24,603 nt of DNA from the NCBI GenBank assembly GCA_035527435.1, contig DATLAM010000030.1:1-24603 (forward strand). Reading direction: 5' to 3'. Position numbers and translations under genes: made by a program. The stretch comes from Candidatus Bathyarchaeia archaeon. GTDB taxonomy: Bacteria > Patescibacteriota > Microgenomatia > PFEM01 > DATLAM01. The notes beneath the pieces were generated by a model, which saw only the letters and a program-made list of their open reading frames with translations, was not told the origin of the DNA and did no database searches. This document shows, in pieces, positions 1 to 24,603 of the stretch; positions within the stretch are counted from its first letter, which is position 1, and every line of letters begins with the position of its first letter.

Positions 1-2006
1 TTTGAGGCATCAGCCGGGCCGACGATACCGGCCCGTTCAAGCTGGTCAAGAATTCGAGCTGCCCGGGCATAGCCGATTTTTAGCCGCCGTTGCAAAAGCG
101 AGGCCGAAGCCCGATCGTACTGACAAACCGTTCTGACAGCATCAGAAAAAAACTCGTCTTTTTCCGCTGCTTCCTTTCCTAACCTTGCTTTCAAGCTCGG
201 CATTTGAGTAACCTCCTCTGTATAAACCGGAGCTATCCCGCTCTTTTTTAAAAAGCTTATCAATTTTTGGATTTCGGGCTCTGAGACATGGGCTCCCTGA
301 ATCCGGGTGGGCTTAGCCTGGTCAGGGGGAATATAAAGCATGTCGCCTCGGCCTAAAAGCTTTTCGGCTCCAACCATGTCCAGAATCACCCGAGAATCAA
401 CCTGGGAAGAAACAGCAAAAGCAACCCGGCAAGGGATATTGGCTTTAATCAGGCCGGTAATCACATCTACTGAAGGCCGCTGGGTGGAAATAACCAAATG
501 AATTCCGGTTGCCCGAGCCATTTGGGCAATTCGGCAAATAGTGTCCTCAACCTCGGCTGGGGCAAAAAGAATTATGTCCGCCAGCTCATCAACGATAATC
601 ACAATATAAGGCAGGGCGGCAAACCCGGAAAGTTCATTATAGGTTTCAATGTTTCTTACTCCGGTTTCCGCAAAAAGTTTATAACGTCGATCCATCTCGC
701 TAATCGCCCATTTTAAAGCCGAAACCACTTTATCTGGCTCCACAATCACCGGGGTAAGAAGATGGGGAATACCGTTGTACTGGGTCAACTCCACTCTTTT
801 AGGATCAATCAAAATAAACTTAACTTCCGAGGGGGAGGCTCGGAAAAGAATCGAGGCAATAAAGGAATTAAGGCAAACAGTTTTGCCTGAACCGGTAGTG
901 CCGGCAATCAAAACATGGGGCATCCGACCTAAATCAGCCACCACCGGCTGGCCAGAAACATTCAAACCCAAAGAAACGTTCAGCTTGGATTTGGCTTTCT
1001 TCATTGTTTCCCCAGTTAAAATCTTTTTTAAGGTTACGAATTCAAGCGAGCGATTGGGAATCTCAATCCCCACTAAGGAGCGGCCGGGAATTGGCGCCTC
1101 AATTCGAATTTGACCGGTCGGGGCGGCTAAAGCCAGGGCAAGATCACTACCTAAAGAGGTGATTTTACTTAATTTTGTTCCCAAGGCAATTTCTATGGCG
1201 TATTGGGTAACCGCTGGTCCAAGATTAACCTCGGCAACCCTAGCCGCAATTCCAAAAGACTCCAGGGTTTTTTCAATCACCGCCGCGTTTGCCTTGACAT
1301 CTCCCCGATCAGCCTTACCGGAAATCGAGTCTGCCAAAATCGAAAGAGGGGGGTATTCCCAAATCTGCTCCTCAGCTGGTACGCTGGTCACCAGTTGAGG
1401 GGACAATTCAAGCGCGGGCTTCTCAGTTCGTTTCTCTTCCTTTGTCTCTTCACCTCCCCTTACCGTCATTGGCGTTTTCGTCCTTAATGCCATTGGCCGA
1501 GAAACCCCCTGTTTTAAAACCGCCCCGCCTTTCTGCAAAGAGGTAATTATCTTGCCTAAAAAAAGAAGAATCTCTTCAAGAGAAGTATTAAAAGTAATCA
1601 CAAAACCAATAAAACCAATTCCCAAAAGAACTAAAAAGGCGCCCAGGCCGGTAATTAAAACCACCAAACTCTGCCAGATTTCCGCCCCCACCAGACCTGC
1701 CCGAGTTAAACCAACTGCGGCCACTAATAAAATCGTGGCCCCGACAAAGACATTGGGCCGAGTGATCTGCCAGCGCAAGCGGGAAAGCATCAAACCAGCA
1801 ATAATAAAAAGAAAGGGGAGGGCTAAAATCCCCCAACCGAAAATCTGAGAAAGAAGGCTAAAAAGACTTGAAAGCAGTGGTCCTTGGCGGGAAAAGGAAA
1901 GAATAATTACCCCCCCGACAGCAATTAAAAGCACGCTTGAAAGCGTATAAAAGGTCGCTTTTTTAAGCTTTAATTTAAATGGCTTTTTTCTTCTTCCACG
2001 GGCCAT
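1..2006 (-). CDS. ftsK: DNA translocase FtsK/SpoIIIE; 3' end runs off the window; absent from the ORF track
   Basis: Manual translation from ATG at 2006 gives MARGRRKKPF, hydrophobic TM segments, then YPPLSIL, Walker A HVLIAGTTGSGKT, LIDPKRVEL, and gamma domain ASASLLQRRLKIGYARAARILDQLE at the window edge. No in-frame stop was seen in the segments read. Confidence 0.95.
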   Translation of the reverse strand, partial: MARGRRKKPFKLKLKKATFYTLSSVLLIAVGGVIILSFSRQGPLLSSLFSLLSQIFGWGILALPFLFIIAGLMLSRLRWQITRPNVFVGATILLVAAVGLTRAGLVGAEIWQSLVVLITGLGAFLVLLGIGFIGFVITFNTSLEEILLFLGKIITSLQKGGAVLKQGVSRPMALRTKTPMTVRGGEETKEEKRTEKPALELSPQLVTSVPAEEQIWEYPPLSILADSISGKADRGDVKANAAVIEKTLESFGIAARVAEVNLGPAVTQYAIEIALGTKLSKITSLGSDLALALAAPTGQIRIEAPIPGRSLVGIEIPNRSLEFVTLKKILTGETMKKAKSKLNVSLGLNVSGQPVVADLGRMPHVLIAGTTGSGKTVCLNSFIASILFRASPSEVKFILIDPKRVELTQYNGIPHLLTPVIVEPDKVVSALKWAISEMDRRYKLFAETGVRNIETYNELSGFAALPYIVIIVDELADIILFAPAEVEDTICRIAQMARATGIHLVISTQRPSVDVITGLIKANIPCRVAFAVSSQVDSRVILDMVGAEKLLGRGDMLYIPPDQAKPTRIQGAHVSEPEIQKLISFLKKSGIAPVYTEEVTQMPSLKARLGKEAAEKDEFFSDAVRTVCQYDRASASLLQRRLKIGYARAARILDQLERAGIVGPADAS

Positions 2007-2021
2007 AATAATCTTTTTTCA

Positions 2022-2027
2022 ATTATA
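2022..2027 (-). promoter_or_regulatory. Possible -10 element (TATAAT) for ftsK
   Basis: Perfect TATAAT 15 nt upstream of the ftsK ATG. Only a weak -35 candidate (AAGACA, 18-nt spacer). Confidence 0.4.
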
Positions 2028-2070
2028 CAACAACTTGACTATTTCTGTCTTGGCGAAAACCTAAGAGGGG

Positions 2071-3423
2071 CTATTTACTCCTAACGGGGATGCTTTTTAC
2101 CCTGAGCCTTTTTATTACCTGGGCGTTTTTTTGATAAAATTGGACTACTTCCCCATTAAACAATTCCAAGATTCGCTCGTCCTTTACCCCTGTTTCCTGG
2201 GCTAAAAAGGAATAGGCTCTGATATGGCGGGGATCGCCACCGATAGGAATAAAATATTGTGGTTTCACTAAGGCAAAAAGGAGGCGAATATCACCAGCAG
2301 ATCCGTGGCCAGAAACATGAAGATTTTCCTGAATATCATAATAGTAGACTTTTGCTCCCCTCAGGGTCAACTTATCAACCAGGGCATTAACTGTTTCTTT
2401 AGAACCAGGGGGCGCCGGATCAGCGGAAAAAATCACCACCGCCCCTTTCTTTAGCCTTACCTTATAATCACCGCTGGCCAGGCGGGCGAGGGCCGAGCTT
2501 GGCTGACCGTAACTGCCGGCAATAAGGTAAGTTAGCCTGCCTCGGGGAAGTCGATTTGCTTTTTGGGGGAAAATAACGTCTTCTTCTCTAAGATTCAAAT
2601 ACCCTAGCTTTCGAGCAACTTTGATTTTTTCTTCTATGGAACGGCCCAGGATGACAATTTTCCGATTATGTTTTAGAGAAACCCTAATTGCCTGCTGAAG
2701 CCGAGAAATATTAGAAGAAACGGTGGTAACAAAAACCTGCTCTCTTGCCTCGCTAATGATCTGGCTAAAAATCTTTTCAATCTCTTTTTCGGAGCTGGTA
2801 AAACCCGGCGTGACTGCTCCCAAACAATCGGAAACTAAAGCCAAAACCTCTGGAGAAGCCAGTTGGGCAGCCTTTTTAATTTGAAAAACTTTGTTATCAA
2901 CAGGGGTGAAGTCAAATTTAAAATCGGAAACATGAAAAATTTTGCCTACCGGGGTTTTCAGGCAAAGGCCAAGACTGTCAGGAACAGAATGATTAACCCG
3001 AAAAGGTGTAATCTCAAAAGAGCCTAAACGGAAAGGCTCTTTATCAGGGTCAATCAGGTGGAGTCGGGAAGTCAAGCCAGGAAACTCTGCCAACCTTGAC
3101 TGGATAAAACCCTTAACCAGATTGGTTGCGTAAACAGGCGGGTTACCAATCTGGGGCAAAATAAAAGGCAAAGCGCCAAAATGATCCAAATGCCCATGGG
3201 TGATGATAACGCCTCGAATTTTGTCCCGCTTGGTTTTAAGATAACTAACATCAGGAACAATAACCTCTACCCCCGAACTGGGATCGTCAGGGAAATCAAC
3301 CCCACAGTCAACAATTAAGATGTCTTTCTTCCCTTCATAGACAAACATGTTTTGATTCACCCTTCCCCAACCGCCGAGGGCAACAATCTCTAGGCTTTCA
3401 TTTTTTCTTTGTTCGTCTTTCAT
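2071..3423 (-). CDS. rnj: Ribonuclease J (metallo-beta-lactamase/beta-CASP), lacking the C-terminal domain
   Basis: LGGWGRVNQNM, VDCG, HGHLDH, NHSVPD, DFKFD and HVSGH motifs. 450 aa. Confidence 0.92.
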   Translation of the reverse strand: MKDEQRKNESLEIVALGGWGRVNQNMFVYEGKKDILIVDCGVDFPDDPSSGVEVIVPDVSYLKTKRDKIRGVIITHGHLDHFGALPFILPQIGNPPVYATNLVKGFIQSRLAEFPGLTSRLHLIDPDKEPFRLGSFEITPFRVNHSVPDSLGLCLKTPVGKIFHVSDFKFDFTPVDNKVFQIKKAAQLASPEVLALVSDCLGAVTPGFTSSEKEIEKIFSQIISEAREQVFVTTVSSNISRLQQAIRVSLKHNRKIVILGRSIEEKIKVARKLGYLNLREEDVIFPQKANRLPRGRLTYLIAGSYGQPSSALARLASGDYKVRLKKGAVVIFSADPAPPGSKETVNALVDKLTLRGAKVYYYDIQENLHVSGHGSAGDIRLLFALVKPQYFIPIGGDPRHIRAYSFLAQETGVKDERILELFNGEVVQFYQKNAQVIKRLRVKSIPVRSK

Positions 3424-3441
3424 AAAAGATCGGCAAACCGT

Positions 3442-4092
3442 TTAAGTTTGGCCGTTAATTAAACTTAATTGCTCTCTTTTCTTTTCTTCCTTGATCGGCT
3501 CTTCAGCAAAATCCTTATCTTCTTGAGATTCTAACAGTTGAGGAATTTTTTTAAAATCCTCTTTTATCTGGTTCATCATTTCGCCCCTTCTGAGAGCCGC
3601 CGCCGGGTGATACATGGGCAAAACAGTCAATCTTTTTCCCTGCCAATCTACAAACCGAGCCTGGCCGTGAATTTGGCTGATCTTCTCGTCCGGTAAAAAC
3701 TGGGCCATGGAAAAACGACCCAAGGTGACTATCATCTTCGGATTGATAATCTCTATTTGCTTCTCTAAAAACGGCTGACAGGCCTTGATTTCTTCAGGTA
3801 AAGGATCGCGGTTTCCTGGCGGTCGATGCTTGATCACATTGCCAATAAAAACCTCATCTCTTTTAAGATTGATTAAGGCCAGCAGTTTATCCAAAAGCTT
3901 TCCGGATGCCCCGACGAACGGCAAACCTTGCTGGTCTTCATGGAATCCCGGGCCTTCGCCAATAAACATCATCTCCGCATCGGGCCTGCCTGCCCCAGGA
4001 ACGGATTTAGTTGCCTTTCTAAAAAGACGACAACGGGTGCATTTTTCCACCCTCTCAGCGATTTTTTTAAGTTTTCTTTGCTTTTCTTTCAT
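3442..4092 (-). CDS. udg: Uracil-DNA glycosylase, family 4 (Fe-S type)
   Basis: CTRC, GEGPG, PFVG, RPPGNRDP and YHPAA motifs. Confidence 0.92.
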   Translation of the reverse strand: MKEKQRKLKKIAERVEKCTRCRLFRKATKSVPGAGRPDAEMMFIGEGPGFHEDQQGLPFVGASGKLLDKLLALINLKRDEVFIGNVIKHRPPGNRDPLPEEIKACQPFLEKQIEIINPKMIVTLGRFSMAQFLPDEKISQIHGQARFVDWQGKRLTVLPMYHPAAALRRGEMMNQIKEDFKKIPQLLESQEDKDFAEEPIKEEKKREQLSLINGQT

Positions 4093-4125
4093 TAAAGTTA
4101 AGATCTCTGCTAATTTAGTTGATTT

Positions 4126-5202
4126 TTACCAGGTGGGTAAAAATTCTTTCATATTCTCGGTCGTTATCTGGAATCCTTGCTCCTTCCCTTCAGCAATCAA
4201 CTTAGCCGCTTTACGACAGATACCGTTAATCGTGCGCTGAAGAGTCCGCACTCCGGCATCGTAACCTAGGGGCCTAACAATCCTTGGCCAAACCGTTTCA
4301 TCAATCCTGATTGCCTCTTTATCAAGCCCTGACTCCTCCATCATTCTGGGCAAAACATAGTTTTTGCCAATGGCAATCTTCTCCTCATCAGTATAGGAAG
4401 GCATTTGCATCGGCTCCAGCCGATCAAGAACAGCCGTGGCAATCGTGGTGGTATTGTTGGCGGTAGCAATAAATAAAACTTCGGAAAGGTCAAAGGGAAA
4501 ATCAATAAAGTGATCTCGAAAAGCCATATTCTGCTCCGGATCAAGTAACTCAACCAAAACCCCCATAATGCTGGCCCGACCCTCATCTGTAACCCGATCA
4601 AGCTCGTCAAGTAAAATCACCGGGTTTTTGGTCTGGCAGCGCCTAAGGGCTTTTATCAACAGCCCTGTTTCGGCATCTGGATGGACTCGAGACTGGCCCC
4701 GCAGATCAAGGGGGCTACCCATCCCGCCGAAAGGGATCCGGGCAAACTTTCTTCCCATTGCCTCGGCGATTGAATAAGCAATCGTGGTTTTGCCTGTTCC
4801 AACCAAGCCCACGAAACAAAGAATGGGCGCTCTCATAAATTTCAAGATTCCCTCTCCCTCTTTGCCTTCACCCTTTTCCCTTTTTAGCTTAAGAACCGCT
4901 AAATATTCCAAGATCCGGTCTTTAATCTCCTCAAGGCCATAATGATTTTTATCCAAGACTTCTTTGGCTCGGCCAAGATCCAAGATATCCTCGCTGCGCT
5001 TCTTCCAGGGAAGGAAGGTAATCCAATCAATGTAGGTGGCCACCCTTTCATATTCGGCAGAGTATTCCCCCAAACGGGCCATTAGAGTCAGGCGCTTAAG
5101 CATCGCCAGGGCCTTTTCTTTTAAATCAGGGGGCAAATCCGCAGCCCCAACTTTCTTTTCAAGCTTGGCAACTTCACGAAAAAGATCTAGGTCTTTAGCC
5201 AT
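4126..5202 (-). CDS. Lon-family AAA+ ATPase module only, with no N-terminal substrate domain and no Ser-Lys protease domain
   Basis: LPW...LDKNHYGLEEIKDRILEYLAV, Walker A GLVGTGKT, Walker B LLDELD, LLDPEQN..F.DH, LDR and AGVR match Lon. The protein stops where the protease domain would begin. Confidence 0.9.
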   Translation of the reverse strand: MAKDLDLFREVAKLEKKVGAADLPPDLKEKALAMLKRLTLMARLGEYSAEYERVATYIDWITFLPWKKRSEDILDLGRAKEVLDKNHYGLEEIKDRILEYLAVLKLKREKGEGKEGEGILKFMRAPILCFVGLVGTGKTTIAYSIAEAMGRKFARIPFGGMGSPLDLRGQSRVHPDAETGLLIKALRRCQTKNPVILLDELDRVTDEGRASIMGVLVELLDPEQNMAFRDHFIDFPFDLSEVLFIATANNTTTIATAVLDRLEPMQMPSYTDEEKIAIGKNYVLPRMMEESGLDKEAIRIDETVWPRIVRPLGYDAGVRTLQRTINGICRKAAKLIAEGKEQGFQITTENMKEFLPTW

Positions 5203-5211
5203 TCTAAAAAA

Positions 5212-5240
5212 AGATTAGCACAAAGCGTGGCGGCAAACAA
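5212..5240 (-). promoter_or_regulatory. Putative sigma70 promoter for the Lon-like gene
   Basis: TTGTTT-17 nt-TAATCT with TG extended -10. The -10 ends 9 nt before the ATG. Confidence 0.55.
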
Positions 5241-5241
5241 G

Positions 5242-7413
5242 TTATCTGCGGCGAGAAAAACCGCGACGAGAAGAAGGACGACGGGGAGATCTTGATTGCT
5301 CTCTTGGGCGAGACATATCAGCACGCTTGGCGTCTTCGCCAAAGAGCATCGAAAGGTTAATCCTGCCCAGGTCATCAATCTCCCTTACCCTAACCTTAAC
5401 CTTTTGATCAACGCTGACAGCCTCGTTTGGATCAGCCACATACTCTGTTGACATTTGGGAAATATGGACCAAGCCTTCTTTTCCTGGAGCAATCTCAACA
5501 AAGGCGCCAAAAGGCTGAACCCTTTTAACTGTTCCCTCAAAAACTTCCCCAACTTCAACTTCCCGAGTTAGGCCCTCAATCCAGGCAATTGCCTGGTCAA
5601 CCGATTTTTTATCGGCCCCAGAAATATTGATTGTCCCATCATCTTCAACGTCAACTGTCGCTCCGGTTTTTTCAATAATTTCCCGAATTATTCGGCCCCC
5701 AGGGCCAATAACTTCGCCAATTTTATCTACTGGGATGTGCAAAATCGACACTTTGGGGGCAAACTTAGAAAGCTGGGCTCGCGAAGCAGGCAAAACCTTA
5801 AGCATTTCATCTAAAATATAAATTCGGCCCTGACGGGCTTGATCTAGCACTTTCCCAAGCACCTCAAGGGTAAGGTGGCGACTTTTAACATCCATTTGCA
5901 AGGCAGTAACCCCTTCCCGAGTCCCGGCTATCTTTAAATCCATCTCCCCATTAAAATCTTCCATTCCCAAAATATCAGAAAGAATCACCCTTTTATTTTT
6001 TTCTGAGACAAAACCCATGGCAATACCGGCAACAGGAGCTTTAATAGGAACACCGGCGTCCATTAAAGAAAGAGCAGAGCCGCAAACGGCTGCCATCGAG
6101 GTTGACCCATTGGAAGACATTATTTCAGACACGAGGCGAATGGTATAGGGTAATTTATCTTCAGGTGGAATGACTGGTTCTATAGCTTTCTCAGCCAAGG
6201 CACAATGCCCGATTTCTCTTCGGCTGGGCCAACCCAGGCGACCAGTTTCGCCTACCGAAAACGGAGGCATAGAATAATGATGAATATAGCGCTTAGTTTC
6301 TTCACCTGTCATGCTTTCAATTAACTGTCCTAGGGAGGGTGATCCAAGGGTGGTAACCGTTAAAGCCTGGGTGCTTCCTCGAGCAAAAATCGCTGAGCCG
6401 TGAGTTCGAGGCAAAACTCCCACATCAATCTTGAGGGGCCTAATTTGATCTGGCTTGCGTCCATCCGGCCGCTTGCCCTTAGTTAAAATCATCGCTCTGA
6501 TTTTCTTTTTAATTAATTGGTCAACTACCTGGCGAATCATCGCCTTTTGCTCCTCATCAAACTGCTCAGCCAACGCCATGATTATCTCTTCCAGCGCCTG
6601 GTTAGATTCTTCTTTGGTCGCCAATTTAAAAATCAATTTTTCTAAATCACTGCTAATCTCTTTCTCAATTTTTTTAACTAAGGCTGTTTCCAGTTTTTTC
6701 TCCTTAACGGGGTGTTTTTTCTTGCCAATTTCTTTTTGTAAATCTTTAATTAATTGAATTACCTTGATCGCTTCTTTCTGGGCAAAATCCAAACCTTTGA
6801 GAAGTGTTTCCTCAGAAACACTTTTGGTGCCCCCTTCAATCATCACGATTGAATCTGGGGTAGCTGAAACAACCACGTCTATCTCCGAATGTTCAAGATC
6901 TTGGGAAGTGGGATTAACAACAAAAGCCTCTTCTCCATTCCGGGGAACAAAACCGATTCGAACAGCCCCTACCGGGCCATCCCAAGGGATATCTGAAATC
7001 GCCAAAGCGGCGCTGGTGGCACAAATTGCCGGAACATCAGGATTATTCTCACTATCAACCGAAAGAACGGTAATAATAACCTGAACTTCATTGCGATACG
7101 CCTCTGGGAAAAGGGGGCGAACAGAGCGATCAATAAGCCGGGCAGTCCTGGTGGCCTCATCAGAAGGACGACCCTCTCTTTTAACCCAGCGAGAGCCCTT
7201 AATCCGACCGCCAGCATAAAGACGTTCAAGATATTCAACATAAAGAGGAAAATAATCCAGGTCTTCCCGAGGTAAAGAAGAAACAACGGTCGCCAGGACC
7301 ATGGTATCACCATAACGGCCGAGGACAGCCGCATTGGCTTGATTGGCAAAACGGCCAACTTCTAAGGTTAACTCCTTGCCGCCTATTTCAATTTTTTTGG
7401 AAACAATTTTCAC
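5242..7413 (-). CDS. pnp: Polyribonucleotide nucleotidyltransferase (PNPase)
   Basis: Two RNase PH domains (RLIDRSVRP; RTHGSAIFARG; SRREIGH; SNGSTSMA), then KH (IGPGG) and S1 domains. GTG start. Confidence 0.97.
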   Translation of the reverse strand: MKIVSKKIEIGGKELTLEVGRFANQANAAVLGRYGDTMVLATVVSSLPREDLDYFPLYVEYLERLYAGGRIKGSRWVKREGRPSDEATRTARLIDRSVRPLFPEAYRNEVQVIITVLSVDSENNPDVPAICATSAALAISDIPWDGPVGAVRIGFVPRNGEEAFVVNPTSQDLEHSEIDVVVSATPDSIVMIEGGTKSVSEETLLKGLDFAQKEAIKVIQLIKDLQKEIGKKKHPVKEKKLETALVKKIEKEISSDLEKLIFKLATKEESNQALEEIIMALAEQFDEEQKAMIRQVVDQLIKKKIRAMILTKGKRPDGRKPDQIRPLKIDVGVLPRTHGSAIFARGSTQALTVTTLGSPSLGQLIESMTGEETKRYIHHYSMPPFSVGETGRLGWPSRREIGHCALAEKAIEPVIPPEDKLPYTIRLVSEIMSSNGSTSMAAVCGSALSLMDAGVPIKAPVAGIAMGFVSEKNKRVILSDILGMEDFNGEMDLKIAGTREGVTALQMDVKSRHLTLEVLGKVLDQARQGRIYILDEMLKVLPASRAQLSKFAPKVSILHIPVDKIGEVIGPGGRIIREIIEKTGATVDVEDDGTINISGADKKSVDQAIAWIEGLTREVEVGEVFEGTVKRVQPFGAFVEIAPGKEGLVHISQMSTEYVADPNEAVSVDQKVKVRVREIDDLGRINLSMLFGEDAKRADMSRPREQSRSPRRPSSRRGFSRRR

Positions 7414-7436
7414 TGATTGGTTAATTAAAGCTGTTT

Positions 7437-7706
7437 TTATTTAGTTAGATTCAAATTTTTAATCACTTTTTTATAACGAACTTCATCTTTTTTTACTAAA
7501 AAATTCAGCAATCGCCGGCGCTTGGAAACCATCGAAAGTAAGCCTCGCCGACTGTGAACATCTTTCTTGTGTTCCTTCAGATGTTGCGTCAGTTTTTTTA
7601 CTTTAGCTGTCAAAAGAGCAATCTGGACCTCAGGCGAGCCAGTATCGTCTTTGGCGGTAGCAAACTTAGAAATCGTTTTCTTCTTTTCTTCAATGGTAAG
7701 GGCCAT
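7437..7706 (-). CDS. rpsO: 30S ribosomal protein S15
   Basis: [13 protein letters not shown] and [12 protein letters not shown] motifs. 89 aa. Confidence 0.98.
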
Positions 7707-7714
7707 CTAAAAAT

Positions 7715-7743
7715 ATTTTATCAAATAAGGGCTCTTTTAACAA
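7715..7743 (-). promoter_or_regulatory. Putative sigma70 promoter for rpsO-pnp
   Basis: TTGTTA-17 nt-TAAAAT with TG extended -10. The -10 ends 8 nt before the ATG. Confidence 0.65.
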
Positions 7744-7755
7744 GAGGTTTTTTAA

Positions 7756-8652
7756 TCAAACGCGGGTCGAGCCTTTAAAAATCTTTGGTTCAAGCCAGTC
7801 CGATGATGGTTTTTGGTCTGGCTTTGCTTCTTGCGGCGTTTTTTTGGCTGAAACCCCTGAAGGCATCGGCGATAACGACACTTCCTTTTTCGGTTTGATC
7901 GCTTTCGTTTTTACCACCGAGGCTTTGGCTCTCCGTCCGCCTACCCGAAGACAAAAAGCAACCATCTCAAAGGTTAAAGCACTTGTATTTGGCGAGCTAA
8001 AACCCTGGGTAGCTTTCTCTATTGCTAAAAGAAGATTAGTGGCAATATCTTGATCAATCGGCAACTTAAGGTTGGCCATCAGATTAGCCACAACTTCTGA
8101 GCAAGAAGAAGCGGTTGGATTAAAAAGATTAATCTTGCCAAACTGAGTATTTTGGGGATCAATATCCAAATTGATCACCGTTTTTTGCTGATAAGCTTCC
8201 TTTTCCTGGTTATAAAGACTGCCCAAATCCTCTAGCCTTTGGGCACCGATAACAAAAACCAGGTCTGAGCCGCCAGAATAGTTATAGCTGACTTTCTCAG
8301 GAGAAATGGGAGGAAGACCAGCCTTGGGCTGGATAAGAAGATTAAATTTGTGATTATCGATATTATAACTCACTTTTTCGATTGAATCCTCAATATAATC
8401 AAAAGAAATAACTAAATTCTTTCCTCCTGGTTGCTGGCTGATTTTATCAACCCCCACTAAAGAAGAAAACTCAACCGTCATCTCATCAGGAGAGGCCACG
8501 GCAACAGTTTTGCCGGCTTTTTTTAAAGAAAGAAAAAGGGCAAGAGCAGCGCCAACATGGTCAAATTTAGGCTTCTCGGGAATAGTAACCAGGATTGTTT
8601 GGGCAGAGGTCAGAGCTTGTTGGGCCGGAGCAAAATCGAATTGTTGATTCAT
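7756..8652 (-). CDS. DHH/NrnA-like protein with degenerate catalytic motifs and no DHHA1 domain
   Basis: Motif order matches the DHH N-domain (ILV...P..D.VGAALAL; DLVFVIG; INLDIDP..N..FG.IN; ASSCSE; IAT.LL.AI..AT..F), but the metal-binding D/DHH residues are replaced. Lies directly after infB, where NrnA-like genes often occur. Confidence 0.7.
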   Translation of the reverse strand: MNQQFDFAPAQQALTSAQTILVTIPEKPKFDHVGAALALFLSLKKAGKTVAVASPDEMTVEFSSLVGVDKISQQPGGKNLVISFDYIEDSIEKVSYNIDNHKFNLLIQPKAGLPPISPEKVSYNYSGGSDLVFVIGAQRLEDLGSLYNQEKEAYQQKTVINLDIDPQNTQFGKINLFNPTASSCSEVVANLMANLKLPIDQDIATNLLLAIEKATQGFSSPNTSALTFEMVAFCLRVGGRRAKASVVKTKAIKPKKEVSLSPMPSGVSAKKTPQEAKPDQKPSSDWLEPKIFKGSTRV

Positions 8653-10133
8653 GATTCTTTAGTTTTGCGGAACGATACTAACATATCCCCTAGTTTAAAG
8701 TCAAGCGGGGGGGTTAAAAGGGCGCCGAACTCTTCACCCTTTTTGGCTCTATCAACGTCTTTTTTACCTTGCTTCATTGATTTAATTCGACAGTCACCGA
8801 TTTTTTCCTTCCCTCTTCTAAGATGAAGCTTATCTCCCTTGGCAATCCTGCCCTGATTTACTTGACAACCAGCAATTTTTTCTTTGTTAATCCCAAACTC
8901 GGCAACAATCTCAGCTTGGCCAAGTTCCTCTTCGTCAGGGGTTGGTTCTGAGATCTTCAAAGCCTTTTTTTCAATCTCTTCTAAAAGCTCATAGATAATT
9001 TTATAGGTCTGAATTTTAACCCCTTCTGTTTGGGCCAATTTTTTGATCTGGGCCGGAATTTTAATATTAAAGCCTAAAAGGAAGCTGTTTGTAGCCGAGG
9101 CTAAAAGAACGTCTGAATCATTAACATCGCCAATCCCAGAAAAGATGATTTCCACTTCCTCGGGAAGGCTGGCCAAAATTGCTTCCATGGTTCCGGCGGC
9201 ATCAGCCTTAAGGATTATCCTTAGCTTTCTTGCTTCTTCGTTTTCTTCAGCTGATTTGGAAGGCTCTTTTTTGGCAACAGCTTTAACTAAATCAGGTTCC
9301 AAGGCTTTTTTATCGCCAACCTTAGTTACTTGGCTACCCGCAGGCGGCAACTCTTTAAATCCTAAAATTTCAACCGGCTTGCCTGGCCCTGCCTGTTTGA
9401 CCCTTTCTCCGTTCTCATCAATCATGGCCTTAACCTTAGCTGAAACTTTACCGGCAACAATCTTATCTTTTAAGCGTAAAGTTCCGTTTTTAACTAAAAC
9501 CGTTCCCACTGGCCCCCGAGCCCGATCAAGTTTTGATTCAATAACCACTGCCTCAAGTACTCCTCCAGGATCCGCCTTAATCTCAGCCATTTCAGCCGAA
9601 AGCAAAATCATTTCTAAAAGATCGTCAATCCCTTTACCGGTTTTAGCCGAAACCGACACAGCCACAATATCGCCTCCAAATCCCTCAACCTGAATGCCGT
9701 TTTCGGCCAAATCTTTTTTAACGCTGTCAACCATTACATTGGGAAGATCAACTTTGGTAATCGCTACCAAATAAGGAGTTTTGGCGGCCTTGATGTGTTT
9801 CAGGCTTTCTAGGGTTTGGGGTTTAACCCCTTCGTCAGCCGCCACAACTAAAACCACCAAATCGGTTGCTTCGGCTCCCCGAGCCCTCATTTTTATAAAA
9901 GCAGAATGGCCAGGGGTATCAATAAAGGTGATCATTTTCCCTTTGTGGAGAACCTGGTAGGCTCCAATATGCTGGGTAATTCCACCAGCCTCTTTAGAGG
10001 CGAGACTGGATTTTCTGATTTTGTCAAGCAAGGTGGTTTTTCCGTGGTCTACGTGGCCTAGAACCGCCACCACTGGCGGCCAAGGGAGAAGGGCTTTTTT
10101 TTTGGCAGGAGCTTTTTTCCTTTTCTTGGCCAT
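8649..10133 (-). CDS. infB: Translation initiation factor IF-2, short form
   Basis: [20 protein letters not shown] and DTPGHSAF motifs plus the C1/C2 domains. The ATG at 10133 is preferred over the track start at 10154. Confidence 0.95.
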
Positions 10134-10383
10134 GTTTTTTGAATAAACTTTCAATCTCCAAATCTTTTTTAAAAGTTTTCTTAAAAGTCTTGTTTTGGTA
10201 TGCCCGGTTTAAACAGGCCTTTTTTACCCCTTCTCTTGATTTGCAAAGATAGGCACCGCGGCCTTGGGCCTTGCCTGAAGGATCAAGGATTACCTGATCT
10301 TTTTTAACTACTAACCGAGCAAGTTTTTCTTTTTTTTGTTTTACTAAGCACCCAACACAAGTGCGTTGCGAGACCTTTTTCAC
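10024..10383 (-). CDS. ylxR: YlxR/RnpM (DUF448) family RNA-binding protein
   Basis: RTCVGC and GRGAYLC motifs. GTGA overlap with the nusA stop. Typical nusA-ylxR-infB synteny. Confidence 0.85.
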   Translation of the reverse strand: MKKVSQRTCVGCLVKQKKEKLARLVVKKDQVILDPSGKAQGRGAYLCKSREGVKKACLNRAYQNKTFKKTFKKDLEIESLFKKHGQEKEKSSCQKKSPSPLAASGGGSRPRRPRKNHLA

Positions 10384-11549
10384 TTGACGACTTTCTCAAT
10401 TTCCTTGAGCGCTTTTGGCCCTAAGCCTTTAATCTTAGCCAGTTCTTTTTTAGATTTCTTTTTCAAGTCTTCGAGTGTTTCTATTTTCGCCTTCCCTAAA
10501 GAATTGATAACCCTTTTGGTTAAACCCGCTTTGGCAAGTTCTGATTCCTCCTCACTAGCCTTTTTTGGTTTCCTGGCTGTCTTTTTGGCACCTTTAATAT
10601 CAATTCTATAACCGGTAAGCTTGGCGGCCAAACGAACGTTTTGGCCTTCTCTGCCAATGGCCAAGGAGAGTTGGTCATCAGGCATGGCCACCACCGCTGT
10701 TTTCTTCTTTTCATCAATCTCCACCTTGACCCCCTCTGCTGGGGATAAAGCCGCGGTAATAAATTTTACCGGATCATCACTGTAGCCAATGACATCAATC
10801 TTTTCGCCGTTTAATTCACTGATAACTGCCTGGACCCGAACCCCCTTCTGACCAACACAAGAGCCCACCGGATCAACGCCTACCTGACTTGAAGAAACAG
10901 CTATTTTGGTCCGGCTACCCGCTTCCCGGGCAATCGCCCTGACTTTTACTGCCCCGTTAGAAACTTCAGGTACTTCGCGCCGGAAAAGACTTTCAACCAG
11001 ACCCTCATGGGACCGGGAAACAATCACCTCTTGGCCTCGGGTTGACTCGCTGATTCCTTCAATATAAAAAGTAAGGCGTTGATTAAGCTGATATCTTTCT
11101 GACCTAGTTTGCTCTTGGGGGGGCATCACCCCTTCCGTTTTACCTATATCGACAATCACATTAGGACCATCAAACCGCAAAATCATGCCGTTGACAAGGG
11201 TGCCTACTTTTTCGGAATATTCAGCGATCACCGCATCTTTTTCTGCTTCTCTGATTTTTTGTAAAATCACTTGCTTGGCAGTTTGAGCGGCAATCCGGCC
11301 AAAACCCGGAGGAGTAATATCTTTTTTTTGCTTTTTTTTGCCTTCTTCCCAAGAATAGACTCTGGCCCCACCTGTGTTAGGATCCAATTCAACTTCGTAC
11401 TCAAGGTCCTCTTTAAGACCAAAGTCCTTTCTGTAGGCTGCTAAAATAGCGGTTTTGATGGTTTCCAAAACCACCTCAGGTTCAACTCCTCGCTCAAGAC
11501 AAACTTGATTAAGGGCTGACGCAAATTCTGTTCGGGCTTTAATAGCCAT
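10380..11549 (-). CDS. nusA: Transcription termination/antitermination factor NusA with a C-terminal alphaCTD-like HhH domain
   Basis: FGRIAAQTAKQVILQKIREAE, S1, KH1 (AREAGSRTKIAV; GSCVGQKG) and KH2 (LSLAIGREGQNVRLAAKLTG). Confidence 0.97.
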   Translation of the reverse strand: MAIKARTEFASALNQVCLERGVEPEVVLETIKTAILAAYRKDFGLKEDLEYEVELDPNTGGARVYSWEEGKKKQKKDITPPGFGRIAAQTAKQVILQKIREAEKDAVIAEYSEKVGTLVNGMILRFDGPNVIVDIGKTEGVMPPQEQTRSERYQLNQRLTFYIEGISESTRGQEVIVSRSHEGLVESLFRREVPEVSNGAVKVRAIAREAGSRTKIAVSSSQVGVDPVGSCVGQKGVRVQAVISELNGEKIDVIGYSDDPVKFITAALSPAEGVKVEIDEKKKTAVVAMPDDQLSLAIGREGQNVRLAAKLTGYRIDIKGAKKTARKPKKASEEESELAKAGLTKRVINSLGKAKIETLEDLKKKSKKELAKIKGLGPKALKEIEKVVK

Positions 11550-11562
11550 CTTCCTTCTTAGT

Positions 11563-11585
11563 AAAAAAGGTGGGAAACCCCACCT
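11563..11585 (-). terminator. Intrinsic terminator-like hairpin in the nusA leader
   Basis: AGGTGGG-GTTT-CCCACCT followed by TTTTT, ending 13 nt upstream of the nusA ATG. Confidence 0.7.
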
Positions 11586-11610
11586 CTAAACCTTTCTTAA
11601 CCTTACCAGG

Positions 11611-11639
11611 ATTTTATCAAGAAAATTAAGGGAAGTCAA
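11611..11639 (-). promoter_or_regulatory. Sigma70 promoter for the nusA operon
   Basis: TTGACT-17 nt-TAAAAT with TG extended -10. Confidence 0.8.
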
Positions 11640-11648
11640 ATGAAAAAA

Positions 11649-12545
11649 CTATTCTCCAAGCTTCTTAAGCGCCTCTTTTTGCTCCCGGGTGAGTTTTTCG
11701 GGAATCTTAACCTGAAGGCGGACATATTGATCGCCCCGGCCAAAACCGCGGAGGTTTTTAATCCCTTTGCCTCGAAGGCGGATCATCGTTCCCGGCTGAG
11801 CACCGGACCTGATCCTTAATTTAACCTCGCCATCAATTGTAGGCACTTCCGTTGTTCCGCCTAAAATTGCCATGCTTAAGGGAATTTGATGGCTGGTAAA
11901 AACATCCAGTCCATCTCGCTGAAAAGTCTTATCAGGCCGAACGTCAATAGTGATATCAAAGTCAGTAAACCGGATCCGAGAGCCATCATCAACACCAGGT
12001 GGGATTTTGATTATTTTCTGTTTATCATCTATTCTGACCTTTTTCTCACAACCCTTAGCAGCTTCCATAAAAGAAATGCTTAGGCCATAGCGAGGCTTGG
12101 TTTCTTGGCGACCAAAGGGAGAACCACCACCAAAAAATTGCTCAAAGATCTCAAAAGGATCAGAAAAGCCGCCAAAATCACCCCCGCTCCTTGACCCCCC
12201 GCCATAGGTGGTGTAAGTATAAGTAAACGGGCCCTTTTTATGAGTTTGGCTAAAACCGCCAGGAAAACCGCCGGCAAAAGGCCCACCAGCTCCTCCGGCC
12301 CCAGCCCCACCATACCGGGGATCAAAGGCAACATGACCAAATTGATCATAAGTCTCTTTTTTCTTGGGATTAGATAAAATCTCGTAGGCTTCGTTGATTT
12401 CTTTGAATTTTTCGTTAGCCTGAGAAGTTTTGTTCCTGTCCGGATGCCACTGAAGAGCCAGTTTCCGATAAGCCTTCCTTATTTCCTCTTTTGAAGACTT
12501 TTTAGAAACACCAAGAATGTCATAGTAATCTCGTTTATTTGGCAT
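11649..12545 (-). CDS. dnaJ: DnaJ-family co-chaperone without zinc finger (class B/CbpA-like)
   Basis: J domain with HPD, G/F-rich region and C-terminal domain. No CxxCxGxG repeats. Confidence 0.92.
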
Positions 12546-12549
12546 AACA

Positions 12550-14460
12550 TTATTCTACCACTTCTCCTTCTTCAGCCTCATCCTTCGCCTTTCTTCCAGC
12601 TTTCTTTTCAGGAGCTTTCTTTTTGTCATCAGCTGGCGGAGCCTGTTCTTGGTCCTGCTGGGCCTGATACATAGCCGCGCCGACTTTTTGAAGCTCCTCA
12701 GAAAGCTTTTTTGAAACCTCTTCAAATTGGTCTTTAGTGGTGTCTTCTTTTTCTAAAATCTTTTTAACGTTTTTTATCTCTGCTTCAACTTTTTCTTTTT
12801 CCTCTTTTTTGACTTTATCCCCAGCCTCTTTTAAGGTTTTTTCGGCAGTAAAGACCAACCCATCGGCTTGGTTTCTGGCCTCAATCCGCTCTTTTTTCCC
12901 TTGATCCTCTTCAGCATGCTTTTCTGCTTCAGATTGAGCCTGTTTGACCTCATCATCAGAAAGTCCAACGGCGCCTTTGATAACAATTGACTGAGATTTA
13001 TTGGTGGCCTTATCAACCGCCTTAACATTTAAAATCCCATTGGCATCAATATCAAAGGCAACTTCAATTTGAGGAATACCTCTGGGCGCAGGCGGAATGC
13101 CGGCCAAAATAAATTTACCCAAGGATTTGTTGTCAACCGCCATAGGCCGTTCGCCTTGTAAAACATTAATCTCCACCTGGGTTTGATTATCAGCCGCGGT
13201 GGAGAAAATCTGGGATTTGGAGGTAGGCACCGTAGTGTTTCTTTCAATTAAGGGTGTTCTCACTGCTCCCAGGGTCTCAATCCCTAAAGTTAAAGGGGTC
13301 ACATCTAACAAAAGAACGTCTTTGACCTCGCCGCCCAAAACACCACCCTGAATCGCGGCTCCAACCGCCACCACCTCATCAGGATTAACCGATTTATTAG
13401 GTTCTTTGCCAAAGAATTTTTTAACCGTTTCATAAACCTTAGGCATTCGGGTCATCCCGCCCACAAGAATAATCTCCTTAATGTCTTTGGCTTCAATCTT
13501 GGCGTCTTTAAAGCAAGCCTTAACCGGGCCCATGGTTTCCTCAATCAAATTATCGACCAGCTGCTCCAATTTTGCCCGGGTTAGCTTCAAAGTCAAATGA
13601 AGGGGCTGGCCATCCTTGCCTTGGGTGATAAAAGGCTGGTTAACCTCTGTTTCTTGGGAGGAGGAAAGCTCAATCTTGGCCCTCTCGGCAGCATCTCGAA
13701 TTCTTTGGAGGGCCTGCTTGTCTTCCCGCAGATCTATCCCGTGTTCTTTTTTAAACTCATCGGCAATCCAGTCTAAAATCCGCTGGTCAAAATCATCACC
13801 ACCTAAATGGGTGTTACCATTGGTGGCCTTAACCTCAAAAACGCCATCTCCAATCTCCAAAATTGAGATATCAAAAGTCCCGCCCCCTAAATCATAAACC
13901 GCAATCGTTTCCCCGCCTTTTTTATCCAAACCATAAGCCAATGAGGCGGCAGTAGGTTCGTTGATAATCCGCTCAACCTTCAAGCCTGCAATTTCGCCGG
14001 CCTGCTTGGTTGCCTGGCGCTGGGAATCATCAAAGTAGGCCGGAACGGTAATAACTGCCTGGTTAACCTTCTCGCCTAAATAAGCCTCGGCGTCAGCCTT
14101 GCATTTGGCTAAAACCTTGGCAGAAATCTCCTGGGGAGTATATTCTTTGCCACCCACTTCAACCACAGCCATGCCGTCTTTGCCGCTTTTGATTTTGTAG
14201 GGGACCATCTTTTGGCTTTTTTTGGTCTCACTATCGGTAAAGCGCCGACCCATCAACCGTTTAATAGAATAGATTGTGTTGTCGGGATTCAAAATCATCT
14301 GGCGCTTGGCCACCTCGCCCACCAGATTTTTCACCGGCTCAACAACGGAAGGGATGATGTTTCGCCCTTCAGCCGAAGGAATTACCTTAGGCTTGCCGGC
14401 CTCCATCACCGCCACACAGGAGTTGGTAGTCCCTAAATCAATGCCAATAATTTTACTCAT
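12550..14460 (-). CDS. dnaK: Chaperone DnaK (Hsp70)
   Basis: [31 protein letters not shown] and LLLDVTPL motifs. AGGAGG SD upstream. Confidence 0.99.
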
Positions 14461-14897
14461 GCTCTTTTGCCTCCTTTGCCAACCCGGACTTTAGCCGGGC
14501 GCAAAACTTTATCTGCCAGCTGGTAACCTTTCTGGCTTACTTCTACCACCACGTTTTCCGGCCCCTGGCAAATCCCCACACAGTCCATTGTTTCCGGATC
14601 AAACTTTTCATTCAATGCTTTAATTTCTTCAACCTCTTCCGTTTTTAAAACCTGCCGGAATTGATTAACGGCCATGGTTAAACCCTTGTCTTTCAAATGT
14701 CTTTCCGCCCGTTCTAAATCATCTAAAACCGCTAGCAATTTGTCAACTAGGGAAGCATTGGCGAATTTAACCAAATCCGCTTTGCCTTTCTCAATTCTTT
14801 TTTCAAGGTTGCGGTAATCAGCCGCTACCCGCTTCCATTTATTCTCTAAATCAACTAGTCTTTCTTCAAGTTGAGACTTAGTCAACTTCCCACCCAT
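14457..14897 (-). CDS. grpE: Nucleotide exchange factor GrpE (short)
   Basis: [24 protein letters not shown] and [16 protein letters not shown] motifs. The ATG at 14897, just after the hrcA stop, is preferred over the TTG at 14924. Confidence 0.92.
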
Positions 14898-14898
14898 T

Positions 14899-15630
14899 TT
14901 AAACCCCTTTTGCCAGTTCTTCAATTAAATTACCAAAATAGCGGACAGTGGGGATAATCCGCGGATAATAAAGCCGAGACGGGCCAATCACACCCAGAGA
15001 ACCACTTCTTTCAGGCCCAGCTTCAAAATGGGTAAAAACCATCCCGCAAGGCTCTAAAAAATCATAGCCCAATTCCTCACCTATAAGAAGATGGATTGGC
15101 TCTTCCCCAAACGATTTTTCAAAAAGACCTAAAAGGCTTTGCACCTCTTCAAGCATGGAAAGAACTGTCCTGGTCACATCAATATCGTAAAATTCGGGTG
15201 CCTCAAGAATATTTGCGTAGCCGGCGTGATAAACATCGCCTTCCTTGGTGGCGGCAACTGCCAAGGCCCGAGTCCTCTCTGCCAAGGCTCGGGTAACTTC
15301 CTGCATCAACTTGTCAAAATCATACCGGGCATCCCAAACTTTTTCTTTGGCGGCCACCTCTTCGGCTACCGAAAGCTTTTCTTCCTTCATTAAAGTAGAA
15401 ACATAGAATTTAAAGGCTGTCGGAGTCGGCGTTCTGCCGGCTGAGGTATGAGGCTGTTTAAGATAGCCTTCTTTTGTCAAGGCAATCATCTCATTACGGA
15501 TTGTTGCCGGCGAAACTCCCAGTTCATGCTTTTTCTCCAAAGCCTCTGAGCCCACCGGCTCGGCAATCTTCATGTATTCTTCAATAATCGCCTTTAAAAT
15601 TTTAGTCTGTCGGTCAGTCAACTCAGACAT
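14899..15630 (-). CDS. hrcA: Heat-inducible transcription repressor HrcA (compact, 243 aa)
   Basis: LTDRQ..IL.AII..Y....EPVGS..L, SPATIRNEM, QPHTSAGRTPT and GVIGP motifs. The ATG at 15630 is preferred because the track's TTG at 15669 is the promoter -35. Confidence 0.93.
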   Translation of the reverse strand: MSELTDRQTKILKAIIEEYMKIAEPVGSEALEKKHELGVSPATIRNEMIALTKEGYLKQPHTSAGRTPTPTAFKFYVSTLMKEEKLSVAEEVAAKEKVWDARYDFDKLMQEVTRALAERTRALAVAATKEGDVYHAGYANILEAPEFYDIDVTRTVLSMLEEVQSLLGLFEKSFGEEPIHLLIGEELGYDFLEPCGMVFTHFEAGPERSGSLGVIGPSRLYYPRIIPTVRYFGNLIEELAKGV

Positions 15631-15632
15631 AA

Positions 15633-15659
15633 TTAGCACTCTTATAACATAACTGCTAA
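15633..15659. promoter_or_regulatory. CIRCE operator (HrcA binding site)
   Basis: TTAGCACTC-N9-AACTGCTAA versus consensus TTAGCACTC-N9-GAGTGCTAA (2 mismatches), immediately upstream of hrcA. Confidence 0.9.
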
Positions 15660-15669
15660 TATTTGTCAA
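15641..15669 (-). promoter_or_regulatory. Sigma70 promoter of the hrcA-grpE-dnaK-dnaJ operon
   Basis: TTGACA-17 nt-TATAAG with TG extended -10, overlapping CIRCE. Confidence 0.85.
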
Positions 15670-15748
15670 GAGGTTAATTGTTTTTTCTGCTCAACTCCCA
15701 AAAAAGGTGTCAAAAAATTTATTATAAAAATAAACTTCATTGAAAAAA

Positions 15749-15777
15749 TTGAAAAAAAAGGAAGAACTTATTATAAT
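15749..15777 (+). promoter_or_regulatory. Sigma70 promoter of the secreted-protein cluster
   Basis: TTGAAA-17 nt-TATAAT in an AT-rich region, about 50 nt upstream of the ATG at 15827. Confidence 0.7.
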
Positions 15778-15826
15778 TTAAATGCGATCAGCGGTGGTTT
15801 AAAATTTTGGTCTAATAAAAATAAAA

Positions 15827-18121
15827 ATGGGGAAGAAAAAACGAATAGCCTCTCTTTTGAGCTTATTAGTCATTAGCTTGCTCTTGGCCAGAAACAAGCC
15901 AAAAATAAAACCTGTTTCAGCCGCTCCCCCACCAATTCCCAATCCGCTAATTTTAAGTTATGGAGGATTTGATAGCGTTTTTGAGCCTACCTTGCTTAAT
16001 GAAGAAAGAGAGACTCCTGTCCCCAATGTGGTCGAGTCTCGAGTCTCGATAAATTACCCCCAAGAAGCAAAAGAAGGGGTGAAAATTCTCATTGAAAAGG
16101 GCGTTCTGCCTGCTTTCCACGTCCCCTCTCTTCCCAGAACCGGCCATACTTATTGGTGGAACGATCTGGATTGTGTCAATAACGAAGCTAATTTTGAGGC
16201 CTGTGTTCAATATAATGTTGACCTCTGGGAAAGTGCTTTTACCAACGATTTGGACGGTTTTCTTCCAGGAGGCTATAAAGCCCTTGCGGTTGACGAGATC
16301 GGTCTTTGGACTGAAGATGAAAACAGCCGGAGGACAAGAATTAAACTAGAAACTTTAAAACGGGTCAAACAAAATTACCCCGACCGATTGATTTTTGTTT
16401 GGGGCTGTTGTATTGGCTCCGAGGAAGGAACTAGCCTTTCAATTAAAACCCTTACTTATATTAAAAATTATGCCGACCGGATGATATATGAAATCTATCT
16501 TCCCGAATTGACGCCCCAAAGTAGAAGAGATTACTATTTTAGTAAATATTTTAAAAACCGTATCCTCAACTTAAAAAACGCCTGTCAAGGAAAAAGCTGT
16601 GAAGGTGTCCTGGCAAAAACGGTCATTGGCTTGGGAACGGCTGACACCGAAGATTGGGCTTACGATCGCGATCCCTCGGTTGACTTTCCTGATTTCCTTG
16701 ACGCCGAAATTCACTATATTAGAAATACCTCAATTCTAAAAGATCTACCAGGCATTGCTTTTTATTCTTACGCCCTCACCCGGCCAGAAACAATCACTTG
16801 GATTAATAAACTTGTTCGACACTACTACCTCGATCGCCAGACTTCTTTTTTAGGCGACGGAAATGATGCTTTAACTTATGTTTCCAACCCCAGCTTTGAG
16901 CAGTCTGATGGCTGGGAATTTCGACCCGGGAGCGGGGGTCAAATCACCTATAAAGACACCGCTGCGGTTGGTCTTACCACCCCCGGAAAATTACCTCGCG
17001 TCCCTCACGGCAACAGAGTTCTTTATATGAAAAAAGGATCGTCCCAGAATGTCGTCACCCAGACAATCTCTCTTTCTCCCAGAAGCTTTTACCACCTTGA
17101 CGTTTATGCCAAAAAACAAACCCCTCCTTACGAGGCAGCCCATGCTGACGTTCAGGTCATTGATGCCGCCGGGAATAGCCTAATTAGCTTCAAAGAAAAA
17201 AAAGAGGTTGATTCCAGCAGTAGGCTTGATTTTGTCGCCAAATACCATAATTGGACCCGATTTAGGATTGAATTTAAAACACCTCCAGAAATAAAGACAG
17301 TCAAAATTATTCTTTCTGATAACCAGGTAGTTCCAGGTGAAGTCACTCTTTGGGATTTTATCGAGCTGGAAAGATTAAAAGCAGGCAGCCTAACGGCTGG
17401 CCTTGGCGGCCAAAATGTCAGTCAAGAAATTTTTAAAAACCCTGGCTTTGAACAGGGGTTGTTTTATTGGCGAGAGTGGCAGGCCTACAATAATACTCTT
17501 CACGGACAGGCTGTTTCTAGCCCGGTTAAAGATGGAGCTAAGAGCCTCTTGGTCCAAAGCGATGTAGGCACCGATGTTTGGCGTCAAGACATCTTTTTGC
17601 AACCCCCTCAAGTCTACAAAATTTCAGGCTGGGTATACCTTAAAGAAACATCGGAAAACGGCAAGGCTTACCTTTATGTTAGAGGGATTAAAAACCAAGG
17701 CGGCTCCACCGATTTTTCTGTTTTGACTGATAGTTCCAGGTTGAACCAGTGGCAATACATTGAAAAAGAATTCCAGTTTGGCTGGGCATACAAAAATGTC
17801 GCCGAGGCAGCCAGTCGAACCACCGGAGCCACCAAGGCTTTTTTTGATGAGCTTAAAATTGAGGCGGGGGGTTCCGCTATTGCCACTCCCACGCCTTCTC
17901 CCCCTTCCCTGTCTCTTTCTCCTGGCTGGAATCAGGTTACCTGGCTTAATGTCGCCGGTAAAAAAGCCTCAGATATTCCTGATGCTTGCCCCATTGCCGT
18001 CTCCCAACAAAACTTCTGGTTTAAGCCTTATGTAAAGAATTTTGGTGGAGCGAATTTTGAGCTTGAGGGTGGGAAAATATATTATCTAAAATGTAATCAG
18101 GAAGTTGTTTGGACTCTTTAA
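15827..18121 (+). CDS. Exported protein A: putative glycoside-hydrolase-like barrel, two CBM4/9-like (galactose-binding fold) domains, short PT linker and shared C-terminal module
   Basis: Basic then hydrophobic N-terminus. VDEIG/MIYEIY barrel-like region. Two N-P-[SG]-F-E-initiated beta-sandwich domains (YVSNPSFEQ, IFKNPGFEQ). ATPTPSP linker. Domain calls are by pattern recognition. Confidence 0.65.
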   Translation: MGKKKRIASLLSLLVISLLLARNKPKIKPVSAAPPPIPNPLILSYGGFDSVFEPTLLNEERETPVPNVVESRVSINYPQEAKEGVKILIEKGVLPAFHVPSLPRTGHTYWWNDLDCVNNEANFEACVQYNVDLWESAFTNDLDGFLPGGYKALAVDEIGLWTEDENSRRTRIKLETLKRVKQNYPDRLIFVWGCCIGSEEGTSLSIKTLTYIKNYADRMIYEIYLPELTPQSRRDYYFSKYFKNRILNLKNACQGKSCEGVLAKTVIGLGTADTEDWAYDRDPSVDFPDFLDAEIHYIRNTSILKDLPGIAFYSYALTRPETITWINKLVRHYYLDRQTSFLGDGNDALTYVSNPSFEQSDGWEFRPGSGGQITYKDTAAVGLTTPGKLPRVPHGNRVLYMKKGSSQNVVTQTISLSPRSFYHLDVYAKKQTPPYEAAHADVQVIDAAGNSLISFKEKKEVDSSSRLDFVAKYHNWTRFRIEFKTPPEIKTVKIILSDNQVVPGEVTLWDFIELERLKAGSLTAGLGGQNVSQEIFKNPGFEQGLFYWREWQAYNNTLHGQAVSSPVKDGAKSLLVQSDVGTDVWRQDIFLQPPQVYKISGWVYLKETSENGKAYLYVRGIKNQGGSTDFSVLTDSSRLNQWQYIEKEFQFGWAYKNVAEAASRTTGATKAFFDELKIEAGGSAIATPTPSPPSLSLSPGWNQVTWLNVAGKKASDIPDACPIAVSQQNFWFKPYVKNFGGANFELEGGKIYYLKCNQEVVWTL
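17906..18121 (+). repeat. Shared 71-aa C-terminal module, copy 1
   Basis: Aligns without gaps to copies 2 and 3. 216 nt including the stop. Confidence 0.95.
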
Positions 18122-18152
18122 AAAAAGCACCAGATTTAATTCTTAAAACAAA

Positions 18153-20198
18153 ATGACCTTCAACTTGAAACAGAAAATCTTAAGACTTTCTGTTTTTATA
18201 ATTTTAATCTTTATCTTATTAATATTCCTGCTGTCTGGTAAACCAAAATTTAATTCTTGGATTGAAGCTTCATCTTTATTTCCAGTCTCGGGTCCAGTTA
18301 TCCATAGGGGAGGAACCTTAGCTGAGGTTTGGCAGGAATATGAAAACATCCCGCCAACAAGCAATCTTGATGCTCAAGTTTTCATTGACGGCAACAGTTA
18401 CGTCGTCAAAGATAATCAATATTGGTATCTGGCAAAAGATTCCAATCAATTTGTCAGTGGTTCGTTGACCCAGTTTTGGGGAAGCGAAATTAATCATCCT
18501 CCGATTGAAAAAATTGACGTCTGGACGATAACTCCCGATGGGTCTTGGATTGTCACCAAAAATGGCAGCTGGTGGCTTAAGTCTCTGGGAACAAACCAAT
18601 GGAGTAGCGGCACGCTAGCGGAAATCTGGCAAGATTATACCAATATTCCACCCACGGATGGAATTGATACCCAAGTTTATTTCTCAGATTGGACCACTTT
18701 GATCACTAAAGGTGGTAATTACTGGCGATTAAGGGCAAACTCCAAAGTTTTTGAAAGTGGAACGCTCAAAGATTTATGGAAGGAGTATTATGTTCATCCT
18801 CCAACTGACGGAATTGACGTTTACACCATAACAGGATCTTTTGAAGTGGTCACTAAAGATACTCTATATTGGGTCTTGGATAATGGTGAAAGACAAACAA
18901 AAACCTGGAAGTCTGGCAATGACTATTTTGGCCAAAGAGAACCTTACCCATATTATGATTCAACATCAGGTTGGTATTACTTATTTTATGATGGTCAGGA
19001 GGTAGGAGGAGAAAATTATGTTGTTAATACCATTAGCGTGGCTAAATCACGCTCTCCCCTTGGTCCATGGATAAAAAAACCCGTAAAAATTGAAGGTGTG
19101 ATAAGGTGGTGGGAGACATACAGCATTGGCTCACCTTGTATTTTCAAAGAAGGAAATTACTACTATATGTTTTACCTCGCCTCTGCCGGTGTCTATAATC
19201 CTGATGAACCCTTATTTAAAGTTGGAGGTGACTACCGAATTGGTTTGGCAAGAGCGACAACCCTCGATGGTTCCTGGATTAAACTTAAAGGTGACGGAAC
19301 TTTAAACCCTACTTCAAGTAATGATAAACCTCTTTTGCCACGAGGAATAGAAGATGACTATTGGGACAATATCTTCAATACAAGTTTTGTTAGTCTGCTC
19401 AAAAAAGATGGTCAATTCTTTCTTTTCTATACCGGACATGGAGATCGAGGATTTGGGGTAGGTTTAGCCAGAGCGAGTTCTATCCTGGGTCCTTATCAAA
19501 AATTAAATCCCCCAGGCAAGAATGACAATATTATTATTCCGCCGGAAGAAATGGTGGAAAACCTCAGTCTCTATTTCGATCAGCCTTCTAATTCTTGGTT
19601 TCTTTTTGGAAATTATTTGAAGATTGGTTGCGGGTGTGCCTGCCGAGGGGGACAAGGAACAGTGGTTTACCGAACTCAAGATCCTTTCAATTGGGATATT
19701 AGTAAAAAGAAATATCTGGTAATGGTTGATGAAAATTATCCGTGCCCCGCCAAGCCTTATGAAGATTTTGATATTTACAATCAACAATCAAGTCAGTTTC
19801 GAGGCCATGCAGGAGTACCGGGAATTGTTAAAGATCCCCAACAAGATCAATTGTATCTCTATTTTGATGCCAATGATTTTAATATGGCCGACCAAAACGA
19901 TCCCCAAAATCACTTTTTCAGAGACCTTTATTTAATGCAGATTCCAATTGAGCAATTGAGAGCCCTGCTTCCTTTAGGAGAAAGTTTTATTTTTTTAGAA
20001 GGCTGGAATGAGATTACCTGGCCCGCCGTGACGGGAATTAAAGCCTCAGATATTCCTCCCGAATGCCCAATTGCCGTGGCTAAAGAAAACTCCTGGTGGA
20101 AACCTTATGTGAAGAATTATGGTGGGCTGAATTTTGAGTTTGAGGGTGGGAAAATATATTATCTAAAATGTAATCAGGTAGTTGTCTGGAGCCTTTGA
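18153..20198 (+). CDS. Exported or membrane-anchored protein B: four hemopexin-like repeats, five-bladed beta-propeller glycosidase-like domain (GH43/GH32/GH117-type) and shared C-terminal module
   Basis: N-terminal TM helix. Tandem repeats of about 50 aa. Propeller blades of the type YYLFY..G / IG.A.....GPW.K recur. Confidence 0.7.
   Translation: MTFNLKQKILRLSVFIILIFILLIFLLSGKPKFNSWIEASSLFPVSGPVIHRGGTLAEVWQEYENIPPTSNLDAQVFIDGNSYVVKDNQYWYLAKDSNQFVSGSLTQFWGSEINHPPIEKIDVWTITPDGSWIVTKNGSWWLKSLGTNQWSSGTLAEIWQDYTNIPPTDGIDTQVYFSDWTTLITKGGNYWRLRANSKVFESGTLKDLWKEYYVHPPTDGIDVYTITGSFEVVTKDTLYWVLDNGERQTKTWKSGNDYFGQREPYPYYDSTSGWYYLFYDGQEVGGENYVVNTISVAKSRSPLGPWIKKPVKIEGVIRWWETYSIGSPCIFKEGNYYYMFYLASAGVYNPDEPLFKVGGDYRIGLARATTLDGSWIKLKGDGTLNPTSSNDKPLLPRGIEDDYWDNIFNTSFVSLLKKDGQFFLFYTGHGDRGFGVGLARASSILGPYQKLNPPGKNDNIIIPPEEMVENLSLYFDQPSNSWFLFGNYLKIGCGCACRGGQGTVVYRTQDPFNWDISKKKYLVMVDENYPCPAKPYEDFDIYNQQSSQFRGHAGVPGIVKDPQQDQLYLYFDANDFNMADQNDPQNHFFRDLYLMQIPIEQLRALLPLGESFIFLEGWNEITWPAVTGIKASDIPPECPIAVAKENSWWKPYVKNYGGLNFEFEGGKIYYLKCNQVVVWSL
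18312..18902 (+). repeat. Four tandem coding repeats of about 49-50 aa (hemopexin-like)
   Basis: G[TS]L...W.....[NH]..PP....[LI]D.........[VT]K...[YW]W at aa 54, 103, 153 and 203. Confidence 0.85.
19983..20198 (+). repeat. Shared 71-aa C-terminal module, copy 2
   Basis: 48/71 aa identical to copy 1. Confidence 0.95.
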
Positions 20199-20204
20199 AG
20201 TAAA

Positions 20205-21689
20205 ATGGGTAAAAAAATTTTAATATCGCTCCTTGTTCTCCTGTTTTTTGGTTTTCAGATTTCTCTCGATACCAAAGTTTTTGCTCAAAATGGCAATGTT
20301 GTTTCTTTTCGAGCGGATAGAATTGCCTTAATTAACGGTGAGCCTTTTTTCCCAATAGGCTTATTTACTGAACAAATGCCTAATTTACCAGAAGACTTCT
20401 TTGCCGAAATTTCCGACCCAGAAACAGCAGGATTTAATCTGGTTCGCCTGGTTGACACTGACGTCATCAGTAAGACTCCTGAAGACTATGCTTTTTTGTC
20501 CACCCACAACCTTAAAGCTTGGCTTACTATTAATAGTTCTTTAACCGTTGATAAAGATACCAAACTGAGAACGCTCATCGCCAATTACAAAAATGCCAAC
20601 TTCCTGCTTGCTTGGGAAGGAATAGATGAACCCTGTTATAAGTACTATAACGGCAATAGTCTTTTTGATCCAAACAAAGTTAACCAAAATTTTCCTGGAT
20701 ACCAAACCCTAAAAAATTTAGATACCAACCATCCCCTTTGGCACAACCACTGGCCCAAAGTGGGCACCGGTGGCCCTTGTGCGATACCCTGGAACATAAA
20801 CACCAATACTAATGTTAGCGGGGTTGATGTTTACCCAGTCGGCCGAAGTGACTACGAGCTAGAAGATGTTGGCTTTTTTACTGAATGGTCAAGCGAGCTT
20901 CTGACTCCCAGGGGTCCTGTTTGGATGGTACTTCAGGGCTTTGGTTGGGGTGACATTGAGGGACTTTCTGGCAGAAGACCAAATTATTCAGAAATCAGGT
21001 TTATGACCTATGACGCCCTGGTTCACAAGCAAGAAGTAAGTGACCAGATTATTCCGGGAGCCACTGGTATTTTCTATTATGGTTTAGCAATCGTTAATAA
21101 AAAAGAGTGTGGTGGTAATCCGGTCTGCGAGAAAAATGGTGATGGAATGAGAGAAACCCAAATCTTTAGTGACTTGAAAAAAATCTCTCACGAATTAAAA
21201 CAATTGGAACTGGGACTTCTCGGTCACATTAATCCAGAGTTTATCTCCAACAATAGTCAAGTTGTTGTCTTGGCTAAAGAAACAAACAACGAAACCTTTG
21301 TTTTTGTTGTTAATGAATCACCCTCTTCGCAAAATGTCACTATCCCTGGCTTTTCTGATCAATATACCGTGAAAGAATTCTTTTCGAACGAGGAGCTATT
21401 GGTTATTAACCGGAGTGCTAGCTTGACTCTTTTGCCCTATTCGGTCAAAATTCTTTGCCAAAAAGCTTCACCTTCTCTATCTCTCTCTCTTGGCTGGAAT
21501 GAGATTACCTGGGCTGACATCTCGGGCAAAAAGGCTTCGGATATTCCTCCAGAGTGCCCGATAGCCGTTAGTAAACAAAACTTCTGGTTTAAACCATATG
21601 TGAGGAATTTTGGGGGAGTTAATTTTGGTTTTGAAAATGGGAAGAGCTATTATCTAAAATGCAATCAAGAGATGATTTGGGGTTTGTGA
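20205..21689 (+). CDS. Secreted protein C: glycoside-hydrolase-like TIM barrel, small beta-sandwich and shared C-terminal module
   Basis: Signal peptide (VFA-Q). NGEPFFPIG, GFN, AWEGIDEP, DVYP, VWMVLQGFGW, ALVH and GATGIFYY motifs, then a VFVVNES beta domain. Confidence 0.7.
   Translation: MGKKILISLLVLLFFGFQISLDTKVFAQNGNVVSFRADRIALINGEPFFPIGLFTEQMPNLPEDFFAEISDPETAGFNLVRLVDTDVISKTPEDYAFLSTHNLKAWLTINSSLTVDKDTKLRTLIANYKNANFLLAWEGIDEPCYKYYNGNSLFDPNKVNQNFPGYQTLKNLDTNHPLWHNHWPKVGTGGPCAIPWNINTNTNVSGVDVYPVGRSDYELEDVGFFTEWSSELLTPRGPVWMVLQGFGWGDIEGLSGRRPNYSEIRFMTYDALVHKQEVSDQIIPGATGIFYYGLAIVNKKECGGNPVCEKNGDGMRETQIFSDLKKISHELKQLELGLLGHINPEFISNNSQVVVLAKETNNETFVFVVNESPSSQNVTIPGFSDQYTVKEFFSNEELLVINRSASLTLLPYSVKILCQKASPSLSLSLGWNEITWADISGKKASDIPPECPIAVSKQNFWFKPYVRNFGGVNFGFENGKSYYLKCNQEMIWGL
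21474..21689 (+). repeat. Shared 71-aa C-terminal module, copy 3
   Basis: 52/71 aa identical to copy 1 and 47/71 to copy 2. Confidence 0.95.
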
Positions 21690-21844
21690 AGCTTTTTCTG
21701 AATTTCTTCAAGATAAAACTTGCCGGGAAGGCTGATAATTTTTGGCAAGATTACGTTGCCGGTTTTGGAGGAAGAAATTTTGGATTGCAAAACAACCAAA
21801 ATTACTTTATAAATGTAAGTAAGAATTGTAATTGGACACCTTAA
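21686..21844 (+). pseudogene. Orphan, divergent, 5'-truncated fourth copy of the C-terminal module (52-aa ORF or gene remnant)
   Basis: KADNFWQDYVAGFGGRNFGLQNNQNYFINVSKNCNWTP aligns without gaps to module positions 34-71. GTGA overlap with the C stop and TAATG overlap with the next start. Confidence 0.7.
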
Positions 21845-23340
21845 TGATTTCTTTGAAAAAACCCATTTTTCTTTCAAAGCTTTCCAAAAAACAGCTAATC
21901 AGCCTCGCCAGTTTTTTAATAATCCTTATCTCCCTTCCTCTAGCAATTTTTCTCACTAAACAACAGCAAAGTTATCAAGGAAGGGCGGTGGGACCTGAAG
22001 CAAGACCGGCCAAAGTAAAAATCACCAATCTTCACGGCGGAGGTTTTTCTGTTTCCTGGGCTTCTGTTTCCATGAATGATGCCTACCAATTTATCGACAC
22101 CACTGGTTGGGTAGAATACGGAACCGCCCAAAACAGTCTTAACCAAACCGCTTATGACGATCGGGGTGGCGAAGATGTTTCTTCAACCACCCATCATGTT
22201 TCCATTTTTTATCTGAATCCCGATACCACCTACTATTTCAAAATTAAATCCGGGCCCTATCTTTTTGGTCTTAATGTGGCCGGTGACGGCTGGGTCAGAG
22301 GCGGCGCTGCCAAAGAACAAAAAACACCCAAAACACTTGACCTTCTCGGCAACCCTCACCCAGCCTATGGCTACATTAAAAATCAAACTGGTAATATTAT
22401 TGGCAACGCTTTAGCTTATGTTAGGCTTAAAAAAGACGGTTCTGATACCCAATCGGCCTTATTGTCGACCGTTACCAGGGCCAATGAGGGCTGGGTAGTC
22501 GACCTTAAAAACGCGAGGTCCTCCGGTTTGGGAAATTTTTTTAATTTTGATAACCAAGACCGGGTTTTAGTTGAGATTCAGGCCGCAGAAAAAGGCACCG
22601 CCTCGGCTGATTTTGCTGTCAGTGGGTCTTCGCCTGCACCAGACATTGCTCTTGCCTCTCCTACTGTTCCGACTGCCACTCAAACAATACCTCCCACGGC
22701 AACACCAACGCCAACAGGTGGCCCTGCGGCAACCTCAACTCCCACCCCCACTCCTCTTCCCACCGCTACGCCTACACCTTCACCTAAGCCAACCCCCACG
22801 CCACTGCCAACGCCTACTCCTACCCCATTACCCCCCACAGCTACCCCAACCTCAACCCCCACCCAAGTGCCAAACACAGTTAATCTTGATTTCCAAGTTA
22901 AATTCCAAGGGATCAATAACCAAAAACCAGTCAAAACAGCAAAAATTACGCTTAAAAAACCCGGCGAGTCAGAAACAGCTCATGAGGAAACTGTTAATTT
23001 TAACAGTAACCAAAGCGGCGTTTGGAGCGGTAGGATAATGAATATCTCCCCGGGCACTTACGATCTTTACATTAAGGGCTGGGCCCATTTACAAAAGAAG
23101 TTTGAAGGGATCACTCTGGCTGAGGGTGAAAATAGCCAAGATTTTTCCGGAACTAGCCTATTAGCCGGAGACATTAATGATAACAACAGAATTGAGGCGC
23201 TTGATCTGGCTATTGTTATTGAACACTACTGGCCGGATACGCCAGCCAACAGTCCGGCTGACTTTAATCTTGACGGTTCAGTCAATGCCTTAGATATTGG
23301 CTTGGTAATCGAAAACTACTTCCTAGAAGGAGATTCATGA
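21844..23340 (+). CDS. Surface protein D: Fn3/purple-acid-phosphatase-N-like domain, beta-sandwich, Pro/Thr linker, beta-sandwich and C-terminal dockerin
   Basis: TM anchor. ITNL....FSVSW...GWVEYG...HHVSI..L.PDTTYYFKI. Two EF-hand dockerin repeats, DINDNNRIEALD and DFNLDGSVNALD. The ATG at 21844 is preferred over the TTG at 21832. Confidence 0.8.
   Translation: MISLKKPIFLSKLSKKQLISLASFLIILISLPLAIFLTKQQQSYQGRAVGPEARPAKVKITNLHGGGFSVSWASVSMNDAYQFIDTTGWVEYGTAQNSLNQTAYDDRGGEDVSSTTHHVSIFYLNPDTTYYFKIKSGPYLFGLNVAGDGWVRGGAAKEQKTPKTLDLLGNPHPAYGYIKNQTGNIIGNALAYVRLKKDGSDTQSALLSTVTRANEGWVVDLKNARSSGLGNFFNFDNQDRVLVEIQAAEKGTASADFAVSGSSPAPDIALASPTVPTATQTIPPTATPTPTGGPAATSTPTPTPLPTATPTPSPKPTPTPLPTPTPTPLPPTATPTSTPTQVPNTVNLDFQVKFQGINNQKPVKTAKITLKKPGESETAHEETVNFNSNQSGVWSGRIMNISPGTYDLYIKGWAHLQKKFEGITLAEGENSQDFSGTSLLAGDINDNNRIEALDLAIVIEHYWPDTPANSPADFNLDGSVNALDIGLVIENYFLEGDS
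22657..22872 (+). repeat. Pro/Thr-rich (PT)n linker
   Basis: PTATPTPT/PTPTPLP low-complexity run of about 72 aa. Confidence 0.9.
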
Positions 23341-23906
23341 GCAAAAAATTAATCCCCGTTCTGATGGTCATTTTAGGTTCAATTTTAGCTCTCTTTTGTG
23401 TTGGTTGGAGTTTAAGCGGTAAATGGTCTTTACCGGAAAAACTCAGCCTTTTGGAGATGGTTCCCCTGCCTAAAAAAGAAATTTCTCCTAAGCTGTTCCT
23501 TTCTTTTGATCCCAAAGAAAAAACCGTTTATCAAGGCGAAAGTTTTACGGTTAACGTTTTAGCTGAAAGCGAAAGAAAGCTTCTTGCCGCTGATCTTTTT
23601 ATCACCTTTAATCCCCAGGCTTTAGAGCTGGAAAATATTAAACCTGGCGGGTTTTTTGCCTCAGCTAAAGAATTTTCCCAAAAGATTGACCTGGTCAAAG
23701 GTGAAGTTTTTTACGCCCTTGGTTCACTAGAACCCGCTGAAGAAGAAGGGGTTTTAGTTTCCCTAACTTTTAAAGCCAAAACAGGAGACCAGCAGGGGTC
23801 AATTTGGATTGGAAAAAAGACCTTGGTTTCGGCTAAAGAAGACCAAAGAGTTGACATCCAATTGCCAGATGCAGGAAAATATCTTATACTGGTAAGGAAA
23901 CAATAA
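23337..23906 (+). CDS. Membrane-anchored single-cohesin-domain protein E
   Basis: N-terminal TM. GESFTVNV, AADLFITFNP..LEL..I.PG.FF and GVLVSLTFKAK match the cohesin pattern. ATGA overlap with D. Confidence 0.75.
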   Translation: MSKKLIPVLMVILGSILALFCVGWSLSGKWSLPEKLSLLEMVPLPKKEISPKLFLSFDPKEKTVYQGESFTVNVLAESERKLLAADLFITFNPQALELENIKPGGFFASAKEFSQKIDLVKGEVFYALGSLEPAEEEGVLVSLTFKAKTGDQQGSIWIGKKTLVSAKEDQRVDIQLPDAGKYLILVRKQ

Positions 23907-23914
23907 ACAAGAAA

Positions 23915-24603
23915 ATGAAGAGAAAAGTCCTGGCCGTTTTTATCCTTCTTGTCATGCTTGCCTCTATCCCGGTTGGTGTTTTTCTGGTTAAAAAAAGACA
24001 AGAAATTCAATTAAGGGCCGCCCCAGCGACTGTTCTTTCTTTGTTCCCAGAAGTGGAAGATTACGAGGTTGATGAAGTCTTTACCTTAAATGTCAATATC
24101 GATACCGGAGAAAACTTAATTGTCAGCGCCGACATAATCTTAAATTATGATCCTTCGATTCTAGAGGGGGTAGAGGTTACCATGGGAAGCTTCCTTCCGG
24201 GTGCCCAGGAACTAAATAAAAACATTAATAATGATCTGGGAAAGATAATCTATAGTCTTTACACCACCCAAGAAAACGCCCAACAAGGCGGAGGGGCACT
24301 TGTCTCAATCACTTTCAAGGGGGTCGCGCCGGGAACAAGCACGGTTGTCATCGATAAATCCCTGTCTCTGATTGGCGGGCTTGGAGAGAAAGGTCAAAAT
24401 TTGCTCGTTAGCGCCACTGACAGTTCCTATTTGATTGCTGATGCTGAATCCCAACCAACAATCACTCCCACTCAGACACTTACTCCCACCCCTATCGGAG
24501 TAGGAGGCGGCGAGGAGCCAACAGCCACCCCGACACCAACCACTACTGACCAGGATTTGGACGACGAAAACGGTACGGGTGGAGGGACTGAGCCAACAGC
24601 CAC
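23915..24603 (+). CDS. Cohesin-domain surface protein F with PT/acidic linker; 3'-truncated by the window edge; absent from the ORF track
   Basis: Manual translation gives MKRKVLAVFILLVMLASIPVGVFLVKKRQEIQLRA, FTLNVNIDTG, SADIILNYDPSILE and GALVSITFKG, then PTITPTQTLTPTP. No stop before the edge. Confidence 0.8.
   Translation, partial: MKRKVLAVFILLVMLASIPVGVFLVKKRQEIQLRAAPATVLSLFPEVEDYEVDEVFTLNVNIDTGENLIVSADIILNYDPSILEGVEVTMGSFLPGAQELNKNINNDLGKIIYSLYTTQENAQQGGGALVSITFKGVAPGTSTVVIDKSLSLIGGLGEKGQNLLVSATDSSYLIADAESQPTITPTQTLTPTPIGVGGGEEPTATPTPTTTDQDLDDENGTGGGTEPTA

What the first reader, a model, noticed from the sequence alone, without database searches (positions are those of the whole stretch)
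15749..24603. Integrated surface glycan-targeting locus: enzymes, dockerin adaptor and cohesin anchors in one apparent operon
Seen: one upstream promoter, all genes on the plus strand, gaps of only 6-31 nt or overlapping stop/start codons, and no terminator hairpin noticed. Every intact protein has an export or TM N-terminus. Established: cohesin-dockerin pairs assemble cellulosomes, and CPR bacteria are generally host-dependent episymbionts with reduced metabolism. Inference: this is a non-cellulosomal surface complex for binding or remodelling host envelope glycans. The enzymes lack dockerins, so they would attach through the new module rather than in the classical way.
Basis: inference. Interest (0 to 1): 0.75.

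Follow-up and report, generated by a model that had tools for sequence, protein, structure and literature searches.

The report
Two-tier enzyme display with new docking module
A tiny soil or groundwater bacterium of the candidate phyla radiation (CPR) type encodes three secreted sugar-cutting enzymes that share a previously undescribed 71-residue tail, and this tail is predicted to plug into a neighbouring dockerin-bearing adaptor that in turn docks on two cell-anchored cohesins, giving a cellulosome-like display built partly from a new connector pair.

Summary
Six plus-strand genes lie behind one strong promoter-like site. They encode three exported glycoside-hydrolase-like proteins, one dockerin protein (g4) and two cohesin proteins (g5, g6).

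The shared C-terminal module is real and rare: 73 clusters among 1.84 billion representatives, always at the extreme C-terminus, on many different catalytic domains. It matches no Pfam, NCBIfam or PDB entry, and it folds confidently as a small beta domain.

- **The cassette predates the module.** The cassette 'passenger-X-dockerin protein, then two anchored cohesins' occurs across the order without the module. The closest relative carries a GH-dockerin enzyme at the same locus.
- **Module genes track g4 orthologues.** They sit directly upstream of a g4 orthologue in 10 of 12 loci carrying a g4 orthologue or homologue and in three different arrangements. One arrangement lacks dockerin and cohesins altogether.
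- **A complex model places the module on g4.** It sits on g4's tandem FN3-like N-region with score 0.90, against 0.01 for the best control. That patch is conserved in orthologues but not in paralogues.

Best reading: a two-tier display in which the module binds the g4 adaptor and the g4 dockerin binds the cohesins.

Not shown: physical binding, co-transcription (no RNA run was listed), or that host glycans are the target.

The parts
15749..15777 (+). Best sigma-70-like promoter match upstream of g1 (TTGAAA-17-TATAAT)
   Evidence: 11 of 12 matches, the best in the region. This is a consensus match only.
15827..18121 (+). g1, 764 aa: signal/anchor, GH-like TIM barrel (unclassified), two CBM_4_9-like domains, PT linker, module A (17906-18118)
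   Evidence: CBM_4_9, 6.6e-11. Atlas structure gives TM 0.73-0.75 to unnamed families and 0.62-0.66 to GH18-type barrels (a lead only); module.
18153..20198 (+). g2, 681 aa: anchor, four ~50-aa repeats, GH43-like beta-propeller, module A (19986-20195)
   Evidence: Glyco_hydro_43, 5e-10 (39.6 bits, cut-off 32.2) on residues 255-612; Hemopexin only 0.021; the passenger part is about 86% identical to P0077 (79% over the whole BLASTP alignment), which carries module B instead.
20205..21689 (+). g3, 494 aa: cleavable-looking signal peptide, GH42/clan GH-A-like TIM barrel, beta-sandwich, module A (21474-21686)
   Evidence: Atlas structure gives TM 0.64-0.71 to clusters with GH42. Malt_amylase_C, 6.7e-7; module.
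21716..21844 (+). Remnant of the 3' half of a subtype-B module; its stop overlaps the g4 start (TAATG)
   Evidence: E 1.3e-12, profile positions 33-72; 66% identity to the B module of P0077; sequence.
21844..23340 (+). g4, 498 aa adaptor: N-terminal anchor, tandem FN3-like domains (residues ~40-279, nt 21961-22680), PT linker, CarboxypepD_reg-like X module, dockerin (23164-23313)
   Evidence: Dockerin_1, Pur_ac_phosph_N; pLDDT 88, tandem FNIII matches; predicted module-binding surface.
23337..23906 (+). g5, 189 aa: N-terminal membrane anchor plus single cohesin (23517-23858)
23915..24601 (+). g6, at least 229 aa, cut by the contig end: signal/anchor, cohesin (24050-24361), PT stalk. Orthologues end with LPETG plus a hydrophobic tail.
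   Evidence: the L005 orthologue is 271 aa and ends LPETG plus a hydrophobic segment; relatives end with PVTG, PEAG and similar variants.

Best explanation
The locus encodes a two-tier, cellulosome-like surface display.

- Tier 2, established at family level: the X-module plus dockerin at the C-terminus of g4 binds the single cohesins of g5 (membrane-anchored) and g6. g6 has a PT stalk and, judging by its orthologues, is linked to the wall by sortase through LPETG.
- Tier 1, inferred: the three secreted glycoside-hydrolase-like enzymes carry no dockerin. Each ends in a 71-residue disulfide-containing beta module. The module is predicted to dock in the groove between the two FN3-like domains of the g4 N-region.

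In this way g4 would act as an adaptor that tethers interchangeable enzymes to the cell surface.

Passengers and modules are reshuffled by recombination inside the module-coding DNA. The truncated B-type copy in front of g4 is the leftover of one such event.

The substrate is some polysaccharide. Whether it belongs to a host or to the environment is open.
For: Shown:
- Domains.
- The module is a rare family. There are 73 of 1.84e9 representatives, always C-terminal. It sits on GH39, GH5, GH42, polysaccharide lyase, beta-helix, GHL15, Metallophos and other domains.
- The module model has pLDDT 94 and no PDB match.
- Module genes lie directly upstream of a g4 orthologue, with a TAATG junction, in 10 of 12 loci that carry a g4 orthologue or homologue (40-73% identical N-region). 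The 10 are the window, L005-7, L010, L013, L020, L044-46, L047, L048, L051 and probably the P0079 locus.
- These loci cover three arrangements and two genome positions: next to hrcA, and between rplA and rplJ.
- The closest relative by DnaK (G405, 92.6% identity) has a clan GH-A enzyme fused to the X-dockerin at the same site instead.
- The genome has a sortase gene.

Predicted:
- Complex of g4 residues 40-279 with the module: ipSAE 0.90 in all three runs, best of 3 controls 0.01. That mark was reached by 58 of 80 solved complexes and 2 of 110 mismatched pairs. My own alignments were used, so these counts hold only roughly.
- Interface positions of g4 are 81% conserved in orthologues against 64% elsewhere (p about 8e-4). 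In module-less paralogues they are 23% identical.
- g4N folds as tandem FNIII-like domains, a common protein-binding scaffold.
Against: - No experiment and no RNA data.
- The complex score is a model's confidence, obtained with unpaired alignments.
- All module-plus-g4 loci come from one CPR clade (DnaK 74-83% identical), so part of the synteny may be inherited.
- Distant module variants stand alone without g4, dockerin or cohesin neighbours (P0067, P0070).
- Some g4-like proteins have no module gene nearby. These are the g4 homologues of L052 (40-45% identical) and L049 (35%), and the L050 orthologue (about 57%).
- The g4 N-domain family exists in all 23 genomes of the order, which lack the module.
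- On the module side, only 7 of the 20 most conserved positions fall in the predicted interface, where about 5 are expected by chance.
- Types A and B differ in charge at interface positions 37-41, and only type A was modelled.
Confidence: 0.6

Rival explanations
1. The module is a new carbohydrate-binding module that targets the enzymes to substrate, or to the cell's own wall. Its position next to g4 and the cohesins is inherited synteny, not a physical link.
For: - It is a small aromatic-rich beta domain joined by PT linkers to the C-termini of many different CAZyme domains. This is the classic CBM pattern.
- Distant variants occur without g4, dockerin or cohesin neighbours.
- The dockerin-cohesin cassette works without the module in relatives.
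Against: - No match to any CBM in Pfam or PDB.
- The module also sits on non-glycan enzymes such as Metallophos and phosphodiesterase.
- Strong and specific complex prediction with g4N.
- The predicted patch on g4 is conserved specifically in orthologues.
- Module genes follow g4 to a second genome position, and they stay with g4 in a locus that lacks dockerin and cohesins.
Confidence: 0.2
2. The module is a C-terminal sorting or processing signal, analogous to the T9SS C-terminal domain or to sortase-type signals. An unknown machinery recognises it, and g4 may be a helper rather than a permanent tether.
For: - Strictly terminal position: nearly every one of the 73 hits ends within 0-2 residues of the protein end.
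- A similar fold occurs on many unrelated extracellular proteins in AlphaFold DB and the ESM Atlas.
Against: - The proteins have ordinary N-terminal Sec-type signals.
- No candidate machinery lies in the loci.
- These genomes have a Gram-positive-like envelope with a sortase, and the module has no LPXTG.
- g4N has no enzyme-like domain.
Confidence: 0.08
3. The genes are independent neighbours: secreted free enzymes next to an unrelated adhesin/cohesin system, with no joint function.
For: - Internal promoter-like sites exist, one of them just upstream of g4.
- The cassette and the enzymes occur separately in other genomes.
Against: - Conserved TAATG coupling between the last module gene and g4 in every locus where the junction is seen.
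- Ten loci in three arrangements.
- The complex prediction.
Confidence: 0.12

Closest known systems
Ruminococcus flavefaciens cellulosome anchoring: ScaE cohesin (LPXTG, sortase) binding the X-dockerin of ScaB or CttA (PMC5301203)
   Same: An X-module-plus-dockerin dyad at the C-terminus of a non-catalytic protein. Single-cohesin anchor proteins. Orthologues of g6 end in LPETG plus a hydrophobic tail, and the genome has a sortase.
   Different: In R. flavefaciens the enzymes are recruited by their own dockerins to cohesins. Here the enzymes have no dockerin and the adaptor has no cohesin. The first tier would use a new beta module and a tandem FN3-like receptor. The organism is a CPR-type bacterium with a genome of about 0.7 Mb.
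Adaptor scaffoldins (for example ScaC of R. flavefaciens; PMC5301203, PMC5934362)
   Same: A small bridging protein with a dockerin that widens the set of enzymes that can be attached.
   Different: Known adaptors capture enzymes with a cohesin. g4 has none. Its N-region folds as tandem FNIII-like domains.
   Same: The same cassette of one X-dockerin protein followed by two anchored cohesins, at the same genome position in the nearest relative.
   Different: In relatives the dockerin sits directly on the passenger: a clan GH-A enzyme, subtilase S8, Metallophos or CARDB. In the window's lineage the enzymes carry the module, and the dockerin sits on g4.
Carbohydrate-binding modules appended to CAZymes
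   Same: Size, beta fold, PT linker, and promiscuous attachment to many catalytic domains.
   Different: No sequence or fold match to a known CBM. Strictly terminal. Predicted to have a protein partner.
T9SS C-terminal domains of Bacteroidota
   Same: A beta domain of about 70-80 residues at the extreme C-terminus of diverse secreted enzymes.
   Different: No similarity found. CPR-type genomes lack an outer membrane and T9SS (own knowledge). No processing machinery lies in the loci.

Membership tests
Cohesin (PF00963) | Profile match above the curated cut-off | tested here: met
   g5: 42.9 bits. g6: 41.2 bits. Cut-off 24.1. Confirmed genome-wide.
Dockerin type I (PF00404) | Profile match above the cut-off and two calcium-loop repeats | tested here: met
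   g4: 37.3 bits, cut-off 22.9. Two D-x-N/D-x-D/N...ALD repeats are readable in the translation. Calcium and cohesin binding were not tested.
Classical cellulosome | Enzymes carry dockerins | tested here: not met
   g4 carries the only dockerin in the genome (66% complete). g1-g3 have none.
Classical cellulosome | Scaffoldin with several cohesins that integrates the enzymes | tested here: not met
   g5 and g6 have one cohesin each. g4 has none.
Sortase-anchored (LPXTG) surface protein, for g6 | C-terminal LPXTG, hydrophobic segment, charged tail; sortase in the genome | tested here: inconclusive
   The window's g6 is cut off. The orthologue ends LPETG plus a hydrophobic segment with no charged tail. 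Gram_pos_anchor scores 17.4 bits (cut-off 20) and TIGR01167 scores 14.8 (cut-off 15.9). A sortase gene is present.
Dockerin, for the new module | EF-hand-like duplicated helix-loop fold and profile match | tested here: not met
   No Pfam or NCBIfam hit. The model is all-beta with six strands.
Known CBM families, for the new module | Sequence or fold match to a described CBM | tested here: not met
   No Pfam hit at E < 0.1. Foldseek against PDB: best E 1.7. VIA wide search: best Z 5.0, to RCK_C domains; one CBM appears at Z 3.0. Glycan binding itself is not testable here.
Glycoside hydrolase family 43, for g2 | Profile match above the cut-off; catalytic Asp/Glu triad | tested here: inconclusive
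   39.6 bits against a cut-off of 32.2, but in two short stretches and only when residues 255-612 are scanned alone. Catalytic residues were not checked.
Clan GH-A (GH42/GH5/GH39-like) TIM barrel, for g3 | Fold match and the two catalytic glutamates | tested here: inconclusive
   Atlas model: TM 0.64-0.71 to clusters in which a fifth to a half of members carry GH42. No Pfam hit to the barrel. Catalytic residues were not checked.
CBM_4_9, for g1 | Profile match above the cut-off | tested here: met
   43.2 bits against a cut-off of 25.9, two stretches.
Candidate phyla radiation, Microgenomates-like | Small genome; no ribosomal protein L30; no L9 (own knowledge of CPR traits) | tested here: met
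   L30 and L9 were each found in 0 of 23 genomes of the order, 18 of which are at least 90% complete. The controls gave matches. Genome sizes are 0.5-1.3 Mb. The taxon name itself is not shown by the tools.

The most novel reading that the evidence does not exclude
The 71-residue module and the tandem FN3-like N-region of g4 form a previously unknown protein docking pair, unrelated to cohesin-dockerin. CPR bacteria use it as the enzyme-recruiting tier of a miniature cellulosome-like display. Types A and B of the module may offer two specificities, and enzymes are swapped in and out by recombination within the module.
Probability: 0.5. Interest if true: 0.85.

Novelty: new variant of a known kind. 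Interest (0 to 1): 0.72.

Why it matters
Cohesin-dockerin is the only well-described way in which bacteria build multi-enzyme surface complexes. A second, unrelated connector pair feeding into a cohesin-dockerin anchor would matter in three ways:
- It would show how such systems diversify.
- It would explain how ultra-small CPR bacteria keep a changing set of polysaccharide-degrading enzymes on their surface.
- It would supply an orthogonal, small (71 aa) docking tag for designer enzyme assemblies.

The hypothesis is directly testable with two short recombinant proteins.

Tried and rejected
- **Module is a dockerin or a known CBM:** rejected. No Pfam, NCBIfam or PDB sequence hits and no fold match.
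- **Module is common in the phylum:** rejected. 0 of 400 sampled genomes, one weak hit among 22 genomes of the order, and none in the GTDB contig scan. The first scan with the mixed alignment failed for lack of a conserved stretch.
- **Cohesins are the module's receptor:** considered unlikely. The cohesin partners differ between arrangements (L044) or are absent (L047), while the g4 N-region stays. This pairing was not modelled because only one complex job was allowed.
- **The dockerin/cohesin genes are specific to module-bearing genomes:** rejected.
- **Co-transcription:** no RNA run was listed. Only soil and groundwater DNA runs hold the sequence.
- **Homologue search for g2:** found a single relative, so g2 was not folded.
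- **Context of subtype-C-like variants:** P0055 lies on a contig too short to tell. P0033 could not be read as DNA.
- **Shared N-terminal motif in the genome:** the regular-expression hunt was too narrow and gave nothing usable.
- **Strong enrichment of module conservation in the predicted interface:** not found. 7 of the top 20 positions against about 5 expected.
Full report
**1. What is in the window**

Upstream of the finding lies a minus-strand housekeeping block: ftsK, RNase J, udg, a Lon-like AAA+ gene, pnp, infB, nusA, dnaJ, dnaK, grpE and hrcA. From 15827 to the contig end, six ORFs lie on the + strand.

- **g1 (15827-18121):** a hydrophobic N-terminus, a TIM-barrel-like region of unclassified family, two CBM_4_9-like domains and a PT linker. 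The barrel assignment rests on Atlas structure matches and is a lead only. CBM_4_9 scores 6.6e-11.
- **g2 (18153-20198):** four repeats of about 50 aa, then a GH43-like propeller. Pfam gives 5e-10 when residues 255-612 are scanned alone.
- **g3 (20205-21689):** a GH42/clan GH-A-like barrel plus a beta-sandwich.
- **g4 (21844-23340):** an N-terminal anchor, an FN3/Pur_ac_phosph_N-like region, a PT linker, a CarboxypepD_reg-like X module and a Dockerin_1 domain at 3.2e-9.
- **g5 and g6:** each has an N-terminal anchor and one cohesin, at 7.1e-11 and 2.4e-10. g6 runs off the contig.

The one exception is the 154-nt g3/g4 gap. It contains a truncated module copy whose stop overlaps the g4 ATG.

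**2. The module**

- g1, g2 and g3 end in a 71-residue segment that is 62-67% identical between them.
- A profile search of 1.84 billion cluster representatives found only 73 proteins, nearly all with the match at the extreme C-terminus.
- Their other domains are very diverse: GH39, GH5, GH42, Glyco_hydro_cc, polysaccharide lyase, beta-helix, GxGYxYP, DUF4832/4874, Metallophos and phosphodiesterase.
- Two main subtypes exist. Type A is the window's type. Type B is longer, has a shifted second Cys and ends C-x-W-x-P. The remnant before g4 is the 3' half of a B module.
- The module was not found in 400 sampled genomes of the phylum. There was one weak hit among 22 genomes of the order and none in the GTDB contig scan.
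- AlphaFold2 gives a confident six-stranded beta domain (pLDDT 94.4).
- Foldseek against PDB finds nothing. The wide VIA search gives at best Z 5.0.
- Similar predicted domains occur on assorted extracellular proteins of uncultured organisms.
- It is therefore neither a dockerin nor a described CBM.

**3. The dockerin-cohesin cassette is older than the module**

All 23 genomes of the order have relatives of parts of g4, and 14 have Pfam cohesins. Reading the regions shows a recurrent cassette:
- a protein with a variable passenger and a C-terminal X-dockerin;
- then a cohesin protein of about 190 aa;
- then a cohesin protein of about 220-305 aa with a PT stalk, ending in an LPXTG-like motif (PVTG, PEAG, LPETG) plus a hydrophobic tail.

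The passengers include a clan GH-A barrel (G405), a subtilase S8 (G406), a metallophosphoesterase (G410), and CARDB or Ig-like domains.

G405 is the closest relative by DnaK (92.6% identity). It has this cassette at the same site next to hrcA-grpE-dnaK, with the enzyme fused directly to the dockerin and no module anywhere in the genome.

The window's genome has one dockerin, two cohesins and one sortase gene. The L005 orthologue of g6 ends LPETG plus a hydrophobic segment. This resembles the sortase-anchored ScaE cohesin that binds X-dockerins in Ruminococcus flavefaciens (PMC5301203).

**4. Module genes travel with g4 orthologues**

Metagenome loci show module genes directly upstream of a g4 orthologue (N-region 57-73% identical). 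The last module gene is of type B and is joined to g4 by an overlapping stop/start. Three arrangements occur:
- **(i)** hrcA | A...B | g4 with X-dockerin | cohesin | cohesin. Seen in the window, L005-7, L048, L051 and the P0079 locus, and in cut form in L010, L013 and L020.
- **(ii)** rplA | A A B | g4 with dockerin | a 295-aa dockerin-like protein | a different 393-aa cohesin protein | rplJ. Seen in L044-46.
- **(iii)** hrcA | B B B | g4 N-region with a Cys-rich C-domain, no dockerin and no cohesin | murJ. Seen in L047, an NCBI MAG.

Exceptions:
- L050: g4 N-region fused to a beta-helix and an X-dockerin, with no module gene upstream.
- L052 (40-45% identity) and L049 (35% identity): no module genes.
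- The distant module variants P0067 and P0070 stand alone.

In G417, a different family, two short g4N-like genes precede a 707-aa protein with two weak module-like domains.

The g4 N-region has a paralogue of about 450 aa downstream of pilN-pilO in these loci. Relatives of the N-region are present in every genome of the order.

**5. Recombination**

g2 and P0077 are about 86% identical over the passenger part, up to the GWNxITWP motif of the module. Beyond that motif the window has type A and P0077 has type B. In L044, P0077 is the last gene before g4. The window's remnant is 66% identical to the 3' half of that B module.

The simplest reading is that g3, with A-type module sequence, was inserted by recombination within the module. 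This stranded the old B 3' end, which still carries the g4 start. The g1 and g2 module DNA shares a near-identical 3' stretch.

**6. Predicted binding**

One complex job was run: g4 residues 40-279 with the A module of g3, each with its own alignment.
- The score was 0.90 in all three runs, against 0.00-0.01 in three controls. The tool's verdict was that the model supports binding but does not show it.
- The mark was reached by 58 of 80 solved complexes and by 2 of 110 mismatched pairs. Those counts hold only roughly because my own alignments were used.
- The module contacts residues from both FN3-like domains of g4: H64-G67, D106, F122-Y123, T164-Y177, T209-N223 and P264.
- The g4N model is confident (pLDDT 88, pTM 0.81) and matches tandem FNIII domains, not cohesins.
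- Interface positions of g4 are more conserved among orthologues than the rest (0.81 against 0.64, Mann-Whitney p about 8e-4). In the module-less paralogues they are poorly conserved (0.23 against 0.29, a difference that is not significant). Positions and sequences are not independent, so these p-values are indicative only.
- On the module side the interface includes W8, W38, Y42, V43, G47, G48 and K62. It is only slightly enriched for the most conserved positions.
- Types A and B differ in charge at positions 37-41. Only type A was modelled.

**7. Reading**

The best-supported explanation is a two-tier display: enzyme module to g4 adaptor, then g4 dockerin to anchored cohesins. The dockerin-cohesin step rests on established family behaviour. 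The module-g4 step rests on synteny, on the natural alternative in G405 and on one complex model.

The host-glycan target is not supported by anything found here. Dockerin proteins in a cultivated saccharibacterium have been speculated to target host glycans (PMC10633639). Microgenomates are also reported to hold broad glycoside hydrolase inventories for complex substrates (PMC7143001).

The organism type fits CPR: small genomes, and no L30 or L9 in 23 of 23 genomes of the order. The sequence is held by soil and groundwater metagenome DNA runs, and no RNA run was listed.

The scan's earlier notes on this same window describe the module, the remnant, the dockerin-cohesin trio and the recombination signal. 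No note on other DNA was found.

Noticed in passing
L047:12934-16037; L048:7683-10802; L051:6494-9726; L031:13775-17028: A paralogue of the g4 N-region (about 450 aa: FN3/Pur_ac_phosph_N, Big_13, C-terminal hydrophobic anchor) lies just after rpsT-pilN-pilO and a roughly 100-aa gene in every related locus. It may be a type IV pilus-associated surface protein.
   Followed up: partly
L044:3994-16679: The whole cassette (A, A, B enzymes, g4-like, dockerin-like, cohesin) is inserted between rplA and rplJ of the otherwise conserved secE-nusG-rplK-rplA-rplJ-rplL cluster. A 23S_rRNA_IVP gene sits between nusG and rplK.
   Followed up: partly
L050:76-4863 (minus strand): A 1595-aa RHS/YD-repeat protein, divergent from a g4-like gene, has a weak internal module-like match (E 5e-9, residues about 1423-1497).
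   Followed up: no
L054:4078-7738 (G417:C20): In another family of the order, two short overlapping genes resembling the two halves of the g4 N-region are followed by a 707-aa protein with two weak module-like C-terminal domains (E 5e-5).
   Followed up: partly
window:18040-18121 and 20117-20198: The 3' parts of the g1 and g2 module-coding DNA are nearly identical over about 80 nt, while the g3 copy differs. This suggests gene conversion.
   Followed up: partly
L032, L034, L035, L036 (G406, G410, G407, G417): X-dockerin passengers in relatives include subtilase S8 and metallophosphoesterase. One protein has two cohesins plus an X-dockerin (G407). There is also an array of three X-dockerin proteins before one cohesin (G417).
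   Followed up: partly
window:21900-21990 and 23960-24030; L005:10042-10160: g4, g6 and their homologues share a motif just after the N-terminal hydrophobic segment, roughly FLVKQRQE-L/I-R-x-K/R-A-A-P. It may be a lineage-specific signal or processing motif. A crude regex search of the genome was uninformative.
   Followed up: partly
window:4126-5202 (minus strand): A 358-aa protein has AAA and Lon_lid domains only, with no Lon protease or N-domain by Pfam.
   Followed up: no

What the first reader, a model, noticed from the sequence alone, without database searches (positions are those of the whole stretch)
15827..21844. Three unrelated exported glycan-active proteins share one conserved 71-aa C-terminal module: candidate new sorting or docking domain
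Seen: ORFs at 15827, 18153 and 20205 have dissimilar passenger regions, yet end in an indel-free 216-nt segment with 41/71 residues invariant and 66-73% pairwise identity. It includes two Cys (CPIAV, LKCNQ) and a terminal W-x-L. Inference: a terminal tag on different secreted passengers behaves like a sorting or anchoring signal or a scaffold-docking domain, by analogy to the T9SS CTD, dockerin or SLH. It matches none of those by eye. The Cys pair may form a disulfide. The GWN...Y motif loosely recalls unnamed GWNL...GYW beta-rich tails of some surface proteins, so it may be a branch of that group.
Basis: partly seen in the sequence, partly recalled or inferred. Interest (0 to 1): 0.88.

Follow-up and report, generated by a model that had tools for sequence, protein, structure and literature searches.

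The report
New enzyme-docking tail and its receptor
Three unrelated secreted sugar-degrading enzymes of an ultra-small (CPR) bacterium end in the same uncatalogued 71-residue domain. Gene order, gene fusions and a structure prediction all suggest that this domain plugs them into a membrane-anchored receptor encoded next door, in the manner of a cellulosome but with different parts.

Summary
ORFs A (15827-18121), B (18153-20198) and C (20205-21689) resemble each other only in their last ~71 residues (BLASTP E 3e-28 to 3e-34). A fourth, decayed copy lies at 21701-21844.

The module matches nothing in Pfam, NCBIfam or PDB sequences and has no solved fold relative (best Z 4.8). It belongs to a larger unnamed 'GWN...GYF' tail superfamily: 336 clusters, with the last copy within 5 residues of the C-terminus in 148 of 158 proteins.

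Its likely partner is the next gene, D (21844-23340). D has an N-terminal anchor, a conserved FN3-like ectodomain and a dockerin. Four lines point to D:
- The complex prediction scores 0.88 against a best control of 0.01, and the score is lost when D is replaced.
- A D-like gene is adjacent to, or fused with, a module gene in 22 of 31 genomes checked.
- D proper and the close module type occur in the same 2 of 401 class genomes.
- The sister genome has an enzyme fused directly to a dockerin at this locus instead.

My reading is that the module docks enzymes onto D, and D plugs into the membrane cohesins E and F. All of this is computational; binding is not shown. The rival readings are a glycan-binding or cell-wall-binding module, or an assembly partner.

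The parts
15749..15777 (+). Best promoter-like site upstream of gene A (TTGAAA-17-TATAAT), in the divergent hrcA/A intergenic region.
   Evidence: 11 of 12 consensus positions. This is a consensus match only.
15827..18121 (+). Gene A, 764 aa. Signal/anchor, unknown N-terminal region, CBM_4_9-type domains (aa 534-652), P/T/S linker, C-terminal module.
17906..18118 (+). Type-1 module of A (aa 694-764). The predicted receptor-contact core is QQNFWFKPYV-NFGGA (aa 727-742, nt 18005-18052).
18153..20198 (+). Gene B, 681 aa. Signal anchor, four ~50-aa N-terminal repeats, GH43/32/130-like region (a lead only), C-terminal module.
19983..20195 (+). Type-1 module of B (aa 611-681).
20205..21689 (+). Gene C, 494 aa. 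Cleavable-looking signal peptide, GH42-like barrel plus a Malt_amylase_C-like sandwich, C-terminal module.
21474..21686 (+). Type-1 module of C (aa 424-494).
21701..21844 (+). Relic of a fourth gene: the last ~47 codons of a type-2 module with no passenger left. Its TAA (21842-21844) overlaps the ATG of D (TAATG).
   Evidence: independent E 5e-12. In loci L010 and L013 an intact gene with a type-2 module occupies this position.
21844..23340 (+). Gene D, the proposed receptor/adaptor. It has an N-terminal hydrophobic anchor, a conserved two-sandwich ectodomain (nt 21979-22647), a P/T linker, an Ig-like domain and a type I dockerin (nt 23164-23313). The ORF call begins at TTG 21832; ATG 21844 is the more likely start.
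23337..23906 (+). Gene E, 189 aa: N-terminal membrane anchor plus one cohesin domain (nt 23517-23858).
23915..24601 (+). Gene F (cut by the window end): N-terminal anchor, one cohesin domain (nt 24050-24361) and a P/T linker.

Best explanation
The 71-residue tail is a protein-docking module. Enzymes A, B and C are exported by their N-terminal Sec-type signals (inferred from sequence). Outside the cell the tail folds into a small six-stranded beta domain, probably locked by one disulfide (inferred).

Its conserved W-[FW]-x-x-[YF]-V-x-N-[FY]-G-G face is predicted to sit in the cleft between the two beta-sandwich subdomains of protein D's ectodomain. There it contacts D's invariant NLHGGG, GNPxPxYG and EGWV(V/M)DxKN motifs (predicted, not measured). 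D is held at the cell surface by its N-terminal hydrophobic segment and/or by its C-terminal dockerin bound to the membrane-anchored cohesins E and F (a textbook pairing, inferred here).

The outcome would be a cellulosome-like display of interchangeable polysaccharide-degrading enzymes on an ultra-small cell, built from a docking pair that is not homologous to cohesin-dockerin. D acts as an adaptor between the two systems. The same tail-plus-receptor pairing, usually with the tail duplicated in tandem, recurs across Patescibacteria on giant adhesin-like proteins and peptidases.
For: (1) Complex prediction. The chains were the D ectodomain, the E cohesin and the module. The score was 0.88 and the best of 3 controls was 0.01. 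That mark was reached by 58 of 80 solved complexes and 2 of 110 mismatched pairs. The runs share at least 94% of their contacts, and the partner's pLDDT is at least 82. Replacing D alone drops the score to 0.01. No solved relative of the module exists, so the pass is unlikely to come from memory.

(2) Interface conservation. 21 of 29 predicted D contacts are invariant, against 111 of 223 overall (one-sided p = 0.007). The GWxxDLxNxR motif at the interface is the hallmark of all D-like proteins.

(3) Conserved neighbourhood. D directly follows the module-gene array in the window, in G072/L009, in L010/L011 and in L013. A small D-like gene lies immediately next to the tandem-module gene, in varying order, in 5 of 5 distant class genomes, and also in L022 and L024. 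In a phylum sample it lies directly downstream in 12 of 24 genomes.

(4) Fusions. A D-like ectodomain and the modules share one polypeptide in P0116, P0130 and P0142 and in G726, G702 and G678.

(5) Co-occurrence. Among 401 class genomes, D proper (E ~1e-134, next best 4e-31) and the close-type module are found in the same two genomes, G000 and G072.

(6) Natural swap. In the sister genus G001 (DnaK 91% identical), the same locus has a GH-A-type enzyme fused directly to a dockerin, then the two cohesins, with no D and no module.

(7) Terminal position in 148 of 158 proteins. Passengers of the close family are mainly CAZymes: GH39, GH42, GH5, GH43 and polysaccharide lyases.

(8) Paired gain and loss of the two Cys: 114 domains have two, 96 have none and 11 have one.
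Against: All evidence is computational.

- The complex job used three chains and my own shallow alignments (4, 3 and 21 rows), which differs from the tool's calibration.
- Only the type-1 module was tested.
- D-like proteins occur in 302 of 401 class genomes, mostly as a paralog next to pilN/pilO with no module nearby. The D fold therefore has other roles.
- In 7 of 24 phylum genomes no D-like gene lies within about 5 kb of the module gene, and none was found at L025.
- Related genomes are not independent samples.
- G072 has modules and D but no cohesin or dockerin, so the cohesin link is not essential.
- A conserved aromatic-rich tail on glycoside hydrolases is also what a carbohydrate-binding module looks like.
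Confidence: 0.55

Rival explanations
1. The tail is a carbohydrate-binding module. It targets the enzymes either to their polysaccharide substrate or to a glycan of the cell's own (or the host's) envelope. D is merely a co-regulated neighbour.
For: The close family sits almost only on CAZyme-type passengers. It is a small beta domain behind P/T/S linkers with conserved W, Y and F residues. Many polysaccharide degraders put one CBM type on many different enzymes (established knowledge of CBM2 and CBM10 systems). There are weak structural echoes of CBM64 (Z 3.6) and CBM_E1 (Z 3.1).
Against: No CBM model matches, even at E up to 10. The wider family sits on PKD, cadherin and Ig adhesin-like proteins and on peptidases rather than on CAZymes. 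The near-absolute C-terminal position is unusual for CBMs. This reading does not explain the D-like adjacency and fusions, nor a predicted complex that is lost when D is replaced. A already carries CBM_4_9 domains.
Confidence: 0.17
2. The D-like protein is an assembly, folding or export helper for tail-bearing proteins (a chaperone/usher-like relation, or intramolecular packing as in the fused forms), not a surface anchor. The contact would be transient or structural.
For: The fusions place the D-like domain directly before the tandem tails. The tandem tails pack as one rigid unit (pTM 0.89). D-like paralogs sit beside the pilN/pilO pilus-assembly genes in most class genomes.
Against: D-like proteins contain only beta-sandwich domains plus a membrane anchor, with no enzyme or ATPase domain. 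D here carries a dockerin next to two cohesin genes, which fits a scaffold. In G001 the enzyme itself carries the dockerin, so D plus tail replaces a docking function.
Confidence: 0.12
3. The tail is a secretion or sorting signal recognised and possibly cleaved by a dedicated machinery, like the T9SS C-terminal domain.
For: Extreme C-terminal position in 94% of proteins. It is a folded ~70-80 aa beta domain on many unrelated passengers. Structure searches return tails of gingipain-, M14- and PAD-type proteins from T9SS-bearing phyla at TM about 0.75.
Against: No Por_Secre_tail match in the proteins or in genomes G000, G001 and G072. The passengers already have Sec-type N-termini. These genomes are 0.5-1.3 Mb, typical of CPR, in which T9SS has not been described (my own knowledge). 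The same fold occurs in archaea. No candidate machinery is conserved next to the genes; only D-like genes are.
Confidence: 0.05
4. The tail docks directly on the cohesins E and F as a non-canonical dockerin.
For: The module-gene array lies two genes upstream of two cohesin genes in four loci.
Against: G072 is 96% complete and has three tail-bearing genes and D, but no cohesin or dockerin match. D itself carries the canonical dockerin. No Dockerin_1 match to the tail.
Confidence: 0.03

Closest known systems
Cohesin-dockerin (cellulosome) docking system
   Same: A short C-terminal module shared by otherwise unrelated secreted polysaccharide-degrading enzymes. A partner domain on a surface-anchored scaffold is encoded in the same cluster. 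The enzyme repertoire is interchangeable. In the sister genome a real dockerin occupies the equivalent place on an enzyme.
   Different: There is no sequence relation to Dockerin_1. The module is predicted to be a six-stranded beta domain, not a Ca-binding helical pair. The proposed receptor is an FN3-like plus second-sandwich ectodomain, not a cohesin. Here the two systems appear to be wired in series through D.
WxL-domain proteins and csc cell-surface clusters of lactobacilli and enterococci (Siezen et al. 2006, PMC1534035)
   Same: Clusters of Sec-exported surface proteins proposed to form complexes for carbohydrate acquisition. They carry a novel C-terminal domain, and partner proteins carry the membrane or wall anchors (abstract of PMC1534035). 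The window's tail also ends in W-x-L.
   Different: No Pfam match of any kind to the tail at E up to 10. There is only one terminal W-x-L, not the paired motifs of the much longer WxL domain (my own knowledge). The phylum and the partner family are different.
T9SS C-terminal domain (Por_Secre_tail)
   Same: A folded ~75-aa beta domain at the extreme C-terminus of many unrelated secreted proteins.
   Different: No profile match in the proteins or genomes. The passengers rely on Sec-type signals, no machinery is in evidence, and the module is proposed to stay on as a docking device rather than be removed.
Unnamed 'GWN(L/I)...G(Y/F)(F/Y)(V/I/L)K' C-terminal tails of CPR, Chloroflexota and archaeal surface proteins
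   Same: The window's module is a profile-level member. A profile built from it finds 336 clusters at E <= 1e-3. The tandem-pair profile hits the type-1 modules back at E 5e-7 to 6e-9 and the window itself at 8e-8. Predicted folds agree at TM 0.73-0.84.
   Different: The window's branch is single-copy, lacks the helix of the tandem forms, carries a Cys pair, and is specialised on CAZymes. The superfamily has no Pfam or NCBIfam model in the copies searched.

Membership tests
Dockerin type I (PF00404) | Match to the Dockerin_1 profile (duplicated Ca-binding loop-helix). | tested here: not met
   No hit to any of the three tails at E up to 10. Protein D in the same window matches at E 3.2e-9, which serves as a positive control.
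T9SS C-terminal domain (PF18962 / TIGR04183) | Match to the Por_Secre_tail profile. | tested here: not met
   No hit in the proteins or in six-frame searches of G000, G001 and G072.
T9SS C-terminal domain (PF18962 / TIGR04183) | T9SS machinery (for example SprA) present in the genome. | tested here: inconclusive
   The SprA_N search found nothing, but it also rang in none of the control genomes. G000 is only 66% complete.
SLH and WxL cell-wall anchoring domains | Match to the family profile, and repeated motifs (three SLH repeats, or two WxL motifs). | tested here: not met
   The Pfam scan of the tails returned no family at all at E up to 10. The sequence shows a single terminal W-x-L.
Carbohydrate-binding modules (Pfam CBM families; solved CBM folds) | Profile match or clear fold match to a catalogued CBM. 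| tested here: inconclusive
   No Pfam CBM hit on the tail. Only weak fold echoes were found: CBM64 at Z 3.6 (rmsd 3.2 over 58 residues) and CBM_E1 at Z 3.1. A missing match does not exclude a new CBM.
Carbohydrate-binding modules (Pfam CBM families; solved CBM folds) | Demonstrated sugar binding. | not testable with these tools
   Requires glycan arrays or polysaccharide pull-downs.
Unnamed GWN...GYF C-terminal tail superfamily | Reciprocal profile similarity, shared motifs (GWN strand, W-x-x-[YF]-V, G-x-[ND]-F, G-Y-[FY]-[VIL]-K) and C-terminal position. | tested here: met
   In 148 of 158 proteins the last copy ends within 5 residues of the C-terminus.
Cohesin-dockerin pair for D, E and F | Profile matches above the curated cut-offs. 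| tested here: met
   D: Dockerin_1, 37.3 bits against a cut-off of 22.9. E and F: Cohesin, 42.9 and 41.2 bits against a cut-off of 24.1. Actual binding was not tested.
Proposed tail / D-like receptor docking pair | Physical binding of the tail to the D ectodomain. | tested here: inconclusive
   Prediction only. Score 0.88, best of 3 controls 0.01; the mark was reached by 58 of 80 solved complexes and 2 of 110 mismatched pairs; contact agreement at least 94%; partner pLDDT at least 82. The model supports binding but does not show it.

The most novel reading that the evidence does not exclude
Patescibacteria (CPR) possess a phylum-wide two-component surface-docking system that is not homologous to cohesin-dockerin. 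The first component is a C-terminal 'GWN' beta-tail, single or in tandem, on cargo that ranges from glycoside hydrolases to adhesin-like giants of over 2000 aa. The second is a small membrane-anchored FN3-like receptor encoded next to the cargo gene or fused to it. In this genome the receptor has acquired a dockerin, so the new system is coupled in series to a classical cohesin-dockerin pair. This would be the first case of an adaptor joining two unrelated docking chemistries.
Probability: 0.45. Interest if true: 0.88.

Novelty: new variant of a known kind. Interest (0 to 1): 0.78.

Why it matters
CPR bacteria are ultra-small, mostly uncultured, and thought to live attached to other cells. How they keep enzymes and adhesins on their surface is largely unknown.

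If confirmed, this would be a compact, modular docking pair that evolved independently of cohesin-dockerin. It would explain how these cells display interchangeable polysaccharide-degrading enzymes and giant surface proteins. It would also assign a role to two uncatalogued domain families: 336 tail clusters at 50% identity, and D-like proteins in about three quarters of the genomes of the class. Finally, it would add a new orthogonal pair of parts (71 aa and about 220 aa) for designer enzyme scaffolds.

The sister-genome comparison, in which a dockerin-fused enzyme stands in place of tail plus adaptor, gives a ready-made evolutionary test case.

Tried and rejected
**Library searches on the tail (all negative)**
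- Pfam at E up to 10, and NCBIfam, on the window tails and on distant copies: nothing.
- PDB by sequence profile: only E 0.25 noise.
- Foldseek against PDB, Swiss-Prot models and viral models: nothing better than E 0.24.
- Exhaustive VIA search of 48,161 chains. The best hits were RCK_C/TrkA_C domains, at Z 4.8 (rmsd 2.9 over 61 residues) for the single module and Z 4.9 for the tandem pair. This is below the tool's noise level, so I treat it as a shared topology at most.

**Literature**
- Searches for the GWNL motifs, for CPR with cohesin/dockerin, for Microgenomates with dockerin, and for Patescibacteria surface-domain terms found no description of this domain.

**Partner tests**
- Cohesin E was included as a chain in the complex job. 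With D replaced, the module scored 0.01, so there is no support for cohesin binding. That result is not evidence against it.

**Dead ends**
- The four GWN motifs in P0019 looked like tandem modules but belong to a different 61-aa repeat.
- I suspected that the pilO-adjacent D paralog might have hidden tail-bearing neighbours. None was detected, even with filters off.
- The genome contigs pattern scan returned only one locus (G072) and was not informative on spread.
- The SprA search was uninformative because its controls were silent.
- Concerted evolution or recent duplication of the tails was rejected as the main cause of their similarity. dS is 0.6-1.4, and tails within the genome are no closer to each other than to tails from other genomes.
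- Terminator-like sites are not above the shuffled expectation.

Full report
**1. The observation**

The window carries three same-strand ORFs: A (15827-18121, 764 aa), B (18153-20198, 681 aa) and C (20205-21689, 494 aa). Each begins with a hydrophobic Sec-type signal or anchor.

Their last ~71 residues align without gaps and have 41 invariant positions. The DNA aligns without gaps over the last ~213-216 nt. BLASTP finds only this tail (65-74% identity, E 3e-28 to 3e-34); everything else scores E > 0.6.

Nucleotide similarity starts about 210 nt before the stop codon and ends at it. dN/dS is 0.17-0.40 and dS is 0.6-1.4. The tail is therefore old and under purifying selection, not a recent duplication.

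A six-frame profile search of the whole 452-kb assembly finds the three copies plus a fourth, partial one at about 21701-21841.

**2. What the passengers are**

- A has CBM_4_9-type domains.
- B's core resembles GH43/32/130 propellers by language-model features.
- C's passenger matches GH42-like barrels by predicted structure and has a Malt_amylase_C-like sandwich.

Across 61 close relatives of the tail from metagenomes, the passengers are mostly CAZymes. They include GH39, GH42, GH5, GH43, polysaccharide lyases, beta-helix proteins, DUF4832/4874 and GxGYxYP proteins.

**3. The tail is uncatalogued but has a large family**

Pfam and NCBIfam give no hit, even at permissive thresholds. A PDB sequence-profile search also gives none.

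AlphaFold2 with a 21-sequence alignment gives a six-stranded beta domain (pLDDT 82.6). Foldseek against PDB, Swiss-Prot models and viral models finds nothing. An exhaustive structural scan peaks at Z 4.8, on RCK_C domains, which is below the tool's noise level.

By contrast, AlphaFold DB clusters and the ESM Atlas contain many unnamed tails with the same fold (TM 0.73-0.84). They sit on PKD, gingipain, M14, M10, CAP, PAD and other secreted proteins of bacteria and archaea.

A profile search of 1.84 billion representatives finds 336 clusters at E <= 1e-3. Close relatives carry one copy and distant ones carry a tandem pair. In 148 of 158 proteins the last copy ends within five residues of the C-terminus.

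Two subtypes occur in the close family. Type 1 is the form on A, B and C. Type 2 has a longer loop and ends in ...C-x-W-x-[LP].

The two Cys are present together or absent together: 114 domains have two, 96 have none and 11 have one. This fits a disulfide and an extracytoplasmic location.

The tandem pair folds as one rigid unit (pLDDT 95, pTM 0.89) and also has no solved relative. Distant members carry adhesin-like domains (PKD, cadherin, Ig) and peptidases rather than CAZymes. One of them belongs to Candidatus Blackburnbacteria. The window's relatives have genomes of 0.5-1.3 Mb at over 90% completeness, which is typical of CPR/Patescibacteria.

**4. The neighbourhood**

Upstream, on the other strand, lie hrcA-grpE-dnaK-dnaJ, nusA, infB and pnp. 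Downstream, on the same strand with overlaps or gaps of a few bases, lie three genes:
- D (21844-23340), with an anchor, an FN3-like ectodomain, a P/T linker, an Ig-like domain and a type I dockerin.
- E, with an anchor and a cohesin.
- F, with an anchor and a cohesin.

The same order is found in metagenome loci L010/L011 and L013 and in genome G072: hrcA, then an array of tail-bearing enzymes, then D, and later murJ, S20, pilN and pilO. L010/L011 and L013 also keep the two cohesin genes after D; G072 has none. The number and kind of enzymes in the array vary.

The gene just before D always carries a type-2 tail. In the window only its last ~47 codons survive, and its stop codon still overlaps D's start (TAATG). 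The fourth gene was therefore lost by deletion.

**5. Evidence that D is the partner**

(a) *Conservation of D.* D's ectodomain is 58-66% identical between G000 and G072, whose DnaK proteins are 75-77% identical.

(b) *Complex prediction.* The chains were the D ectodomain, the E cohesin and the tail. The model supports binding: score 0.88, best of 3 controls 0.01. That mark was reached by 58 of 80 solved complexes and 2 of 110 mismatched pairs. The runs agree in at least 94% of contacts, and the partner's pLDDT is at least 82. Replacing D alone abolishes the score. The caveats are that three chains and my own shallow alignments differ from the calibration.

(c) *The predicted interface.* It uses the tail's most conserved stretch (W10, then residues 36-45 and 47-51 of the 73-residue piece). 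On D it uses 29 residues, of which 21 are invariant, against 111 of 223 overall (p = 0.007). These include the GWxxDLxNxR motif common to all D-like proteins.

(d) *Co-occurrence.* D-like ectodomains occur in 302 of 401 genomes of the class, mostly as a paralog beside pilN/pilO. D proper (about 441-445 bits, next best 107) occurs only in G000 and G072. These are the only two genomes with the close-type tail.

(e) *Adjacency in distant class genomes.* In all five class genomes with distant tandem tails, a small anchored D-like gene lies immediately next to the tail-bearing gene, upstream or downstream. The same holds in the Blackburnbacteria locus and in L024.

(f) *Adjacency across the phylum.* In a phylum-wide sample the tandem tail occurs in 25 of 401 genomes, counting the window's own, and in 18 of 19 genomes of one family. 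Among the other 24, a D-like gene lies directly downstream in 12. The D-like domain is fused into the tail-bearing protein in three more. Fusions also occur in P0116, P0130 and P0142.

(g) *A natural swap.* In the sister genus G001 (DnaK 91% identical, 93% complete) the same locus encodes a GH-A-type enzyme fused directly to a dockerin. It is followed by the two cohesins and a GH39, with no D proper and no tail. Tail plus D thus occupies the functional slot of a dockerin.

**6. Mechanism proposed**

The proposed steps are:
1. Sec export of the enzymes (inferred).
2. Folding of the tail outside the cell, with a disulfide (inferred).
3. Docking of the tail into the cleft between D's two sandwich subdomains (predicted).
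4. Retention of D by its N-terminal hydrophobic segment and/or by its dockerin on the anchored cohesins E and F (inferred from family knowledge).

G072 lacks cohesin and dockerin. The tail-D pair is therefore the core of the system, and the cohesin link is an add-on in this lineage.

**7. Limits and rivals**

Nothing has been measured. D-like proteins clearly have other roles: the pilN/pilO paralog has no tail-bearing neighbour. In 7 of 24 phylum genomes no D-like gene lies within about 5 kb, and one metagenome locus also lacks one.

A glycan-binding role, towards the substrate or the cell wall, remains the main rival. It fits the CAZyme bias and the aromatic conservation, but it does not explain the adjacency, the fusions or the D-dependent predicted complex. 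An assembly-helper role for D, a sorting signal, and direct cohesin binding are less likely. They are treated in the rival explanations.

**8. Comparison and novelty**

The system works like cohesin-dockerin. It also resembles in concept the WxL/csc surface clusters proposed for carbohydrate acquisition (PMC1534035). It fails the membership tests for dockerin, T9SS CTD, SLH and WxL.

I found no description of the tail, of the D-like family as its partner, or of an adaptor joining it to a cohesin system. I rate it a new variant of a known kind: modular surface docking built from new parts. My confidence in the docking reading is about 0.55.

Noticed in passing
window 21690-21844: The 154-nt 'intergenic' gap between C and D is the 3' relic of a lost fourth enzyme gene with a type-2 tail. 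Its stop codon still overlaps D's ATG (TAATG). Intact counterparts exist in L010 (599-aa frame) and L013 (867-aa frame, GH39).
   Followed up: yes
L016 (G001:C1:105000-122000), 5430-9981: The sister genus has, at the same site, a GH5/39/42-like enzyme with its own dockerin, then two cohesin genes and a GH39. It has no D proper and no tail. This is a natural swap of docking devices.
   Followed up: partly
class-level genomes; e.g. L016 13604-15028, L010 20397-21758: A ~450-aa paralog of D (FN3-like, CarboxypepD_reg-like and Big_13 domains) sits just after pilN-pilO in most genomes of the class; D-like hits occur in 302 of 401 genomes. Its neighbours carry no tail and its role is unknown. A link to type IV pili is possible.
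   Followed up: partly
window 18060-18090 vs 20137-20167: One 30-nt window near the 3' end of the A and B tails, ending 30 nt before the stop codon, is 97% identical at the DNA level, against 76% for the whole tail. The A/B dS (0.57) is lower than that of the other pairs. A short gene-conversion tract is possible.
   Followed up: no
window 18153-18870 (B, aa ~50-240): B's N-terminal part contains four ~50-aa repeats (G-T-L-x-x-x-W-x-x-Y-x-x-x-P-P-T-x-G-I-D...) with no Pfam match.
   Followed up: no
P0019 aa 300-495: A tail-bearing relative from NCBI has three 61-aa repeats (GPGPYDAYGAF...GWNRKVPL...) that mimic the GWN motif but are a different, unnamed repeat.
   Followed up: partly
L009 (CAYGWK010000001.1): The public record of G072 is titled 'uncultured Gammaproteobacteria bacterium'. 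However, it is placed in the same class as the window's genome, is about 0.7 Mb at 96% completeness, and shares the window's synteny. This is probably a mislabelled CPR MAG.
   Followed up: no
G702:C2:93162-93689, G625:C1:307036-310213, G550:C1:10624-11148, G738:C2:34448-34975: Secondary copies of tandem-tail genes in several genomes of family f85 contain a single in-frame TAA or TAG. They may be decaying paralogs, as in the window's relic, or assembly errors.
   Followed up: no
window 21832-21846: The ORF call for D starts at TTG 21832. The homologues and the overlap with the relic's stop codon favour ATG 21844 as the true start.
   Followed up: partly

What the first reader, a model, noticed from the sequence alone, without database searches (positions are those of the whole stretch)
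21686..21844. Hidden fourth, divergent, truncated copy of the module in the apparent intergenic gap
Seen: the 154-nt gap between C and D encodes ...KADNFWQDYVAGFGGRNFGLQNNQNYFINVSKNCNWTP*. This aligns without gaps to module positions 34-71 (YV, FGG.NFG, N, Y, and W third from last) and stops at the equivalent position. It lacks the GWN..TW half and both aligned Cys. Its stop overlaps the D start (TAATG), and a GTG overlaps the C stop (GTGA). Inference: it is the 3' stump of an older module-bearing gene that was coupled to D and was displaced when A-B-C arrived. Alternatively it is a translated 52-aa free module or competitor. Either way it links the module family to the cohesin-dockerin operon.
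Basis: partly seen in the sequence, partly recalled or inferred. Interest (0 to 1): 0.78.

Follow-up and report, generated by a model that had tools for sequence, protein, structure and literature searches.

The report
Deletion remnant of a docking-module gene
The small reading frame between genes C and D is the leftover last 43 codons of an enzyme gene that related bacteria still have intact at this spot; the leftover is probably not a working protein, but it led to a second subtype of an undescribed module that is predicted to dock enzymes onto the dockerin protein D.

Summary
The peptide, the GTGA overlap with C's stop and the TAATG overlap with D's start are all present. An HMM of the three A/B/C modules scores the stump at 23.5 bits, against a maximum of 10.3 in 2000 shuffles.

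It is not a divergent copy of the A/B/C module. The family has two subtypes. The stump matches positions 40-82 of the second subtype ("type 2", about 82 aa) at 66 bits and 60-68% identity, including the type-2 C-terminal Cys.

In seven related lineages an intact type-2-module enzyme gene (X) sits exactly here, after type-1 gene(s). Its stop always overlaps D's start. In the window X is reduced to a start codon overlapping C's stop, about 9 codons, and the last 43 codons. The simplest cause is an internal in-frame deletion.

The junction is identical in contigs from three runs. A strain with 98.6% identical D appears to keep a whole type-2 module, so the deletion looks recent.

The stump has no export signal and lacks half the fold and one Cys. 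Alone it models poorly (pLDDT 51, against 92 for the whole module). Any present role is at most as a translated relay that passes ribosomes from C to D, which has no Shine-Dalgarno (SD) motif.

Side result: the type-2 module is predicted to bind D's ectodomain (ipSAE 0.88, best control 0.10), through the half that the stump keeps.

This scan holds only first-reader notes on this same window, none on other DNA.

The parts
21474..21689 (+). Type-1 C-terminal module and stop codon of gene C (gene C spans 20205-21689)
   Evidence: 139.6 bits to the type-1 HMM. Alignment A1.
21686..21844 (+). Stump ORF: 52 codons plus stop. Public gene callers use the ATG at 21659 instead, giving 61 aa.
   Evidence: Open frame runs 21635-21841.
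21686..21688 (+). GTG start candidate overlapping C's stop (GTGA). This is the same geometry as the start of intact X in relatives.
   Evidence: ATGA in L007, L008 and L016; GTGA in L017.
21686..21712 (+). Nine codons (M/V-KLFLNFFK) with no module homology. Probably what is left of X's start and the beginning of its signal peptide.
   Evidence: X orthologues begin MKK plus hydrophobic residues. The hydrophobic run here is too short for export. Inferred.
21713..21841 (+). Positions 40-82 of the type-2 module (strands b3-b6 of the model), including the type-2 C-terminal Cys
   Evidence: 66.3 bits, E 1.8e-19. 64.9 bits at 21716-21841. 68% identity to P0050. Model elements.
21842..21846 (+). TAATG: the stump's stop overlapping D's ATG
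   Evidence: The same overlap (TGATG, TAATG or ATGA) is present in all 8 related loci with DNA.
21844..23340 (+). Gene D: membrane-anchored protein with a conserved ectodomain, a PT-rich linker and a C-terminal dockerin. There is no SD motif before its start.
   Evidence: Pfam Dockerin_1 3.1e-9. Upstream sequence. Orthologues.
23337..23906 (+). Gene E, a cohesin protein
   Evidence: Pfam Cohesin 7.1e-11.
23915..24601 (+). Gene F, a cohesin protein that runs off the window
   Evidence: Pfam Cohesin 2.4e-10.
17906..18118 (+). Type-1 module of gene A (15827-18121)
19983..20195 (+). Type-1 module of gene B (18153-20198)

Best explanation
The ORF at 21686-21844 is what remains of gene X. In related genomes X is a secreted enzyme with a C-terminal 'type-2' module. 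It lies between the last type-1-module gene and the dockerin gene D, and is translationally coupled to D.

In this lineage one deletion inside X removed nearly everything. What is left is X's start codon (still overlapping C's stop), about 9 N-terminal codons, and the last 43 codons (module positions 40-82), joined in frame and ending at the original stop that overlaps D's ATG.

Shown:
- homology to the type-2 module
- truncation
- conserved synteny
- conserved stop/start overlaps
- the junction is real DNA

Inferred:
- The deletion was internal and in frame (about 0.6).
- It was recent.
- The peptide itself has no function, because it cannot be exported or fold.
- If the ORF has any present role, it is as a short translated relay. 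Ribosomes finishing C restart at GTGA, read 52 codons, terminate at TAATG and restart on D, which has no SD motif of its own (about 0.45). Otherwise it is a neutral, young remnant.
For: 1. Subtype identity. The stump scores 66.3 bits (E 1.8e-19) to an HMM of 19 type-2 modules over positions 40-82, against 29.6 bits to the type-1 HMM. It is 60-68% identical to type-2 C-terminal halves and about 37% identical to C. All invariant type-2 residues in that half are kept.

2. Synteny. An intact type-2 gene of 160-717 aa lies immediately upstream of the D orthologue in L007, L011/L012, L013/L014, L016, L017, L018 and the P0050/P0070 locus, followed by two cohesin genes. Type-1 gene(s) precede it, and hrcA-grpE-dnaK lie upstream, as in the window.

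3. Overlaps. X's stop and the next gene's start overlap in all 8 loci with DNA. X's start overlaps the previous stop as [AG]TGA in 4 of 7 loci, as in the window.

4. Coupling. D has no SD-like motif in the window or in relatives, whereas E does. There is no terminator between C and D. Strict coupling at such overlaps has been shown experimentally for 13 of 14 gene pairs (PMC6728339).

5. Real DNA. Contigs from three runs cross the C-stop/stump/D junction with 0 differences.

6. Recent origin. In a fourth run a contig has D 98.6% identical (8 differences in 562 nt). Its spacing upstream (84 nt, 28 codons, between the GWN..ISG piece and the NFWQDY piece) fits a whole type-2 module. The stump's non-synonymous distance to intact modules (mean pN 0.254) lies within their own range (0.187-0.307).

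7. Not a working module. It lacks b1, b2, the helix and Cys34 of the model. Its best 12-residue hydrophobicity is 1.2, against 2.45-3.48 for signal peptides of X, A and C. The stump alone models at pLDDT 51 and pTM 0.25, against 92.5 for the whole module. No homologous ORF of 34-107 aa exists among 5.8 billion clusters.
Against: - The in-frame internal-deletion scenario rests on 9 uninformative codons and on geometry. A random deletion would give such an ORF about 15% of the time (1/3 for frame, times 0.46 for ten open codons).
- The ancestral X of this lineage was not recovered, so the deletion end points are unknown.
- The contig from the fourth run could not be read. Its last roughly 60 nt of module did not align at 85% or better, so its wholeness is inferred from spacing only.
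- No expression data exist.
- The stump shows no decay, which also fits purifying selection on the peptide. It keeps 19 of the 20 residue positions predicted to contact D.
- Synonymous sites are saturated against all available relatives, so dN/dS on the stump's own branch cannot be measured.
Confidence: 0.85

Rival explanations
1. It is a functional 52-aa (or 61-aa) micro-protein. The retained half-module still binds D's ectodomain and acts as a cap, competitor or assembly factor for docking of module-bearing enzymes.
For: The predicted complex of the type-2 module with the D orthologue scores ipSAE 0.88 (best control 0.10). 19 of the 20 module contact residues fall at positions 41-73, all inside the stump. 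12 of these 19 are identical in the stump and 3 more are conservative (sequence comparison). D's predicted contact residues are conserved in the window's D (25 of 28 identical to P0070). The ORF is open, with start and stop overlaps intact.
Against: It has no signal peptide, while D's contact surface lies outside the membrane. It lacks b1, b2, the helix and one Cys of the likely disulfide. AF2 on the stump with an alignment gives pLDDT 51 and no strands. No homologous small ORF exists anywhere else. Any 5'-side deletion that spares D's start would keep this half, so its retention is not independent evidence. The complex was modelled with the whole module, not with the stump.
Confidence: 0.07
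2. One reading: an old, strongly diverged fourth copy of the A/B/C (type-1) module, left behind when the A-B-C block was inserted.
For: It has significant similarity to the type-1 HMM (23.5-29.6 bits). Its stop is at the equivalent position.
Against: It matches type-2 more than twice as well and carries the type-2-specific ending ..NQNYFINVSK.C.W.P. Type-1 genes and an intact type-2 gene coexist in relatives. It is not diverged: its pN lies within the range of intact modules.
Confidence: 0.02
3. It is an assembly artefact: a chimeric join or collapsed repeat that deleted X in silico.
For: Module repeats can break or mis-join metagenome assemblies. Several related contigs end near modules.
Against: Independent Logan contigs from three runs span 20900-22363, 21398-22081 and 21661-21877 with no differences.
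Confidence: 0.02
4. It is a programmed -1 frameshift extension of C that appends the half-module to C.
For: The stump frame is the -1 frame of C and is open from 21635, overlapping C's last 17 codons.
Against: There is no X_XXY_YYZ slippery heptamer in C's last 17 codons (read from the sequence). The shift would destroy the last strand of C's own module. No such arrangement is seen in relatives.
Confidence: 0.01

Closest known systems
Gene remnants (truncated pseudogenes) left by internal deletions in bacterial operons
   Same: It is homologous to only the 3' part of a gene that is intact in relatives. It has lost its export signal and half a domain. It is specific to this lineage.
   Different: The remnant is an exact in-frame mini-ORF that keeps both the upstream stop/start overlap and the downstream one. 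It therefore still fits a chain of coupled translation.
Translational coupling by termination-reinitiation at overlapping stop/start codons (ATGA, TGATG; Huber et al. 2019, PMC6728339)
   Same: GTGA at the C/stump junction and TAATG at the stump/D junction. D has no SD motif. The X-stop/D-start overlap is conserved in all related loci.
   Different: Coupling here is inferred from sequence only. The upstream partner would be a 52-codon relic, not a functional gene.
Cohesin-dockerin (cellulosome-type) assembly
   Same: The locus encodes a type I dockerin protein (D) and two cohesin proteins (E, F) next to glycan-active enzymes.
   Different: The enzymes carry no dockerin. They carry an unrelated module of about 71-82 aa (no Pfam hit, no solved analogue). 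The type-2 form of this module is predicted to bind D's N-terminal ectodomain, not a cohesin. The stump is half of that module.
Unnamed C-terminal module family (66 representative clusters among 1.84 billion proteins), type 1 (A/B/C-like) and type 2
   Same: The stump carries the type-2 consensus from ..IA.K..DWW..YV..YGG.NF.L to ..C.W.P.
   Different: Family members are complete domains at the C-terminus of secreted enzymes of 94-932 aa. The stump has only the second half and no passenger.

Membership tests
Type-2 subtype of the C-terminal module (unnamed, defined here from 19 representatives, alignment A3) | Scores significantly to the type-2 profile, and better than to the type-1 profile | tested here: met
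   66.3 bits against 29.6 bits. 64.9 bits, E 2.2e-18 in the search of the window's own assembly.
Type-2 subtype of the C-terminal module (unnamed, defined here from 19 representatives, alignment A3) | Complete domain of about 82 aa with the GWN..W strand pair, the helix insert (YTA.SAL.DI..DC) and both Cys | tested here: not met
   Only profile positions 40-82 are present. No trace of positions 1-39 exists in any frame. Cys34 is absent, Cys78 is present.
Type-2 subtype of the C-terminal module (unnamed, defined here from 19 representatives, alignment A3) | Sits at the C-terminus of a secreted enzyme with an N-terminal signal peptide or TM segment | tested here: not met
   There is no passenger. 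The N-terminus has a hydrophobic run of 6-7 residues only.
Type-2 subtype of the C-terminal module (unnamed, defined here from 19 representatives, alignment A3) | Gene lies directly upstream of the dockerin gene D with stop/start overlap | tested here: met
   TAATG at 21842-21846. The same holds in 7 related lineages.
Type-1 module (A/B/C-like) | 71-aa domain ending ..Y.LKCNQ...W.L with Cys28 and Cys63 | tested here: not met
   37% identity to C. The type-1 Cys positions are not occupied. It scores lower than to type-2.
Dockerin (PF00404) or cohesin (PF00963) | Match to the Pfam profile | tested here: not met
   No Pfam family matches the stump or the module parts of A, B and C at E <= 0.1.
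Gene remnant / pseudogene | Only part of a gene that is intact at the same position in relatives | tested here: met
Gene remnant / pseudogene | Not conserved as a free-standing ORF in other genomes | tested here: met
   A search among proteins of 34-107 aa returns only the ORF itself.
Gene remnant / pseudogene | Relaxed selection (dN/dS near 1) on its own branch | tested here: inconclusive
   pN 0.254 lies within the range of intact modules. pS is about 0.66, which is saturated. No close sister sequence was available.
Termination-reinitiation coupled gene pair | Stop and start codons overlap on the same strand | tested here: met
   GTGA at 21686-21689 and TAATG at 21842-21846.
Termination-reinitiation coupled gene pair | Translation of the downstream gene depends on translation of the upstream ORF | not testable with these tools
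   Needs a reporter assay. There is only indirect support: no SD motif before D in any lineage.

The most novel reading that the evidence does not exclude
The module family is a new kind of enzyme-docking domain that plugs into the ectodomain of the dockerin adaptor D. This part is supported by the model, at about 0.6.

On this reading the 52-aa stump keeps 19 of the 20 predicted contact positions, is still made, and binds D. It would act as a cap or competitor that controls which module-bearing enzymes (A, B, C) occupy D. The probability given is for this stump-specific part.
Probability: 0.06. Interest if true: 0.75.

Novelty: new member of a known kind. Interest (0 to 1): 0.45.

Why it matters
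The stump itself is an ordinary event: a young deletion remnant. Its value is as a marker. It showed three things.

- The module comes in two subtypes with fixed positions in a conserved locus: type-1 gene(s), then one type-2 gene, then the dockerin adaptor D, then two cohesins.
- The type-2 gene is always translationally coupled to D.
- The type-2 module is predicted with high confidence to bind D's conserved ectodomain.

If binding is confirmed, these small-genome bacteria build a surface enzyme complex with an extra, undescribed docking tier: module to adaptor, then dockerin to cohesin.

The remnant also gives a natural test case for whether a relic ORF is kept to preserve translational coupling.

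Tried and rejected
- Pfam gave no family for the module or the stump.
- Fold searches of the module model found no solved analogue: Foldseek PDB best E 0.2 with TM 0.40, and VIA wide best Z 4.5. AlphaFold DB gives only uncharacterised multidomain proteins.
- 60 GTDB relatives: the type-1 profile finds only two marginal hits, so representative genomes gave no synteny.
- A genome-contig scan with D found only distant relatives at 27-34% identity.
- A search with D's first 198 aa, meant to fetch the contig of run X4, did not find it.
- A gapped DNA alignment of the stump to A's 3' end (score 28, three 1-nt gaps and one 2-nt gap) suggested a frameshifted KCN codon block. I rejected it as over-fitting in AT-rich sequence. 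The gap-free protein alignment to type-2 explains every codon.
- Catalytic parts of A, B and C have no relatives among the other module-bearing representatives, apart from one fragment (P0018) that matches A. The idea that C is X with a swapped module therefore has no support.
- The promoter/terminator scan found nothing beyond chance: 2 promoter-like sites against 0.8 expected, and no terminator.
- dN/dS: synonymous sites are saturated.
- P0031, a 42-aa 'half module', turned out to be a gene-call fragment of a frameshifted gene with an intact module, not a second stump.
- A -1 frameshift extension of C: no slippery site.
- Not possible because of caps: complex predictions of the stump with the window's D, and of type-1 modules with D.

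Full report
**Observation**

The + strand of the window carries A (15827-18121), B (18153-20198), C (20205-21689), D (21844-23340), E (23337-23906) and F (23915 onward). A carries CBM_4_9, D a type I dockerin, and E and F cohesin domains. The shared ~71-aa C-terminal module of A, B and C has no Pfam match.

In the 154-nt C-D gap, a frame is open from 21635 to TAA at 21842-21844. GTG at 21686-21688 overlaps C's TGA (21687-21689). D's ATG at 21844-21846 overlaps the TAA.

A profile of the three modules scores the ORF at 23.5 bits. None of 2000 shuffles exceeds 10.3. In the whole assembly the module occurs at exactly these four places. That assembly is 452 kb in 72 contigs, 66% complete, the size of a small-genome, CPR-type bacterium.

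**What the stump is homologous to**

A profile search of 1.84 billion representative proteins finds only 66 clusters with the module, almost always at the very C-terminus of proteins of 94-932 aa. The modules fall into two subtypes.

- Type 1 (A/B/C-like) is 71 aa and ends ..LKCNQ...W.L.
- Type 2 is about 82 aa. It has two insertions that form a helix region (YTA.SAL.DI..DC.G.T) and ends ..NQNYFINVSK.C.W.P.

The stump belongs to type 2:

- It is 60-68% identical over 41-43 aa to type-2 C-terminal halves (best match P0050, E 4.5e-21), against about 37% to C.
- It scores 66.3 bits (E 1.8e-19) to the type-2 HMM over positions 40-82, against 29.6 bits to the type-1 HMM. The search of the window's own assembly confirms this (21716-21841, positions 41-82, E 2.2e-18).
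- Its single Cys is the invariant second Cys of type 2.

So it is not a diverged copy of the A/B/C module. It is a well-kept second half of the paralogous subtype. No intact type-2 module is present in the assembled part of this genome. No trace of positions 1-39 survives in any frame.

**Synteny**

I looked up contigs that encode type-2 proteins and D orthologues. Seven lineages show the same architecture:

- L007
- L011/L015 and L012
- L013/L014
- L016
- L017
- L018
- the P0050/P0070 locus (no DNA available)

In each, hrcA-grpE-dnaK lie on the minus strand where the contig reaches that far. Then come type-1-module gene(s), one type-2-module gene X (160-717 aa), the D orthologue, two cohesin genes and murJ.

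X's catalytic part differs from lineage to lineage. The catalytic parts of A, B and C have no relatives among the other module-bearing representatives, apart from one fragment (P0018) that matches A. The region is therefore a cassette array with conserved 3' modules.

In every locus with DNA, the stop of X overlaps the start of the next gene (TGATG, TAATG or ATGA). In 4 of 7 loci, X's start overlaps the stop of the preceding gene as ATGA or GTGA. X begins MKK followed by a long hydrophobic stretch.

The window has this geometry at both ends of the stump. GTGA at C's stop is followed by M/V-K-L-F-L-N-F-F-K, and TAATG sits at D's start. The simplest history is one deletion inside X that joined its first ~9 codons, in frame, to its last 43 codons.

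That sub-claim is only moderately supported. A random deletion would give such an ORF about 15% of the time, and 9 codons cannot prove homology.

**Is it real DNA, and how old is it?**

Logan contigs of three soil-metagenome runs cross the C-stop/stump/D junction with no differences. This excludes an assembly artefact.

A fourth run holds a contig whose D part is 98.6% identical (8 differences in 562 nt). Upstream of D, that contig has 84 nt between the GWN..ISG piece and the NFWQDY piece. That is exactly the 28 codons of a type-2 module, against 17 codons in type 1 and 212 nt in the window. The distance to D also fits a whole module. I could not read that contig, so its wholeness is inferred from spacing alone.

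The stump's non-synonymous distance to nine intact modules (mean pN 0.254) lies inside their own range (0.187-0.307). Synonymous sites are saturated. There is no measurable decay. This fits a recent deletion and does not need selection on the peptide.

**Can the stump work as a protein?**

- The AF2 model of a whole type-2 module is confident (pLDDT 92.5). Its elements are b1 4-6, b2 9-14, helix 23-34, b3 39-46, b4 49-54, b5 69-74 and b6 78-80. The stump keeps only b3-b6 and one of the two invariant Cys.
- Modelled alone with an alignment of 19 C-terminal halves, the stump gives pLDDT 51 and pTM 0.25, with no strands.
- Its N-terminus has no export signal. The best 12-residue hydrophobicity is 1.2, against 2.45-3.48 for X orthologues, A and C.
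- No homologous ORF of 34-107 aa exists in 5.8 billion protein clusters.

A functional free module is therefore unlikely.

**What the module does (a side result that bears on the stump)**

X is always coupled to D, so I modelled the closest relative's type-2 module (P0050) with its own neighbour D orthologue (P0070, residues 40-504). The score was 0.88, 0.88 and 0.87 in three runs, with a best control of 0.10. In the tool's calibration that mark was reached by 58 of 80 solved complexes and 2 of 110 mismatched pairs. These counts hold only roughly here because my own alignment was used. No solved analogue of the module exists, so the result is not recall of a known complex.

On the module, the contact residues are 10, 41, 43, 45-54, 56-60, 71 and 73. 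This is the conserved ..DFW..YV.GFGG.. hairpin, and 19 of the 20 residues lie within the half that the stump keeps.

On D, the contact residues lie in the N-terminal ectodomain (62-67, 128, 170-183, 215-229, 270). 64% of them are invariant among 10 orthologues, against 27% for the rest of the ectodomain (Fisher p = 1.7e-4). The window's D keeps 25 of 28.

The likely function of the module is therefore to dock its enzyme onto the adaptor D, whose dockerin would in turn engage the membrane cohesins E and F. The first step is modelled and the rest is inferred.

That the stump keeps the contact half is expected for any deletion that spares D's start. It is not independent evidence of function. D's contact surface also lies outside the cell, whereas the stump has no signal peptide.

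**Most likely mechanism now**

D has no SD-like sequence in the window or in any relative, whereas E does. There is no terminator between C and D. Overlapping stop/start pairs were strictly coupled in 13 of 14 tested cases (PMC6728339). The one present role I consider plausible (about 0.45) is a 52-codon relay that keeps ribosomes flowing from C to D. The alternative is a neutral young relic.

Two observations suggest that module 3' ends next to a coupled start tend to survive when the upstream gene erodes.

- A type-1 3' stump in L017 sits just before the next gene, with its stop overlapped by that gene's ATG.
- X is split in the closest relative (P0050 locus).

**Verdict**

- It is wrong in calling the stump a divergent copy of the A/B/C module, and in the displacement scenario.
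- The stump is an ordinary deletion remnant.
- The two-subtype module, its fixed place before D and its predicted docking to D are the interesting by-products.

Noticed in passing
P0050:79-160 with P0070:40-504 (relative's locus); corresponds to window D 21844-23340: The type-2 module is predicted to bind the N-terminal ectodomain of the dockerin protein D (ipSAE 0.88, best control 0.10). The predicted contact residues on D are 64% invariant among 10 orthologues, against 27% elsewhere in the ectodomain (p 1.7e-4). This suggests an undescribed docking tier upstream of dockerin-cohesin.
   Followed up: partly
L017:161-250: A 28-codon 3' stump of a type-1 module (46 bits, profile positions 46-73) has in-frame stops just upstream. 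Its TGA is overlapped by the ATG of the next type-1 gene. This is a second case of a module remnant kept directly before a coupled gene. A PELVEG/PEFIEG-like repeat lies upstream of it.
   Followed up: partly
P0050/P0070 locus (Logan contigs, no DNA served): In the closest D relative (75-78% identity), X is split. A Polysacc_lyase-fragment ORF ends 141 nt before a 160-aa ORF that has no signal peptide but carries an intact type-2 module coupled to D. X seems to be eroding in that lineage too.
   Followed up: no
L020:2250-2560: A 635-aa beta-helix/malectin gene is frameshifted just before an otherwise intact type-1 module. The 42-aa 'protein' P0031 is only a gene-call fragment of that module.
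   Followed up: yes
L016:1-2651: One lineage has two type-2-module genes in tandem before D. The first one's stop is overlapped by the second one's ATG.
   Followed up: no
L019:2127-2966: Here the type-2 gene is followed, again with an ATGA overlap, by a gene that is not D-like. The coupling to D is therefore frequent but not universal.
   Followed up: no
window 21492-21526 against the X4 contig: The N-terminal GWN..ISG coding stretch of C's type-1 module is 32/35 identical to the start of the apparent type-2 module in the near-identical strain. Meanwhile the last ~60 nt of that strain's module do not align to the stump at 85% or better. This mosaic similarity is compatible with recombination among modules.
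   Followed up: no
window 15827-21689: The passenger parts of A, B and C have no relatives among the other 63 module-bearing representative proteins, apart from one fragment (P0018) that matches A. The module is attached to very diverse enzymes.
   Followed up: partly
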